DNA of 64,000 bases from Dehalococcoidia bacterium (GCA_030740155.1 JASLXV010000038.1:100956-164955), one strand, 5' to 3'. Numbered from the stretch's first letter, positions 1 through 64,000 are shown. Notes: generated from the sequence alone by a model not told the origin. Numbers and translations: made by a program.

Positions 1-7
1 CACAATA

Positions 8-901
8 GTGAAACGGCAACGCAAGCAATTTAGGCGAACGCAGGATTTTCTGTGTCCTGCTCATGAAATCTGTATTTCGCCAACGACGTTCGTGTATGGG
101 AACGAGACGGACAATCTCCTGTGGACCGACCCTGAGGACCTGGATCTTCTTCGCCGGCTTAATGTAGTCAAACGCGAGAGCCGCATGGAGCATGACAACA
201 GCGAAGACGCTGTGACCTGGAACGTGTTCCGCTACCTGGAGAAGACGGAGCAACTCTCTGACTTCCTGTCGTCCATGATCAAACGCCGAGTAGGCAACGC
301 GGAGCTAATATACTGGTCCTACGGTCAAGAAGTAGATAGGGTGTGGCCGGAACTGAAGAAAGCCAGGAAGGAATTTGGTGAACACTCGGGACGAGGCACT
401 GAGCCCGATTTGATCATCGTCACCGACAATGCGTTGTTCTGGGTTGAAGCAAAGCTGACCGCCTCGAACGATACTTGCCCCAGTAATCCTCAAGACAGAA
501 AAAAGTACGAGTCAGGTGGCGACAAATGGTATGAGCAGGTATTTAGCTCCGAGTTTGAAGTGCTGGCGATCAGAGAGAAGAAATACGAGTTGATGCGCAT
601 GTGGCTCACGGGAAGCTGGGCTGCGGTGCCGTTGAATCGTCGCTTCTACTTGGTCAATCTGGTCCGGGCAGAGAGCGAGAAAGACATCGAGCCCCGCTTT
701 GGGCCGCACCTCAAGATGGACGCAGAGAAACGCTTCCTGCGCTGGACCTGGGAGGACGTCTACTACTTCGTCTCGAAGAATGCCCCACCAAGCCCCGAGA
801 AGCAAAAGTTCATGACATATTTTGAAAACAAGACGATCGGATACAAGCAAGTCCGTGGTTCGGAAAGCTGGGAGCTGCAACTGGCCTTCCACCTAACTTG
901 A
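8..901 (+). CDS. Hypothetical protein, PD-(D/E)XK nuclease-like; may be 5'-truncated by the window edge
   Basis: Motif TEPDLII...WVEAKL fits PD-(D/E)XK; SEDAVTWNVF segment; reading frame is open upstream of the GTG at 8; visibly less GC-rich than neighbours. Confidence 0.55.
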   Translation: MKRQRKQFRRTQDFLCPAHEICISPTTFVYGNETDNLLWTDPEDLDLLRRLNVVKRESRMEHDNSEDAVTWNVFRYLEKTEQLSDFLSSMIKRRVGNAELIYWSYGQEVDRVWPELKKARKEFGEHSGRGTEPDLIIVTDNALFWVEAKLTASNDTCPSNPQDRKKYESGGDKWYEQVFSSEFEVLAIREKKYELMRMWLTGSWAAVPLNRRFYLVNLVRAESEKDIEPRFGPHLKMDAEKRFLRWTWEDVYYFVSKNAPPSPEKQKFMTYFENKTIGYKQVRGSESWELQLAFHLT

Positions 902-911
902 GAATTAGGAG

Positions 912-1292
912 ATGAGAATGCCTCGAGGAATCCGCATCACGGCCGGCCCTGTCCAATTGAATGCCCAGCTTAACGGCACCGAAACGGCGGGGGCCGTCTG
1001 GGATGCGTTACCCATAGAGGAGCCGGCGGGCACCTGGGGTGACGAAATCTACTTCGGTATCCCGGTGGAGGCAGACCTGGAGGCGGGCCAGGAGGTGGTG
1101 GAGATGGGAGACCTGGGCTACTGGCCGCCGGGCAATGCTTTCTGCATCTTCTTCGGGCGCACGCCGGCCAGCCGGGGCGACGAGATACGCCCGGCCAGCG
1201 CCGTGACCGTGATCGGGAAGGTTGAGGGAGACGCCACCGCGTTCAAGCAGGTGAAACCGGGCACCCCGGTGGCCATCGAACGGGCCGTCTAA
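912..1292 (+). CDS. Cyclophilin-like fold protein (DUF369-type)
   Basis: WGDEIYF, GDLGYWPPGNAFCIFFG and RPASAVTVIG motifs; RBS AGGAG upstream. Confidence 0.85.
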   Translation: MRMPRGIRITAGPVQLNAQLNGTETAGAVWDALPIEEPAGTWGDEIYFGIPVEADLEAGQEVVEMGDLGYWPPGNAFCIFFGRTPASRGDEIRPASAVTVIGKVEGDATAFKQVKPGTPVAIERAV

Positions 1293-1324
1293 CGCGTCCT
1301 TGACGCAGGTGAACCGTCTACAAT

Positions 1325-1512
1325 CTCATCCAATAACCAGCCGCCGAAGGTCGATAGGTCCGACTTCGTCGAGACTCTCGATGGAATCGGAACTCACCAC
1401 GAACGGGGCGAAATCCCTGAACGGAGGAATCCACGGGCGAGAGGAATCCGTTCGTCCTGAGCTTGTCGAAGGGGCGTGAGCGGCCTCCTTTGGAATAGTT
1501 GGATAGGCCCTA
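1325..1512. mobile_element. MITE-like repeat family A, copy 1 (contains a nested hairpin at about 1360-1391)
   Basis: CTCACCACGAACGG ... CCGTTCGTCCTGAGCTTGTCGAAGG ... TTGGATAGGCCCTAG; collinear with 25188-25433 in reverse. Confidence 0.7.
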
Positions 1513-1526
1513 GTAAGGAGCAACGG

Positions 1527-3890
1527 ATGGTGAGCAAGGTAGAAACTGAGCAAACGGCGGCGGGAGCGCTGCGGGGAGTCCGGGTGTTAGATTTCGGCCA
1601 TTACATTCCCGGCCCCTTGCTGGGCATGCTGTTGTCCGACCAAGGGGCCGACGTCATCAAGGTGGAGCGGCCCGAAGGAGACCCGGCGCGGCGTCACGCG
1701 GCGTTCTCCACCTGGAACCGGGGGAAGCGCTCCGTAGTCCTCGACCTGAAGTCCGAGGAGGGCCGGCGCCACGCCCAGGCCCTGGCCGGGAACGCCGATG
1801 TCTTGATCGAGAATTTTCGGCCCGGAGTGGCCGACCGCCTGGGCATCGGCTACGGCACGTTGTCGCAGGCGAATCCGGCTCTGATCTACTGTTCCTTGCC
1901 GGGCTTCGGCGAGGAGAGTCCCTATCGTGATCAGCGAGGCTGGGAGTCCATTGTGGGCGCGGCGACCGGGATTCACCGGGCCGCCCGTGGCCTGGACGAG
2001 CCGTTGTTCGTACCCCTCCCCTTCACCAGCACCTTCGCCGCCATCATCGGCGCGGTTTCCGTGGGAATGGCCCTCTGTGCCCGGCAGCGTACCGGCGAGG
2101 GCCAGCGGATCGAGGTCCCGCTTCACAGCGCCATGTTCACGGGGATCGGCCGGTATATGGTCAAGATGCACGACATGGACGTCGAGTACCCCTTCGAGTT
2201 GCCCCGGCGGACCATGGTCAAGCAGTACCGGTGCTCCGACGGCCGGTTCATCCAGCTTCAGGGAATGTACGAGCGGTTCCCCAGGCGGTTTTTGACCGCC
2301 GCCGGACACCCAGAGTGGGTCGAGGAATTCGTGGCCGGCTTCGGCGAGCAGGTGGACAACCAGACTGTAAACATGTGGCGGGAGCGGTTCAGGAACATCT
2401 TCCTGCAGCGGACGGCTGAAGAGTGGGAGACCGCCCTCGCCGATGCTGGGGGCGCTGGCTCGCTTTGCCGGTCCGTTGACGAGTGGCTGGTCCACGAGCA
2501 GGCCATTGCCGCCGGCATGGTGGCCGAGGTTGACGACAGCCGGTTTGGCCTCATGAAACAGCCGGGGATACCCATGAAACTCCGGGGCACCCCCGGGGCG
2601 ATTCAAGGCCGGGCGCCGCGGCTGGGGGAGCACACCGAACAGGTTTTGGGGCAGTTGGACGCTGCCGCCAGTTCGGCGTCCACTCCCGCGAGAGCCGGCG
2701 GACCCCAATCCGCGGCGCCGGTGGAAGACGTGATGGGCGCCCTACAGGGGGTGCGCGTCCTGGACCTGTGTATCGTCCTGGCCGGGCCGGCTTGCGGCCG
2801 CACCCTAGGAGAGTTTGGCGCCGACGTGATCAAGATCAACGACGCCTCCCGGCCCGTCGACATGGAGGGCTCGCTGGACGTAAACCGGTGCAAACGCTCC
2901 ATTCTGCTGAACTTGAAGACGGAGGAAGGCCAGGAGGTGTTCTGGCGGCTGGTGGAAAAAACCGACGTCATCGTGGAGAACAACCGGAAGGGCAGCTTGG
3001 CCCGGCTGGGGCTGGGCTATGAGGACGTCAAAAAGAGGAAGCCTGACATCATCTACGCCTCGTTGAACACCTACGGTTACGACGGTCCCTGGAGCGAGCG
3101 GCCCGGCTGGGAGCAGATGGCCCAGGCGGTCACCGGGATCGAGGTCCGCCGGGGCGGCCGGGACGGGATGCCGCTGATGTTCCACTACCCGGTGAACGAC
3201 TACGGCACCGGGCTGCTGGGAGCCTACGCGGTGGCCCTGGCTCTCCTCGAACGGAACCGCACCGGCGAAGGGCAGTCGGTCGACTGCGGACTGGCGCTGA
3301 CCGCCTGCCTGCTCCAGTCACCCTACTTCCTGGACTACGCCGGCTTCCAACGCGACGAACCGGAAGGCCTGGGAGTCCGAGGGTATTCGGCGCTATCCAG
3401 ACTGTACCCCGCCGCTGATGCCTGGCTATATTTGCATTGCCCCGAGGAGGCCGGCTGGCGAAATTTGACCGCCCTGCCCGAGTTCGCGGCGCTGGCCGCG
3501 GACCCTCGCTACGGCGCCGCCGCTTCTCGCGAGGAAAGCGATGGAGAGCTGGTGGCGGAGTTGGTCCGAATCTTTGCGCTCAAGAACCGGCGGCAGTGGG
3601 TCGGCCAGCTGAACGCGGCGGGAATCAGCGCCATCGAAAACGTGGACATGCTTGAGCTTCGGGACGACCCTTACGTGCGGCGGGCCGGTTTGGTCCTCAC
3701 GCGAGAGCATCCGGGCCGCGGCCGGGCGGACCAGGTAGGCACCACGGCCCGCTTGTCCGGTACACCGGTACGGCTGGGGCGGGCGGCCCCCATCCTTGGC
3801 GCCGAAACCAACGAGATACTCTGGCAAGCCGGCTACACCGATGGTGAGATCGAGGCCTTGAAGTCGGCCGGGGTGGTGTCTGGGCCCTAG
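1527..3890 (+). CDS. Tandem two-domain family-III CoA-transferase (CaiB/BaiF)
   Basis: Two LxGVRVLD...GADVIK...NRxKRS..L.LK repeats; AAGGAG RBS before the ATG at 1527. Confidence 0.9.
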   Translation: MVSKVETEQTAAGALRGVRVLDFGHYIPGPLLGMLLSDQGADVIKVERPEGDPARRHAAFSTWNRGKRSVVLDLKSEEGRRHAQALAGNADVLIENFRPGVADRLGIGYGTLSQANPALIYCSLPGFGEESPYRDQRGWESIVGAATGIHRAARGLDEPLFVPLPFTSTFAAIIGAVSVGMALCARQRTGEGQRIEVPLHSAMFTGIGRYMVKMHDMDVEYPFELPRRTMVKQYRCSDGRFIQLQGMYERFPRRFLTAAGHPEWVEEFVAGFGEQVDNQTVNMWRERFRNIFLQRTAEEWETALADAGGAGSLCRSVDEWLVHEQAIAAGMVAEVDDSRFGLMKQPGIPMKLRGTPGAIQGRAPRLGEHTEQVLGQLDAAASSASTPARAGGPQSAAPVEDVMGALQGVRVLDLCIVLAGPACGRTLGEFGADVIKINDASRPVDMEGSLDVNRCKRSILLNLKTEEGQEVFWRLVEKTDVIVENNRKGSLARLGLGYEDVKKRKPDIIYASLNTYGYDGPWSERPGWEQMAQAVTGIEVRRGGRDGMPLMFHYPVNDYGTGLLGAYAVALALLERNRTGEGQSVDCGLALTACLLQSPYFLDYAGFQRDEPEGLGVRGYSALSRLYPAADAWLYLHCPEEAGWRNLTALPEFAALAADPRYGAAASREESDGELVAELVRIFALKNRRQWVGQLNAAGISAIENVDMLELRDDPYVRRAGLVLTREHPGRGRADQVGTTARLSGTPVRLGRAAPILGAETNEILWQAGYTDGEIEALKSAGVVSGP

Positions 3891-4101
3891 GCCGGACTAG
3901 AGTACTTCTCGGGCCATAGAGACCTCCCGGCGGCCGGCCTGCTGGGCCAGCGCCGGCGCCACTGGATTTGCCGCTGGCGAAATCGCGGCGCTGCTGGGGA
4001 GAGGGGCACGGTGCGTAGCCGGAGGCCCCGGCAATTGGCGATGCGTTCCCCCGCGTGCTAAACTGCTATTATCGGTTCCAAATAGACTTCGGATTGCCTA
4101 A

Positions 4102-4156
4102 GACCCCCATCCTCGCCTTCTCCCCCCTCACGAATGAGGAGAGTTAGAATGGGGGT
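4102..4156. repeat. Intergenic palindromic repeat (CCCCCATCCT...CTCCCC...GAG...TGGGGG type); similar element at 58051-58089
   Basis: Imperfect inverted repeat of pyrimidine and purine tracts. Confidence 0.45.
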
Positions 4157-4183
4157 TCACTCGTATATACCCGTCGGATAAGG

Positions 4184-6394
4184 GTGAGCCGGTTGCTTCG
4201 CATCTACAACACCCTGACCAAACAGGTCGAAGAGGTCCGGTCGATTGAACCGGGCCTTGTCCGCATGTACACCTGCGGTCCGACCGTCTACCGTGACGCT
4301 CACATCGGCAACCTTCGCACCTACATGATGGCTGACTGGGTCCGCCGCGTCATCGAGGCCGGGGGCCGGGAAGTGTTCCACATCAAGAACATTACCGACG
4401 TGGGCCACATGCGTCAGGAGTTGGTGGAGACAGGCGGCGACAAGATGATCTTGGCCGCCCTGAGCGAAGGCAAGACGGTTCAGGACATAGCTCAGTTCTA
4501 CGCCGGCCGCTTCTTCCGCGACGAGGCCCGGATCAACATCCTCCCCGCCCACGTATTCCCCTGGGCGACCCAGCACATCCCGGAGATGGTGTCCATCGTG
4601 GGCCGGCTCCTGGCGAGCGGCCATGCCTACCATGCGGGCGGCAACATCTACTTCGACGTGGGACGTTTCAATGGCTACGGCAAGCTCTCCCGCAACACTG
4701 GGGCCGACCTGTTGGAAGGGGTGAGGGCGGAAGCGGACCCATTGAAACACGACCCCCGGGATTTCACTCTGTGGAAGGCCGCTGAGCCGGGCCGGGACTT
4801 GAAGTGGGCCAGCCCTTGGGGTGAAGGGTTCCCCGGCTGGCACATCGAATGCTCCGCCATGGCTTCCAAGTACCTGGGGGAAACCTTCGACATCCACACC
4901 GGCGGCGTGGACAACATCTTTCCCCACCACGAAGACGAGATTGCCCAGAGCGAGGCCGCCTTCGGGCGGCAGCACGTGCGATATTGGATCCACGCCCAGC
5001 ACCTCTTGGCCGACGGCGCCAAGATGGCCAAATCCTCGGGCAACGTCTTCTTGCTGGAGGATCTGATAGCCCGCGGTTTCGACCCGCTTGCTTTCCGCTA
5101 CCTCTGCATGACCGTCCGCTATCGCCACCGGATGAACTTCACTTTCACCTCTCTCAAGGCCGCCGAAAGAGCCCTCACCAACCTGCGACACCGGGTCTGG
5201 GTATGGAATGACCTGCCCCCCCTGGCTGAGCTGCCCGCTGAGGCCGGAGAGTGGCGGAGCCGGTTCTGGACCAGGGTGGAAGACGACCTGGATCTGCCGG
5301 GAGCGTTGGCCCTGACCTGGGACATGATGCGTTCCGGCCTGCCCGATCCAGTCAAACTGGCCTTGCTTCTCGAATTTGACCGCATCTTTTGCCTGGACCT
5401 GGACAAAGTGCCGGCGGCCTATCCGCTTCCCGAGTCGATCTCGGCCGCCGCCGGGAAACGCGCGGCACTCCGAGAGCACGCCGACTATGGCTCCGCGGAC
5501 ACCGTCCGCACCCAAATGGCCTCCGAGGGTTACTCGGTCGAAGATACCCGGGAAACCGTCCGCATCCGGCCGAAGACGGCAATGGAACGGCAACGGGAAC
5601 GGTGGCAGTCCTTCTCCTCCTCGCGGGAGGTGGAGTCCTTCCTGGGGCGCTCCCCGGAATACGACTTCACCTTCGTTCTCAACGCCTATGGTTACCGTGA
5701 TGACATCGAGCGGTGCGTCCGCAGCATGACCCGGTTCGGCGAAGGCTTCTCCACGGAGATTGTCCTCATCGACAACGGTTCTATTGACGGGACCGGTGAA
5801 TGGCTGGAGGAGTATCAGGCCGGCCGGCCGTCGGTGCGGGTGGTCCATTGCGACCACCCCCTCGGCGACGCCGCCGGCAAGAACATCGGGTTGAAGCAGA
5901 GCCTGGGGGCAAATGTCATCATCCTGGACCCTTCAGCGGAGATCTTGGGCAACATCCTGGGGCCCATCGCACGGCAGCTGGCGGATGGCTCGGTGGGCAT
6001 AGTTGGCCCCTACGGGCTGAGCACCAACGATCTGCGGCACTTCCATGAGGATGCGGAGAACGGAGAGGCGGATGCCATGCAGGCCTATTGCATGGCGTTC
6101 CGGCGGGAGACGGTGAACACCGTCGGGCTGATGCGGGAATGCTTCCGTTTCTATCGCAATCTGGATATCGACTACTGCTTCCAGTTCAAGGATAAAGGGT
6201 ACCGTATCCTCGCCGACAGCACGTTGCCAATGGTCCGCCACGAGCACCGGCAATGGACCGAGCTGGAAGAAAACCAGAGGGACGAGCTGAGCCGCAAGAA
6301 TTTCGGACGCTTCCTCAAGCGTTGGGGCAACCGGCCGGACCTCCTCGTCAGCCCCGGCGGCCAAGGCGTGGGCGACACCTTTTCCCATCACTGA
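4184..6394 (+). CDS. cysS: Cysteinyl-tRNA synthetase with C-terminal glycosyltransferase family 2 domain (fusion)
   Basis: YTCGPTVY, HIGN, PGWHIECSAM, DIHTGGVDNIFPHHEDE and KMAKS; anticodon helix R..LR...DY..AD..R; then GT-A motifs IVLIDNGSIDGT, GKNIGLK and IILDPS. Confidence 0.88.
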   Translation: MSRLLRIYNTLTKQVEEVRSIEPGLVRMYTCGPTVYRDAHIGNLRTYMMADWVRRVIEAGGREVFHIKNITDVGHMRQELVETGGDKMILAALSEGKTVQDIAQFYAGRFFRDEARINILPAHVFPWATQHIPEMVSIVGRLLASGHAYHAGGNIYFDVGRFNGYGKLSRNTGADLLEGVRAEADPLKHDPRDFTLWKAAEPGRDLKWASPWGEGFPGWHIECSAMASKYLGETFDIHTGGVDNIFPHHEDEIAQSEAAFGRQHVRYWIHAQHLLADGAKMAKSSGNVFLLEDLIARGFDPLAFRYLCMTVRYRHRMNFTFTSLKAAERALTNLRHRVWVWNDLPPLAELPAEAGEWRSRFWTRVEDDLDLPGALALTWDMMRSGLPDPVKLALLLEFDRIFCLDLDKVPAAYPLPESISAAAGKRAALREHADYGSADTVRTQMASEGYSVEDTRETVRIRPKTAMERQRERWQSFSSSREVESFLGRSPEYDFTFVLNAYGYRDDIERCVRSMTRFGEGFSTEIVLIDNGSIDGTGEWLEEYQAGRPSVRVVHCDHPLGDAAGKNIGLKQSLGANVIILDPSAEILGNILGPIARQLADGSVGIVGPYGLSTNDLRHFHEDAENGEADAMQAYCMAFRRETVNTVGLMRECFRFYRNLDIDYCFQFKDKGYRILADSTLPMVRHEHRQWTELEENQRDELSRKNFGRFLKRWGNRPDLLVSPGGQGVGDTFSHH

Positions 6395-6621
6395 AGGCGG
6401 CTCGGCGACGGATTTTTTCGGCGCCGGGGTAGGGGCCAGGCACAGGAATGTGATCCTCCGGTTATCCGATTTGCCCTCTCCCGCTTCGGCGCCCAACTGT
6501 TTTTACCGGACATAACGAGTTTTCAGTGAATCATCGTTCGGCGAAGTGCCAATATATCCCGCTGAAGAATAGCTCGAATCCCGCACGCCCGGTGCAGATT
6601 GGCGCAACACTGCATATTGCC

Positions 6622-6701
6622 TTCACAAACTGTTCACGTAGTTTTTACAAAGTGGGGCACCGGCCGGGTCTCTTGACGGGCCTGACCGGGGATGCTAGAG
6701 T
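6622..6701 (+). promoter_or_regulatory. Sigma70-like promoter (TTGACG-17-TAGAGT, extended -10) preceded by three 11-bp-periodic TT(C/T)AC(A/G) boxes
   Basis: TTCACA 6622, TTCACG 6633, TTTACA 6644; -35 at 6673-6678; -10 at 6696-6701. Confidence 0.5.
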
Positions 6702-6762
6702 CCAAAAGGCCCGGTCGGTTGCTCTTTTCAGACCGCATCCCCTGACCTGGAGTCCCTACCAG

Positions 6763-7743
6763 ATGGAGGAAGCTGCCCAGCGGTTGTTGGCGGGGGACCA
6801 GCGCATCCTCTCCCGGCTGATCTCTCTCCTCGAACGGGGCGATCCGCGAGCCGCCGACGTATTGAAGGCCATAGATTCTCGCACTGGCCGAGCCTATACC
6901 GTCGGCATTACCGGACCGCCCGGCGCCGGAAAGAGCACCATCGTAGACCGGCTTACCGAACTGTTGCGCGGTCAAGGACTGACCGTAGGCATCGTTGGGG
7001 TCGACCCCAGCAGCCCATTTAGTGGCGGCGCCTTGCTCGGAGACCGGGTTCGGATGCAGCGTCACTATCTGGACTCGGGGGTTTTCATCCGTAGTGTGGC
7101 GACTCGCGGACACTCTGGGGGGCTGTCCCGGATCGTCAAAGGCATTGTCCGGCTTCTGGATGCCGCCGGCACGGACATTATCCTGGTGGAAACCGTGGGC
7201 GTCGGCCAGACCGAATTGGGTATCGTCGGAGTCGCGGATACGATCTTGCTGACCTTGATGCCCGAATCAGGAGACGCCATTCAGGCCCTTAAAGCGGGAG
7301 TCATGGAAGTGGCGGACGTCTTTCTGGTCAACAAGGCGGACCGGGAGGGTGCGGACCATATGGCGGCGGCCATTAATGGGATGGTCCAGATGGTCGATAC
7401 CCACTCCGGCTGGACTCCTCCAGTGGTGTTGACCACCGCCCGGTCGGGCCAGGGCATCGAAGAGTTGTGGAACAAGATCCAGGCCCATCGAGAGGTACTT
7501 ACGGCTACGTCCGAGTTGGCCAGGCGCCGCGGGGCTCACCGGCGACGGGAATTCCTGGAGACAGTGCAAGAAGAGTTGGAACGGCGGCTTAAGGCACTTG
7601 TTGAAAACGATCCGGTTATGGAGGCCACTTTGGAGAAGGTGGCGAACCGGGAAGCAGAGCCGTACTCGTCGGCCATGGAATTCCTGAACTCTTCGCAACT
7701 GCCGCCGGAGTGGCTCGCCACTCTGCCGGTCAAGCAGGATTAG
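6763..7743 (+). CDS. meaB: MeaB/ArgK (methylmalonyl-CoA mutase-associated) GTPase
   Basis: GITGPPGAGKST, VDPSSPFSGGALLGDRVRM, VETVGVGQ and NKAD. Confidence 0.92.
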   Translation: MEEAAQRLLAGDQRILSRLISLLERGDPRAADVLKAIDSRTGRAYTVGITGPPGAGKSTIVDRLTELLRGQGLTVGIVGVDPSSPFSGGALLGDRVRMQRHYLDSGVFIRSVATRGHSGGLSRIVKGIVRLLDAAGTDIILVETVGVGQTELGIVGVADTILLTLMPESGDAIQALKAGVMEVADVFLVNKADREGADHMAAAINGMVQMVDTHSGWTPPVVLTTARSGQGIEELWNKIQAHREVLTATSELARRRGAHRRREFLETVQEELERRLKALVENDPVMEATLEKVANREAEPYSSAMEFLNSSQLPPEWLATLPVKQD

Positions 7744-7850
7744 TCTTTTCCGAGCCTTATCCCCGTATTGCGGAACCGCTTGTGATGAGGATGACCGTCG
7801 GCCAATAGCAGACGGTTTTTGACCACCTTTTTCTATATCGGAGTATCAGA

Positions 7851-8489
7851 ATGGTTATTCTTGGAGTTGATCTCCGGGCCTCGTCCAAACGTGCCAGCAC
7901 AGTGGTTGGATTGGATGGGAAATCCTGTGTAAAGTTCATCGATAGTTTTCACGACGACAGCGAGCTGGTTCAAATTGCTGAGAGCCACAAACCTGAGCTT
8001 ATTGCGATAGGCGCTCCCCTGGGACTGCCGGCCGGCCTGTGCTGTTTGGAGACCACCTGCGATTGCTGTTTCTCGGTTCCGCTACGGAAGGGCCGCCAGT
8101 CGGAACTGGAGCTATCTCGGATGGGAATCAGCTGCTTCTTCACCAACAAGGGCTCCATCATCCGCAACCTGATATACCGGAGCATGGCGTTGAGCCGCCT
8201 GCTGAGCGGGCTGGGATTAGAAGTCATTGAGGCCTATCCCCACGCGACCAAGGTGATCCTCTTCGGTGACAAGGTACCGCCGAAAAACAACGCCGAGAGC
8301 CTGGTATTCATGAAAGAGCGGCTCGCCCTTCTGATAGCCGGCTTGAGCCCCCACTTGGACGGGCTGGACCGCAACACCTGCGACGCGGTGCTGAACGCGT
8401 ATACGGGCCTGCTCTACACTCAAGACGCCACCGACACCCTCGGCGCTCCCGAAGAGGGCACGGTGGTCCTGCCGAAGCTTCCCCGTTAA
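7851..8489 (+). CDS. DUF429 family protein (RNase H-like fold)
   Basis: ILGVDL, IAIGAPL, IEAYPHAT and DAVLNAY motifs. Confidence 0.75.
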   Translation: MVILGVDLRASSKRASTVVGLDGKSCVKFIDSFHDDSELVQIAESHKPELIAIGAPLGLPAGLCCLETTCDCCFSVPLRKGRQSELELSRMGISCFFTNKGSIIRNLIYRSMALSRLLSGLGLEVIEAYPHATKVILFGDKVPPKNNAESLVFMKERLALLIAGLSPHLDGLDRNTCDAVLNAYTGLLYTQDATDTLGAPEEGTVVLPKLPR

Positions 8490-8892
8490 GGCTCATTCCG
8501 GCTGAGGGACCTCTCGTAATGGGAGGCCCCGGCTCCTCATTGACTTGGGCCATGAGCCCCGACGCCACCTGCCTGCGCCTTTCCCCATCGGTGGCTGAAC
8601 TTCCAGCTTTATCCCTCCACGATGGCCCTGGTTCGGTAGAGGCGGGTCCCTTGATTCGCCTCCGGGCGCGCCGAGTTCCGGATTGAGCCTCTGTGGCGGG
8701 TGATGCCTGGCACCCGTCACTCTGGCGAAACAAGCGATACCGCCATTTCGAGGAGCGTATCTATCCTGTTCCCGAAACGCTGGGCCGGCAGGATTCCGGC
8801 GCGGCGCGTCCTTGATTCAGCTGCTGGGTACGTTACACTATTAGTAGAGGAATTGCGGGTTGAGAGCCGATCAGGGCAAGGAGGTAGGGACA

Positions 8893-9465
8893 TTGGATCT
8901 GAAGATAAATGGCAGAAACGTTGAGATCAGTGACCAAGTCCGCAAGCACGTCACCGAAAAGCTGGGCCGGATCGGCCGGCACCTTCCCGGGATCACCAAG
9001 GCCGCGGTCGAGCTTGCATCGGAGCCTACCCGCTCGCAGCGAGACCGGGTGGTGGCCCAGGTGACCCTCGATGTGAGCGGTTCCATTCTTCGCGCCGAGC
9101 AGCAGGCGTCCAACACCGAGGCGGCCATCAACTCGGTGGCCGAGGTGCTGGCCCGGAGGATAGAACGGTATAAGAGCCGGACCTATCGCAGCGAACGGGC
9201 CCGGCAGACCACTTCTCTCAGGGTCCAAGAAGCCGAAGAGGCGGTCCCCTCGGCAAGTCCGTTCGAAGGTAAGGAGCTGGGCGACGGCAACCTGGTGCGG
9301 ATCAAGCGGTTCAATATGAAGCCCATGTCAGTGGACGACGCGGCCTTCCAGATGAGGCTGCTCGGCCATCACTTCTTCATGTTCCTGAATGACGAATCGG
9401 ACCAGTACAACCTGTTGTACCAGCGAGACGACAACAATCTTGGCCTCATCCAACCCAAGGGCTAG
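8893..9465 (+). CDS. hpf: Ribosome hibernation factor, long HPF/RaiA
   Basis: INGRNVEIS..., L.RRIERYK; C-terminal KPMSVDDAAFQM.LLGH.FF.F...YQRDD; GGAGG RBS before the TTG at 8893. Confidence 0.92.
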   Translation: MDLKINGRNVEISDQVRKHVTEKLGRIGRHLPGITKAAVELASEPTRSQRDRVVAQVTLDVSGSILRAEQQASNTEAAINSVAEVLARRIERYKSRTYRSERARQTTSLRVQEAEEAVPSASPFEGKELGDGNLVRIKRFNMKPMSVDDAAFQMRLLGHHFFMFLNDESDQYNLLYQRDDNNLGLIQPKG

Positions 9466-9534
9466 CCGCCCGCCCGGTCGGCACGCATAAGCGGGCTACT
9501 CGCCCAGGTTCATCAGAAAAGACCGGAGAAGCAT

Positions 9535-9568
9535 GAAGGGCCTCATTCTTGCAAGAATGAGGCCCTTC
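9535..9568. terminator. Perfect 34-bp palindrome between convergent hpf and SPFH genes; candidate bidirectional terminator
   Basis: GAAGGGCCTCATTCTTG|CAAGAATGAGGCCCTTC; no clear U-tract. Confidence 0.5.
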
Positions 9569-9608
9569 GGTCGCTACAGGGAACGTAGGGGCGGCCCCGT
9601 GGCGGACT

Positions 9609-10478
9609 CTAGGTCCCGCTGCCGCCTCCCTGCTGCTCGTTGCCCTGGCCCATGCCCAGGAAGGGCGACAGCATGGAGGTGAACTCCATGGGGAAGATCC
9701 ACTTGGTGGAAGGGCTGGAGCCAAGCGCCTTCAGGGTTTCGAAGTACTGGAGGCTCATGGTCTTGCCATCCACCGTGTTGGCCACCTGGTAGATCTTGTC
9801 CAGCGCGTTGCTGAACCCCTCGGCCCGCAGGATGGCCGCCTCCCGGTCTCCCTCAGCCTCCAGGATAGCCGCTTGGCGGCTCCCCTCGGCCTCCAGGATG
9901 GCCGCCTGCTTCTCACCCTCGGCCCGGTTGATCTGGGCCTGGCGCGCGCCCTCGGACTCTGTTATCTCGGCGGTCTTGATGGCGGCGGCGGATTTTTCCC
10001 GCTCCATCGCCTGTTTCACCCCCGCCGGCGGGTCGATCTCGTTGATCTCCACCTGCTTGACCTTGACTCCCCAGCGGTCGGTGACCTCGTCCATTCGTAC
10101 CTGCATCTGGTCACGGATCCTTTCCCTTTCGGCCAAAGCCGAGGACAGAGTGGTGGAGCCGATGACCGCCCGCAGTGTGGCGTAAGCCAGGTTAACCACG
10201 GCCATCTCGAAGTTCTGCACATCGAGGACCGCCTTCTCGGCAATCTCTTCCAGGACCTGGTAGTAGATCACGAAGTCCATGTCTACCACCACGTTGTCCG
10301 AGGTAATGTACTTTTGGGTTGGAACCCGCGCAACCCTCTCTCGCGTGTCCACCTTGGTGCCGTGGTACAGAATGGGTATCAGAAAGTGCAAACCGGGTCC
10401 CCGGGTCCCAACGAAAGTCCCGAGCTTTTGGGCTACCAGCCTTTGATATTGCTGCACGATTACCAGTCCGGACGCCAT
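9609..10478 (-). CDS. SPFH/band 7 (stomatin/QmcA-like) protein
   Basis: PGLHFLIP, ITSDNV, TLRAVIG, WGVKV..VEI; C-terminal AAILEAEG repeats. Confidence 0.92.
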   Translation of the reverse strand: MASGLVIVQQYQRLVAQKLGTFVGTRGPGLHFLIPILYHGTKVDTRERVARVPTQKYITSDNVVVDMDFVIYYQVLEEIAEKAVLDVQNFEMAVVNLAYATLRAVIGSTTLSSALAERERIRDQMQVRMDEVTDRWGVKVKQVEINEIDPPAGVKQAMEREKSAAAIKTAEITESEGARQAQINRAEGEKQAAILEAEGSRQAAILEAEGDREAAILRAEGFSNALDKIYQVANTVDGKTMSLQYFETLKALGSSPSTKWIFPMEFTSMLSPFLGMGQGNEQQGGGSGT

Positions 10479-10509
10479 CGCTACCTCCTGAAGGAGTTAT
10501 CAGATTCCA

Positions 10510-11916
10510 TCATATAGATTCGATATCTTGCCGGTAAACCGTTAGAATTAGGCCATCTTTCCTGGATACCATAACTGATTCGCCCACCTCTATCACGCTA
10601 CCATCTTCACTCTCCGCTGTCCAGGTTTCGCTCTCTACCCGGACCAAACCTCGGGGGGACAGTTCATCGATAACAGTGCCCATCATCCCTTCCAACGACG
10701 GCTTGACGGGCGGGCGTCCCTCTTTTCGAGATTGGTAGATCACTCGGAGCACGGACAGGAGGGTCAGGCCCAGCGCCCCCGCGGTGCCGCCCACCAGCCA
10801 CCGGTTGACCGACACTGGCGGTAGAGTGGGTGACCCGCCGCCAAACTGGGTAAACAGCAGCAGTCCGCCGACGGTAAAGCTGATTATGGAGCCGACGCCC
10901 AGGATACCGAAGCCGGCCACCTGGGTTTCCAGGACCGCCAGCAAGATGGCCACGGCGATGAAGGCCACCCCGGCCCAGTTGATCGGCAGGTTGCCGAAAG
11001 CCAAAAAGGCCAGCATCAGGGATATGACGCCGACCACGCCGGGGGCGATCAGGCCGGGATTGAACACCTCGACGACGATGCCCAAGCTGCCCACGGTGAG
11101 CAGGATGAAGGAGATATTGGGGTCGGAGATGAACTCCAGGAAGTGTTCCAGCACGTTCTTTTCGAGCCGGCGCTGGGATAGGTCGCGGGTGTCCATGGTG
11201 TGGGAACCGGTGGCGGTCTGTACCGTCCGGCCGTGTAGCTGGGCCAGCAAGTCGTCCAGGTCGTCCGCGATGAAGTCCACCACATTGAACCCCACCGCCT
11301 CCCTGGCGCTGAAGGATGCAGCCTCCCGGACCGTCTCCTCCAGCTTGTCCTGGTTCCGTCCCCGCTCCTGGGCGATGCTGCGGATCAGCGCGGCCGCATC
11401 GTTGGTGACCTTGTTGGCCAGGGTCTCACCCAGGTCCTCACCGGTACCGGAGATTGGCGTGGCCGCCCCGATGTTCGTGCCGGGAGCCATGACCGCGAAA
11501 TGGCCCGCCGCGGTGATGAAGGTGCCCGCCGAGCCGGCCCGGGCTCCCCGGGGAGAGACGAAGACCGCCACCGGCACCGGGGATTCCAGCAACTCCTCTA
11601 CTATCTTTCTAGTGGAGCTGAGCAGGCCTCCCGGGGTATCGAGTTCGATGATCAGGAGAGTGGCCCCGTCCTCTTGGGCCTGCTCGATGGCCCGGGCAAT
11701 GAACCTCTCTTTGACCGGGTTGATAATGCCGTCCACCTCGGCCACCAGGGCGTGAGGCGTCTGCGCAAGGGCCAGAGTAGAGCCTAGCAGTCCACTCAGC
11801 CCTACGGCCGCGAAGACGATAACCAGAGCTATCCGGGGCCAGCCGGACGAAAACACGGTCACGTACCTGTGGCCCGGTAGTTTCGGCGATGCGTCCGCTG
11901 TCGGGCCTACTTTCAT
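10510..11916 (-). CDS. nfeD: NfeD long-form membrane serine protease (ClpP-like + TM + OB fold); start uncertain
   Basis: LDTPGG, ARAGSAG, MAPGTNIGAA, TM helices and C-terminal G.V.V.SETW; upstream of the SPFH gene. Confidence 0.9.
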   Translation of the reverse strand: MKVGPTADASPKLPGHRYVTVFSSGWPRIALVIVFAAVGLSGLLGSTLALAQTPHALVAEVDGIINPVKERFIARAIEQAQEDGATLLIIELDTPGGLLSSTRKIVEELLESPVPVAVFVSPRGARAGSAGTFITAAGHFAVMAPGTNIGAATPISGTGEDLGETLANKVTNDAAALIRSIAQERGRNQDKLEETVREAASFSAREAVGFNVVDFIADDLDDLLAQLHGRTVQTATGSHTMDTRDLSQRRLEKNVLEHFLEFISDPNISFILLTVGSLGIVVEVFNPGLIAPGVVGVISLMLAFLAFGNLPINWAGVAFIAVAILLAVLETQVAGFGILGVGSIISFTVGGLLLFTQFGGGSPTLPPVSVNRWLVGGTAGALGLTLLSVLRVIYQSRKEGRPPVKPSLEGMMGTVIDELSPRGLVRVESETWTAESEDGSVIEVGESVMVSRKDGLILTVYRQDIESI

Positions 11917-11998
11917 GATCCTTCACCGCTTGGGGGATGTCAATTGGGCTAGCTATCGGGGGAGGTTGACGACGGCATACGGAAGACCGCCGGAGTTC

Positions 11999-12058
11999 TT
12001 GACACCCAAGGCCATGGCTGTATAATGAGACACAATCGGGAAATTGGTCTGACCACTT
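11999..12058 (+). promoter_or_regulatory. Near-consensus sigma70 promoter (TTGACA-16-TATAAT) plus FadR-type operator AATTGGTCTGACCACTT overlapping the regulator start
   Basis: TTGACA 11999-12004, TATAAT 12021-12026, palindrome TGGTCTGACCA within 12042-12058. Confidence 0.8.
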
Positions 12059-12758
12059 GGCAGTGACACGAGCAGAGCTTGACAAAGTCCGGCAGCGAAG
12101 GCTGTACGAGGATATCGTGCAGCAACTCCACTTGCTGATTCACCAGGGCACCCTGAGGCACGGGGCCCGCTTGCCCGCGGAGCGGGTGCTGGCGGAGCAG
12201 TTCAAGGTGAGCCGAAGCTCAATTCGGGAGGCCATCCGGTCGCTGGAACTGCAAGGCCTGATAGTGAGCAGGCGTGGCTCGGGCACCTTCATCAACACCG
12301 AGAACCTGGACTCGGTCGTGGCCTTGATCGCGTCGACACTAAGTTCCGGCACCGAGACCCTGAGGGAGATATTCGAGGTGCGCCACCTGCTGGAGCCGCA
12401 GATCGCGGCGGTGGCGGCTCAGCGGGCCAGCGAAGAAGAAGTACGGCGGCTGGGACAAATCCTGGAGGATCAGCAGCGGCAGATAACGGAAGGGAAGACG
12501 GGGATTGACGCCGACACCGCTTTCCACTTCACCCTCGCCTCCGCCACCCACAACTCGGCGTTGGTAAAGGTGGTCAGCGCGGTGGAAGACATTCTCCGCC
12601 GCTCCCGCGATCAATCGTTTCAAGAGGCGGGGAGGCCCCAACGGTCTCTGGCCTCCCACCGCCTGATCCTGGAGATGGTGCGGGCCCGCGACGTAGAGGG
12701 GGCGCGAAGGGCGATGGAGCACCACCTGACATCGGTGGAACCGAGCGTTCAGCCCTGA
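12057..12758 (+). CDS. GntR/FadR-family transcriptional regulator
   Basis: RLPAERVLAEQFKVSRSSIREAI...GSGTF wHTH; FCD domain with D.AFH and MEHHL. Confidence 0.93.
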   Translation: MAVTRAELDKVRQRRLYEDIVQQLHLLIHQGTLRHGARLPAERVLAEQFKVSRSSIREAIRSLELQGLIVSRRGSGTFINTENLDSVVALIASTLSSGTETLREIFEVRHLLEPQIAAVAAQRASEEEVRRLGQILEDQQRQITEGKTGIDADTAFHFTLASATHNSALVKVVSAVEDILRRSRDQSFQEAGRPQRSLASHRLILEMVRARDVEGARRAMEHHLTSVEPSVQP

Positions 12759-12768
12759 ACTGTGTGCA

Positions 12769-12804
12769 CCCCCCCCCTTTGTTAAAGGGGGGACAAAGGG
12801 GGGA
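12769..12804. repeat. C/G-tract hairpin repeat (CCCCCCTTTGTTAAAGGGGGG) between regulator and operon
   Basis: Direct sequence inspection. Confidence 0.6.
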
Positions 12805-12843
12805 TTTGGAACTCTGATAGCTGAATCAAATGGAGGCCAGTAT

Positions 12844-13995
12844 ATGACCACAGTAGCTGTGGAGGTGGTGTACCGGGGTATCTATCAGAGGACCCTGGCC
12901 CGGAACATCGTTCGAGCCATCGTCTTCGCCGCGCGGAAGGAGGGCAAGATCGGCACCGCCTTCGGCCGGTATGGCGACTCCCCGGAACGCAACGGCATTC
13001 CAGCGAAACAGTTCGCCATCGTCGCCGACGGCCCGGAAGAGCTGGAGGAGAGCCTCGCCGTCTACGAGGCATCGGAAGTAGACGTCACCATCACCCTCGA
13101 CGACACCTTGTGCAAGGGGATTGAGTCCTGGGCCTGGTACGGGTTTCAGCCCATTAACGAGCTGACCAAGTCCAACGGCACGTTGATAGTTACCTCCCGC
13201 CAAGATGTCGCCTCCTTGATAGAGGACATCCACCGGAAGGACCTTCCCTACAACTTGGCCGTCGTAACCGGTACGCCAAGCTATTCCGGCCTTTGGGTTT
13301 TCAAAGACGACCACACGGACGTGAGAGTCTTAGGCGCTTTGAGCCGGGTGTGTCCCCAGTTGGTGAGTCAGGAGTCGATGCTGGAGGCCATCCGGGAGCA
13401 GTACGGCAACGAGACCAAAGTGGCCTCGGCTACGAAGGCCCACGACCGGGTGGCCCTCCGGCCGGTTGAGCCCGGCGAGGGCAAAGCGGAAGCGGGCGTT
13501 AAGTTTAACCTTCCCGGCTGGAAGGACATGGAAGAGGCCGTGGTGATCCGGGCCATCGGGCCGGGCGGCGGCTTCCGGGGCGGCAGCGAGGGCTTCCAAC
13601 CGGCGCGCAGCACCGTTTTCAACAAGTTCAGCACCCGCTCCATGCGCCCGGTAATAAACTTCGAGACCTGCACCAAGTGCACCCTGTGCTGGCTTCAGTG
13701 TCCGGACACCTGCTTCGACGCGACCCCGGACGGGCTCTATGACGCCGACATGGGGTCCTGCTGCGGCTGCGGCGTGTGCGAGGCCGTCTGCCCCGTTACT
13801 GACTGCATCACCATGGTGGGCGAGGCCCATTTCAGCGACAACGATAGCCAATGGGAGTCCTGGCAAAAGGACAAGGGTGGCTACGGCCGTTGGCTGGCCG
13901 GCCTAATAGAAAAGGCGAAAGCGGAGAGCCGCACCCACGGCTTCCACCACAAGGGACAATACGCCGAAGAGATCGCGGCGATGGGGGAGGTCTAA
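12844..13995 (+). CDS. 2-oxoacid:ferredoxin oxidoreductase gamma+delta fusion subunit (oxalate oxidoreductase delta-like)
   Basis: N-terminal gamma-like YGDSPER.G.P; two ferredoxin motifs CTKCTLCWLQCP and CCGCGVCEAVCP. Confidence 0.88.
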   Translation: MTTVAVEVVYRGIYQRTLARNIVRAIVFAARKEGKIGTAFGRYGDSPERNGIPAKQFAIVADGPEELEESLAVYEASEVDVTITLDDTLCKGIESWAWYGFQPINELTKSNGTLIVTSRQDVASLIEDIHRKDLPYNLAVVTGTPSYSGLWVFKDDHTDVRVLGALSRVCPQLVSQESMLEAIREQYGNETKVASATKAHDRVALRPVEPGEGKAEAGVKFNLPGWKDMEEAVVIRAIGPGGGFRGGSEGFQPARSTVFNKFSTRSMRPVINFETCTKCTLCWLQCPDTCFDATPDGLYDADMGSCCGCGVCEAVCPVTDCITMVGEAHFSDNDSQWESWQKDKGGYGRWLAGLIEKAKAESRTHGFHHKGQYAEEIAAMGEV

Positions 13996-15215
13996 TGACC
14001 ACGACAACCCAGCTTTACCAGACCGAGCGGGAGGAGCTTATCAGCGGCAGTGAGGCGGTGGCCATCGCATGCGCCCTGGCCGACGTGGACGTGATAACCG
14101 CCTACCCGATCCGGCCATACGATACGGTGATGCAATACGTTTCGAAGCTGAAGGCCGACGGCGCCTTCGACTGTGACTTCATCGTCGCCGAGAGCGAGCA
14201 CTCCCAGTTCGAGATCGTCAAGCACGCCTCGGCGGTGGGAGCCAGGACCTTTAGCGGCTCCAGCGGCGTGGGCTGGTTCTACGCCTTCGAGGCCATCACG
14301 GTCACCGCCGGGCTGCGCCTGCCAGTGGTGGCGATGGTGGGGAACCGGGCGCTTGACGACCCCGGCGCCTTCGGCGTGGAGCATAACGACGCCCTGGCGG
14401 TCCGCGACCTGGGCTGGATGCTCTACTGGGTCGCCACGGCCCAAGAGGCGCTGGACATGGCGTTGCTGGCCTGGCGGGTGGCCGAGGACCCTCGGGTCTT
14501 GCTGCCATTCGCCCTGAGCTGCGACGGCTCGTTCCTGACCCACTCTCAGGCCATCGTCCAGGTGCCGGCCCGCGAGCAGGTGGACCGGTTCCTGCCTCCA
14601 TACGACCGGGGCCGGCTTCAACTTCACCCAGACAACCCCATCACCGTGGCGCCCCAGGTGAACGAGGACTGGCTCATGGAGATTCGCCGCCAATCGGATG
14701 ACGCAATGCGCCGGTCCGTCGCGGTGATCGAGGAAGCCTACGCTGAGTTCAAAGCCCTCTTCGGCCGGGGCGACCCGAGTCCCTTCATCGAAGAGTTCAT
14801 GACCGAGGATGCGGAAATAATCATCGTGGGCATGGGCACCCTGGCGATGCCTACTCGGGTCGCCGTTCGCAAAATGAGGGAACAGGGCAAGAAGGTCGGG
14901 TTCTTGCGGCTCAAGTTCTTCCGGCCCTTCGCCACCGAGGAAGTGCGCCGGGCCCTCGGCGACTGCAAAGCCGTCTGCATCATCGACCGCGACTACTCCT
15001 ACGGCTCGCCGTCCTTCGGCGGCGTCCTATTCAACGAGGTGCGGTCGGCGCTGTACTCGCTGGAGAAGCGCCCCATGACGTTGAACTTCATCGCCGGATT
15101 GGGCGGCCGGGAGATCAGGGTGCGGGACCTGGACCGAATGGTCGAAATCACCCAGCAGGCCGTCGATACCGGTAAAGTCGAGCAGGAAACAACCTGGATC
15201 GGAGTGAGGGAGTAA
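13995..15215 (+). CDS. 2-oxoacid:ferredoxin oxidoreductase alpha subunit (YPIRP type)
   Basis: YPIRP, ESEHS, SSGVG, FRPF and AGLGG; TAATG overlap with the upstream gene. Confidence 0.92.
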   Translation: MTTTTQLYQTEREELISGSEAVAIACALADVDVITAYPIRPYDTVMQYVSKLKADGAFDCDFIVAESEHSQFEIVKHASAVGARTFSGSSGVGWFYAFEAITVTAGLRLPVVAMVGNRALDDPGAFGVEHNDALAVRDLGWMLYWVATAQEALDMALLAWRVAEDPRVLLPFALSCDGSFLTHSQAIVQVPAREQVDRFLPPYDRGRLQLHPDNPITVAPQVNEDWLMEIRRQSDDAMRRSVAVIEEAYAEFKALFGRGDPSPFIEEFMTEDAEIIIVGMGTLAMPTRVAVRKMREQGKKVGFLRLKFFRPFATEEVRRALGDCKAVCIIDRDYSYGSPSFGGVLFNEVRSALYSLEKRPMTLNFIAGLGGREIRVRDLDRMVEITQQAVDTGKVEQETTWIGVRE

Positions 15216-15217
15216 GA

Positions 15218-16210
15218 ATGGCCACCGTGCAAGACCTACCCCAGATCAGGGGTGTCAAGAACATACCCTTGCTAGAGGGTTATACTTCAGGCCACCGCAC
15301 CTGTCAGGGTTGCGAGTCGGCCCTGGTGATGCGGCTGATGATCAAAGCGGCGGGACCGCGGAGCATCGTGCTGGGCAGCACCGGGTGCATGTACGTGGCC
15401 AACACCACCTACTACAGCACCCCCTGGGTGGTGCCCTGGATGCACACTCAGCTGGGGTCGTCAGGCTCTGCCGCCACCGGAACCGCGGCAGCCTTGTCTT
15501 CCATGATGCGCAAGGGCAAGATGAAGCAGGAACCCATCAACGTCATCGCCTTCTGCGGCGACGGCGGCGGCGTGGACATGGGCCTCTCCGCCATCTCGGC
15601 CGCCCTCCAGCATGAGGAGTACAACCTGCTGATCCTCTGCTACGACAACGAGTCCTACGCCAACACCGACATCCAGGCCTCGGGCAGCACCCCCTGGGGG
15701 GCCAATACCACCTTCAGCCCGCCGGGGAAGGTTCACCGCATCATGAACAACCGGTGGAAGAAGAACACCGCGCCGATGCTGGCCACCGGGCACCCCAACG
15801 TCCGCTACGTGGCCACGGCCTGCGGTTCCTACGGGCTGGACTTCACCAACAAGGTGCGGCGGGCCCTCACCATCGGCGGCCCCACTTTCATCCACAGCAT
15901 CAATCCCTGTCCCAAGGGTTGGGACTTCGACCCCAAGTACTCCCACGAGTTGGGGATGCTGGCGGTGGAGACCGGCCTCTGGGTCCAGTACGAGATCATC
16001 GACGGGGAGCTGACCCTCAACGGGGCGTCCCGGGCCATCGCCCGGGGCATGCGGAAGCGGAAGCCGGTTGAAGAGTACCTGATCCGCCAGGGGCGCTTCG
16101 CCCACCTCATCCCGGAGGACATCGCGCTATTCCAGAGCAAGGTGGACGAGACCTGGGAGAAGTGGTGGATACCGGGGCTGATCCCCTTCCGGGTGAAGGA
16201 CGAGGAGTAG
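15218..16210 (+). CDS. 2-oxoacid:ferredoxin oxidoreductase beta (TPP-binding) subunit
   Basis: CQGC, TGC, GDGG...YDNESYANT and PCPKGW. Confidence 0.92.
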   Translation: MATVQDLPQIRGVKNIPLLEGYTSGHRTCQGCESALVMRLMIKAAGPRSIVLGSTGCMYVANTTYYSTPWVVPWMHTQLGSSGSAATGTAAALSSMMRKGKMKQEPINVIAFCGDGGGVDMGLSAISAALQHEEYNLLILCYDNESYANTDIQASGSTPWGANTTFSPPGKVHRIMNNRWKKNTAPMLATGHPNVRYVATACGSYGLDFTNKVRRALTIGGPTFIHSINPCPKGWDFDPKYSHELGMLAVETGLWVQYEIIDGELTLNGASRAIARGMRKRKPVEEYLIRQGRFAHLIPEDIALFQSKVDETWEKWWIPGLIPFRVKDEE

Positions 16211-16249
16211 GTTCAACCCTCCGGAGTATCCGGGCCAACCCAGCGGAAT

Positions 16250-16583
16250 AGGTAGGGGCAGGGTGTAGGGGCGCAGCATGCTGCGCCCCTACGGCGGGGC
16301 CGGCGTAATCCGGTGAAAGAATCCAGATGATGCCGTGGACATGATTGGGCATAACCACGAAGGCATCAATCGCTGCGTTGGGAAAATGGCGTGGCAACGA
16401 CCTCCAGCACTCGTCGACAATCTTGCCGAGCCTGCTGAGCCCCATTTGGCCATCCTCTACTCCGCCAAGGATGCACTCCTTGTTCCGCACGCAGATTGTC
16501 ACGAAGTAGGCCCCGGGTTGGGCGTAGTCGTAGCTTGGAAGCCGAATGGACCGGCGGTGATGGCGTTCCGGGTCATAGGACAT
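16250..16583 (-). pseudogene. Truncated REP-associated tyrosine transposase (RAYT, IS200/Y1-like)
   Basis: RRSIRL..YDY.QPGAYFVTIC and VVMPNHVHGII (HUH); C-terminal half with the catalytic Tyr region absent after an internal REP. Confidence 0.85.
16265..16292. repeat. GTAG-type REP palindrome inside the RAYT ORF
   Basis: Perfect 28-bp palindrome GTAGGGGCGCAGCATGCTGCGCCCCTAC. Confidence 0.85.
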
Positions 16584-17068
16584 CAAAGCACCGCCTTTCG
16601 CGCCGCATTGTCGGGGAAGGTATCGAACCAGCCCCTACTGCTCTTATTGCCGACATCTCCGCAACTAGCTTCCGGACCCGTTCTGGGCTGTTGCTGGAAT
16701 CCTCCTCCCGTCAACCCGCTGAGAACTTTCATCTCTTCCTGTGAGACCTTCTCGCGAGGGCCCCGATATGAATGGTCGCCGCTTCGGCTAGATGATTCTC
16801 ATCTACCCGAATGAATACGACCATAGCACATGAGTTTTGCGGTCCTCAACACTCATGTGTCACCAGCCATCACCCACCGGCGCGTCCTGCTTACCCCCAG
16901 GCCCCGGACTTATAAGCCGCGGTTCCCAGCGCGACGGTCATGTCGTAATCCGTCGCATTGACCCGGATTGGGAGACCGGATAAGATCCCTGTGTTCTCAG
17001 CGATGGTCCCGGCAGGCCTACGGGCCCGCGACACGGCCATCGGATCTTGCGGGAAAGGAGTAACGGTT

Positions 17069-17362
17069 ATGCCGATGTACATAACGTTTCTGAACTACAC
17101 CCAGCAGGGAATCAAGGACATCAAGAATGCCCCCAAGCGGGTGGCGGTGGCCCGCCGGGCCGTCGAGGCCTTCGGAGGGAAGATACATGCTTTCTACCTG
17201 ACCATGGGGCAGTACGATGCGGTAACGATTATCGAGGCGCCCAGCGACGAGGCCGCCGCCGCCAACGCCCTGGCCGTAGGCGCCCAGGGCAACGTGAAGA
17301 CAACGACGATGAGGGCGTTCACCGAGGAGGAGATGGCCGTGATCGTTGCCGGCCTGCCCTAG
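17069..17362 (+). CDS. GYD domain protein
   Basis: NYTQQG, YLTMGQYDAV, GNVKTTTMRAF; AAGGAG RBS. Confidence 0.9.
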   Translation: MPMYITFLNYTQQGIKDIKNAPKRVAVARRAVEAFGGKIHAFYLTMGQYDAVTIIEAPSDEAAAANALAVGAQGNVKTTTMRAFTEEEMAVIVAGLP

Positions 17363-17369
17363 CGTCCCC

Positions 17370-18308
17370 CTACGGTCCGCTGCCGGTGGCCCAAGCTCGG
17401 ATCAGGTGGTGGGCGATGGCGATCGGTCCGGGAACCGCCAGGTTCTTGCTCTTGCCCTCCAGGGCCAGGAGAACCTCGTCTCGCTGGAACCACCTCACGT
17501 CCGCCATCTCTTCATCGTCCATCGAGATCTCCGTCGTCACTGCGTCGGCGTGACAACCTATCATCAGTGACGACGGGAAAGGCCAAGGCTGAGAAGAGTG
17601 GTAGCGGATGTCTGCTATCTTGATGCCCGCCTCCTCCATGACTTCTCTGGCCACGGCCTCCTCAATCGTTTCCCCCTGGTCCACGAATCCGGCCAGAGCG
17701 GAGTACCGGTTCGTACGCGAGAGGCGGCCACGAGATTGACCCAGCAGACAGCGGTCTTTATCTGCCACCACTGCTATGACCACGGGATCGGTGCGAGGGT
17801 AGTGCTCGGTATCGCAGTTCGAGCATAGCCGCACGTGCCCGCCACGCTTCATAATTGTGTCGTGACCGCATATCGAGCAGAATCCGTTGCGGTTATGCCA
17901 GTTGATCTGGGCCCGTGCCTGGGCAACTATCCCAGAGTCCGGCCCATTGAGATATTCGGTAACCGCCCGGGCGTCCTCAAATTTCCAGGCCCCGTTCTCC
18001 TGCAGCTCTCGTGCCGCATCGCCGTTCTTGGATATATCGATGGCGAAATGGGCCGTCTGGCCGCGCAAGCCTAGAAAGATTGCGGTTGCCTCGATTTCCA
18101 ATCGATCCAGTCCATCGAAACCCAACCAACCAAGGCTGTCGTCCGAACCGTTGGAAATAAGCACCTTCAGGTCCCACAGCGGTAGGAACTTACTCCCGGG
18201 GTCCTTGGCTCTACCGGCTAACCACTTTTCATCACGGCGCTCCCGATCTCCCCGGTCCAGTGGATTGCCCGCGAAAATATGTGAGATGTTCTGTTGCTTG
18301 TCGCTCAT
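17370..18308 (-). CDS. nudC: NAD(H) diphosphatase (Nudix)
   Basis: Zn ribbon FCSICG...CSNC, YPRTDP, Nudix box AGFVDQGETIEEAVAREVMEEAG and SQPWPFP. Confidence 0.95.
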   Translation of the reverse strand: MSDKQQNISHIFAGNPLDRGDRERRDEKWLAGRAKDPGSKFLPLWDLKVLISNGSDDSLGWLGFDGLDRLEIEATAIFLGLRGQTAHFAIDISKNGDAARELQENGAWKFEDARAVTEYLNGPDSGIVAQARAQINWHNRNGFCSICGHDTIMKRGGHVRLCSNCDTEHYPRTDPVVIAVVADKDRCLLGQSRGRLSRTNRYSALAGFVDQGETIEEAVAREVMEEAGIKIADIRYHSSQPWPFPSSLMIGCHADAVTTEISMDDEEMADVRWFQRDEVLLALEGKSKNLAVPGPIAIAHHLIRAWATGSGP

Positions 18309-18603
18309 AACCTCATCCGCCCAGAGACATTACGCGGCGGTATCCTCTGGGGTAACCACGCTCCGGAAGCCGATTCAGAGAACCTCAGCGCCCCGATGTG
18401 TGCGGCACGACTTCGGGTCACGAAGCCGGCCGCCGATTTTATGGCCGCAGAGAGGATGAAGTAGCTAAATGATCTGGTTCCGCAGCGCATTAAATGAGCC
18501 TAACATGGGCCAACCACTCATAGCAAACAAAACCTTTGCCCAGGCCTCCTCCGCGGGATTCCGACGGAAGGGCGTCTCCCGGTCACCAGAAGTGCCGTTG
18601 AAG

Positions 18604-18633
18604 TTGACAGCCACTCAGAGGGATGCGTATTCT
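18604..18633 (+). promoter_or_regulatory. Candidate promoter (TTGACA-18-TATTCT) for the MmgE/CapA genes
   Basis: Hexamers about 65 bp upstream of the start at 18697. Confidence 0.45.
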
Positions 18634-18696
18634 TGCGTCGGGGGAGGCACCGGCTCCCCACAATGAACGGGCATCGGCCCAACTGGGAGGTCCGAT

Positions 18697-20076
18697 ATGA
18701 CCATCGTTGCTCAGGGAGTCACCGAACAACTGGTAGAGCATGCCATCGCCCTGCCGGAAGAACGCATCCCAGCAGAGGCTCGCGAGGCTGCCAAGCGGCT
18801 ATTCTTGGACTTTCTGGCTGTCGCCGTGGGAGGGAGATGGCTGGCCGAGTCGTCCTCCGTCATTCTCCAAGGGACCAAGCTCCTCGCGGGGTCCGGTTCC
18901 GGCCCCAGCACCATAATTGGGGAGGAGGGTGGCTACACGGCCCAGTACGCCGCGCTGGCTAACGGCGCCCTGGTGCACTCCATGGACTTCGACGACACCT
19001 ACCAGGCGGCCTACCTCCACCCTGGAGCACCGGTCTTCGCCACCCTCCTGGCCCTGGCCGAGGCGGAAGGGAAAGGGGGGCCGGAGTTCCTCACGGCGGC
19101 CGTGGTGGGCTACGACGTAGCTTGCCGGATCGGGCGGGTGCCCGGCCCAAACATTATCCAGAGGGGCTTCCATCCCACGGGGATTGTGGGGATATTCGGG
19201 GCCACCGCCGCCGGGGCCCGGCTTCTCGGCCTCTCTCAAGCGCAAGCCGCCAACGCGCTGGGCATCAACATCAGCCAGGCGGCGGGGACCCAGCAGTTCC
19301 TGGTTAACGGCGCTTGGACCAAGCGGCTGCACGTGGGGCTGGCGGCTCACAACGCCATCTACGCTCTCACGTTTGCCGGCTTGGGGTTCCTGGGCTCAGC
19401 GAGCCCCCTGGAAGGGCGCGCCGGGCTGTATCACTGCTTCGCCGGTGAGGATCGGCCCGCCTTGGAGCTGGCGGTGGATGGGCTGGGAGACCAGTTCGAG
19501 GTGCAGAACACGGCCATCAAACCCTACCCCTGCTGCCGGATGATCCACGGCCCCCTGGACGCCGTGACGGAAATCCGGAAGGCCCATCGCCTCTCGCCTG
19601 AGGACGTGGCGGAGGTGGAGGTGGCCCTCTCACCGGAGGCCTACGGGGTTGTGGGGGAACCGGTGGACTTCAAGCGTGCCGCCACTACCGAAGTGGAGGG
19701 CCAGTTCAGCGTGTATTTCGGCAGCGCCGCCGCCTTGGTGGGCGGCGATTATTCCTGGCAGTCCTACCGGTTGCTCCAGGACCCGGCGGTGCGGGCCCTG
19801 ATGCAGCAGGTCACGGCCCGGCCCGACGACTCCCTGCGGGGCTTCCAAAGCAGCGTGACGATCCGCACCAAGAGGGGCGACCGGCTCACCCTCGATGTTC
19901 CCTACCCCAAGGGAGAGCCGGAGAATCCCGTTTCTTGGGAGGACTTGGAGTCCAAAGTGAGGAGCCTGGCTGCGGAGCCCCTCGGCGCCCAACGCGTGGA
20001 GCAGTTGATCAGCTTGGTGCGTAACTTGGAATCGGTGGGCGACCTGCGGGAGGTGACCGCACTGTTGCGCCCGTAG
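18697..20076 (+). CDS. MmgE/PrpD family protein
   Basis: HSMDFDDT, HPG, GFHPT, KPYPCC and KGEPENP. Confidence 0.92.
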   Translation: MTIVAQGVTEQLVEHAIALPEERIPAEAREAAKRLFLDFLAVAVGGRWLAESSSVILQGTKLLAGSGSGPSTIIGEEGGYTAQYAALANGALVHSMDFDDTYQAAYLHPGAPVFATLLALAEAEGKGGPEFLTAAVVGYDVACRIGRVPGPNIIQRGFHPTGIVGIFGATAAGARLLGLSQAQAANALGINISQAAGTQQFLVNGAWTKRLHVGLAAHNAIYALTFAGLGFLGSASPLEGRAGLYHCFAGEDRPALELAVDGLGDQFEVQNTAIKPYPCCRMIHGPLDAVTEIRKAHRLSPEDVAEVEVALSPEAYGVVGEPVDFKRAATTEVEGQFSVYFGSAAALVGGDYSWQSYRLLQDPAVRALMQQVTARPDDSLRGFQSSVTIRTKRGDRLTLDVPYPKGEPENPVSWEDLESKVRSLAAEPLGAQRVEQLISLVRNLESVGDLREVTALLRP

Positions 20077-20183
20077 AACCCGTCGCTCTCGAGCCGAGGG
20101 CCCGGATTAATTCTCTTGCCGGCGGCCCAGACCATCCCCGGGGGGGTGCGTCGAGCCCGGCATAGGTAGCAGAAGGAGGAGCC

Positions 20184-21563
20184 TTGCTGTACGAGGCGGA
20201 GAGTAACGATATTCAGATAGCCATCTCTGGGGACTCGATCATCAGCCGGAGCATGTCGGTGTTCAAGGAAAAGCGCTTCTTGAACTTGGTGGAGTTACTC
20301 AACGGCGCCGATGTCGCGATCACCAACGCTGAGATGCTATTTCACAACTATGAAGATCCCCCTACCGGCAGACCGGGGGGGACGTACATGCGCGCCGATC
20401 CCAAGATTATCAAGGAGCTGCAGTGGCTCGGCATCAAGATGGTGTCCTGTTCCAACAATCATGCCTACGACTTTGGCGAGAACGGCATCCTCACCAATAT
20501 CCGCAACCTGGATGAGTATGGCATGCCCCACGCGGGTACGGGCCGCAACCTGTCGGAAGCCCGCTCGCCGGCCTATCTGGACACGCCAAAGGGTCGAATC
20601 GCCCTCATCTCAGTCACCTCCTCCGGGCCCCAGGCGATGCGGGCGGGAGAGCAGTGGCGCGATGGGGCCGGGCGCCCCGGAGCCAACGTCCTCCGCTATA
20701 TGACCCAGTACACCGTGGACAAGCCTGTTTTCGACGGGCTACGCCGCCTCAGCGAGGGGTTGGGCTTCGAGAGGTTCAAAGCCCATCGCAGGGCCAACCC
20801 CTGGCAGGGCAATTTTGCTGAAGACGACGACAACCAGCTTTTCTTGCCGAGCCTGAATAATGAGTGGCAGTACCCGGAACCCAACGGTACTCTATTCACC
20901 CTGGGGGAGAATTTCGAAACGCAACATATCCTTGATCGTGAAGACGTTGAAGGGAACCTCCAGCGTATCCGTGACGCCCGGCGCCAGGCGGACTGGGTCA
21001 TCGTCAGCATGCACACCCACGAGCAAGGCAACACCTCGGATGATCCCGCGGACCTGGTCGTCGCCTTCGCCCATGCCGCGATCGACGCCGGCGCCGACGT
21101 CTTTTCGGGCCACGGCCCCCACGTGGACCGGGGCATCGAAATCTACAACGGAAAGCCGATCTTCTACGCCCTGGGTCACCTTACGCTCCAGAACGACACG
21201 GTCGCCCAGATGCCATGGGATAACATGACCCGGGTTGGGTTGGGATGGGAGGCAACCCCCGCCGACTTCTTCGATTTCAGGTCGGGCAGGGAGCACCTGG
21301 ACGAGTGGGCAGGGTTCGCCGTCGAGCCCTTCCGGTGGCGCAACGCCGTGGCCACCATCACCTTCAAAGCCAAACAGCTCTTGGAGATACGGCTCTACCC
21401 GATAGATCTGGGATTCAAACGGCCGCGCTCCCAACGGGGACGGCCCGCCCTGGCCGATGGCAAAGTGGCCGAGGAGGTCCTGAGCCTCTTCCAGCGGCTC
21501 TCCGCGCCCTATGGGACCAGGGTGGATGTGGAAGATGGGGTGGGGGTGATCAAGGTCGGCTAA
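20184..21563 (+). CDS. CapA/PGA-synthesis-like metallophosphoesterase
   Basis: SGDSI, TNAE, SNNHAYDFG, SMHTHE, GHGPH and IFYALG. Confidence 0.88.
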   Translation: MLYEAESNDIQIAISGDSIISRSMSVFKEKRFLNLVELLNGADVAITNAEMLFHNYEDPPTGRPGGTYMRADPKIIKELQWLGIKMVSCSNNHAYDFGENGILTNIRNLDEYGMPHAGTGRNLSEARSPAYLDTPKGRIALISVTSSGPQAMRAGEQWRDGAGRPGANVLRYMTQYTVDKPVFDGLRRLSEGLGFERFKAHRRANPWQGNFAEDDDNQLFLPSLNNEWQYPEPNGTLFTLGENFETQHILDREDVEGNLQRIRDARRQADWVIVSMHTHEQGNTSDDPADLVVAFAHAAIDAGADVFSGHGPHVDRGIEIYNGKPIFYALGHLTLQNDTVAQMPWDNMTRVGLGWEATPADFFDFRSGREHLDEWAGFAVEPFRWRNAVATITFKAKQLLEIRLYPIDLGFKRPRSQRGRPALADGKVAEEVLSLFQRLSAPYGTRVDVEDGVGVIKVG

Positions 21564-21729
21564 TCTGCTGACTCGTAAATGGTTTGATATCCCGCCCGTC
21601 ATCCCGGCGAAGGCCGGGATCCAGCTAACGCTTCTCTGGATTCCGGCCCCGATGCAATCGGGGACGATCGCTGGTGGGTATGCCGCATGACTTTGCCGGT
21701 GTAGAGCTATTTAATGGACAGTGCAGTAG
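21561..21729. mobile_element. MITE-like repeat family B (internal GTCATCCCGGCGAAGGCCGGGATCCAG palindrome)
   Basis: Reverse-complement homologue of 26526-26696. Confidence 0.75.
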
Positions 21730-21850
21730 AGGACGGGTGCAGACCGCCGGCGACGGCGACAATCGGACCGCGATATTGAGCCAGGGCCAACCCGGCGGGT
21801 TTGACTCCTGGCCGACTATCGCGGTCCCGTTTTATTCGGGAGGCCCTCCG

Positions 21851-23224
21851 CTACGGCCGGAGGGCGGTGGCCAACTCGTGCAAATCCTCGAGACCCTCGA
21901 GGGCCCGGACTCGTACGATGACGTCGGCAGCCCGCTCCTTCCCCAGTGCCGGGTGAGCCAGGGTGGCGAACTTCGCCTCGATCTCGTCTCGGGTCAGGGG
22001 ATTCTCCGGCTCTCCCTTAGCTAGGGGGACATCCTTACTGAGCTTCCGGCCGTTCCCGGTGGTGATGGTCACCCGGCAACCCATCCCCTTCATCTCCTGA
22101 GAGGGGTGGCAGGTGGTCAGCTCCATAAGGTTCTTCACCATGGGGTCCTGAAGCTTGTCGTAGCTCTGCCAAGTGTACTCCCCGTCTACCGCAGCCACTG
22201 CGGTGGCGAAATAGACGCTGAACTGCCCGGCTACCTCGCTGGTGGGATTCCGTTTCGACTCCTCCGGTTGCCCCACCAGATCGCAGCCCAGGGGGCTGCA
22301 GTACACGTCCATGGCGGCGATGTCCTGGGGAGAAAGCCGGTTCTCCCGGCTCAGATCCAGCACGGCATCGATGGGCCCATGGTTGTAACGGCAGCACGGA
22401 TAGGGCTTGATGGCCGTGTACATCACCTCGAAGTCGGTACCCAGACCGGTGATCTTGTCGGGGTCCCACCCATCGGCGGAGTAGTTATAGAAGTAGCCGA
22501 AGCGCCCCTCCAGGGGATGGGAAGCGCCTTTGAAGCCATGCCGGGCCATGACCAGCGCGTAGATGGCGTTGTGGGCGGCCAGACCCACGTGGAGCCGCTT
22601 ATTCCAGGCCCCATTCTCCAGGAACTGCTGGGAGCCGGCCGCTTGGCTGCCGTTCAAGCCCACGGCGTTGAGGACCTGCTCCCGGCTCAAGCCTAGTAGC
22701 CGGGCGCCCGCCATGGTGGCCGCAAAGATTCCCGTGGTCGCCGTGGGGTGGAATCCTCGCTTGTGGACACCCTCCCCGATGGCCCGGTTGATCTTGTTGG
22801 CCACGTCGTAGGCCGCAACCGCCGCTGTCAGGAACTCCCTCCCGGATAACCCGCGCTCCTCGGCCAGGGCCATTAGGGTGGAGAAGATTGGCGCCCCGGG
22901 GTGCATGATGGCTGCCCGGTGGGTATCGTCGAAGTCCATGCTGTGGGCGAAGGCGGCATTCAGCAGCGCGGCGAAGTGAGCGGGGTACCGATCCACCTCC
23001 CCCACGACGGTGCAGGAGCCCCGCTGCCCGTTCAGTAGGTCTCCCACACCCTGTACTATGGGGCCGCTGGAATCGGCAAAGGCCCGCCCGCCCAGGGCAA
23101 CCCCCAGAAAATCCAGGAAGAACTGCTTGGTCCGGTCCACCACCTCCGGAGGAATGCTCTCGTAGGTGAGGCCCAGAGTATAGTCAACCAGTTGCTCGGT
23201 CAAACCATCATTCTCAACGACCAC
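21851..23224 (-). CDS. MmgE/PrpD family protein (paralogue of 18697)
   Basis: HSMDFDDT, GFHPT, GAWNKRLHVGLAAHNAIYAL and KPYPCC. Confidence 0.92.
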   Translation of the reverse strand: MVVENDGLTEQLVDYTLGLTYESIPPEVVDRTKQFFLDFLGVALGGRAFADSSGPIVQGVGDLLNGQRGSCTVVGEVDRYPAHFAALLNAAFAHSMDFDDTHRAAIMHPGAPIFSTLMALAEERGLSGREFLTAAVAAYDVANKINRAIGEGVHKRGFHPTATTGIFAATMAGARLLGLSREQVLNAVGLNGSQAAGSQQFLENGAWNKRLHVGLAAHNAIYALVMARHGFKGASHPLEGRFGYFYNYSADGWDPDKITGLGTDFEVMYTAIKPYPCCRYNHGPIDAVLDLSRENRLSPQDIAAMDVYCSPLGCDLVGQPEESKRNPTSEVAGQFSVYFATAVAAVDGEYTWQSYDKLQDPMVKNLMELTTCHPSQEMKGMGCRVTITTGNGRKLSKDVPLAKGEPENPLTRDEIEAKFATLAHPALGKERAADVIVRVRALEGLEDLHELATALRP

Positions 23225-23784
23225 TACATGCCTCCATCACAGGTTCTGCCCGGTATCTCATCGGGCCTCAGCTTACCCCGCCGTCGCTCGGCCGCGCGCT
23301 GGAACTTGTCATTCAAGTAAGAACCGGGTTGACTGATTACTAGCCGCCGGCGTCGTGACGTCGCGATCTCCGCACGTCCCGCACCCCTAAAGCGGACCAA
23401 GCGGGTTGTCGGGCTTGGATCGCGAAGACGGCTCTTTTGGCGAAGAGCGGGCGAAGGCCGGGCTCGCCAGAAGGTGTTTCTGACAGGCCGGATTATGCGC
23501 TTTCCGTGGCTGGGGCGCAAGGAGCTGCCGTCGGGAGCGGGCTTCGACATTAGTCTGATGGCAACCGCAAAAGCGAGATCGGGGGAAAAAGCCGGATTTC
23601 TCCGAACGGCTGGGTCCCACCCATGGTGATTGGGCTGCCAAGCTGGCCAGGGCGGCCTGGAAGCAATCGAATAACCGAAAGCCCATTCGATGCCGCGGAA
23701 CAGAGATACGGTCTCACCCACGGCCCCCGTTCATGGAGTAGAATAGTTTCCCTGAATCAAACTTTAACCGCCAGGTGACTGCAA

Positions 23785-25161
23785 ATGGATAACAACAAGC
23801 CGACAAGCCGGGCCGCAAGCTCTCACGGGACCACGGAGTTGTCCCCAGCAATTCTGGAGGAGTTTCGCCAGGAATTCGCGGCCGATGCCTCCAGAAAGCT
23901 GCTGCAGAACGTTGTAGCCCAGCACGATGTCAATGACGTGGCGTTAAACCGGTCCGTGGTAGCCGAATCGCCCCACTCTTTCTCGATCATGCTGGACGAT
24001 TGGTCGGTAACCAACCAGGCCAGGTCGGGCCGTTGCTGGATGTTCGCCGGACTGAACGTGTGCCGTTCCGATACCAGGACATTGCTGAAGGTCAAGGACT
24101 TTGAATTCAGCCAAAACTATCTGATGTTCTGGGACAAGTTGGAGCGGGCCAATTTCGTCCTGGAGGCAATCATCGAGACGGCCGACAAACCCCTGGATGA
24201 CCGCACGGTCTCCTGGCTCTTGCAGGCCCCGATCTCCGACGGGGGACAATGGGACATGTTCACCGCCCTGGTGACCAAGCATGGGGTGGTTCCCAAAACC
24301 GCCATGCCGGAGACCGAGAGTTCCGGGAACTCGGCGCGCCTGAACTCGAGCCTGAACTACCAGATGCGTCAAGGGGCAAAGAGTATCCGGGAAGCTTATG
24401 CGGGGGAAGCCGGTATCGACGAGCTACGCCGAATCAAGACCGGCGTGCTTAAAGTCGTTCACGACATCTTGTGCATCCACCTGGGCACCCCGCCCACGAT
24501 TATTGACTGGCAATGGAAAGACAAAGACGGCGAATTCACCCGGGTGGGGAAACTAACGCCACTGGAGTTTGCCGAGAAGTTCTTGCCGACGCCCATCGGA
24601 GACTACGTTAGCCTGGTCCACGATCCCAGGGAGTCGAGCCCGGTGGGGGCCACCTTCACCGTAGCCTATCTGGGGAACGTGGTCGATGCCCCGCCCGTGA
24701 AATATCTGAATGTCGACATCCAGCTCATGAAAGACATCGCCCAACGCATGTTGCAAGACGGTAAACCCGTGTGGATGGGCTGCGACACCGGGAAGCAGAT
24801 GCACCGCGACCTGGGCCTGTGGGACTCGGAGTTGTTCGACTACGCCGGTGTGTACGGCGCCGATTTCTCATTGGAGAAAGCGGCACGGTTGGAGTATCAC
24901 CAGACCAGCATGACCCACGCCATGATGTTCACCGGCGTGGACGTGGTGGACGGGGTCCCCCGGCGCTGGCGGGTGGAGAACAGCTGGGACGACAAGGTGG
25001 GTAACAAGGGCTTCTTCCTCATGAACGACTCCTGGTTTGCCGAGTACATGTTTGAAATCGCCGTACCCAAGGAATACCTTCCCCCCGAGTTGCAGGCTGC
25101 CATGGAGCTTGATCCCATAGTCTTGCCCGCCTGGGACCCCATGGGGTCATTGGCCCGATAA
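23785..25161 (+). CDS. pepC: Aminopeptidase C / bleomycin hydrolase (peptidase C1B)
   Basis: NQARSGRCWMFA, DGGQW, THAM, VENSW and C-terminal WDPMGSLA. Confidence 0.95.
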   Translation: MDNNKPTSRAASSHGTTELSPAILEEFRQEFAADASRKLLQNVVAQHDVNDVALNRSVVAESPHSFSIMLDDWSVTNQARSGRCWMFAGLNVCRSDTRTLLKVKDFEFSQNYLMFWDKLERANFVLEAIIETADKPLDDRTVSWLLQAPISDGGQWDMFTALVTKHGVVPKTAMPETESSGNSARLNSSLNYQMRQGAKSIREAYAGEAGIDELRRIKTGVLKVVHDILCIHLGTPPTIIDWQWKDKDGEFTRVGKLTPLEFAEKFLPTPIGDYVSLVHDPRESSPVGATFTVAYLGNVVDAPPVKYLNVDIQLMKDIAQRMLQDGKPVWMGCDTGKQMHRDLGLWDSELFDYAGVYGADFSLEKAARLEYHQTSMTHAMMFTGVDVVDGVPRRWRVENSWDDKVGNKGFFLMNDSWFAEYMFEIAVPKEYLPPELQAAMELDPIVLPAWDPMGSLAR

Positions 25162-25187
25162 GGTTCACTGTCCCGGGCTATCTACCG

Positions 25188-25433
25188 AGAGCCTATCCAA
25201 CATCTCCCAAGAAGGCCACTGCGCTCCTTCGACAAGCTCAGGACGAACGGATTTAGGCTTAGAATGAACGGATGTAGGCTCAGAATGAACGGATTTAGAC
25301 TCAGGACGAACGGATATGAGTTTGGTATGAAGGGATATGAGTTTGGCATGAAGGCATGAACTCGGGATGAAGGGATTTTCCCCCGTTCGTGGTGAGCTTG
25401 TCGAACCACAGCGCCTGGTTACTGGATAGGCTC
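25188..25433. mobile_element. MITE-like repeat family A with internal ~21-bp tandem array
   Basis: TIR AGAGCCTATCC...GGATAGGCTC; inner CCTTCGACAAGCTCAGGACGAACGG and CCGTTCGTGGTGAGCTTGTCGAACCA; about 5-6 degenerate 21-bp units between them. Confidence 0.8.
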
Positions 25434-25462
25434 CAGAACCGAACAACCATTTCGGAGAGTCC

Positions 25463-26440
25463 ATGCGCGTCGACGTCCATAGCCACCTGATTTTTCTTGA
25501 CTACCTGAAATACCTGGCGGGGCGCAGTTCGCTGCCCCAGGCCGTCCTCGAAGGCGGAACGTATTTCGTGAGTTGCGCCGGCGGGTACCGGCATCCCTCG
25601 GCGGTGGCCACCATCGACGAGGATGCCAAGCTCCGGGCCATGGAGGACCTGGGCATCGGGACGTCGGTCCTCAGCCATGGGGTACCCGGCCCCGAACTCT
25701 TGGGCGGGGATGAGGCCGACGACTGGGCCTCCCGCATCAACGACTATCTGGCCGAGGTCGTCGCCCGGCATCCCGGCAAGTTCGCCGCTTGGGCCAGCCT
25801 GGGATGGGGCAGTGCCCAACGCACCATTGCCGAGATCGACCGGTGCGTGAACCAACTGGGGTTCAAGGGAGCATATCTGTTTTCCAACATCAAGCAGAAG
25901 ACGCTGGACAGCCCGGAGTTCTGGCCGGTCTACAAACACGTGGCGGAAATGGGGGTGCCCATGAACATGCACCCGACGGCCCCCTTGAACATGAACGGCA
26001 TCGACCAACGGCCCCTGGGGCCGGGTATGGCCTTCATGTTCGATACCTCGCTGGCCACGGTGCGAATGATGATGAGCGGTCTGTTCCAGGAAGTGCCGGA
26101 CCTGAAGCTGATTGTGCCCCACACGGGCGGGTTCGTGCCCTACATCAGTGGCCGCGTGGGGCGGATGATCGACGCCTGGACACCGCCGGATCAGTGGGAG
26201 AAGCTTTCCCAACCGGTCCGCAACTACTTCGACAAGATTTACGTGGACACGGTGGCCCACAGCCCCGAGGCATTGGACTACTGCTACAGAAGCTATGGAG
26301 CGGTAAAGCTGCTGTACGGAACCGATCACCCATTCGCCCATTACGATGAATTCAACGTAATGATAGACGGCTTGGCTTGCACCGAAGCCGAGCGGGAGTT
26401 GATCAACGGGGGAAACGCCCGGCGGCTGCTGGGGTTATGA
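25463..26440 (+). CDS. Amidohydrolase family 2 protein (ACMSD-like decarboxylase/hydratase)
   Basis: DVHSH, MHP, PHTGG and LLYGTDHPF. Confidence 0.88.
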   Translation: MRVDVHSHLIFLDYLKYLAGRSSLPQAVLEGGTYFVSCAGGYRHPSAVATIDEDAKLRAMEDLGIGTSVLSHGVPGPELLGGDEADDWASRINDYLAEVVARHPGKFAAWASLGWGSAQRTIAEIDRCVNQLGFKGAYLFSNIKQKTLDSPEFWPVYKHVAEMGVPMNMHPTAPLNMNGIDQRPLGPGMAFMFDTSLATVRMMMSGLFQEVPDLKLIVPHTGGFVPYISGRVGRMIDAWTPPDQWEKLSQPVRNYFDKIYVDTVAHSPEALDYCYRSYGAVKLLYGTDHPFAHYDEFNVMIDGLACTEAERELINGGNARRLLGL

Positions 26441-26525
26441 GGGAAATGCCGGTCTCCATCGGAAATGACGTTTCAACCGGCATGGATGCTACTTGCTTCC
26501 AGCCCCGTTCCTGGGAGCCTCGTAG

Positions 26526-26696
26526 CTAGTGTATTGCCTCGTAAGTAGCTTCACATCGGCGAATTTGTGCGGCATTCCCTCCCCACAATCGTCCCCGATT
26601 GCATCGGGGCCGGAATCCAGGGAAGCGCTAACTGGATCCCGGCCTTCGCCGGGATGACGAACTGGGTATCAAGCTATTTACGAGGCACCAGACCAA
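26526..26696. mobile_element. MITE-like repeat family B
   Basis: CTAGTGTATTGCCTCGTAAGTAGCT ... AGCTATTTACGAGGCACCAGAC ends; internal GCCGGAATCCAG/CTGGATCCCGGCCTTCGCCGGGATGAC. Confidence 0.78.
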
Positions 26697-27004
26697 GGCC
26701 GGTTCAAGGCAGGCCGGACCGCAGGGGCTTTTCCCCGCCACCGTCGCCGGTTGGAGGTCGTAGGGTTATCGAGGTATACTGCCAGGGGTTTGCCGCGGGT
26801 TCGCGCGCCCGCTCCTCGAGGCCACCGTCCACCACGGAACCTCCCATGAGGGAGCTTCCCATGGTCCGTGCGCCGGCCCACGCGGTCCGGAGGTGAGCCC
26901 AACCCGAGCCCACCGTGACCGCTGCCGGCGGCAAGGACCGGTCGCGGCGTCAACCGGGCCAGAGCGATTCGCATTCGAGACTATCAAAAGCAAGAGGGGG
27001 AACT

Positions 27005-28168
27005 ATGGCATCCAACGTTCTTTTCGAGAGCAGCGTAAACTACGAGCGGGCCGGGGTCGGGTTCAACTTCAGCCTGAAGACCTCTCCGGGAGAAGAACAA
27101 GCGGCCTTCAGGCTCACCATCGACGACCTGAAGACCAGCCGGCGCTTGGATTTTTCCCACAAGGCCTGCCCCGCCGTTCACGACTTCACCCGGGGCTACT
27201 CCCGCTGGCTCGGCACCAAGGGTATCCGCTCCACCTTGGGAGAGGACGAGATTACCGGCGCGGCCCGGCAGGACCTCTCGGTACCCGAGCTTCTTCAGGT
27301 GTTGCAGGAGGCGCTGGACATGGTTGACCAGCGGTTCTCCAGCTATCTAGGCCCCATCATCGATTCCGAGGGCTACTCGGACGTAATTTACGAGAAGCGG
27401 GACGGGGTCGCCTGGTTGATGCTCAACCGGCCCGAGACCTACAACGCCAAGCGTGGCATCACGATGGACGAAATGGCGGACGCGCTGCTGGACGCCGCCA
27501 AGACCCCGGACATCCGCGTCGTGGTTATCTCCGGAGCCGGGCCCAATGGCTTCTGCACGGGCAACGACCAGAGCTATGACCCCGAGGTGGAACGGGCGGA
27601 CTACCGGGGGCTTGCTACAGTGACCTACGGCGAGGTTATCCGGCAGATGCCCATGCCCGTGATTGCCGCGGTCGATGGCTTCGCCATCGGCTCGGGCAAC
27701 ATTCTCGCCTACCAGAGTGACTTCACCATCGCCACCACCCGTTCCCGTTTCGGCCAGACCGGGCCCCGGGTGGGTAGCCCCGCCGCCGGGCACACCGTCG
27801 CCCGGTTAGCCGGCCGTATCGGACAAAAACGGGCCCGGGAGATGTGGATGATCTGCCGCCAATACACGGCCCAGGAAGCCTATGAGATGGGCCTGGTCAA
27901 CAAGGTGGTGGAGCCGAGCAAGCTGTGGGAGGAGGTGGACCGGTGGATAACCGACATCAAGAGGGTGAGCCCGGTCATTCTACAAATGCAGAGAATCTCC
28001 TACGACCAACACGACCATTTCATCGTGCCCGAGCGATCCCCGGTGCAGGATCATATCCCGGATTTCTTCGCCTCGGACGAGTGCCAGGAACGGCGTTTGG
28101 CGTTTATCGAGCGGCGGCCCATCGACCAAGCCAAGAACATGCCGTACGTGCAGATCCCCATCAAATAG
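27005..28168 (+). CDS. Crotonase-family protein (MenB/BadI-like) with ~120-aa N-terminal extension
   Basis: LNRPETYNA, FCTGNDQ, PVIAAVDGFAIG, FGQTGPRVGS and GQKRAREMW. Confidence 0.82.
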   Translation: MASNVLFESSVNYERAGVGFNFSLKTSPGEEQAAFRLTIDDLKTSRRLDFSHKACPAVHDFTRGYSRWLGTKGIRSTLGEDEITGAARQDLSVPELLQVLQEALDMVDQRFSSYLGPIIDSEGYSDVIYEKRDGVAWLMLNRPETYNAKRGITMDEMADALLDAAKTPDIRVVVISGAGPNGFCTGNDQSYDPEVERADYRGLATVTYGEVIRQMPMPVIAAVDGFAIGSGNILAYQSDFTIATTRSRFGQTGPRVGSPAAGHTVARLAGRIGQKRAREMWMICRQYTAQEAYEMGLVNKVVEPSKLWEEVDRWITDIKRVSPVILQMQRISYDQHDHFIVPERSPVQDHIPDFFASDECQERRLAFIERRPIDQAKNMPYVQIPIK

Positions 28169-28170
28169 CG

Positions 28171-28305
28171 GCGGACCCGCTGCGAGCTGAGATGTTCCAG
28201 CCGGTGCCGAAGCCCGACGATGATGGCTTCGCTACGGTACCGGATAGGCCGGGAATCGGCTACGAGCTGAACGTGCAGTTCTTGAGCCGGTATCGAGTGG
28301 GCTAG
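28171..28305 (+). pseudogene. 3' remnant of a mandelate racemase/muconate lactonizing (enolase superfamily) gene
   Basis: DPLRAEMFQPVPKPDDDGFATVPDRPGIGYELNVQFLSRY* matches the typical C-terminal P..PG.G.ELN motif; no 5' part. Confidence 0.65.
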
Positions 28306-28357
28306 CGAGGTGGACCCGGTCGGCCAATCGGGCGGATCACTGTTGGCCGTCCGGGCA

Positions 28358-29374
28358 TCAAACGTCGATGCGGTAAACGCGAGCGGCGTTGTCGTGGAAC
28401 ATGGCGGCGCGCTCGGCCGGCGAGTAGTCCTTGGACAACCGTTTGAAGGCGTTGTACACCACGTTGTATGAGTACGACACCTTATCGACGGGGAAGTTGC
28501 TTTCGAACATACACCGGCCGGGGCCGAACTGCTCAATGCAGTAGTTCATGAGCGGCGCGAGCGACCCAGCCAGCTCTTCCGACCCCACGGGGATCTCCCG
28601 AGCCGGCCAGTCGAAGCCGTACCGTGCTTGGCCCACGCCGCCCAGCTTGATGACGATGTTGGGACATTTGGCCACGGCGGCCACACCCCGTCGCCATTCG
28701 GCCAGGACTTCGTCGTCGCGGTTGGCGTAGGAGCCGACTCGCACCAGCCCGGCGATATGGTTCAGCACAATGGTGAGTTCGGGTATCGCGTTGGCGAACT
28801 CTGCAAGCTCGCCGAGTTGGGGGAAATACAGGGAGTTTTCCAGCAGGAAGCCCATCTCCGCCAAGACCCGGGCGCCCGCCCGGTAGCCATCGGTGGCCAG
28901 GACGCCCTGTATCTCCCGGACCGCCAATTCCGGGTTGGGGTCCCAGCCCACCGAGTGGCGGACGCCGCGAAAACGGTTGGGGCTGGCCGCCTGGAGCGCC
29001 TCGAGGACCGGGCGCACTCCCTCACCGAGTTTCAAGTCGGCCTTGCCGATGATGGCGGCGGCGGCGCGGACCGGTCCGTGGGCCCCGGTGGCGCATTCAT
29101 CGGCTATTTTCTGCACGAACTCCACCTCGCCCACCGGGCGCAACTCTTCGGGGCCCTCGGTGCGGTACTCGGCCCGAACCTCGATGAATACGGTGGAGCG
29201 GACATTGTGGCCGCTGTTGAGGTCCGCCGCCAGGTCCGCCAGCAGGTACTGCTGATAGGCCAGAGGCTCGGGCCGGTGCACCCACAGGTGGTGGTGGGGG
29301 TCGCAGATCGGAATCTCCGGCTCCAGGGTGGGTTCCGGGGTTAAAGCGAGCCAGTCAGTGCCTTCGAGCGGCAT
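28358..29374 (-). CDS. Amidohydrolase family protein (lactonase-like)
   Basis: ICDPHHHLW, RFRGVRH, VLNH and RCMFESNFPVDK. Confidence 0.9.
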   Translation of the reverse strand: MPLEGTDWLALTPEPTLEPEIPICDPHHHLWVHRPEPLAYQQYLLADLAADLNSGHNVRSTVFIEVRAEYRTEGPEELRPVGEVEFVQKIADECATGAHGPVRAAAAIIGKADLKLGEGVRPVLEALQAASPNRFRGVRHSVGWDPNPELAVREIQGVLATDGYRAGARVLAEMGFLLENSLYFPQLGELAEFANAIPELTIVLNHIAGLVRVGSYANRDDEVLAEWRRGVAAVAKCPNIVIKLGGVGQARYGFDWPAREIPVGSEELAGSLAPLMNYCIEQFGPGRCMFESNFPVDKVSYSYNVVYNAFKRLSKDYSPAERAAMFHDNAARVYRIDV

Positions 29375-29515
29375 GATGGCGCCTCCTCAGCCGTATTTGG
29401 CGGCCCAATCATATCACTGTGGACCGCCGGCGATGACAGGCCACGGTCAAACCTGGTTGGGTCCGGTTCGAGGTTGTTCGAGCGCGTTGGGACCGAAGCT
29501 TCCGGGCGAGGCCCC

Positions 29516-30733
29516 TTACAGCACGCCCGCGGCGGCTAGCCGGGTCAGGTCTTGGAGGGAATATCCCATTGAGTCCACCAGCACCTCGGCGTTGTGCTGG
29601 CCCAGGAGGGGAGCAGGCTTCTCGGGCTCCCACGTGGCATTGGAGAAATGAGCGGCAAAGGTGGGATAGGGGAGCTTCCCGGCCACCGGGTGGTCCAGTT
29701 CGTGGAAGAAGCCCCGGTGCTGGAGCTGCTGGTTGCTGAACAGGTCGGCGGTGGTGTTGACGGGGAAGCAGGGAATATGGTGGGCCTGAGCCGCCAGGTA
29801 CAGATCGTACTTGGTTTGGGTACGGCTCCACTCCGAAACAAGCTGCAATAGCTCCTCGCCGTGCTCAACCCGGTCCTGGCTGGTCCGGAACCGCTCGTCC
29901 TCGGCCCAGGCAGGGTGGCCCATGATCTCCAGCCACTGAGCCCACTGGGCTTCCTCGCGGGTGGAGAGCGCAACATATCCATCCTTGCAGGGGATGATGG
30001 CGGTGCGGAAGCCTCGGCGTGCCCTGGTCCGTTCGGCCAGAGATGGGGTGTCGGAGTAACCCGACTCAGTAATCGACCCGAACAACAACACGCCGGGCAC
30101 CGATTCAAATTCCGAAAGGTCTATGTGGCACCCTTCCCCGGTGCGACGCCTCTGGATAAGGGCGGTGGCGACGGCGGTCAACGCGGAGCAGCCGGCCAGG
30201 AACCCAAGCTGGTGGCCGCCGGGGCGGAGTGGCGCGCTGGGATATTCCAGGCCCGCGCCTTCTCGCATTTGCGTCCCGTAGCCGCCAGCATGGAACAGAG
30301 TCAAGTCCGTGGCCGCCCAATCCCGGCGCGGGCCGGTGGCGCCCCAGGCCGTGATTGAAACCAGAATCAATCCCGGATTGACCTTTCGGAGGACATCGTA
30401 GCCCAGCCCCAGCGAGGGCAGGTAGTCGCTGGGAAAGTTCTCCGCGATCACGTCCGCGGACTCGGCCATTCGGAGAAGAATCTTCCGTCCCTCGGCGGCG
30501 TGCAGATTGAGGGTGATGCCATGCTTGTTGGCATTGAGGGCCAGGAAAAGGCCGGACTTTTCGGGGTGTGGTATGTCGCCGGGAAAGGGTCCCATGGAGC
30601 GGGCCACATCACCGGCGGGAGGCTCAACCTTGATGGTGGATGCCCCCAAGTCGGCTAGGACCCGGGCGCAGTAGGGAGCCGAGATATACTGGCCCAGGTC
30701 GAGAACGGTGACGCCATCAAATAATCCAGGCAT
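29516..30733 (-). CDS. Family-III CoA-transferase subunit (lacks catalytic Asp)
   Basis: APYCARVLADLGA..IKVEPP, LNANK.GITLNL and APLLGQHN. Confidence 0.9.
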   Translation of the reverse strand: MPGLFDGVTVLDLGQYISAPYCARVLADLGASTIKVEPPAGDVARSMGPFPGDIPHPEKSGLFLALNANKHGITLNLHAAEGRKILLRMAESADVIAENFPSDYLPSLGLGYDVLRKVNPGLILVSITAWGATGPRRDWAATDLTLFHAGGYGTQMREGAGLEYPSAPLRPGGHQLGFLAGCSALTAVATALIQRRRTGEGCHIDLSEFESVPGVLLFGSITESGYSDTPSLAERTRARRGFRTAIIPCKDGYVALSTREEAQWAQWLEIMGHPAWAEDERFRTSQDRVEHGEELLQLVSEWSRTQTKYDLYLAAQAHHIPCFPVNTTADLFSNQQLQHRGFFHELDHPVAGKLPYPTFAAHFSNATWEPEKPAPLLGQHNAEVLVDSMGYSLQDLTRLAAAGVL

Positions 30734-30741
30734 TCTTATTC

Positions 30742-31926
30742 CTAGTAGAGGACTTTAGTCTCCACCAGCCGCTCGATATCGGCGCCGGAGAGACCAAGGA
30801 GGTCGCGGGCTACGAATTCGTTGTCCTGCCCCACCCCCGGAGCGGGGAAGAAGCGCCAGGCGGGACCCGATTCCTTCTGCCAGGGAAGACCGGCGACGGG
30901 CCTCAGCTCGCCGTCCTGCTCCACCCATTCGATAAAGCCCCTGGCTTTCAGGTGGTCGTCTTCGGGCAACTGGTCCGCGAACGCGGAGATGCCGGCGGGC
31001 ACCTTCTCCGCCTGGAGAAGCTCCATTACTTCAGTATGGCTGTGCTGTTTGGTCCACGAGGTTATCTCCCGGTCCAGCTCCTCCTGGTGGAGCCACCGGT
31101 CCCGGGTGGTGGCGTAGGCCGGGTCCTCCGCCAGGTCCGGGCGTTCCATCACTCGGCACAGCGCTTCCCACTGGGTGTCGGTTCCCACCGCCACCGCCAC
31201 CCATTCATCGTGGCCGCGGCACTCGTAGGCGGCGTGGGGCGCCATGTACTCGTCCTTGTTGCCCTGGAGCCCCTGCACGCGCCCGTTCATTGCGTAGTCC
31301 ATCAGAGGTTCAGGGATCAGGGCCGTCACGCCCTCGGCCATGGACATGTCCACGTATTGCCCCAGACCCGTCTCCTGGCGGCGGTACAGGCAGGCGAGGA
31401 TGGTAAAGGCCAGCTCCATTCCGATGATGGGGTCCGCCCAGTGAACCGGGACGAAAGGCTCGGCGCCCTCGTAGCCCGTGATGGAACTCAGACCGGTGAA
31501 ACAGCCGATCAAGCTTCCGTAGGCCAACTTGTCCTTGTCTGGGCCCGAGCGGCCCTGGCCGGAGGAGGAGATGTAGATCAGGTCGGGACGCCATTGGCGC
31601 AACTCTTCGTAACCCAGGCCGACCCGGTCCATGGCACCGAAGCCGTAGTTCTCAATGAACACATCGCTGACCGATACCAACTGGCGCGCCAGATCCAGGC
31701 CGTCGGGTTGGGAGATGTTGAAGGTACAGCACCGCTTGTTGAAGTTGAGCCCCGCCCACCCGCCGGGCTTGCGTGCCGTCGGGTCCAGTCGGCGCTGACT
31801 GGTGACCTTGATGACATCGGCCCCCATGGCCCCCAGGTGGCGGGTGCAGGTTGGCCCGGCCATGATCCAGGTGAAATCGGCGATGCGAATCCCTTGCAAC
31901 GGCAGGCCGTTTGCCTCTTGGCTCAT
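30742..31926 (-). CDS. Family-III CoA-transferase subunit (Asp-containing)
   Basis: LQGIRIADFTWIMAGP, GADVIKV and HWADPIIG. Confidence 0.9.
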   Translation of the reverse strand: MSQEANGLPLQGIRIADFTWIMAGPTCTRHLGAMGADVIKVTSQRRLDPTARKPGGWAGLNFNKRCCTFNISQPDGLDLARQLVSVSDVFIENYGFGAMDRVGLGYEELRQWRPDLIYISSSGQGRSGPDKDKLAYGSLIGCFTGLSSITGYEGAEPFVPVHWADPIIGMELAFTILACLYRRQETGLGQYVDMSMAEGVTALIPEPLMDYAMNGRVQGLQGNKDEYMAPHAAYECRGHDEWVAVAVGTDTQWEALCRVMERPDLAEDPAYATTRDRWLHQEELDREITSWTKQHSHTEVMELLQAEKVPAGISAFADQLPEDDHLKARGFIEWVEQDGELRPVAGLPWQKESGPAWRFFPAPGVGQDNEFVARDLLGLSGADIERLVETKVLY

Positions 31927-32167
31927 CGGAATCCCCCATGATGTGTTGACGCTTGTATCGGACCCTCGGTGGTGGTTCCAATTCTAGCGGGCCTGCAGCT
32001 ACGGCGCAAGAAGCCGGCCGAGGGACGAATAACCTCGGCGTAACGAAGAGGCTGTTTGCCTCGCTCGGCGGCGGCGGATCCCTGGGGTTATGCCTTTCAG
32101 GGTGCCTGTGGAGAGCTGGATGGAGGAGCGGGTGGGGGCGACTCAAGCCAGTGTCCGTGGGTCAGGG

Positions 32168-32455
32168 CTACCAGTAGTTGGCCCAATTGTGCTGGTTATA
32201 GAACGTGGCGCTCGTTGAGCGGTCGCGCTGCGAGAGAGGCTTTCCGGCCAGCCAGACTCGCAAAGCCAGTACCAGCTCGCCTATCCGGCCCAGTGGTCCG
32301 CTCCCACCGGTGGTGTTGGGCGGCTCCGTGGCAATCGCCGCCAAGATCTGCTTGCCTTTCTCTGATGGGATGACCTGTTCCCGCGCCGCACTCTCCAGCT
32401 CGCTCGGTTCCTGGCCCGAGACATCTTTCGGGTCCTCAATCGTTGGCATTGCCAT
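32168..32455 (-). CDS. Small hypothetical protein (95 aa)
   Basis: GGAGG RBS upstream of ATG; fills the gap in a co-oriented cassette. Confidence 0.6.
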   Translation of the reverse strand: MAMPTIEDPKDVSGQEPSELESAAREQVIPSEKGKQILAAIATEPPNTTGGSGPLGRIGELVLALRVWLAGKPLSQRDRSTSATFYNQHNWANYW

Positions 32456-32534
32456 GAGGCACCTCCATTAGTGATTCTTTTCACAAGTATAACCCCAAAT
32501 GACAATAATGGATATACCCAAAACTGATATTCCT

Positions 32535-32552
32535 TGGAGTAGGTGTACTCCA
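32535..32552. promoter_or_regulatory. Palindrome TGGAGTA-GGTG-TACTCCA upstream of the 95-aa gene; candidate operator
   Basis: 7-4-7 inverted repeat in an AT-richer intergenic region. Confidence 0.4.
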
Positions 32553-32584
32553 TCAAGCCGGCTGAAGCGAGGTTTCGGCAGAGA

Positions 32585-33892
32585 TTATTGGCTGTAGGAC
32601 CTTCTGACCTTCGCTTCCGGGTGCGCGAGACCCGTCCTCGGTTTTTCTTGGTAGACCGCAGACTGTTTGCCCGGCCTCCGGCGTTGAAGCATCCTTCCAG
32701 CCTCAATCCCCGATACGACGGCGACCCCTGCCAGGATTGCCCAGAAAGCCATCGGCATCCCCACGATCTGGAACGGGAGCGCTGCCAGTACGAATGATGT
32801 GACGGCGCTTGCCCGCATTGGCCCGTGCCAGGTCTTCCCGATCACGTGGCGGAACGGTGCGAGGAGGGCCAGCGCACCCACCGAAAGTGTGTAGGCGACT
32901 GGAATCTGTTGGACGATAGTGATAACCGGGATCGCCGCCAGCGCGATTGCGACCACGGGAAGAGACGATAGAACGATGGCCCAGAAGCGGGACTCCCGCG
33001 GACCGGCGGCTGGCCCAGATGCGATTGCCGTGACAGAGCCGCCAATGGCCGCTGGGTGGCCGCCGCCCAGGGCGTTGATTACCGACGCCGCGCCCGCGGC
33101 AACGCCAAAGAGATTTCCATTGGGAGTATACCCCTCGGACCGGACGATTGCGAGAGATTGGATATTGCCCACCCCTGCGGTGAGTATGAGAATGGGTATC
33201 CCCAGGGCAACGATGGCCGCCAGGCTGAATTCTATCGCGGGCAGGGCAACCGGCGGCAACGACATCGAGTCACCGGCCCCAGGCAGCCCAACGGTTACTA
33301 CCACGCCGAAGAACCCCGTCGCGGCTGCCGTGCCCACGGCTGCCAACTGGCTCCGGGTGATCAACAAGCCGATTGCATACCCGGCAACGACCGGGCCCGC
33401 AGCAGTGAGGTCGGTGACGGCAAACTCGGCAGTCTTGGATAGGAACGCGAGGATGCTTCCGGCAAATACAGCCATGGCAATGGGACTGGGTACCAAACGG
33501 GCGAAAGCGTCGGTGAGCCGGAGAGCAGACAAGGCGACGGCTGCCAGGCCAACCGCTAGATTGGCGCCCAGGATCTGCGGAAGCGTGAAGCCCTCGGCTG
33601 AGCCGGCCAAAAAAATCAACGCCGGAATGGAAAGGTTGATCGAAAGCGGTAGCCGGGTGACCAGGGCGAGGACCAGCGAGAACAGCCCCGTGGTCAGCCA
33701 GGTGATGAAGAACCAGCTACTCGCCTCGCTTCCGGTTAGTCCCAGCTGGGTCAGCACTCCGATTTGAATGGCCAGCCCGCCAAACAGGTAAACCAGGAAC
33801 ACCGATACACCTGCGGAGAGAACGTGGCGGCTGGATCTCAGGCTGAGGAATCCGACGATGGTGCTGGGTCTGGTTAGAGTTGATGTAGCCAT
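32585..33892 (-). CDS. benE: Benzoate/H+ symporter BenE-family transporter
   Basis: About 11-12 TM segments; TRLPLSI..SIP, VP.PIAMA..AG, N..SLAIVRSEGY and GGH.A.I.G..TAI. Confidence 0.8.
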   Translation of the reverse strand: MATSTLTRPSTIVGFLSLRSSRHVLSAGVSVFLVYLFGGLAIQIGVLTQLGLTGSEASSWFFITWLTTGLFSLVLALVTRLPLSINLSIPALIFLAGSAEGFTLPQILGANLAVGLAAVALSALRLTDAFARLVPSPIAMAVFAGSILAFLSKTAEFAVTDLTAAGPVVAGYAIGLLITRSQLAAVGTAAATGFFGVVVTVGLPGAGDSMSLPPVALPAIEFSLAAIVALGIPILILTAGVGNIQSLAIVRSEGYTPNGNLFGVAAGAASVINALGGGHPAAIGGSVTAIASGPAAGPRESRFWAIVLSSLPVVAIALAAIPVITIVQQIPVAYTLSVGALALLAPFRHVIGKTWHGPMRASAVTSFVLAALPFQIVGMPMAFWAILAGVAVVSGIEAGRMLQRRRPGKQSAVYQEKPRTGLAHPEAKVRRSYSQ

Positions 33893-33987
33893 TGAAACCA
33901 CCCCTGTTGGCGACTCTTGGCGGCCAGATTATGGCGGGAATCCCAAGAAGACCGGCCCCTGTTTCTTAAAAGGGATCGGCTCGGGTC

Positions 33988-34254
33988 TTACGATCCAATC
34001 ATGATGCTGTCGATCGACGCCTGCTCCGTGGGCCAGACGTGTTTCGAGTTCCGGCGCGCCACGCCGTGGGGCGGGGAGAAACTCCGCTGGAACGGCTGTA
34101 GCTCCACGGACACTGTCCAAAGGGTCTTCCCGACCCTTCCGAAGAGACCTGCCGCGTTTTGTCCGGCTCGCCCAACGGCTTGGGCCACCTGGTTCCACCC
34201 ATTGTTCTCCGAGTACTGCTCTGCGGGGCGGACTGCTATCGTCGTGGTTGTCAT
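33988..34254 (-). CDS. Small hypothetical protein (88 aa)
   Basis: GGAGG RBS before the ATG at 34254; co-oriented with benE. Confidence 0.55.
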   Translation of the reverse strand: MTTTTIAVRPAEQYSENNGWNQVAQAVGRAGQNAAGLFGRVGKTLWTVSVELQPFQRSFSPPHGVARRNSKHVWPTEQASIDSIMIGS

Positions 34255-34459
34255 GATCCACCTCCATGCGTTTGTCTTGTCCGCATGGTAGCCATCAAGG
34301 ACAACGGCACACATCGTCAGATATGACCGTTTTCGGTGTGGGCAAAATTGGCTACTAACGGGGAACACAGGGAGAGAAATTACTAAAGGCCCAAGGAGGT
34401 CTCGGGAGGGGATGGGAATAAGTTACTAGGCGGGCTCTGGCGGGATTACCAGAGGGACG

Positions 34460-35533
34460 CTACGCCAGTCCGTGCCGCGTGGCATAGACGGCCGCCTCGG
34501 TGCGGTTGGAGGCGATCGTTTTATTGAGGATGCTGGTCACGTGGTTGGCTACCGTCCTGAGGCTGATGACCAGCTCTTCGGCTATCTCCTGGTTGGTCTT
34601 GCCCAGGGAGGCCAGGCGCAGCACCTCCACCTCCCGATGGGTCAGGCCGTCGGGGTAGGTCATGGTTGTATCTTGGGCAGCGGTGACCTGCAGGGTTTCA
34701 TCTTCCACGCCAAGAAACCGGCGCACTTCCGACAGGCAAGCCTGCCACGCCGGCTCGCTCGCCAACAGCAAGTGGTTCAAGCTTTCCAGGGGCACCAGCC
34801 CCGCGTTCGGTATCAGGGCCCCTAGCTGCCGGCCCTGTTCGAAGGGGACCTGGCGGTCATGGCGGCCATGGACAACCAACGTCGGCACGGATACCTCCGA
34901 CACCCGGTCCAGCACGTCTATATTGGCCGTAACCCATTGAATCCTGGCGGCGTTTTCCGGTGAAGTGGAGATCCTCTGTAGATCATTGAACCAACTCGCC
35001 TGTTCGGCGGTGGCCCCAGGCATGAACCGGGATGTGAACATTTGTCGGTAGGCGGGGTCGTCCCGGCCCCAACCGTGTTTGGTTAAGGTAATCCGGGCCT
35101 CGAACTCCTCGATGGGCTCCCCGCGCTTCAGTGAGCCCCTGGAGTACGCTCCGTACAGAATCAGCTTGCTGACCTTGCCCGGGTTTCGCTTCAGGTAGTC
35201 GATGGCTACCGCGCCTCCCTGGGAGATCCCCAACAAGACAAAGTCTTCCAGCTTCAGGGTGCTTACCACGGCCTCCAGGTCCCTGACCCAGGCGTCAAAG
35301 GATAAGTCCTCTACATTCCAGTCCGAGAGGCCGGAGCCGCGCTGGTCGAACCTGACAACGAAGTGGCTTTGAGCCAGCTCTTCCCACCAGTGGCTCCACA
35401 CCGGACTCTGCCATTCAAATTCCAGGTGGGTCAGCCAGTTGGGGGCTTTGACCAGAGGTGGACCCTCGCCAACAGTCGCATAGCAGATGCGCACGCCGTC
35501 TGAAGCTGTACAGAAACCTAACTTCTGCTCCAC
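34460..35533 (-). CDS. Alpha/beta-hydrolase fused to C-terminal LuxR HTH
   Basis: NWLTHLE, FDQRGSG, GISQGG, NHLLL; LTHREVEVL...GKTNQEIA..LVIS.RTV..HV. Confidence 0.92.
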   Translation of the reverse strand: MEQKLGFCTASDGVRICYATVGEGPPLVKAPNWLTHLEFEWQSPVWSHWWEELAQSHFVVRFDQRGSGLSDWNVEDLSFDAWVRDLEAVVSTLKLEDFVLLGISQGGAVAIDYLKRNPGKVSKLILYGAYSRGSLKRGEPIEEFEARITLTKHGWGRDDPAYRQMFTSRFMPGATAEQASWFNDLQRISTSPENAARIQWVTANIDVLDRVSEVSVPTLVVHGRHDRQVPFEQGRQLGALIPNAGLVPLESLNHLLLASEPAWQACLSEVRRFLGVEDETLQVTAAQDTTMTYPDGLTHREVEVLRLASLGKTNQEIAEELVISLRTVANHVTSILNKTIASNRTEAAVYATRHGLA

Positions 35534-35610
35534 GTAGAGGAACTCCCTGCCAAGCGATTCCAGTCAACGGGCGGAGTTTGAACGCGTGGTCCAGTCTATT
35601 GCCAAGGAGT

Positions 35611-35935
35611 CTACCAACGCTACGGAGGGCCGTCAACGATGGCCGTCCCCACCTTCCTCCACGGCATAGAGCCCTGTACCAAGGGGTGAAACTTCGACTC
35701 CAAGTAACCGGAGCGTTGGGGTTGCCGCCCCGTGGAGACGCTTCTGGGTCCGGTGCGAGATCATCCACGGCGAGGTGATCCTCAATGAGGCGTCGCGGGC
35801 CATCGCCCGGGGCAGGCGCAGGCGGAAGCTGGTGGAGGAGTGTCTGACCCGCCGGGGCCGCTTCGCCCACCTGTTCCAGGGCCAGGTGGACGAGAGCCGG
35901 GAGAAGTGGTGGCAACAGGGTTGGTTCCCTTTAGG
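35611..35935 (+). pseudogene. Decayed copy of the 3' end of the oxidoreductase beta-subunit gene (about 15841-16190)
   Basis: Shared blocks such as CGGGCCATCGCCCGGGGCA, CGCTTCGCCCACCT, GGTGGACGAGA and GGGAGAAGTGGTGG, with stops and indels. Confidence 0.85.
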
Positions 35936-35943
35936 CAGGGCGC

Positions 35944-37284
35944 CTAGTCGGCCGGAGCGGCTGCCTGGGGCGGAGTCATCCGGACTTCCGGGGGCAGTGA
36001 GTCTTCCCAGTTGGGAATCAGCAGGCGGTCGTTGGGCTCCATGGACAGCAGGACGCCGGCCCCCCCGAGGCTGGCCAACAACGAGACAACAATAGTGATG
36101 TCGTACGACCCGGATAACGCAAACAGGGCACCGCCGATCCAGCCACCCAGTGCCATACCCATGCCTGCGCCAGCCTGCTGCCAGCCGAAGGAGCGGCCCA
36201 TCGGCCCGCGCCCGAAATATTGGCGGTTGATGATGGGAAACGCCGACCCCTCGCCTCCGTAGCCGATGCCGAAAACAACTGCGAACAGGTAAAATTGCCA
36301 CAGTTCGTGGGTCCAGAACAGCATCAGCAACGGCAACCCTTGAGCGACGAACATGACGGCCATCGTCCGTTTTGCTCCCAGGTATTCGGCGGCCACCGGA
36401 GTCGTGAAGCGGGTTACCACGCTGACTGCCGCCAAGGTGCTGAAGAGTCCGGCGGCCGGCACCGCGTCTATCCCCTCCGCCATCGCGATGGGAATGATAT
36501 AGACGATGACGATGGCGTGTCCCGTGCATCCCAGGAAGTGCACCGACACCAGCTTCCAGAAGGCGCTGGTGCCCTGCATGCTGAGCCGGAAAGCTTTGGA
36601 CCGCAGCCTGTCGGCGACCGGGTCGCGCATTTTCGGGATCGGCTCGGTGGCCGGCGCGCCATAGGGTCGGCAGCCTATATCCGAAGGACGGCTCCGGAAG
36701 AATATCATCAGCGTCAGCATGATGCTGGCGCCGGCCACCCCGAGAATCCAGAAAGCCGCCTTCCATTCCACTGTCGCAATCAGGACGGAGACCAGGATCG
36801 CCAACACCGCCGGTCCCAAGCCGTGGGACGCCTGCAGCAGGCCGATGCCAATCCCCAAACGCTTTCGGAACCAGTAGGTGGCCGCGGTGAGTATCGGTAC
36901 GTTGAAACAGGCCTGGGCTACCCCTAGGCAGATGCCGTAGGATACCCAGATGTGCCAAATGCGGGTGGCGGCGCCGGTGATCATCGCTCCAAAAAAGAAG
37001 AAGAGGATGCCCACCATGATGACTTTGCGGGAGCCGAAGCGGTCGGTGGCCATGCCGCTGATGGGAGCCAGCGAGGCGCCGACCAGGGAGGCTATGGAGT
37101 AGGCCAGCGTGACGGCCGCGGGGCTCCAGCCCATATTATCCTGAAGGGGGACCACCAGGACGCCAAAAGCCTGGCGGATGGAGCCGCCCGCCATATGCAT
37201 CACCGCCGCGATGGCGATGATGATCCAGGCGTAGTGGATGCCCACCTTGAACCCGGTGGGCCGGGAGCCGCGCTTCTTTAGCAT
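35944..37284 (-). CDS. MFS transporter (monocarboxylate/OFA-like)
   Basis: HYAWII, G.ATDRFGSRK, YWFRKRLG.G.G, 12 TM segments and QYFGR. Confidence 0.9.
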   Translation of the reverse strand: MLKKRGSRPTGFKVGIHYAWIIIAIAAVMHMAGGSIRQAFGVLVVPLQDNMGWSPAAVTLAYSIASLVGASLAPISGMATDRFGSRKVIMVGILFFFFGAMITGAATRIWHIWVSYGICLGVAQACFNVPILTAATYWFRKRLGIGIGLLQASHGLGPAVLAILVSVLIATVEWKAAFWILGVAGASIMLTLMIFFRSRPSDIGCRPYGAPATEPIPKMRDPVADRLRSKAFRLSMQGTSAFWKLVSVHFLGCTGHAIVIVYIIPIAMAEGIDAVPAAGLFSTLAAVSVVTRFTTPVAAEYLGAKRTMAVMFVAQGLPLLMLFWTHELWQFYLFAVVFGIGYGGEGSAFPIINRQYFGRGPMGRSFGWQQAGAGMGMALGGWIGGALFALSGSYDITIVVSLLASLGGAGVLLSMEPNDRLLIPNWEDSLPPEVRMTPPQAAAPAD

Positions 37285-37532
37285 CAAATAACGAGCATCA
37301 AATAACGAAAAACCCCAGCCGGTCAATTCTGAACTCGCGGTCCTGGGTTGTCAACACGTATGGTTGGCCCACCGGCGGCACGGCAAGCGCCACCCCGGCC
37401 CCCGAAACTTGCCACCAGCCCAGCTTGGGCGTAGAGTAGGGGCGGTTTTCAGCCTCCACTCCTCGCCTATCTTCATCGGCCCGAAAGGCCAGGAGTGGGG
37501 ATCATACGCCAGCAAGTCAAAAGGAGGTAGAC

Positions 37533-38618
37533 ATGCGCCTGGATCCGATCAACCTCTACGAGTACGAGGCCAGAGCCCAGCAGGTATTGCCTCACAACGC
37601 CTGGGATTTTATCGACGCCGGGGCCATGGACGAGGTCACCACCCGGCGGAACCGGACGGCCTTCGACGCCCTGAGCCTCCGGCCTCGCTTCCTTCGGGAC
37701 GTGAGCAACCGGGACATCTCCACCACCGTCATGGGAGACAAGATCAGCTTGCCCGTGATGCTGGCTCCCTGCGGCTCCCACATGCTGGCCCATCCCGAGG
37801 GCGAGCTGGCCACGGCGCGGGGCGCCGGTATGTCCGACACCACCATGATTCTGAGCACTCCTTCCAACTACACCATCGAGGAAGTGGCCGAAGCCGCCAG
37901 CAACCCCCTGTGGTTCCAGCTTTACCACCGGGGCTTCGACCTTTCCGAAAACCTGGTGCACCGGGCCGAAGAAGCCGGATATACGGTCCTCTGCCTGACC
38001 GTCGACACTCCGGCGTCCAGCCCCAAGGAGCGGGACGTACGCAACCGGTTTGCCCGTGTCGGTGACGAGGCGAATTTTCGTGACCTGGGAGGCAGCGCGA
38101 CCCGGCCGAGGGGAGCGGGACCAAACCGGTCAGGGTCTCTCCCGATGACCTGGAAAGAGCTGGAATGGCTGCGCTCGTTGAGTTCCATGCCCCTGGTGCT
38201 CAAGGGCATACGGACCGCCGAAGATGCCCACCTGGCCGTGGAGCACGGGGTCGACGGCATCTTCGTCTCCAACCACGGCGGCCGCCAGATGGACATGACC
38301 ATGAGCGCCATCGAGACGCTGCCCGAGATCGTTGTCGCGGTGCAGGGGCGGGCCGAGGTCTACCTTGACTCGGGGGTGCGCCGGGGCAGCGATGTCATCA
38401 AAGCCCTGGCTCTGGGCGCCAAGGCCGTGGCCATCGGCCGGCCCTTCTACTGGGGCCTGGCGGTCGACGGCGCCGAAGGGGTCCACGGCGTGCTGGAGAT
38501 TCTACGGGAAGAGATCGACCGGGCCATGGCTTTTTGCGGTCAGACCAACATCCGGGAGCTTGAGTCCGGCTTGGTCAACATTCCCCACGGCTGGGGAGCG
38601 GGAACGACCGCGCCGTAG
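37533..38618 (+). CDS. FMN-dependent alpha-hydroxy acid oxidase/dehydrogenase (glycolate/lactate oxidase family)
   Basis: WFQLY, LTVDTP, LKGI, SNHGGRQMD and DSGVRRGSDVIKALALGA. Confidence 0.95.
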   Translation: MRLDPINLYEYEARAQQVLPHNAWDFIDAGAMDEVTTRRNRTAFDALSLRPRFLRDVSNRDISTTVMGDKISLPVMLAPCGSHMLAHPEGELATARGAGMSDTTMILSTPSNYTIEEVAEAASNPLWFQLYHRGFDLSENLVHRAEEAGYTVLCLTVDTPASSPKERDVRNRFARVGDEANFRDLGGSATRPRGAGPNRSGSLPMTWKELEWLRSLSSMPLVLKGIRTAEDAHLAVEHGVDGIFVSNHGGRQMDMTMSAIETLPEIVVAVQGRAEVYLDSGVRRGSDVIKALALGAKAVAIGRPFYWGLAVDGAEGVHGVLEILREEIDRAMAFCGQTNIRELESGLVNIPHGWGAGTTAP

Positions 38619-38652
38619 CAGCCGGTGTTGCCCGGGCGGTAAGGCATCACCC

Positions 38653-38680
38653 GTGTGGGCGGTTCACGAACCGCCCCTAC
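38653..38680. repeat. GTAG-type REP (GGGCGGTTCACGAACCGCCCCTAC); related copies at 39620-39644, 42867-42889 and degenerate at 9585-9612
   Basis: Hairpin ending in CCCCTAC like the REP in the RAYT gene. Confidence 0.7.
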
Positions 38681-38758
38681 AAGATCCTAGATTGCTCCCC
38701 GGCGGTTATGGGCAGTCCATTCCAGGAGGCGCCGGGCTTGATTTTCGCCTCCGGCCTC

Positions 38759-39550
38759 CTAGCCGGTTGTGGTTGGATTGCCCGACAGGACACCCGAGAA
38801 GAAGTCCCCAACCAGCCGGTTGAATACGTCCGGCACCTCGAATTGGGGGACGTGGGCCGTCCCCGGCACCACTTCCAGCTTGGCGCCGAGTATCATGCCT
38901 TGCATCGCCCGAATCGCCTTTTCCGGAAAGATCACGTCCTCTTCCCCGACCATCAGCAGGGTGGGGACGGATAGCTTGGCCAGGTCGGCGGCCTGGAGGC
39001 CGGCCGGATTGTGGAAGGCCGACCTGATGTCCAGATTCAGCTCCGGGTTGATCCCGGAGATTTCCTCGTAGAGGAAGGTCAACTCCGGGCGTTGTTCGAT
39101 GAAACGGGCCGACAAGGTCCGAGGCACGTCCCCGGCCGGCAGGTTTACCAGGTCCGTGATCGCCGCCAACACCGCCGGGTCTCCCACTCCGGCGGTGGTG
39201 TCCACCAGAATGAGGCCCAGGGTCCGCTCCGGGTGAGCCAGGGCGAAACCCAGACAGGTTATCCCGCCCATCGAATGGCCCACCAGGAAAGTGCGTGCTA
39301 TCCCCAGGTGGTCCAGAAGCTGCCGCAGGTCTTCCACTCCGGCACTCAGCCCCGGGCCGCCCGCCCCTTGCACCGAGGCGCCCCACCCCCGTTGGTCGTA
39401 GGTGACGCACCGGTATTTCTTCGAGAGCACCGGCACCTGTTGCCACCAGGTCAGATGGTTGCCGGCGCGTTGATGGGCAAACACTATCGCCGGCCCCTCG
39501 CCGTGGGACTCGTAGTAAAGCTCAGTGCCATTGACCGGCGCTTTTGGCAT
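38759..39550 (-). CDS. Alpha/beta hydrolase (tandem paralogue 1)
   Basis: Start MPKAPVNG; GHSMGG nucleophile; GEEDVI; AH. Confidence 0.9.
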   Translation of the reverse strand: MPKAPVNGTELYYESHGEGPAIVFAHQRAGNHLTWWQQVPVLSKKYRCVTYDQRGWGASVQGAGGPGLSAGVEDLRQLLDHLGIARTFLVGHSMGGITCLGFALAHPERTLGLILVDTTAGVGDPAVLAAITDLVNLPAGDVPRTLSARFIEQRPELTFLYEEISGINPELNLDIRSAFHNPAGLQAADLAKLSVPTLLMVGEEDVIFPEKAIRAMQGMILGAKLEVVPGTAHVPQFEVPDVFNRLVGDFFSGVLSGNPTTTG

Positions 39551-39584
39551 GGGTGACCTCCTGCACGGGAAGCATATCGGCTCG

Positions 39585-39743
39585 GAGCCTATCCACAGCA
39601 AGCCGCAGTGGCTCGGCCGGTAGGCGCGATTCGCGAATCGCCCCGATGCCGCCGAAGGGCTCGCCGCCAACGGGGTAATACCCTTCGTCCCGAGCTTGCC
39701 GGAGGACGAGACATGGCCCGCGTCGGAGGGTTCGGATAGGCTC
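39585..39743. mobile_element. MITE-like repeat family A (degenerate; contains an inserted GTAG REP)
   Basis: GAGCCTATCC ... CTTCGTCCCGAGCTTGCCGGAGG ... GGATAGGCTC. Confidence 0.7.
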
Positions 39744-39849
39744 TCGGCCAGGTGCCCAGTCTATCAGCTAGCATTCGCTTTTCCCACCCATCCAGGTAGG
39801 ATCGCCGGGAACCAGCCCCGTCCGGCCACCGGGCTTGACTCCCCCTGCT

Positions 39850-40641
39850 TTAGCCCGCCGTGGCCGGTTTGCCGGACAGAACAGCGGCGAAGAAGTCCCC
39901 GGCCAGCCGGTTGAACACCTCCGGCTGCTCGAAATGGGCCGAGTGGGCCGCCTCCGTCACCACTTCCAGCCTGGAGCCGGGAATCAGCTGGTGCACCGCT
40001 TGCATCGCCTTCACCGGGAAGATCACGTCTTCTTTCCCGACGATCAGCAGCGTGAGCACGGACAGCCTGGCGAGATCGGCGGCTTGAGGGCCGGCCGGGT
40101 CCCGGAAGGACGACAGCACCCCGTTGCTCCCACGCTCCGGGTTGAGTCCGCCGATCTCCTGGTAGAGGAAAGTCAGGTCGGGACGCCGCTCGATTGTGCT
40201 GGCCGAGAGCGCCCGGAGGGGGCCTTGGGGAGGAGGATTGGTCTCCTCCAGCGCCGCCAGCACCGTTGGGTCACCCACGCCCCCAGTGGTGTCGCCTAGG
40301 AGCAGGCCCAGGGTCCGTTCCGGGTAGGCCATGGCAAACCCGAGGCAGGTCAGCCCGCCCATGGACTGGGCCACCAGGAAGGCACGCTCTACACCCAGGT
40401 GATCCAGTAGCTGTTTCAGGTCTTCGACGAAGGCCTTGCGCTCGGGGCCGCCCGGCGCCTCCAGGGAAGCGCCCCAGCCCCGGTGGTCGAAGATGATGCA
40501 CCGGTAGTTCTTGGAGAAGACCGGGACCTGCTGCCACCAACTCAGGTGGTTGCCGCCCCTGCCGTGGGCGAAGACAATCGCCGGTCCCTCGCCGTGGGAC
40601 TCGTAGTAAAGCTCGATGCCGTTGATCGGCGCTTTGGGCAT
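39850..40641 (-). CDS. Alpha/beta hydrolase (tandem paralogue 2)
   Basis: MPKAPING, HGRGGN, AQSMGG and AHSAHFEQPEVFN. Confidence 0.92.
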   Translation of the reverse strand: MPKAPINGIELYYESHGEGPAIVFAHGRGGNHLSWWQQVPVFSKNYRCIIFDHRGWGASLEAPGGPERKAFVEDLKQLLDHLGVERAFLVAQSMGGLTCLGFAMAYPERTLGLLLGDTTGGVGDPTVLAALEETNPPPQGPLRALSASTIERRPDLTFLYQEIGGLNPERGSNGVLSSFRDPAGPQAADLARLSVLTLLIVGKEDVIFPVKAMQAVHQLIPGSRLEVVTEAAHSAHFEQPEVFNRLAGDFFAAVLSGKPATAG

Positions 40642-40680
40642 GGTGGACCTCCTAATAGGCTGTTCCGCGGCGACGCAATC

Positions 40681-40762
40681 ACCGCGGAGTCGCTGAGCAC
40701 GCGGAGAAAAAACCTTAGAATGACTATGTTATATCATTCCGCGGCCTCGGCGTCTCCGCGGC
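40681..40762. repeat. Inverted repeat ACCGCGGAG..GCTGAG..CGCGGA / TCCGCGGCCTCGGCGTCTCCGCGG around an AT-rich spacer
   Basis: Direct inspection. Confidence 0.55.
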
Positions 40763-40929
40763 AGCGCTACTCAAATGGGACAAGAACCACGGACTAAAGC
40801 CGGTCCGCCCGCCAGCCCACCGGGAGAAGAGCCGTTAGACTCTAGCATTTTGGGCCACGACGGGTGAGAATTGTATTAGGCGGTGAAAACTGGCAAGAAG
40901 CACCTATCTAGGGCTAGCTAGGAGGCACT

Positions 40930-41175
40930 GTGATGGCAGAGTCAGCACTGCGGGAAAGCGCTAGAGAGGCAGAAGACTGGCCGGCAGACCTGGATGACTG
41001 GATAGCGAGGGAGTTGGCGGAGATCGTCCGGGAGGCTGAGCGGGTCTCTGAGCCGGAGGAGCCTGGGGTGGGCGTTTGGTCCTATCGGGTGCCTTTTCCG
41101 GGCGTCCGCTACTACTCAAACCGGGAGTGGCCGTCCTCCGTGAAGCCGGGCAGACGCAGGGGTGCGCCCCGTTAG
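40930..41175 (+). CDS. Small hypothetical protein
   Basis: GGAGG RBS at 40921-40925; acidic N-terminus; sits alone in an intergenic gap. Confidence 0.55.
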   Translation: MMAESALRESAREAEDWPADLDDWIARELAEIVREAERVSEPEEPGVGVWSYRVPFPGVRYYSNREWPSSVKPGRRRGAPR

Positions 41176-41254
41176 ATTAGCTGATTAGCACTCAGCACTG
41201 GCCCGGCCCCATGGCCGCCAGCTGATAGCCGGGGGCGGGGCCGGTTGGGGTGGC

Positions 41255-41908
41255 TCACACCGGCCACTGTTCCTGCCGGTAGGCCATCTCCCAGAACAGG
41301 TACTCGTAGCGGCTGCTGGTCAGGAAAGCCTCCCGCATGGCGTCCAGTTCCTGGGCTCCAGCCTCACGGGCCGCCGCGTCGACGAATCCACGCCAGGCGT
41401 CCACGCTGTCTTGAAGCAGGCCGGCGACGTAGAAATCCGTCCATTGGCTGTACAGCGGGTGCTCCGACGGTCCAACGGCGTTCTTGAGTTCATGGTAGGT
41501 CCAGGGGCAGGGCAGCAAGGCGGCGGCGGTTGGACCCAAGCCGTGGAGCGCCGCGGTCTTCAGCATGTGGTTGACATAAGCCACATTGGTGGGCGAGCGC
41601 CCGGCCCGGTAGATATCCTCCGGAGTTAACCCCGCCTGAACCAGCAGTTTGCGGTGGAGGGGACGCTCCACCGGGGTCAACACCCGGTGGGAAAGCTCTT
41701 CCAACGTTCGCGAGTCCGGCGCCTTGGCCAGCGCCAAGGCAACGGTCCGGGCAAACCCTTCCAGGTACAGGTAGTCCTGGGCCAGGTAGTAGCGGAACTT
41801 CTCCAGCGGCAGGGTGCCGTCCTTGATTTCCCAGAGGAACGGCTGGGCGAATATACGGCTCCAGATGGGTTCCGCCTCGGCACGCAACTGTTCGGTGAAA
41901 CTCTCCAT
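41255..41908 (-). CDS. tenA: TenA / thiaminase II (aminopyrimidine aminohydrolase)
   Basis: FRYYLAQDYLYL, LLPCPWTY, Y.QW...Y and SSRYEYLFWEMAY. Confidence 0.92.
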   Translation of the reverse strand: MESFTEQLRAEAEPIWSRIFAQPFLWEIKDGTLPLEKFRYYLAQDYLYLEGFARTVALALAKAPDSRTLEELSHRVLTPVERPLHRKLLVQAGLTPEDIYRAGRSPTNVAYVNHMLKTAALHGLGPTAAALLPCPWTYHELKNAVGPSEHPLYSQWTDFYVAGLLQDSVDAWRGFVDAAAREAGAQELDAMREAFLTSSRYEYLFWEMAYRQEQWPV

Positions 41909-42044
41909 GTCCCCTTCGCCCCCGGCTTACCGGGCATTTGAATCTCGTGGCCCCGCGGTCAACGAGTCCCGCCTCTTCGGGGAGGACCCGCGGGGTATTT
42001 TATCGGCAGGCGGCCGCGGCGAGAGTGCGGCCGCCGGGGTGTGG

Positions 42045-42845
42045 CTACTGGGCTGACGGGAAATTGGGCGCGCGCCTTTCCTTGAGCGCCGCGTAGCCCT
42101 CCTTCACATCTTCACCGAGAAACCCCAGCATCTCCACGGCCAGCGAATAGTCAAAGGAGGTGTGGGCGGCAACCCGCAACCATTGGTTCAGGGCCCGCTT
42201 GGTAAATCGGAGAGCAGGCTGAGGACCGGCGGCCAGGTTGCGGGCCACCTCCATCGCTTTGGGCATCAGCTCATCGGGGGGCACCACCAAGCTGACCAGG
42301 CCCAGCTTTTCCGCCTCTATCCCGTCCAGGAATCCGCAGGTCAACAAATAGTACTTGACCTTGGCCATGCTCATGAGGAGGGGCCAGATCAGGGTGGCAT
42401 GGTCTCCACCCGCCACCCCCAGCCGGATATGGCCGTCGGTGAACCGGGCCTTCTCCGACGCGATGGATATGTCGGCCAGGAGGGCCACGGCCAGTCCCGC
42501 ACCCACCGCCACGCCGTTGATGGCTGAGACCACCGGTTTGTCCAGGTTCATCATGTTGTGGACGATGTCGCTGGCCTCCTGCATATTGCTGGCGACCACC
42601 TCTGAGTTGCCGATGGCCGCTTCGAGCATCTCAAAATCGCCTCCCGCGGAGAAGGCTCGTCCCGCGCCGGTGATCACAGCCACCCTTACGTCCGGGTCCT
42701 GGCCCAGGTCCACCCAGATGCGGCTCAACTCGTTGTGTAGTTGGAAGCCTGTGGCGTTCATCTTTTCGGGGCGGTTCATCGTCAAGAGCGCGATGCCGTC
42801 TTCGATCTCAATCAATAGGTCTTTGTACGAGCTGTAGTCTGCCAT
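42045..42845 (-). CDS. Enoyl-CoA hydratase/isomerase family protein
   Basis: NRPEKMNA, AFSAGGD, KPVVSAINGVAVGAG and DGHIRLGVAGGDH; GGAGG RBS. Confidence 0.92.
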   Translation of the reverse strand: MADYSSYKDLLIEIEDGIALLTMNRPEKMNATGFQLHNELSRIWVDLGQDPDVRVAVITGAGRAFSAGGDFEMLEAAIGNSEVVASNMQEASDIVHNMMNLDKPVVSAINGVAVGAGLAVALLADISIASEKARFTDGHIRLGVAGGDHATLIWPLLMSMAKVKYYLLTCGFLDGIEAEKLGLVSLVVPPDELMPKAMEVARNLAAGPQPALRFTKRALNQWLRVAAHTSFDYSLAVEMLGFLGEDVKEGYAALKERRAPNFPSAQ

Positions 42846-43413
42846 CGGTACCTCCGTGTTTTGGCCGGGGAGGTTCGCGAACCGCCCCCGCCCGTTTGGG
42901 CCCTCTATCGTCTTCGTGCCTGGGAAAGGGTAAGTGTCCCCACGGCCCCTAGATTGTAACACCGGCGGGCAAGGCGTCCGGGGGCGGCGGTTGGTGCCCG
43001 GCTTCACCCAGGCTGAGGTCCCAATGTCTGGGTAACCCGGTAGGAGGTTGACCCAATATCTACCGGGGCAGGGGGGTTCACCGTGGGCTCAGAGGATCAA
43101 TCGGTCGGTATCAAGGCAAGCTGTTGTGAGGTGTGGTGGATCAACCTGACACCGGTACAAAAATGTGGCTCCACTCCCAGCTATGGGACCTGGAGATATT
43201 TGCCGGTTGGACTTCGCAGGTCATGGTCCAAACCGTGGCCCGGCGTGATGGTCTGAGAATGGGCCGCTATACCACATTTCCCGCCGACAGATTGTAAGTA
43301 CCTCGGCGCGGCAGGCTTGACGAGGGCCACTGGCGGGGGAAAAGCCCTCGTCACTTGGCTCTGCCCCTTCTCGAACCTCAGTCCCTCCCAATAATTCACC
43401 AGGTTGTCTTGCG

Positions 43414-43608
43414 CCAGCGCACTGTTTCATAAATAGCCTTACCTAGGCGAAATTGTGCGATATTCTCTGTGCGCAATCGTCCCCGAGAGCATCGGGGACG
43501 GAACCCGGAGAAGGTTTGGCTGGATTCCGGCCCCGGATCCAGTCCGGGGCAGGCTCTTCGCCGGGATGACGGGCTGGCTATCAATCCATTTACGAGACAC
43601 TGGACTAG
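43414..43608. mobile_element. MITE-like repeat family B with nested CCCCGGATCCAGTCCGGGG hairpin
   Basis: Ends ...CCATTTACGAGACACTGGACTAG; internal CTGGATTCCGGC...TTCGCCGGGATGAC. Confidence 0.75.
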
Positions 43609-43782
43609 CAGCGGGGGGGGCGTTTCCTTAGTCTCCGGCCCGTCCGGCAAGCCGGGCCGGCAAGAAGCGGCACAAGTTGAATTTGCGGCTCGGCTAGATC
43701 GCAATAAATCCCTCAACTTCTCTTTTCAATGGAGTTGGGGGATTCGTCCGGTTCGGCTTGGACCCGTCGGGCCCCGGTTGGC

Positions 43783-44028
43783 TCAGAGCAATGATTCAAC
43801 CAGGTGTATGTCCCCGCAGGCGACGCCGGCTCCCTGATGGTGGTCTCGCACTGCCTGCTGGTCTGGCGCGTCGAGCAGACAATACACCATGCCATCTTGG
43901 TTGTAGTAGAGTTCCAACTGGGTGACCCCGAACTGGTCGGCCTTCTTTTCGGCGGTCTCTTTCCGTAGCCGGTCAACCATCTCCGGTGGAAGCTTCAGGT
44001 CAGCATGGACATCCATATACTTGGGCAA
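43783..44028 (-). CDS. DUF4242 / SCO4226-like small protein
   Basis: PKYMDVH, YCLLDAPD..AV..HH..AG..C; GAGGGAG RBS before TTG. Confidence 0.85.
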   Translation of the reverse strand: MPKYMDVHADLKLPPEMVDRLRKETAEKKADQFGVTQLELYYNQDGMVYCLLDAPDQQAVRDHHQGAGVACGDIHLVESLL

Positions 44029-44073
44029 CTTAGCTCCCTCCTCGCTATATCAAATAGGTAAAACGCATCAAGT

Positions 44074-44098
44074 ATTGAGTATTATATATTAAGTCAAT
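44074..44098. promoter_or_regulatory. AT-rich imperfect palindrome ATTGAGTATTATATATTAAGTCAAT between divergent genes
   Basis: TTGA-N15-TCAA symmetry in a GC-rich genome. Confidence 0.5.
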
Positions 44099-44188
44099 GT
44101 GCATGTCAACACAGCGGGCGATGGCGAAAGCTCACCAAGCTCTGTCCGCTCTGGTACACTGGTGCCATTCCACTCCGGAGGAGCCGCC

Positions 44189-45517
44189 ATGACCCAGGCC
44201 AATACCGAGTTGATCCGCTATCTGGAACTGACCCCAAAGTCTCGGGCCCTCTGGCAGGAGGCGGCGGAATATCTCCCCGGCGGCGACAGCCGTCACTCGA
44301 TATTTTGGGAACCCTATCCCATTTTCGTCGACTCCAGTTCTGGCTGCCACGTGGTGGATGCCGATGGGGTTGACCGGCTGGACTTCATCAATACCATGAC
44401 CACCTTGATACTGGGCCACGGGCCCGAGCCGGTGGTCCAAGCGGTCCGGGAGCAACTGGACCGGGGCGTGGTTTACAACGCGCCCAGCGAGAACCAGATC
44501 CGGCTGGCCAAGCTCCTCTGCGAACGGATACCGAGCTTCGACCTGGTCCGGTTCACCAACTCCGGCACCGAGGCGACGATGAACACCCTGCGGGCCGCCC
44601 GGGCCTTCACAGGGAAGAGCCGCTTTGCCAAGGTAGAGGGTGGCTATCACGGCACCCACGATGCGGTGACCGTCAGCCTCCGGGTCGACCCCGAAAAAGC
44701 CGGGGACGCCTTGCGTCCGGCGGCATTGCCTAGCAGCGCCGGGCTTCCCGAAGGGGTGTTGGACCAGGTGGTAATCATTCCCTTCAATGAGACGGCGGTG
44801 GCGCTTCGGCTCCTGGAAGAGAACAAAGACCAACTGGCGGCGGTCATCGTGGAGCCGGTTATGGGCTCGGTGGGCATGGTTCCCGCCTCGTCCGAGTTCC
44901 TGGCCATGCTGAGGGAGTTTACCAGGGAACACGGCATAATCTTGATCTTCGACGAGGTCATCAGCTTTCGGGTGGCGCCCGGCGGCGGGCAGCAGTACTA
45001 CGGCATTACCCCGGACATGACAGCGATGGGGAAGATCATCGGGGGTGGCTTCGCGGTGGGGGCCTTCGGAGGCCGCCGGGACATCATGGAGCTGTACGAC
45101 CCCTCCAAAGGCGCCAAGGTGTCCCACGCCGGGACCTTCAACGCCAACCCCGTTACCATGCTGGCCGGGGCGGTGACGCTGGAGCAGCTCACCCCGGAGG
45201 TCTACCGCCGCCTGGCGGAGCTGACGGAGCGCTTGCGAAGTGGAATCAGCCAGGTCTGCGCCGATTTGGAGGTGCCGGTCCAGGTCACCGGCCTGGGTTC
45301 ACTGTTTGGCATCCACTTCACCGAGGGCCCGGTCCGCGGCTACCGGGACGTGGCGGCCGAGGATGCGCGGCTCCGAGGGCAGGTGTTCCTGGGCCTGCTG
45401 AACGAGGGTATCCTGACCGCGTCCAACCTGGTGGGCGCCCTCTCCACGGTTATCACCGAGGCCGAAGTGGACATCTTCGTGGCGGCGTTCAAGCGTGTGC
45501 TGGCGCGCCAGCGGTGA
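44189..45517 (+). CDS. Class-III PLP aminotransferase (glutamate-1-semialdehyde aminomutase-like)
   Basis: FTNSGTEA, GGYHG, IFDEVIS.R, MGKIIGGG and HAGTFNANP. Confidence 0.92.
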   Translation: MTQANTELIRYLELTPKSRALWQEAAEYLPGGDSRHSIFWEPYPIFVDSSSGCHVVDADGVDRLDFINTMTTLILGHGPEPVVQAVREQLDRGVVYNAPSENQIRLAKLLCERIPSFDLVRFTNSGTEATMNTLRAARAFTGKSRFAKVEGGYHGTHDAVTVSLRVDPEKAGDALRPAALPSSAGLPEGVLDQVVIIPFNETAVALRLLEENKDQLAAVIVEPVMGSVGMVPASSEFLAMLREFTREHGIILIFDEVISFRVAPGGGQQYYGITPDMTAMGKIIGGGFAVGAFGGRRDIMELYDPSKGAKVSHAGTFNANPVTMLAGAVTLEQLTPEVYRRLAELTERLRSGISQVCADLEVPVQVTGLGSLFGIHFTEGPVRGYRDVAAEDARLRGQVFLGLLNEGILTASNLVGALSTVITEAEVDIFVAAFKRVLARQR

Positions 45518-45571
45518 ACGCGGCGGGGCCGCCGCGAAAACTGCCCGTCGCGCCGTCGCCCAATCAGGCCC

Positions 45572-45880
45572 TTATACCACAGACCCCGCGTAGTGGATGG
45601 GAGTGGCGACACTCCGCCCGATCTCTCCGTCGAACCAGTCCTTCACCGTCTCCCGCCACTTGGTGTAGTGGGGCGCTGCCCGGTGGGCGTCGACGGCCGC
45701 CTGGTCCTTGTATACCTCATACAGGTGGATCCGGTTGGGGTCCTCGTTGTCCTGCAAAACGTCAAAGCGAAGGCATCCGGGCTCATCGTTGTTGGAGCCG
45801 TGGGCGTCGCCCATCATGGACGCCATGAAGGCTTCCTTGTGGCCTTTCTTGATCTTGATGGATACGATCAGCGCAATCAT
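45572..45880 (-). CDS. ABM-domain protein (LsrG-like / putative monooxygenase)
   Basis: EPGCLRFDVLQD, LYEVYKD..A..AHR..PHY..W; GAGGAG RBS. Confidence 0.88.
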   Translation of the reverse strand: MIALIVSIKIKKGHKEAFMASMMGDAHGSNNDEPGCLRFDVLQDNEDPNRIHLYEVYKDQAAVDAHRAAPHYTKWRETVKDWFDGEIGRSVATPIHYAGSVV

Positions 45881-46149
45881 GTTTTCTCCTCGGTACCTAG
45901 ATGATGTGGCAGACGCGCTTGCACCCGCGCGGCCGTTTGGCGAGAGCGCTTCGCCCCTCGTCAAGCCAGCGCCATTATAGTCGGGGCGGCGGCCGGGCAC
46001 AAGACGGTTCGGGCCGGGACGACGAAGGGCGTCCCACGGCCCCCGGTGACCGTCGGAAACCGACCGTGGGCGGCCCATGGCTCCCGGCTCGGGTGACGCC
46101 CGGGGTTGGACGCTGTAGAATGGCTGCACCAGCCGAGGGGAGGTCTTCC

Positions 46150-46377
46150 ATGGCGGATATTCCAGTGGTCTACACCCTGACCGTTTGCCCCGCCTGCGAC
46201 TCCTTGCGCGACGCCTGGTGCCGGCAAGGCATCGCCTACGAGGAGCGGCGCGTCGACCAGAGCCAGGAGACGCTGGACGCGGCGCTGGAGTACGGGGATA
46301 CGGTACCCATCATTATTCACCCCGACGGTCGGGTGGAGATCGGTTTCGAAGGGAAAACCGGTTGAGAGATCGGCTGA
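46150..46377 (+). CDS. Glutaredoxin-like probable selenoprotein (Uxx-star-like; ...GFEGKTG-U-EIG*)
   Basis: CPAC motif and TVPII; in-frame TGA at 46363-46365 followed by a SECIS-like hairpin; next stop at 46375-46377. Confidence 0.75.
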
Positions 46378-46405
46378 TGGGCTGGAAGCCCGTCGAGTTC
46401 AGCCG
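46371..46405 (+). promoter_or_regulatory. Bacterial SECIS-like stem-loop
   Basis: CGGCTGA-TGGGCT-GGA-AGCCCG-TCGAGT-TCAGCCG; G-containing apical loop 18 nt after the TGA. Confidence 0.65.
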
Positions 46406-46562
46406 GAATCATTGCGGGGCTTATCTTGACCATCGGTTCCTTTCCCCGAGCTTGGCTGCCCGTTTTCCCTGTCCCGGTGATTCCCCGTGGCAGTCCGGAT
46501 CTTGGAGCGAGATTGGCGGAATAATCGGCGAGCGATCGGCTTGCCGAGCGAAGGAGCGAGAG

Positions 46563-47147
46563 ATGGCGCGTGAAACCAGTGTCGTGACGCCTCAACGGTT
46601 CTCGGAAGGGTTCGCCTATGATGCGTACCTGGCCCATATAGAAGTGAACAAGGCCCGGTTCGATGGATTCTACGACGGGTGCCGGATACAACCGGAAAAT
46701 GCCGCCACGTTCCGGGAGTTGGCGGATCGCCCCAACGGACCGGCCAAGATGCTGGTCCTGGGCGAAGACTGGTGCGGCGACGTGGTTCGGGGTCTGCCGG
46801 TGCTGGCCCGGGTGGCGGAGGCCGGCGGCATGGAGCTGCGCATATTCCCCCGAGACCTGAACCGCGACATCATGAATGAGTTCCTGAACCGGGGCGAGTT
46901 CATGTCCATTCCGGTGGCGGTATTCTACACCCGGGACCACCGGTACATCTGTCATTGGATCGAGCGTCCGGCGATGGCCAGCCGGGAGACCGGGGAGATT
47001 GAGGCGGCGATTCGCGCCGAGAACCCGGAGATCAACGATCAAGAGTTCAGCCGGGAGCGGCGGGCCCGCACGTCGGCCCGCGCCGGCAATTGGATCGAAG
47101 CCACCGTCGAGGAGTTGAGAGAGTTACTGGCCGGAAGCGTGAGCTAG
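46563..47147 (+). CDS. Thioredoxin-like protein (WCGD type)
   Basis: LVLGEDWCGDV, FPRD.N, SIPV and W.ERP; AAGGAG RBS. Confidence 0.88.
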   Translation: MARETSVVTPQRFSEGFAYDAYLAHIEVNKARFDGFYDGCRIQPENAATFRELADRPNGPAKMLVLGEDWCGDVVRGLPVLARVAEAGGMELRIFPRDLNRDIMNEFLNRGEFMSIPVAVFYTRDHRYICHWIERPAMASRETGEIEAAIRAENPEINDQEFSRERRARTSARAGNWIEATVEELRELLAGSVS

Positions 47148-47170
47148 CCGGCGTCCCAGACCCGGACCGC

Positions 47171-48475
47171 CTAATCCGATCCCAGTCTCGGCCCCGGCGG
47201 TTTTCCCAAGAACAGGAACAGAACGGAGCCCAAGAAGCTTACGACCGCCACGGTGACGAAGGGCGTCGCATAGCTCCCGGTGTAGTCGAACATGTAGCCG
47301 GCGAACAGCGGGGCGGCGACCAGGAACAGGTTCATCGGCAGCATGGAGATACCGGTAATGCTGGCGAAAGCCCGGCGGCCGAAGTAGACGCCGCGGATCG
47401 CGGTGGTCAGGGGTATCCGGCCTCCGAAGCCGATGCCCATGAGCAACGCGAAGACGAAGGCGATATAGGTGCTTTCGTTCAGGAACAAAATGGCGATCGC
47501 CACCGACTGGATCGCGGAGAACCCGAATAGCGCCAGACGTATGGGCACTCGGTCGCCCACGTACCCGCCCACGAGGGTGAACACGGCGCCGACGGCGGTG
47601 TACGTCGAAACCACCCAGCCGACCATCTGCAACGAGAACCCCCGATCTCCCAGCATTAGTCCCAGGTGCACCGCCACGGTCACAATGACGGTGGTGGAGC
47701 AAGCGTGGCCAATGGTAATCAGCCAGAAAGCCCGCGTTCTCACGGCTTGCTGCCAGGTAAAGTCCTGTTCCTCGCTGCTTCGCGGAGGAGCTTCTGCCTG
47801 TTGGGTCGCCACCGGAGGGCGCTTCGAGCTATCTCCGTCGGGAAGCTGACCGTACTCCTCGGGCCGGTTTCGCACGAGGTGGGAGATGGGAAAGGCCAGG
47901 GCCATCAAGAAGAAACCTATGCCCTGGGCAGTGGCCCGCCAGCCGAACCGGTCCGGTTCCCCCGGCTCGATGCTGCCGATGGCCCAGGCCATGGCCGGTA
48001 TCAGGAACACCCCGCCGAGGGAGAACCCCTCCATGGCCAGGGCCATTGCCGTTGCCCGCCGCCGGATGAACCAGCTATTGAGCGCCGTCATCATCGGGAG
48101 CCAGGTGCCCAGCCCCACGCCCAGGCTCATGACAAGGAAGGACAGGTACAGGTGCCAGATCTGCTGAATGTTGCCCAGGAAGACGAAGCCGCTTCCCAGG
48201 ATTACCAGGCCGATCAGCACCATGCGCCGGGGCCCCAGGCGCTCGATCAAGAACCCTTCCAGCGGACCCAGCAGACCACCCTCGGCCCTGGCCAAGGCGA
48301 AGGCCCAGGACATCTGGCCCCGGCCCCACCCAAAATGGGCCTCCAGGACCGGGTTCCAGACCGTGGTGCCCTGGAAGAAAGGCACGTTGCCCAGGGCCAT
48401 AACGGCGGCGGCGACTCCGGCCAGCCACCAGCCGTAGAAGATTCTGCGGGGGCGATCTATTGCGAGGCGGTTCAA
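47171..48475 (-). CDS. MFS transporter
   Basis: IFYGWW, G.LIERLGPRR, WFIRRRATAM, GDRVP.R and YFGRRAF. Confidence 0.9.
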   Translation of the reverse strand: MNRLAIDRPRRIFYGWWLAGVAAAVMALGNVPFFQGTTVWNPVLEAHFGWGRGQMSWAFALARAEGGLLGPLEGFLIERLGPRRMVLIGLVILGSGFVFLGNIQQIWHLYLSFLVMSLGVGLGTWLPMMTALNSWFIRRRATAMALAMEGFSLGGVFLIPAMAWAIGSIEPGEPDRFGWRATAQGIGFFLMALAFPISHLVRNRPEEYGQLPDGDSSKRPPVATQQAEAPPRSSEEQDFTWQQAVRTRAFWLITIGHACSTTVIVTVAVHLGLMLGDRGFSLQMVGWVVSTYTAVGAVFTLVGGYVGDRVPIRLALFGFSAIQSVAIAILFLNESTYIAFVFALLMGIGFGGRIPLTTAIRGVYFGRRAFASITGISMLPMNLFLVAAPLFAGYMFDYTGSYATPFVTVAVVSFLGSVLFLFLGKPPGPRLGSD

Positions 48476-48815
48476 ACGAAGTCCTTCATCAGTGGGTCAT
48501 GCTCCGGTTTGCCCACGAGCGCGACCCCTCACCCCGGCGGCTCTCCTATCGGAGGAAAAGGCCGGTGCCAAGGCTCGGTTAACAATCTCATCGGCGAGTT
48601 GCCGGCGGCAACTCGCGGGGATAGCAGGGGTTTGCGGTCCGCTGCTACGAATACGCTATGAGAGGTCTACACGGCATATACTACTACAATCGGAGGCATT
48701 CATGGAGGCGAGCCGGCTCACTGGGGGGAGCGTCTGGGGGACCCTTGCTTCCAAGAAAGGGTCCCCCAGAAACCCCTCCTAAAGAACCGTAGCGCACGCG
48801 GGCATCCAACGGCGG

Positions 48816-48844
48816 TTGACACGCTTTCTTGGCCTGGATAACAT
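48816..48844 (+). promoter_or_regulatory. Candidate promoter TTGACA-17-TAACAT for coxS/coxM-like genes, downstream of a hairpin at about 48723-48779
   Basis: Hexamer positions 48816-48821 and 48839-48844. Confidence 0.5.
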
Positions 48845-48888
48845 GCCCCTTGCCGGGGTTGCCTTCTATCTGGCTGGGGGGAGAAGCG

Positions 48889-49368
48889 ATGTTCCATTCC
48901 ATCACCGTTGATGTAAACGGTGTCAGCTACACTCATGCCGTGGAGCCGCGGCTTCTCCTGGTCCACTTCCTTCGGGATGTGCTGGGGCTCACCGGCACCC
49001 ACGTGGGCTGCGAAACCAGCCAGTGCGGGGCCTGCACTGTCCTGGTTGATGGGCTTGCGGTCAAGTCCTGCACCGTCCTCGCGGTCCAGGCCGACGGCTC
49101 CAGCGTCACCACCATCGAGGGATTGGCCGGAGATGGGGAGTTGCAACCATTGCAGCAGGGGTTCTGGGAGGAACACGGCCTTCAGTGCGGTTTCTGCACG
49201 CCGGGCATGATAATGACCCTCTACCAGGCCCTGGAGCGAGATCCGGCCATCTCGGACGACGAGATCCGGCGCAGCATCGCCGGCAACATCTGCCGGTGCA
49301 CCGGTTACTACAACATCGTGAAGGCGGCCCGAAACGCCGCCGCCAAGATGCAAGAGAGCCGGACCTAG
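48889..49368 (+). CDS. coxS: Molybdenum hydroxylase small [2Fe-2S] subunit (CoxS-like)
   Basis: [23 protein letters not shown] and NICRCTGY. Confidence 0.93.
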
Positions 49369-49385
49369 ATGAGTAAGAGCCAGAT

Positions 49386-50255
49386 ATGATACCCGCCGCC
49401 TTCGAATACCACGCTCCTTCAACCCTGGGAGAAGCACTGGCCATCCTCCGGAGGCACCCCGGTGATGCCAGGGTGCTGGCGGGCGGCCACAGTCTGCTGC
49501 CGATGATGAAGCTGAGGCTCGCCCAGCCTTCCCACGTGGTGGACCTGGGCCGGATCGGAGATCTGGATTACATAACGGAGCGGGACGAGGGTCTCGCGAT
49601 CGGTCCCGTGACCACCTGCTACACGCTAGAGGCATCAGAGCTGGTAAGAGAATTGGCGCCGCTGCTGGCGGAAACGGCGGCTCAAGTGGCGGATTTGCAG
49701 GTCAGGAACAAGGGGAGCATCGGCGGCTCCATCGCCCACGCCGACCCCGCCGCCGACCTTCCAGCGGCCATGCTGGCCCTGGAGGCCCGAATCAGGACCT
49801 CCGGGGGCGGAAGAGCCCGCAGCCTGCCCGCCAGCCGTTTTTTCGTTGACCTCTTTACCACCGCGCTACGAGAAACAGAGATCATTACCGAGGTCTTCGT
49901 CCCCCAGCTTCCTGCGCAAACCGGGGTTTCCTACCAGAAGTTTGCCAACAAAGCGTCCCGGTTCGCCGTGGTTGGGGTTGCGGCTCTAGTAACCCTTGAT
50001 GAACGGGGGCTTTGCCGGAGGGTCCGGATCGGCGTAACCGGCGCCGGTCCCAAGGCAGTACGGGGCCGGGCGTTGGAACGCTACTTGACGGGCAAAGCGC
50101 CTACGGCGCGGAACCTGAGTCAGGCGGCGCGGCGGGCGGCTGCCGGCATCGAGTTTCTGGGTGACCAGCACGGCTCGGAGGAGTATCGGGAGCATCTCAC
50201 CCACGTGCTGGCCGGCCGGGCGCTGGAGGAGGCGGCCGGCCGGGCTGCCGCCTAA
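49386..50255 (+). CDS. coxM: Molybdenum hydroxylase FAD subunit (CoxM-like)
   Basis: MIPAAFEYHAP, AGGHSLLPMMKLR, VRNKGSIGGS.AHADP and EYREHL. Confidence 0.93.
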   Translation: MIPAAFEYHAPSTLGEALAILRRHPGDARVLAGGHSLLPMMKLRLAQPSHVVDLGRIGDLDYITERDEGLAIGPVTTCYTLEASELVRELAPLLAETAAQVADLQVRNKGSIGGSIAHADPAADLPAAMLALEARIRTSGGGRARSLPASRFFVDLFTTALRETEIITEVFVPQLPAQTGVSYQKFANKASRFAVVGVAALVTLDERGLCRRVRIGVTGAGPKAVRGRALERYLTGKAPTARNLSQAARRAAAGIEFLGDQHGSEEYREHLTHVLAGRALEEAAGRAAA

Positions 50256-50312
50256 GCCTATCGTTTCGTAAACGGCTTGATATCCGGTCCGTCATCCCGG
50301 CGAAGGCCGGGA
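50256..50312. mobile_element. Truncated family B element
   Basis: TCGTAAACGGCTTGATATCC..CCGTCATCCCGGCGAAGGCCGGGA matches the first third of 21561-21729. Confidence 0.6.
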
Positions 50313-50329
50313 GCGTCCCCGCTGCCCGT

Positions 50330-51130
50330 TTACGCCCCAGCCTTCTGGGGTGTCGCCTCCCGGATGCGCTTGGCCGATTCCTGAAGGGATTTCAAGACGA
50401 TGATGGGCGGCGCCGGCGCCACGGACGTGTAGCTGACCCCCATCTGTATCAGATCTTGGGGCGTCAGGTAGAGGGCTGAATGGTACACCGGGATGTACAA
50501 CTTCGCCTTGCCGACCTTCTTGACCCTGGCGGCCATGTCCTCGACGGCCTGCCGCAGCCTGGGGTCACCGGGATCGGTAAATCCCAGCGCCGACGAAATG
50601 TCCGTGGGGCCCAGGGCGATAAGGTCGACGCCCTCAACGCCGGCGATGGCTTCGATCTCGTCGAAACCCTGCTGATCCTCGGTCATCACGACCAACAGTA
50701 TCTCATCGTTGGAGGTCCGCATGTGGTCCTTCCACGGCACCGAGCCATAGCCGGCGGCTCTGGTGCTGCCCGCTCCTCCCCGGTCTCCCACCGGAGGGTA
50801 GCGGACCGCCTGAACGGCCCGCTTGGCGCCTTCGACCCCCGCGACGTGGGGAATCTGGATGCCCTGAGCGCCCATCTCCAGGATCCGCAGGATAAGCTTG
50901 GCGTCGTTGTCGGGCACCCGAACGACCGAGGTAATTCCCGCCAGGTCCGCCACCCGTATCATTTCCGCCACCAGCTGCAGATCGAAACTGCTGTGCTCCA
51001 TGTCGATGAACGCGGCATCGAACCCCGCCAGCGCGATGATCTCCACCACCGCGGGATCGGAAAATCCGATGTGGCTGGCTATGGCCAGCCCCCCCTCACG
51101 TATTACCCTCTTGACCCGGTTCTCTCGCAT
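50330..51130 (-). CDS. HpcH/HpaI class II aldolase family protein
   Basis: GFDAAFIDMEH, VRVP, RYPPVG.RG and LGPTDIS. Confidence 0.9.
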   Translation of the reverse strand: MRENRVKRVIREGGLAIASHIGFSDPAVVEIIALAGFDAAFIDMEHSSFDLQLVAEMIRVADLAGITSVVRVPDNDAKLILRILEMGAQGIQIPHVAGVEGAKRAVQAVRYPPVGDRGGAGSTRAAGYGSVPWKDHMRTSNDEILLVVMTEDQQGFDEIEAIAGVEGVDLIALGPTDISSALGFTDPGDPRLRQAVEDMAARVKKVGKAKLYIPVYHSALYLTPQDLIQMGVSYTSVAPAPPIIVLKSLQESAKRIREATPQKAGA

Positions 51131-51167
51131 ACTAACCTTCCCCCTTGATTCTTCAAGTCCTGACGCG

Positions 51168-51342
51168 GGACCGACCCGACAATACTAATAGAGGCCCCTG
51201 TTGGTCCTTCGACAAGCTCAGGACGAACGGATTTCTCCCCGATCGCATGAATATGTCCCCATTTGTCCGAGTAATTCCTCGTTCGTGCGGATATTTCCCG
51301 TTCGTGGTGAGCTTGTCGAACCACGGCAACTGGTTGTCGGAC
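51168..51342. mobile_element. MITE-like repeat family A
   Basis: CCTTCGACAAGCTCAGGACGAACGG ... CCCGTTCGTGGTGAGCTTGTCGAACCA. Confidence 0.75.
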
Positions 51343-51507
51343 AATCCTTTAATGGTTCCGCGCAACAAATCTGACGAGGGCCATCACCCTCAAGCCGGCG
51401 CTCGACCATGGACTCGCCGAACCCGACGAAGATTGACATTCGCCGATTCGGCTTTCGCACCGCGCCGGCCGGGCCGCTGTAGCGACGGACGGCGCGCCGG
51501 CGTGCCG

Positions 51508-52776
51508 CTAACCGGAGTCGGGCCGTTTGCCCAGGGTCACGTCAAGCTGCTCCCGCTGGTCCCCGTCACGGATGATGTCCAGGACCACTTTGTCACCGGG
51601 CCGGGTGTTGCCGGTCAAGAAGGCGATCAGGTCACTCATCAGCGGGAGGGCGGTGCCTTCTATTGCCACGATAATGTCCCCGCCCACCGGATACGGCACG
51701 CCTTCGATGGAGACCGTGGAGTCGCTACCGTTCAGGCCGGCCCGTTCTGCCGGGCTGTCGTCGGCGACCTGAATCACCAGAACGCCCCCGGTCTCTCGGG
51801 GCAGGTCCATCCGCTCGGCCACCTCGGGACGAAGAGTGATTCCGGTGATGCCCAGCCAGGAATATTCGTAGCTACCATCCTCGATGAGCGCTGGGATAAC
51901 CTGTTTAGCCGCGTTGATGGGAACGGAAAGCCCGATGCCGGCACTGACGCCGCTGCGGCTGATGATCTGGGTGGTTACCGCGATCACCCGGCCCTTGCGG
52001 TCGAGCAACGGTCCCCCCGAGTTACCCGGGTTAATGGGGGCATCGGTCTGGACCACCTCGGGGGTTGTAAAAGAGCTGCTGCCGCTGCGGATGGTGCGTC
52101 CCAGGGCGCTGATGATGCCGGAGGTCATGGTGAACTCTTGGCCGAAGGGATTGCCGATGGCCACCGCCATCTGGCCGACCCGGAGGGCATCGCTGTCGCC
52201 CAGGGTCACCGGGCGGGCGTCGTCTTTCGATTCATCCAATTCCAGTACCGCCAGGTCGGAGTCGGGGTCGGTGCCCAAGACCCGGGCCTCAATCTCCGTG
52301 CGGTCGGCGAAGATCACCGTTACCCGGTCGGCATCCTGGATAACGTGATTGTTGGTCACGATGTGGCCTTCTTCATCCCATACAAACCCGGACCCTTCGC
52401 CACGTTCGAAGAAATCTTCCGGGAGATCGGGGAAGCGAAAGCCCGGGACATCCGGGAGCCCGCGGGAGTCCGGACTTCCGTCGACGCGCTGCCTCACCGT
52501 AATACGGACTATCGAGGGGAGCACGTTTTCATAGATGCGGACCATCACCTCTTCTTGGGCCGCCACGATTGCGTCCGCGTCCAACGACTCGATGGACAGT
52601 GGGCCGAGGGTGTCCGGCGAACTAGTGGAAGAAATATCGGCTAAGACGGCATCTGCCACCGGCGTTGCCGTCCCGGACCCGCCGCAGGAGGCCAGGATCA
52701 GGCTGAGGACGACGACCGCCACGACAACCGGCCAGTGTCTTATCGGGGCCGAGCCGGTGAATTTTCGTTTTCCCAT
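51508..52776 (-). CDS. HtrA/DegP-like serine protease with PDZ domain, predicted lipoprotein
   Basis: Lipobox LAS-C; TNNHV, DSDLAV, INPGNSGGPL and C-terminal PDZ. Confidence 0.92.
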   Translation of the reverse strand: MGKRKFTGSAPIRHWPVVVAVVVLSLILASCGGSGTATPVADAVLADISSTSSPDTLGPLSIESLDADAIVAAQEEVMVRIYENVLPSIVRITVRQRVDGSPDSRGLPDVPGFRFPDLPEDFFERGEGSGFVWDEEGHIVTNNHVIQDADRVTVIFADRTEIEARVLGTDPDSDLAVLELDESKDDARPVTLGDSDALRVGQMAVAIGNPFGQEFTMTSGIISALGRTIRSGSSSFTTPEVVQTDAPINPGNSGGPLLDRKGRVIAVTTQIISRSGVSAGIGLSVPINAAKQVIPALIEDGSYEYSWLGITGITLRPEVAERMDLPRETGGVLVIQVADDSPAERAGLNGSDSTVSIEGVPYPVGGDIIVAIEGTALPLMSDLIAFLTGNTRPGDKVVLDIIRDGDQREQLDVTLGKRPDSG

Positions 52777-52916
52777 TACTGCTCCCCATGGGAATCCTTG
52801 CAACAACAACCTACGCTAACTCACATTCAAACGGATTTCGCGGGCGGCCAATCGCGGCCGATGACCGCCGGACGGGCTCTGGCGAGGTCCCGCTTACCAC
52901 AAAGATAGCAGAAGGC

Positions 52917-53642
52917 CTAGAGCCGGCGCTTCTTGCCGGTCTTCTCCTCGAACAGCTTCCAGGTGCGGTCGTTGAATGGGTAGTACTTCCCCGGTGAGCA
53001 CCGCTCTATCTCCAACTGGGCCTTGACCACCTCCTCGACCTCTTCCCGCTCCCGGGCGATTTCAATGACCTGGTCCACCATCGAGCGAGGCACCACCACC
53101 GCACCGTCGTCGTCGCCCACCACGGCGTCGCCGGGGCGCACCAGCACACCTCCGCACTGGATGGCGTCGTTCACCTGCCAGGGCCAGAACTCGGCGGGTC
53201 CCTGCTTGGCGGTGGTGGCCGCCGAGTAGACGGGGAAACCGTACTCCTTGAGAGCCACGCTGTCCCGCACCGCGCCGTCGGACACCAGGCCCCCGACCTC
53301 CCGCTGCATCAGCCGCATGAACTTGATGTCGCCGCCAATGGAGCTGTATTGCCAGCCCATGGCATCGATCACCACCACCTCGTCCGGCCCGCACAGCTCG
53401 AAGGCGACGTATTCCGCGGACAGTTCCCCCTTGGGTTTGTCTTCGGCCAGGTCCGGACGGTGGGGGACGAACCGGAGGGTCACGGCCCGCCCGGCCATTT
53501 GTTGGCCCAGTTGCAAAGGCTTTGCTCCGTGGATGAAGCTCATCGGCCAGCCCTTGACCCACAGCGCGTCGATCAGGGTCTGGGTTGGAATCCGGCCAAG
53601 GGATTTCAGCGTTTCGGGTGTGATGGGGGGCAAGCTGGTCAT
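52917..53642 (-). CDS. RraA-family / HMG-CHA aldolase-like protein
   Basis: GRAVTLRFVP.RPD, GGD, DGAVRD and PGD.VVGDDDGAVVVP. Confidence 0.88.
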   Translation of the reverse strand: MTSLPPITPETLKSLGRIPTQTLIDALWVKGWPMSFIHGAKPLQLGQQMAGRAVTLRFVPHRPDLAEDKPKGELSAEYVAFELCGPDEVVVIDAMGWQYSSIGGDIKFMRLMQREVGGLVSDGAVRDSVALKEYGFPVYSAATTAKQGPAEFWPWQVNDAIQCGGVLVRPGDAVVGDDDGAVVVPRSMVDQVIEIAREREEVEEVVKAQLEIERCSPGKYYPFNDRTWKLFEEKTGKKRRL

Positions 53643-53784
53643 CGGGGCTCCTCGTGCCTGGAATGCTGCTGCCGGGATAATTATATTGGGTTGCCCCCGC
53701 TTGTACAATGGGGCGTCCCCGGCAACCAGGGGCGCCCTTCATTGCCTGACTGCAGCATCGATTCTGGGCTGCGGGCACCGTACT

Positions 53785-53984
53785 GAACCACCGGCCGCAG
53801 TGGTTCGACAGGCTCACCACGAACGGGGAGAAGCCGCACTAGAACGGGATAGGCCCACTGGAACGGGAAAAGCTGCGCTGAAACGAAAAAAGCCGCCCTA
53901 AAGCCGCCCTAATGGAGAAAAGCCGTTCGTCCTGAGCTTGTCGAAGGACCTAAGTGGCCTTCATTGGAGTTGCCGGATCCGCTC
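53785..53984. mobile_element. MITE-like repeat family A with ~20-bp internal degenerate tandem units
   Basis: TGGTTCGACAGGCTCACCACGAACGG ... CCGTTCGTCCTGAGCTTGTCGAAGGA. Confidence 0.75.
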
Positions 53985-54116
53985 AGAATCCCCGGTTCCC
54001 TGGTCCATCTTCCCGGAAGCGACGCGTATGACCCCGTCTCCCGCTGCCGGGCGCCCGTGGACCAGGGCCCCTCATTTCCGGTTCTGGTGACCGTTAACCG
54101 GTGGCCGCCGGGCCGC

Positions 54117-55370
54117 CTAAAGGAGCTGGTCGCCGATGATGCTCTGCTCTTCCAGGCGCCGAATCTCATCGTCGCTCATCCCGAGCAGGTGGCCGTACAC
54201 GAACGCGTTGTGCTCACCCAGGCCGTTGGCTGGCCGGTACGCAGGCTGGGGCGATTTGCCGAGCTTCCAGAGATAGCCGGGGTAACTGTACTCGCCGATG
54301 GTTGGATGCCCCGCCCGTTGGAAGAAACCCCTGGCCCCCAGGTGGGGGTCGGCGTACAGGTCCTCGTCGTTCAGCACCGCCTGAGCGGGCACTCCTACCC
54401 TCTGCAACAGCTCCATGATCTCTTTCTTGTTCAGCCCCTGGGTCCACTCCTGGATCAAGGCATCCAGCCGGTCCTGATTCTCGTGCCGGTCCAGCGAGCC
54501 GGCGAAATCCGCCTCCCCGGCCCACTCCGGGTCGCCCATCGCCCCGCGGAGGGCCCCCCATTCCTGGTCGGACGACACGGTGATAACCACCCAGTTATCT
54601 TCTCCCCGGCAGCGGTAGCAACCGTGGGGCGCCATATAATGGTCCCGGTTGCCAATGGGCCCCGGTTGCCGGCCGTTCATCACGTAGTCCATCAGCGGCC
54701 GGCCCAGGTGGGGCAAGAAGCCCTCCACCTGGGAGATGTCGATCCACTGTCCTTCACCGGTCCGGTTCCGGTGGTGGATGGCAACCAGGACCGCGAAAGA
54801 CAGGGTGATTGCTCCGATGGCGTCGCAATGGTTCACCACCGGTGTCATGCTGGGGTCGTTGTCGGGGTAGCCCCTGAGGGCGTAGTGGCCGCTGAACCCG
54901 TCCAGGCCGCTTCCCAGGCTCACGTAGCCCTGGTACGGTCCTTGCACCCCCCAGCCGGGCATGGATGCCATGATGAGGTCCGGCTTGATTTCCTTCATCG
55001 CCTCGTAGTGGATTCCTAGCTTTTCCGCTGTTCCCGCCGAGAAGGCCTCGACGAGGACATCGGCCAGCTCCGCCAGGCGTTTGAACGTCTTCAGTCCCGC
55101 CGGATGGGTCAGGTTGAGGGTGACGCCGTACTTGTTGCGGTTCGCCATGTTGTGGGTGGCCGAGCGCTCCCAAGGACGAGGAGCCCACGGGTCGTTGTTG
55201 GTGTAGCCCTTGGCCATGGCGGAGCCGGGCCGCCTGGTGTGGGCGGTGCGGGGGAACGACTCGACCTTGATTACCGTGGCGCCCAGGTCCCCCAGAAGTG
55301 AAGCGCCCATGGGGCCGGCCCACACCTCGGCAACGTCAATGACCGTTATTCCTTCCAACGGCAGCTTCAT
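54117..55370 (-). CDS. Family-III CoA-transferase subunit (Asp-containing)
   Basis: WAGP..A.LLGDLGA.VIKVE, NRNK.GVTLNL and NHCDAIGA. Confidence 0.9.
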   Translation of the reverse strand: MKLPLEGITVIDVAEVWAGPMGASLLGDLGATVIKVESFPRTAHTRRPGSAMAKGYTNNDPWAPRPWERSATHNMANRNKYGVTLNLTHPAGLKTFKRLAELADVLVEAFSAGTAEKLGIHYEAMKEIKPDLIMASMPGWGVQGPYQGYVSLGSGLDGFSGHYALRGYPDNDPSMTPVVNHCDAIGAITLSFAVLVAIHHRNRTGEGQWIDISQVEGFLPHLGRPLMDYVMNGRQPGPIGNRDHYMAPHGCYRCRGEDNWVVITVSSDQEWGALRGAMGDPEWAGEADFAGSLDRHENQDRLDALIQEWTQGLNKKEIMELLQRVGVPAQAVLNDEDLYADPHLGARGFFQRAGHPTIGEYSYPGYLWKLGKSPQPAYRPANGLGEHNAFVYGHLLGMSDDEIRRLEEQSIIGDQLL

Positions 55371-55395
55371 TTTGGATCACGTCCTGGATCACGCC

Positions 55396-55566
55396 CTAGT
55401 GTACTATCTCGTAGATAGCTGTACATCGGCGAAATCTTGCGACCTTCCCCCTCCCCCCACGCTCGTCTTTCCGGCGAGGGCCGGAATCCAGAAAAGTGTT
55501 GGCTGGGTCCCGGCCCTCGCCGGGAATACGGACGAACATCAAGCCATTTACGAGATACTGGACTGG
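55396..55566. mobile_element. MITE-like repeat family B
   Basis: CTAGTGTACTATCTCGTAGATAGCT ... AGCCATTTACGAGATACTGGACTGG. Confidence 0.78.
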
Positions 55567-55605
55567 ATAACGTCCGATAACCTGCCGCCCTTTCGAGCGA
55601 AGGCC

Positions 55606-56805
55606 CTAAATCACTCCGGCGGACCGGAGCTGGACCAAGTCTTGCGGAGAGTAACCCAATGTGTCGCGGTAGACCTCAACATTGTGCTCTCCCAACATTG
55701 GTGCGGCGCTCCGCATCTCCGGAGGTGTCTTCGTCATCTTGAAAGCGGGCCCGGTTTGGGTTAGCCTGCCGGCCTGGGGATGTTCCACCTCCACGAAGTA
55801 CTGCCGCTCCGTTAGCTGCGGGTCGCTCAGCAGCTCATCAGGGCCCAGAAGCGGCGCGCAAAGCACCCCGGCATCCTGGCAGATCCGAAAGAGTTCTCGC
55901 TTGGTGAGGGTCATGGTCCAGCCCAGAAGGACCTCCTCGAACTCCCCCTGGTGCTCGGACCGCGCGTCCGGGGTGGCGAACCTCGGGTCTTCCAAGATGT
56001 CGGGGCGGCCCATGGCCCTGCAGAGGCGGCCAAAAAACATGCTGGTGCCAATCCCGAACGCAACGTAGCCGTCTTCGCAGGGGTAGGCCCCCTGGGGATA
56101 TCCGCCGGGCCAGTTGCCCCTCTCCGACTTGATCCCGGAGTAGGCGTAAAAGAGGGGCCGGTTGTCCACGTTGCCCACCAGGGTTTCCATGGCGGACACA
56201 TCCACCTGCTGGCCGACGCCCGAGGCCCGGCTGGCCAGGAAGGCCCCCATGGTCGAGATGGCGGCGGTGGCCCCGGCCTGATACCATGCCGAGTCCGGCG
56301 CATACCGCAGGGGCTCCCGATCCGCCTGGCCGTGAATGTGCATCCTCCCGCTCATGGCGAAGACGCCTATCTCCGTCGCCAGGTGGTCCCGGTACGGGCC
56401 GGTGAGCCCAAAAGGAGTGATGGAGGTCATCACCAGCCGAGGATTCACCGCCTCCAGGTCCTGGTAGCCAAGGCCCAGCGACGGCAAAAAGGAGGGGTGG
56501 AAATTCTCCACCAGGATGTCGGCCTCGCGGACCAGTTCCTTGAGTAGACCGGCCCCATCGCGGCACTGGAGGTTGAGGGTGATACCCTTCTTGTTCGCGT
56601 TCAAGTGCAGGAAGAGGCCGCTTTTCTCCCGGTGGGGAACGTCTGCGGGGAAGGGGCCCGCCCGCCGGGCCGGGTCCCCCTCGCCTGGGGGTTCTACCTT
56701 GATGACTTCGGCCCCATAATCGGCCAACAGCTTGGCGCAGTACGGGGCGGAGACCTGGGTGCCCAATTCCAGGACCTTGATGTCGTCTAACGCACCTTGA
56801 TTCAT
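55606..56805 (-). CDS. Family-III CoA-transferase subunit (lacks catalytic Asp)
   Basis: APYCAKLLADYGAEVIKVEPP, LNANKKGITLNL and APMLGEHN. Confidence 0.9.
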   Translation of the reverse strand: MNQGALDDIKVLELGTQVSAPYCAKLLADYGAEVIKVEPPGEGDPARRAGPFPADVPHREKSGLFLHLNANKKGITLNLQCRDGAGLLKELVREADILVENFHPSFLPSLGLGYQDLEAVNPRLVMTSITPFGLTGPYRDHLATEIGVFAMSGRMHIHGQADREPLRYAPDSAWYQAGATAAISTMGAFLASRASGVGQQVDVSAMETLVGNVDNRPLFYAYSGIKSERGNWPGGYPQGAYPCEDGYVAFGIGTSMFFGRLCRAMGRPDILEDPRFATPDARSEHQGEFEEVLLGWTMTLTKRELFRICQDAGVLCAPLLGPDELLSDPQLTERQYFVEVEHPQAGRLTQTGPAFKMTKTPPEMRSAAPMLGEHNVEVYRDTLGYSPQDLVQLRSAGVI

Positions 56806-56888
56806 AGTGCCCCTTCGTCCGGTCCACGGGGTTAGCGCCGTTGCCCGGTAGTCCGCTTAGAGGGTTTGATAGGGCTGAACAAGCTCCC

Positions 56889-58031
56889 TTAGAGCCCCAT
56901 TTGGTCTCCCAGCCGGTCCAGGTGAAAGTCCGTGTCGCCCAGGTTTGCCTCGGCCAGCTTGGACCTTTGGGTGTATAGCTGCATATCGTGGTCCAGAGTG
57001 AAGGCGATCCCGGCGAAGATGGTGTGCCCGGCGGTTACGGCCAGGCGGCTGAGGGCCCCGGCGGCGGCTTTGGCCATGGCGATGTCCTCGGGGCAAGGAA
57101 ACCCCTGCGCCACCTTCGACGCCGCCCGGTGAGTCACCAGTTGGGCGCCGTCCACCGCCAACTTCAGGTCGGCGCATCGGTGTTGCACCGCCTGGAAGGC
57201 ACCGATGGGACGGCCGAACTGGACCCGGTTTTTCGAATACTCCACCACCATCTCCAGGATTTTCTGAGCGCGGCCCACCATCTCGGCGCATTGGACCACC
57301 GTGGCCCACTCCCGGGCTGACGCCAGGGGGGACTCTCCCCGGCCCGCCTGGCCCAGGACGCGATCTCCGGGCACCCTAACGTCTTGGAACAGTACTTCGT
57401 GCTGCTTGTAACCGGCCACCGACTCCATGAGGTTGACCGTCACCCCGGGGCTCCCGGTGTCCACCAGAAGCAGGGTGACTCCGGGTGCTCGGGAGTCCTC
57501 CGTCGCACGGCCGTCTCCGTTGGAGCTTGCGGCGCAGAGCACGTAGTTGGCCACGTGGGCGTAGGGAACGAAGAGCAGAGCGCCATTGAGCAGGTAGCCG
57601 CCATCGGCGGCGGCGAGGCCCAGGCCGCCCTCGCCGGGGCCGGTCTCCGGCTCGGGCAAGGGGGCCGTAACGATTGTCTCGCCACGGGCCGTTCCTGTAA
57701 GCAGGCCTGCCTTCTGGTTTTCGCTGCCGGCACGCACCAGGGCCTGGCCGGATAGCACGGCGGAGGGCAGCAGGGGACCGGGCAGCAAGGCCCGCCCCAT
57801 CTCCTCGAAGAGAACCACCTGGTCGATCAGGCTTGCGCCCTCGCCGCCGTACTCCGGAGGGAAAGCCTGCCCCAGCCACCCCAGGTGCGCCATCTTCTTC
57901 CACAGCTCCGGTGAATACCCCTGCTCGCTGTACTCCAGCTCCCTGACCAGGGAGGTGGGACACTCAGCTTCCAGGAACTCCCGGGCCGTCCGCTTTAGAA
58001 TTTCCTGCTGCTCGCTCAGCCCCAAGTCCAT
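56889..58031 (-). CDS. Acyl-CoA dehydrogenase (short partner subunit type)
   Basis: LGWLG..FP.EYGG, EEMGRAL.PGP, RVQFGRPIGAFQAVQH and GIAFT. Confidence 0.92.
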   Translation of the reverse strand: MDLGLSEQQEILKRTAREFLEAECPTSLVRELEYSEQGYSPELWKKMAHLGWLGQAFPPEYGGEGASLIDQVVLFEEMGRALLPGPLLPSAVLSGQALVRAGSENQKAGLLTGTARGETIVTAPLPEPETGPGEGGLGLAAADGGYLLNGALLFVPYAHVANYVLCAASSNGDGRATEDSRAPGVTLLLVDTGSPGVTVNLMESVAGYKQHEVLFQDVRVPGDRVLGQAGRGESPLASAREWATVVQCAEMVGRAQKILEMVVEYSKNRVQFGRPIGAFQAVQHRCADLKLAVDGAQLVTHRAASKVAQGFPCPEDIAMAKAAAGALSRLAVTAGHTIFAGIAFTLDHDMQLYTQRSKLAEANLGDTDFHLDRLGDQMGL

Positions 58032-58175
58032 GTTTTTGCTCCGAAAATAGGGCCCTCACCCCCAACCCCTCCCCCAGCGGGAGAAGGATGGACGAGAGCC
58101 GTGATGCTGGTTTTCGTGGCCCGCATCGGCGGATGCCGGTGGAGGCGGCCAGACCCTTCGAAACCGAAGGCTGGG

Positions 58176-59342
58176 CTAGCGAGGCATCTCGAGGCCTCGC
58201 TGGGCGATGATGTTCCGGTGGACCTCGTTGGTGCCGGCCCCGTGGAGGTGCATGCTTTCCCGGTGAATGCCCTCGATGGTCCCCCGCAGGGGCGCCCACT
58301 TCGACTCGTGGCGCAGCGTGGCGTAGGGGCCGAGGATTTGCATGGCCGCTTGGGCGAAGCGCAGCCGCTCCTCGCTCCCGTGAAGGAAGGCCACGGAGGC
58401 ATCGGCGTTGGGGATGATCCCGCTGCTCTGCATCCAGGCGACCTTCCAGCACAGCAGCCCCCAGATGTCCATGCCCAGCCTGAGTTCGGCCAGCTTGTGC
58501 TTGACCACGGGGTTGGCCGCTAGAAGTTTTCCGCTGAGGCGAGTCTCCCGGCAAAACTCCACGAAATCGTCGAAGGCCCGCCGGGTCCGGCCGTAGCGCT
58601 CCAGCCCGGACCTCTCGTAGTCCAGGCTCGTCATGGCGTGGTACCACCCCCGGTTCTCCTCACCGAGCAACGCCGTGGCCGGGAGCCGCGCGTCGTCGAA
58701 GAAGGTCTGGGCGGCAACGGCGCCGTTGATGTAAGGGAAGGGACGCCGGGATATGCCCGGGGTTTCCAGGTCGGCGATGAACACGCTGATGCCCCGGTGC
58801 TTCGAGGCTTGGGGGTCGGTCCTGGCCAGCAGGTACATGTAGTTGGCCTGAAAGGCGTGGCTGGTGAACATCTTGGAGCCGTTGAGCACCCACTCGTCGC
58901 CGTCTCGCACCGCCCGTAGCTGCAGCGAGGCCAGGTCGGAGCCGACGTTGGGTTCGCTGAAGCCCTGGCAGTATTCGGCTTCGCCTCGGGCGATGGGGCC
59001 CAGAAACTGCTCCTTCTGCTCCGGGGTGCCGAACACCATCAATGAGGGGCCCACCAGGCCCAGGCCGATGGACCCGCTGCGGGGCGCCATCCGGTAGCCC
59101 ATTTCCTCGTTGACGATTCCCTGCTCGATGGGACCCCGGCCTCCGCCGCCGTGTTCCTCCGGCCAACCGATGGCGAGCCACCGGCGGGACGCCAGCTTCA
59201 AAGCCAGGGCATGGGCTCGCCGGTGCTGCTCCTCGGTCTCGACGCCGAAGACCTCCTGGTCTTCCGGGGGGACTTCCCGTTCCAGGAAGGAGCGGACCTC
59301 ATTACGAAAGTCTCTCTGCTCTTCGGTAAATTCAAAATCCAT
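58176..59342 (-). CDS. Acyl-CoA dehydrogenase
   Basis: CQGFSEPNVGSDLASL, NGSKMFTS, L.YER and AGTNEVHRNIIA. Confidence 0.93.
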   Translation of the reverse strand: MDFEFTEEQRDFRNEVRSFLEREVPPEDQEVFGVETEEQHRRAHALALKLASRRWLAIGWPEEHGGGGRGPIEQGIVNEEMGYRMAPRSGSIGLGLVGPSLMVFGTPEQKEQFLGPIARGEAEYCQGFSEPNVGSDLASLQLRAVRDGDEWVLNGSKMFTSHAFQANYMYLLARTDPQASKHRGISVFIADLETPGISRRPFPYINGAVAAQTFFDDARLPATALLGEENRGWYHAMTSLDYERSGLERYGRTRRAFDDFVEFCRETRLSGKLLAANPVVKHKLAELRLGMDIWGLLCWKVAWMQSSGIIPNADASVAFLHGSEERLRFAQAAMQILGPYATLRHESKWAPLRGTIEGIHRESMHLHGAGTNEVHRNIIAQRGLEMPR

Positions 59343-59386
59343 TTTCCAAGTCCTTTCGGGGCTCTCCTCAAATTCATCCTGAAGAA

Positions 59387-59480
59387 TGTCACCCCGAGTG
59401 AAGCGAGTGGCCGAGGTGCTGTGTCCATGATTCCACGAAGAAACCCGCGCCAGATTCCTCGTCGCTCCCCGGAACGACCG
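59387..59480. repeat. Intergenic repeat GTCACCCCGAGTGAAGCGAG ... AGATTCCTCGTCGCT...GGAACGAC
   Basis: Imperfect inverted arms. Confidence 0.45.
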
Positions 59481-59509
59481 CTTTGAGCCGAATCCGTCCT
59501 ATTGGCGAC

Positions 59510-60520
59510 CTATTGTGGAGCGCAGGACCGGATGACGTGCATCGCCTGTCCCTTGGGGTCCGGTCCCGACGCCCTGGGGGATATTATCGGCAGGGTGATG
59601 CCCGCGTCCCGGTATTCCCGCAGCCTCTGCCGGTACTCTTCGGGGGTGCCCAGCAGCGCCATCTTGTCGAGAAGGCCGGCGGGTACCAGCCGCTTGGCCT
59701 TCTCGCGGTCCCCAGCATGCCAGGCCCGCCGGACCGCCTCCATCTCGTCCATGAACCCGGCGTCGGCCATCAGTTTTCGGTACCGGGGAAACTTGGCGGC
59801 GTAGAGGGCCGTATTGTGGCGTAGCGAGTCTCGGGCCTGGTCCTTGTCGGTGTCGATGGCGCAACGGATCAAGGTGGCCACGTCCACATCTTTAGGGTCC
59901 TTGCCCGCCCGCTCGGCGCCTATGGCCACGTGGCGGACGGCGGTCCGGGCGTTCTCCAGCGTGCACCAGGTCAGCAGGGCGCCCTGGGCAATCTCGCCGC
60001 ACACCTCCAGCATCTTGGGGAACACTGCCGACACGTATATGGGAATCTCCCTCCGGTGTGGTTGAAAGGTCAGGTCGAAGTGTTCGATGTTGTACACGCT
60101 GCCCTGCAGGGAGACCTCACCCTGGTGCAGCAGGTCCCGAACCACCCGGACGCAGTCCCGCAAACGGGGCACCGCCTGGGAGAACACCAGGCCGTGCTCC
60201 GGCTCTACCTGAACCTTGTGACTGGTACCGAGCCCCAGAATGAAACGCCCCCGGGAGAAGTAGTCAACGCTGGCGGCGGCCATGGCGATGGTGGGCGCGC
60301 TTCGAACGAAGACGCTGGTAATTCCCGTCCCCAGGAGGATACGGCTGGTGGCCACGGCGCAGGCCGTGAGCACGGAAAAATGGTCGCCGCCGTGGCCTTC
60401 CGACATCCACGCCGACTCATATCCCAACTCCTCCGCCAGTTGGACGCATTCGACCACGTCCGTCGGACTCAAGCCTCCGGAGAAGGCTACCCCGATGCGT
60501 TCCACGACAATAACCTCCAC
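59510..60520 (-). CDS. LLM-class (luciferase-like, probably F420-dependent) oxidoreductase
   Basis: AEELGYESAW.SE, ILLGTGI, RSAPTIAM, GRFILGLG and IPIYVSA. Confidence 0.9.
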   Translation of the reverse strand: MEVIVVERIGVAFSGGLSPTDVVECVQLAEELGYESAWMSEGHGGDHFSVLTACAVATSRILLGTGITSVFVRSAPTIAMAAASVDYFSRGRFILGLGTSHKVQVEPEHGLVFSQAVPRLRDCVRVVRDLLHQGEVSLQGSVYNIEHFDLTFQPHRREIPIYVSAVFPKMLEVCGEIAQGALLTWCTLENARTAVRHVAIGAERAGKDPKDVDVATLIRCAIDTDKDQARDSLRHNTALYAAKFPRYRKLMADAGFMDEMEAVRRAWHAGDREKAKRLVPAGLLDKMALLGTPEEYRQRLREYRDAGITLPIISPRASGPDPKGQAMHVIRSCAPQ

Positions 60521-60633
60521 GCCCCCGCGTCATGACCCTGAATGATAATCGGCGCACGGCGATGGGATTTCAAAGCGCCGTGGCCGCCCGCCGCTGCAGC
60601 CCGGTCCACCCACTTGTGGCGGGCCGGCCGGTT

Positions 60634-60776
60634 AGCGCCTATCCGATAGCCGGAGCCCGTGGTTCGACCGACTCACCGCGGACGGGGGAAGATCCACACG
60701 AAGTGGGGAAACCCGTTCATCCCGAGCTTGTCGAAGGACCGAGGGCGGCCTCCCATGGAGTCGTTGGATAGGCTCT
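60634..60776. mobile_element. MITE-like repeat family A
   Basis: AGCGCCTATCC ... CCCGTTCATCCCGAGCTTGTCGAAGG ... TTGGATAGGCTCT. Confidence 0.78.
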
Positions 60777-60807
60777 GAACTGTTTCATTACCGGCGAGGC
60801 CGGAGCC

Positions 60808-62151
60808 TCAGCTATAGCTGACCAGACCCTCTTCCATCATGGCCTTGATGGCCCCGTCAAAAGCTTCGAGGCTCTGGTCGATGTCCGCCTCGGTGTGGAC
60901 GCCGGAGAGTACTCCGCTGCACCGGGACATCAGGTCGACGCCCCGGACCTGCAAGGCCTGGCGGAACCCCCTCTGGATCTCCCCTGGAATGGACTTGAGG
61001 GCGTTGGCGTCCAGGCCCTCGACTGACCGGGCCCCGAAATACAGGTGGAAGGTTGATGCCTCGCCATAGACGCAGGCCGCCACCTCGTAGCGTTGCACGA
61101 TCTCCCGCAGACCCCGGCGAAGCCGGTCGGCCATCCGGTCGGCGGCCTCCTGCATCTCGCCCGTGGCGGCGATCTTCAGCGCGGCGTTGCCGGTGGCGGC
61201 GCACAAGGGGTTGGCGTTGAACGTGCCTCCGTGGGAGACGCGATCGAACCGGTCGTGATGGGTATCGCCGGTCGTTTCGATGACCTGCATCACCTCGGCC
61301 CGTCCGCCCACGGCGCCGCCGGGCAGGCCGCCCGTGAGGACCTTGGCCATGGTGCACAGGTCGGGAGTGACTCCCAGTTTCTGTTGCAGGCCGCCCGGAC
61401 TCCAGCGGAATCCGGTGATAACCTCGTCCAGAATCATTACGACCCCGTACTGTTGGGTCAGCTTTCGCACCCCTGCCACAAATCCGGGCTGCAGAGGAAC
61501 GGTGCCATAGGACGCTCCGGACCCCTCGGTGATGACCCCGGCAACGTTCTTGTCGTTGGCCAGGGTGCGTTCCAGGGCATCCAGGTCTGGTGGCAGGACG
61601 ATGACCGATTCCACCGCGCCCCTTGGGATGCCGGTGGAGGCGGGTACGTCGAAAGGAGACACGTTGCCCGGCATCACATAGTCGTGCCAGCCGTGATAGT
61701 GGGCCTCCCAGCGGATGATCTTTTCCTTTCCGGTGAAGGCCCTGGCGACGCGCATGGCCAGCATGGTGGACTCGGCCCCCGACCCGACGAAGCGGACCTT
61801 GTCGGCGCAGGGCATCAAGGTGCAGACCCGCTCCCCCCATTCCAGCATCTTCTCCACGGGCCCTCCGTAGTGGGAGCCTTGGGGCGCCGCCCGTACCAGG
61901 GCCTCCACCACCTCCGGGTGGGCGTGTCCCAACAGCAACGACGCCGACCCCATTCCGAAGTCGATGTATTCGTTTCCGTCCACATCCCACTTGCGGGGCC
62001 CCTGGCCTCGATCGATCACAATGGGGAACGGACCGGCGATTTGGCCGTCATGACCGGCGCCGCCCGAAAGAAAGACCTGCTTGAACTTGGGGTGTAGCTC
62101 CGCCGATCTGGGGTTCTTTCGAATATAAGCGTCTGTTATCGAGTCCGGCAT
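60808..62151 (-). CDS. Class-III PLP aminotransferase (GSA-aminomutase-like)
   Basis: WDVDGNEYID, SGAES, YHGWHD, LDEVITGFR, MAKVLTGG and HGGTFNANP. Confidence 0.92.
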   Translation of the reverse strand: MPDSITDAYIRKNPRSAELHPKFKQVFLSGGAGHDGQIAGPFPIVIDRGQGPRKWDVDGNEYIDFGMGSASLLLGHAHPEVVEALVRAAPQGSHYGGPVEKMLEWGERVCTLMPCADKVRFVGSGAESTMLAMRVARAFTGKEKIIRWEAHYHGWHDYVMPGNVSPFDVPASTGIPRGAVESVIVLPPDLDALERTLANDKNVAGVITEGSGASYGTVPLQPGFVAGVRKLTQQYGVVMILDEVITGFRWSPGGLQQKLGVTPDLCTMAKVLTGGLPGGAVGGRAEVMQVIETTGDTHHDRFDRVSHGGTFNANPLCAATGNAALKIAATGEMQEAADRMADRLRRGLREIVQRYEVAACVYGEASTFHLYFGARSVEGLDANALKSIPGEIQRGFRQALQVRGVDLMSRCSGVLSGVHTEADIDQSLEAFDGAIKAMMEEGLVSYS

Positions 62152-62427
62152 GCCTCCCTCCTGTGGGTGTGGATGAATCGGAAATACAGGCCACCTTGCC
62201 CCACTTGACCCGTTCAATCTACCTTAAATCATGGCGATGCGCCACCGTTTTTCAGGCTTTGTGACGCAAGTGGCGGTCGTCATGGTTGGTTGGGTGGCAG
62301 GCAAAGCAGTAAGGCTGGAGTTAAGATTTGCCGGCAGGTTCGGCGTTTTCCGGCCCGGATGTCTCATCGATCGGGGCCAAGTTTGATAACATTGAGGTGG
62401 CAGCCCGGCGCGAAGGAGGCAGACCCG

Positions 62428-63093
62428 ATGTGCGGACGCTACAGCCTTACGTCGAAACTGAACAACCTCCAGGCCCGGTTCGACTTCGAGGCCGGGAATC
62501 TGGTGTACCGGTCCCGCTACAACGTCGCCCCGACCCAGGAGGTGCTTGCCGTGGTGAACGACGGGCGGAACCGGGCCGGGTTCTTGCGCTGGGGCCTGGT
62601 CACCTCCTGGGCCAAGGACCCCCGCATCGGCTCCCGCATGATAAACGCCCGCGCCGAGACGGTGGCGGAAAAGCCCGCATTTCGCCAGGCCCTACGGAAG
62701 CGGCGGTGCCTGGTACTGGCCGACGGCTTTTACGAGTGGAAGAAGGAAGGGGGCGCGAAGGTCCCCATGTACATCGCTTCCCGGTCCAGGGAGCCCTTCG
62801 GTATGGCGGGGCTATGGGAGACGTGGAAAACCCCTTCCGGCGAACCCCTGCACTCTTGCACCATCATCACCACCTCGGCCAACAGTCTGATGGAGCCGAT
62901 CCACGACCGAATGCCGGTGATTCTGACTCAAGAGGCGGAGGCCGCCTGGCTGGACCGGGGCATCGATGACCCCGTGGCACTGACCCGGTTGCTGGTCCCC
63001 TATCCGGCGCCGGAATTGGAAGCCTACCCGGTTTCCACCCTGGTCAACTCCCCAAGTAACGACACTCCCGAGTGCCTTTTGCCGGTGGGGTAG
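62428..63093 (+). CDS. SRAP / SOS-response-associated peptidase (YedK/HMCES-like abasic-site protector)
   Basis: MCGRY N-terminus, YNVAPTQ, INARAET, DGFYEW and IHDRMPVIL; AAGGAGG RBS. Confidence 0.95.
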   Translation: MCGRYSLTSKLNNLQARFDFEAGNLVYRSRYNVAPTQEVLAVVNDGRNRAGFLRWGLVTSWAKDPRIGSRMINARAETVAEKPAFRQALRKRRCLVLADGFYEWKKEGGAKVPMYIASRSREPFGMAGLWETWKTPSGEPLHSCTIITTSANSLMEPIHDRMPVILTQEAEAAWLDRGIDDPVALTRLLVPYPAPELEAYPVSTLVNSPSNDTPECLLPVG

Positions 63094-63110
63094 CCTGGGC
63101 CAGGGAGGGG

Positions 63111-63557
63111 CTACCGCTGGTGCCATTCGGGGGTTTCCTCATTGACGCAGTGCAGGAAGACGAAGGCCCCGGTACGGCCCAGGCCCTTGAAGTGGCCGGT
63201 CAAAACCTTGACCCGCTGGGAATAGTCCAGGTTGTCCAAGGACCGGAGGTAGCCGTGGAAGGAGCCGTGCTCTGATGCCAGATCGAGCATCGTCTGGGCG
63301 TTGTCCACGGTGGCCAGTATCTTGCGCCGGTTGCGCACTATACATTCGTCATTAAACAGGCGCGTGACGTCATCCGGCCCGTAGGCGGCCACCTTGAGGA
63401 CATCGAACCCGCCGAAGCTTTCTCGGAAGTTGCCCCATTTCTGAGCTATTACCTGCCAGCTGAGCCCCGACCGGAAAATGGCCTTGGTCAGCTCATCCAG
63501 GTAGCCGCTGTCGTTGTCCGGAGTAGCCCTTGGCGGTACCTCCCCTATGCTGGCCAT
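63111..63557 (-). CDS. Short DNA-3-methyladenine glycosylase I (Tag)-like protein
   Basis: SGLSW.VI..K...FR..F..FD, IVRNRRKI.A...NA and FK..G. Confidence 0.82.
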   Translation of the reverse strand: MASIGEVPPRATPDNDSGYLDELTKAIFRSGLSWQVIAQKWGNFRESFGGFDVLKVAAYGPDDVTRLFNDECIVRNRRKILATVDNAQTMLDLASEHGSFHGYLRSLDNLDYSQRVKVLTGHFKGLGRTGAFVFLHCVNEETPEWHQR

Positions 63558-63643
63558 GTCTTCCTCCTCGAATAGGCCACCGGTGGCCCTGCCTCAATAA
63601 TGAAGTTTAACACTCGCGTCATTTCATCCGGGGTTACCTTTAG

Positions 63644-63818
63644 TAGCTATCCCAAAGCCTTGAGTGCCGGCTCCAGCGGCCCTTCGACAGGCTCAGGGCG
63701 AACGGATAAGGCGCTCGGGACGAATGGATAGGGCGCTCAGAACGAACGGATCGGGTGCGCCTGCCCCGTTCGTGGTGAGCTTGTTGAACCACCTTTCAAG
63801 TTAGTTATTTGATCATCC
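63644..63818. mobile_element. MITE-like repeat family A with three ~23-bp internal units
   Basis: CCCTTCGACAGGCTCAGGGCGAACGG ... CCCCGTTCGTGGTGAGCTTGTTGAACCA. Confidence 0.72.
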
Positions 63819-63876
63819 CCATATCCCTCCCAATCGACCACGCTGCTGGGTTTCCACCACGTGTCAACTCACGAAA

Positions 63877-63923
63877 GAATGTTACCGAGAGAGGGTTGTT
63901 CACTCATTTAGGAATGTTACCGA
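63877..63923. promoter_or_regulatory. Direct repeat GAATGTTACCGA x2, 35 bp apart; candidate operator for a gene beyond the window
   Basis: Exact 12-mers at 63877-63888 and 63912-63923. Confidence 0.45.
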
Positions 63924-64000
63924 AGGGATGGAGCCTTCTCCCTTCGAGGTGCCTGTTGCATCTCGGGTTTTTGCCATAGGCGCGCCAAAGCCTGATAGAT

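Follow-up and report, generated by a model that had tools for sequence, protein, structure and literature searches.

A conserved fusion of cysteinyl-tRNA synthetase with an atypical GT-A glycosyltransferase, probably directed at tRNA-Cys, in Chloroflexota

Introduction

What might a glycosyltransferase be doing on the end of a complete cysteinyl-tRNA synthetase (CysRS)? The question is raised by one gene of the window, by which we mean the whole stretch of 64,000 nucleotides of a Dehalococcoidia bacterium (GCA_030740155.1 JASLXV010000038.1:100956-164955) that was analysed. A reading of the sequence alone had described a CysRS joined to an atypical GT2 glycosyltransferase (GT) and proposed, by analogy with MshC of mycothiol synthesis, that the protein channels Cys-AMP or Cys-tRNA into a sugar-linked product such as a new low-molecular-weight thiol. 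We conclude that the fusion is a real, conserved and undescribed GT-A enzyme, probably directed at tRNA-Cys. Its domains are considered in turn, then a second family that carries the same anticodon reader and, finally, what the enzyme may do.

Authenticity and domain organization

The gene is a single open frame without interruption, as had been read, and starts with GTG (Table 1). The TTG codon just downstream is likely to be the true start because AAGGG precedes it and most close homologues are 732-733 residues long. All motifs quoted by the sequence-only reading are present: YTC31GP, H40IGN, WHIEC223, PH248HEDE252 and K280MAKS in the CysRS, the anticodon helix K425RAALREHADYGSADTVR, and ID530NGSIDGT, GKN567IGLK, D582PS and R658NLDID in the GT. 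Profile searches, which it had recommended for domain boundaries, place Pfam tRNA-synt_1e on residues 19-328 (E 1e-94) and the GT2 model PF00535 on residues 498-609 (E 1.5e-13). An AlphaFold2 model of the whole fusion has a mean pLDDT of 90.3 and a pTM of 0.87.

Table 1. Features of the CysRS-GT2 fusion, in window coordinates.
Feature	Residues	Nucleotides	Strand	Remarks
CysRS-GT2 fusion ORF		4184..6394	+	736 aa; likely true start TTG 4193, 733 aa
CysRS catalytic domain	19-328	4238..5167	+	Pfam PF01406; best structural match 1U0B
Catalytic-domain key sites	C31, HIGN 40-43, W219, C223, H248, E252, KMAKS 280-284			
GHMRQE insertion	74-79	4403..4420	+	Mark of the fusion's CysRS clade
Helical bundle (DALR-like)	321-402	5144..5389	+	Model secondary structure; alignment to Borrelia CysRS
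tRNA-Cys anticodon-binding domain (CysS_C)	415-463	5426..5572	+	Alignment to 1LI5/1U0B
Linker	464-492	5573..5659	+	Short helix and conserved SSxxVPSxLxEPD segment
GT-A (GT2) domain	493-720	5660..6343	+	Structural alignment and conservation counts
GT-A sites	D530-N; D582-x-S-x-E586; Y657-R-N-L-D661			At DxD (D582) and at the WGGED/xED loop (Y657)
GT-A C-terminal sites	H686-x-H688-R-x-W691, R699, S703-R-K-N706			

Could the fusion be an artefact of assembly, or of a lost stop codon? Both are ruled out by the 952 proteins that match the GT part in a protein search and by a contig from an independent marine DNA run, which bridges positions 4891-6700, junction included, with one mismatch and no gaps. 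The 120 matches listed are mostly CysRS+GT2 proteins of 732-737 residues, and those listed with an organism name are from Chloroflexota. Of 8,000 candidates scored, 2,125 protein clusters belong to the family at E ≤ 1e-25. It is common in marine Dehalococcoidia and other Chloroflexota, where its members are labelled in databases as plain cysteine-tRNA ligase or glycosyltransferase. The fusion is therefore widespread and not, as the first reading feared it might be, confined to one assembly. No phage copies of it were found, and a promoter and terminator scan gave no signal above chance. RNA contigs of three metatranscriptomes overlap parts of both domains, although such contigs cannot show transcription.

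Of 401 genomes sampled from the phylum, 95 matched the GT domain and 92 were kept, the window's genome included; a generic GT2 locus (G105) and two matches of 29-31% identity in very long frames (G012, G315) were dropped. The genome loci yielded 111 fusions and 44 true standalone GTs, the latter leaving out a gene cut by a contig end (L133), a split fusion (L098) and one that is not of the family (L220). Genome family labels (f32, f43, f51, f54, f64, f65) are working codes. Tallies over the 401 genomes include the unpublished G336, G131, G038, G203, G264 and G168; one of the 111 fusions (L144) is from G336, and no conclusion depends on unpublished genomes alone.

A second, intact synthetase

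The synthetase half passes the TIGR00435 cysS model (387 bits against a cut-off of 340) and has the HIGH- and KMSKS-type motifs, HIGN and KMAKS, and the zinc ligands Cys, Cys, His and Glu (C31, C223, H248, E252). All 110 fused catalytic domains have C31, H40, W219, C223, H248, E252, M281 and K283 unchanged. These domains form one clade (support 0.995) inside a type of CysRS with a GH[ML] insertion; G74, H75 and M76 occur in all 110 fusions and R77 in 109. The GHMRQE-type insertion is missing from 16 aligned CysRS of other types, and alignment reveals a similar one in Borrelia CysRS.

Is this the housekeeping enzyme? The search for a second, unfused cysS, suggested by the earlier reading, located one after ispD-ispF on contig C32 (503 bits) in the window's genome, which has one ordinary tRNA-Cys gene. 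When 70 genomes were searched the fusion was present in 69 (split in one), with at least one further CysRS-family gene in 68 of the 69; G437 is the lone fusion genome without another CysRS. A role as sole housekeeping CysRS is thus ruled out. Since the catalytic residues are invariant despite a spare CysRS, we infer that charging has been selected together with the GT, and the fused enzyme would be expected to charge tRNA-Cys. The GT does not, however, depend on this clade of CysRS. Although 83 of 91 GT-positive genomes have the clade there are exceptions both ways: it occurs without a GT in 25 genomes, and four genomes of f54 have a standalone GT with a sole CysRS of another type.

The anticodon reader

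The Pfam CysS_C model misses the anticodon domain of the window at E 0.001. In an alignment to 1LI5/1U0B, R426, R430, D439, R442 and D454 match R423, R427, D436, R439 and D451 of E. coli CysRS. We take R423 and D451 of the E. coli enzyme to have roles in reading G34 and C35. One report names R427, D436 and R439 among anticodon-domain targets or residues (PMC13449415). A pattern search detected the motif in 106 of 111 fusions and in all 44 standalone GTs.

The standalone proteins are informative. All 44 start with a CysRS anticodon domain, with R, R/K, D, R/K and D at the reader positions (those of L211 assigned by eye), and these five positions share a mean pairwise identity of 93%, against 41% for the other 24. 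The distance from D454 to the GT is 32-46 residues in fusions and 20-38 in standalones. In a midpoint-rooted FastTree of the GT, standalones make up the basal groups and two groups nested among the fusions; the nested ones are apparent later fissions, which again would have left the reader on the GT. There are exceptions to retention. A small fusion clade of f51 (L152, L324, P0185) has no reader, that of L113 is decayed and the metagenome cluster P0151 appears to be GT only. The invariant G34/C35-reading residues suggest that the domain holds tRNA-Cys.

A conserved but atypical GT-A domain

The C-terminal domain scores 51 bits against 23 on PF00535 and is modelled with a pLDDT of 93.8. VIA-align superposes it on PcManGT, GalNAc-T1, K4CP, WrtF and SpsA with Z of 18.6-20.2 and rmsd of 3.2-3.7 Å over 208-239 residues. 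Its nucleotide-binding half (D530-N531, G561, N567, D582) has been conserved among the fusions. The metal-binding DxD is missing. In its place is D-T/P-S, where the first Asp (D582) is kept in 111 of 112 fusions, window included, and the third position is Ser in 101 and never Asp among the common residues. E586 is kept in 110 of the 112, Y657, R658 and D661 in all, H686 in 110, H688 and W691 in 111, and S703 and N706 in all.

The usual WGGE-D loop reads YRNL-D, an assignment that depends on a weak HMM segment, and the Glu of xED is lost. The Asp at the start of the catalytic helix, the position of the general base, is D661, present also in 44 of 46 non-fusion rows. It sits in model helix 660-670, and its register, from the same weak segment, aligns it with the GGED motif of K4CP. 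R641, R655, R658, R699 and R/K704-705 are invariant basic residues. The domain is thus conserved but atypical, having probably kept the general base, lost the usual acids for metal and donor sugar, and gained basic residues. The combination of a degenerate GT with a sole housekeeping CysRS, on which the idea might have foundered, is not what is found, since the GT keeps its motifs and the genome has an unfused cysS. Absence of DxD does not exclude activity because metal-independent GT2 enzymes exist; WrtF is described as a DxD-less GT2 that works without metal (PMC12595478).

A complementary family with the same reader

A search with the reader found a second family, in which a peptidase-S51-like serine hydrolase is fused to CysS_C. 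The five reader residues are present in 31 of 32 S51 matches fetched, the f64 match being without a reader, and for this reason the figure of 112 matching genomes in 401 overstates the S51-CysS_C family. In common with the CysRS-GT2 fusion it has the same five residues, a complementary distribution, and a shared slot and neighbour; it differs in that a serine-hydrolase fold lies N-terminal to the reader and was not seen here fused to a CysRS catalytic domain.

The GT and S51 families are nearly mutually exclusive. With 92 and 112 genomes respectively, they co-occur in 5 of 401 where 25.7 would be expected. The same holds within the nine mixed families (5 against 14.6 expected, P 6e-8), a P value that takes the known members as family size, becomes 0.015 if families are 1.5 times larger, and treats kin that are not independent. 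Four of the five overlaps fall in f54. There, GTs that accompany S51-CysS_C keep 12, 13, 14 and 22 of 26 motif residues, compared with 24-25 in five and 21, 18 and 14 in three of those without S51. To judge by these residues, the GT tends to decay where both occur. The f43 standalones have 15-19 of the 26 residues, a degeneration seen even in genomes without a fusion or S51 match; they retain the reader and D661.

One slot in f65, sufC-sufR-X-amidohydrolase-grpE, is occupied by the fusion in G299 and, in opposite orientation, by S51-CysS_C in G379, between flanks that are 62-89% identical. This could have come about if one gene replaced the other on the spot, or if two adjacent genes were reduced to one. 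In addition, a short S51 gene without a reader adjoins the fusion in L135, L137 and L140 and S51-CysS_C in L370, L371, L376 and L377, with 44-54% identity between the two sets. Acyl bonds are what S51 enzymes attack, and this points to the aminoacyl end of the tRNA. In other Chloroflexota an S51 serine acyl-hydrolase or transferase carrying the same reader seems to do the same job, though the exclusion could also arise if the two competed for one tRNA site without sharing their chemistry.

Genomic context

The neighbourhood survey of fusions and split forms that had been advised covered 120 loci, and no operon or partner is universal among them. Synteny in these loci is lineage-specific only (pyruvate kinase, MeaB, recO, ETF), and no acceptor-making or product-using gene conserved beside the family was detected among them. 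Thiol-flavoured neighbours are patchy: PIG-L deacetylase at 9 loci, glutaredoxin at 7 and a DinB/MST S-transferase at 3. At these last three loci an unfused CysRS of the same type sits tail-to-tail with the standalone GT. No linked tRNA-Cys gene was found in 112 loci scanned, nor a T-box or other riboswitch in window positions 1-12000 or in 9 loci. No special tRNA-Cys was found; the loop is C/U-U-GCA-A-A in 24 of 24 GT-positive and 30 of 30 GT-negative genomes.

Possible functions

At what point on tRNA-Cys would the GT act? We give roughly even chances to its working on Cys-tRNA-Cys made by the fused synthetase, in the style of ErdS or LysX, to yield a cysteine-sugar conjugate. The dedicated second CysRS, to judge by its intact motifs, would charge tRNA-Cys, the anticodon-binding domain would grip it and the GT-A domain would act on the cysteinyl end outside translation. 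A sugar might pass from an NDP-sugar onto cysteine as an S- or N-glycoside, or a repurposed GT-A fold might pass the cysteinyl group to a sugar acceptor; either would give a cysteine-sugar conjugate, possibly a thiol-related metabolite. A standalone CysS_C-GT2 protein would take Cys-tRNA-Cys from the housekeeping synthetase. Action on the charged tRNA is favoured because the invariant spare synthetase and the interchangeable acyl-hydrolase/transferase both point to that end. The broader proposal falls just short of even: that a GT-A fold guided by a stolen anticodon domain acts directly on Cys-tRNA-Cys, glycosylating the bound cysteine or moving it onto a sugar, and that the unrelated GT2 and S51 proteins are interchangeable in an undescribed tRNA-Cys-dependent pathway of about half of the Chloroflexota sampled. 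Several observations count against action at the charged end: the readerless f51 fusions and the apparently GT-only P0151, the degenerate f43 standalones, and the want of a conserved acceptor-making or product-using neighbour in the 120 loci. The main difficulty is the tether. As few as 20 residues after D454 join the GT to the reader, and the 3′ end of a tRNA is some 75 Å from the anticodon, so full extension or an oligomer would be needed.

The short tether favours instead a GT that adds sugar to a tRNA-Cys nucleotide close to the anticodon arm, on the base or 2′-OH, with the fused CysRS charging or delivering the modified tRNA. This would be a bacterial counterpart of eukaryotic queuosine glycosylation, and glycosylated anticodon nucleosides do exist in vertebrates. 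The invariant basic residues would suit an RNA acceptor and every standalone retains the reader. We nevertheless regard modification of the arm as rather unlikely, since it leaves unexplained both an invariant catalytic CysRS beside a housekeeping copy and the interchange with an acyl-hydrolase. The identical tRNA-Cys loop in genomes with and without the GT also counts against it, as does the rejection of hydroxylated i6A as acceptor: MiaE, which would supply hydroxylated i6A37, was not found in 5 of 5 genomes, and MiaA is present in 78 of 80 irrespective of GT. Less probable again is a GT-A domain that transfers no sugar and serves with the reader in quality control, clearing charged tRNA-Cys of a wrong or damaged residue, or in sensing or sequestering tRNA-Cys, as S51-CysS_C may. 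Loss of the second Asp of DxD and the Glu of xED, exchange with a hydrolase fold, and retention of the reader and D661 by the degenerate f43 proteins would all fit. Conservation of the nucleotide-binding half in fusions would not, an editing domain would be more simply placed on the housekeeping CysRS, and we know of no GT-A deacylase.

The proposed analogy with MshC fares worst. Here the GT would make an amino-sugar glycoside to which the CysRS ligates cysteine from Cys-AMP, independently of tRNA, to give a new low-molecular-weight thiol. The patchy thiol-flavoured neighbours and the readerless f51 fusions are in its favour, and the window's genome has an MshA-like GT4 gene with no MshC-like or BshC match, which makes a thiol role possible in that organism (BshC was likewise not found in 5 of 5 genomes). 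The fusion, though, fails the TIGR03447 MshC model (215 bits against a cut-off of 485) and, where MshC has no anticodon-binding domain, possesses one with its residues intact. Many fusion genomes have third CysRS-like genes, 18 of 20 fetched being anticodon-less and MshC-like (342-397 bits, still under the cut-off), so that separate candidates coexist with the fusion. Judged by bits and frame length, MshC-like genes are present in 7 of 11 GT-positive, 17 of 34 S51-positive and 16 of 19 double-negative genomes. Of the 401 genomes, 272 have an MshA-like GT4 gene, with no match among the GT-positive members of f32 and f54; co-variation with either gene is rejected as neither tracks the family. 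Moreover, standalones drop the catalytic domain and all 44 keep the reader. We consider the tRNA-independent route very improbable. What survives of the channelling idea is a Cys-tRNA-dependent or tRNA-directed role, which fits the data; the Cys-AMP route is not supported. It is also supported that the protein is a CysRS paralogue, not the housekeeping enzyme, and that its GT-A domain is conserved. A new thiol product is possible, with no conserved thiol operon around the gene.

Comparison with known enzymes

To our knowledge no bacterial glycosyltransferase has been described in which an anticodon-binding domain directs the enzyme to a particular tRNA, and the literature searched yielded no example. 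No description of a CysRS-GT2 fusion was found there either, in a search that covered subscription journals thinly; comparative-genomics supplements could list the architecture. The table of a 2022 review of synthetase paralogues gives only CysRS* and MshC for CysRS (PMC9437257). The near-exclusion between the GT and S51-CysS_C families is new here; the exchange ties two large unstudied families to one question. Each of the two leading readings would, if true, add a new kind of chemistry: in one, a sugar transferred on aminoacyl-tRNA (or an aminoacyl group transferred by a GT-A fold), and in the other, glycosylation of bacterial tRNA. Proteins of both families are soluble and amenable to study in E. 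coli.

The closest parallels in organization are ErdS (AspRS-DUF2156) and LysX (LysRS-MprF), in which a dedicated synthetase is also fused to a second enzyme beside a housekeeping synthetase. Their transferase has a GNAT/DUF2156 fold and acts on lipids, whereas the second domain here is GT-A. In ErdS the CCA end is reported to swing between the two sites (PMC13219428; PMC9437257).

With respect to the type of target there is a likeness to QTGAL and QTMAN, which place sugar on the anticodon loop, and to YadB (Glu-Q-RS), a synthetase paralogue that modifies it. QTGAL is itself a GT2. QTGAL and QTMAN, however, need Q34 in GUN tRNAs and tRNA-Cys has GCA, and none of these enzymes uses a CysRS anticodon domain.

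Among GT2/GT-A enzymes (PcManGT 6YV7, K4CP 2Z86, SpsA 1H7L, WrtF 9OMH) the fusion shares the fold and the position of the general-base Asp, the latter from the weak alignment of D661 with K4CP. It differs in having D-T/P-S for DxD and Y-R-N-L for WGGE, and in the added H-x-H-R-x-W motif, basic C-terminal helix and anticodon reader.

MshC (TIGR03447) is alike as a CysRS paralogue outside translation in a sugar-related context. It lacks the anticodon domain and has an ERGGDP-type loop, which we take to be the MshC motif, where the fusion has an anticodon domain and a CysRS-type GVR loop. The ERGGDP-type loop is seen in the third CysRS-like genes of fusion genomes. Finally, bacterial class I CysRS (E. 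coli CysS 1U0B/1LI5, Borrelia 3SP1, of the TIGR00435 and PRK14536 type) share the catalytic domain, zinc ligands, HIGN and KMAKS motifs, bundle and anticodon domain; the fusion is distinguished by its C-terminal GT-A domain and by being a second copy in nearly every genome that has it. Foldseek superposition of the fusion model on 1U0B gives an rmsd of 3.6 Å over 485 columns.

Other proteins with CysRS-like domains in the phylum

The CysRS anticodon-binding domain (CysS_C) is also joined to a peptidase-S51-like serine hydrolase, an arrangement that is widespread (loci L194-L199, L201, L328-L339 and L370-L388), with a DALR-like helix between the two domains in some of these proteins. Their occurrence and that of the CysS_C-linked GT2 family, fused or standalone, are nearly exclusive. 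The S51-CysS_C proteins are candidate Cys-tRNA-Cys deacylases or transacylases.

MshC-like ligases that lack the anticodon domain are common in Chloroflexota (L304-L317, L319-L322 and L340-L369) and score 333-409 bits on the MshC model, below its cut-off of 485. With an MshA-like GT4 gene also present in 272 of the 401 genomes sampled, a mycothiol-like pathway may exist in the phylum. In the window's own genome a GNAT/FemAB-like gene lies directly upstream of the MshA-like gene, stop and start touching.

The CysRS-like domain of the CysM protein has altered motifs, and the same genome carries a CysRS-GT2 fusion and an ordinary cysS.

Coordinates and loci of the features discussed
Feature	Location	Remark
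MshA-like GT4 and GNAT/FemAB-like gene	L261:6713-8913 (G000:C25)	window's own genome
CysM (cysteine synthase) joined N-terminally to CysRS-like domain	L318:2972-5368	
Fusions with His-rich tail	L011, L014, L018, L023-L031, L033, L135, L137-L143, L145	
804-aa protein, two family III CoA-transferase units in tandem	window 1476-3890	upstream of CysRS-GT2 fusion
FemAB-family gene	L034:642-1811	directly upstream of standalone CysS_C-GT2

Variants and neighbours of the fusion

One fusion clade (L152, L324 and P0185, family f51) has wholly lost the anticodon domain, the order being catalytic domain, helical bundle, GT. A His-rich C-terminal tail, with at least 10 His in 58-109 residues, occurs on 21 of the 111 fusions and is possibly metal-binding. 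The tandem CoA-transferase gene is not conserved beside the fusion elsewhere, locus L041 excepted.

In the standalone proteins of family f43 (L114-L117, L119, L120 and L230), which have no CysRS catalytic domain, the anticodon-binding domain is intact and the GT motifs have decayed; most have a mannose-1-phosphate guanylyltransferase-like gene on one side and oligopeptidase F on the other. At L034 a VKOR gene lies downstream of the standalone.
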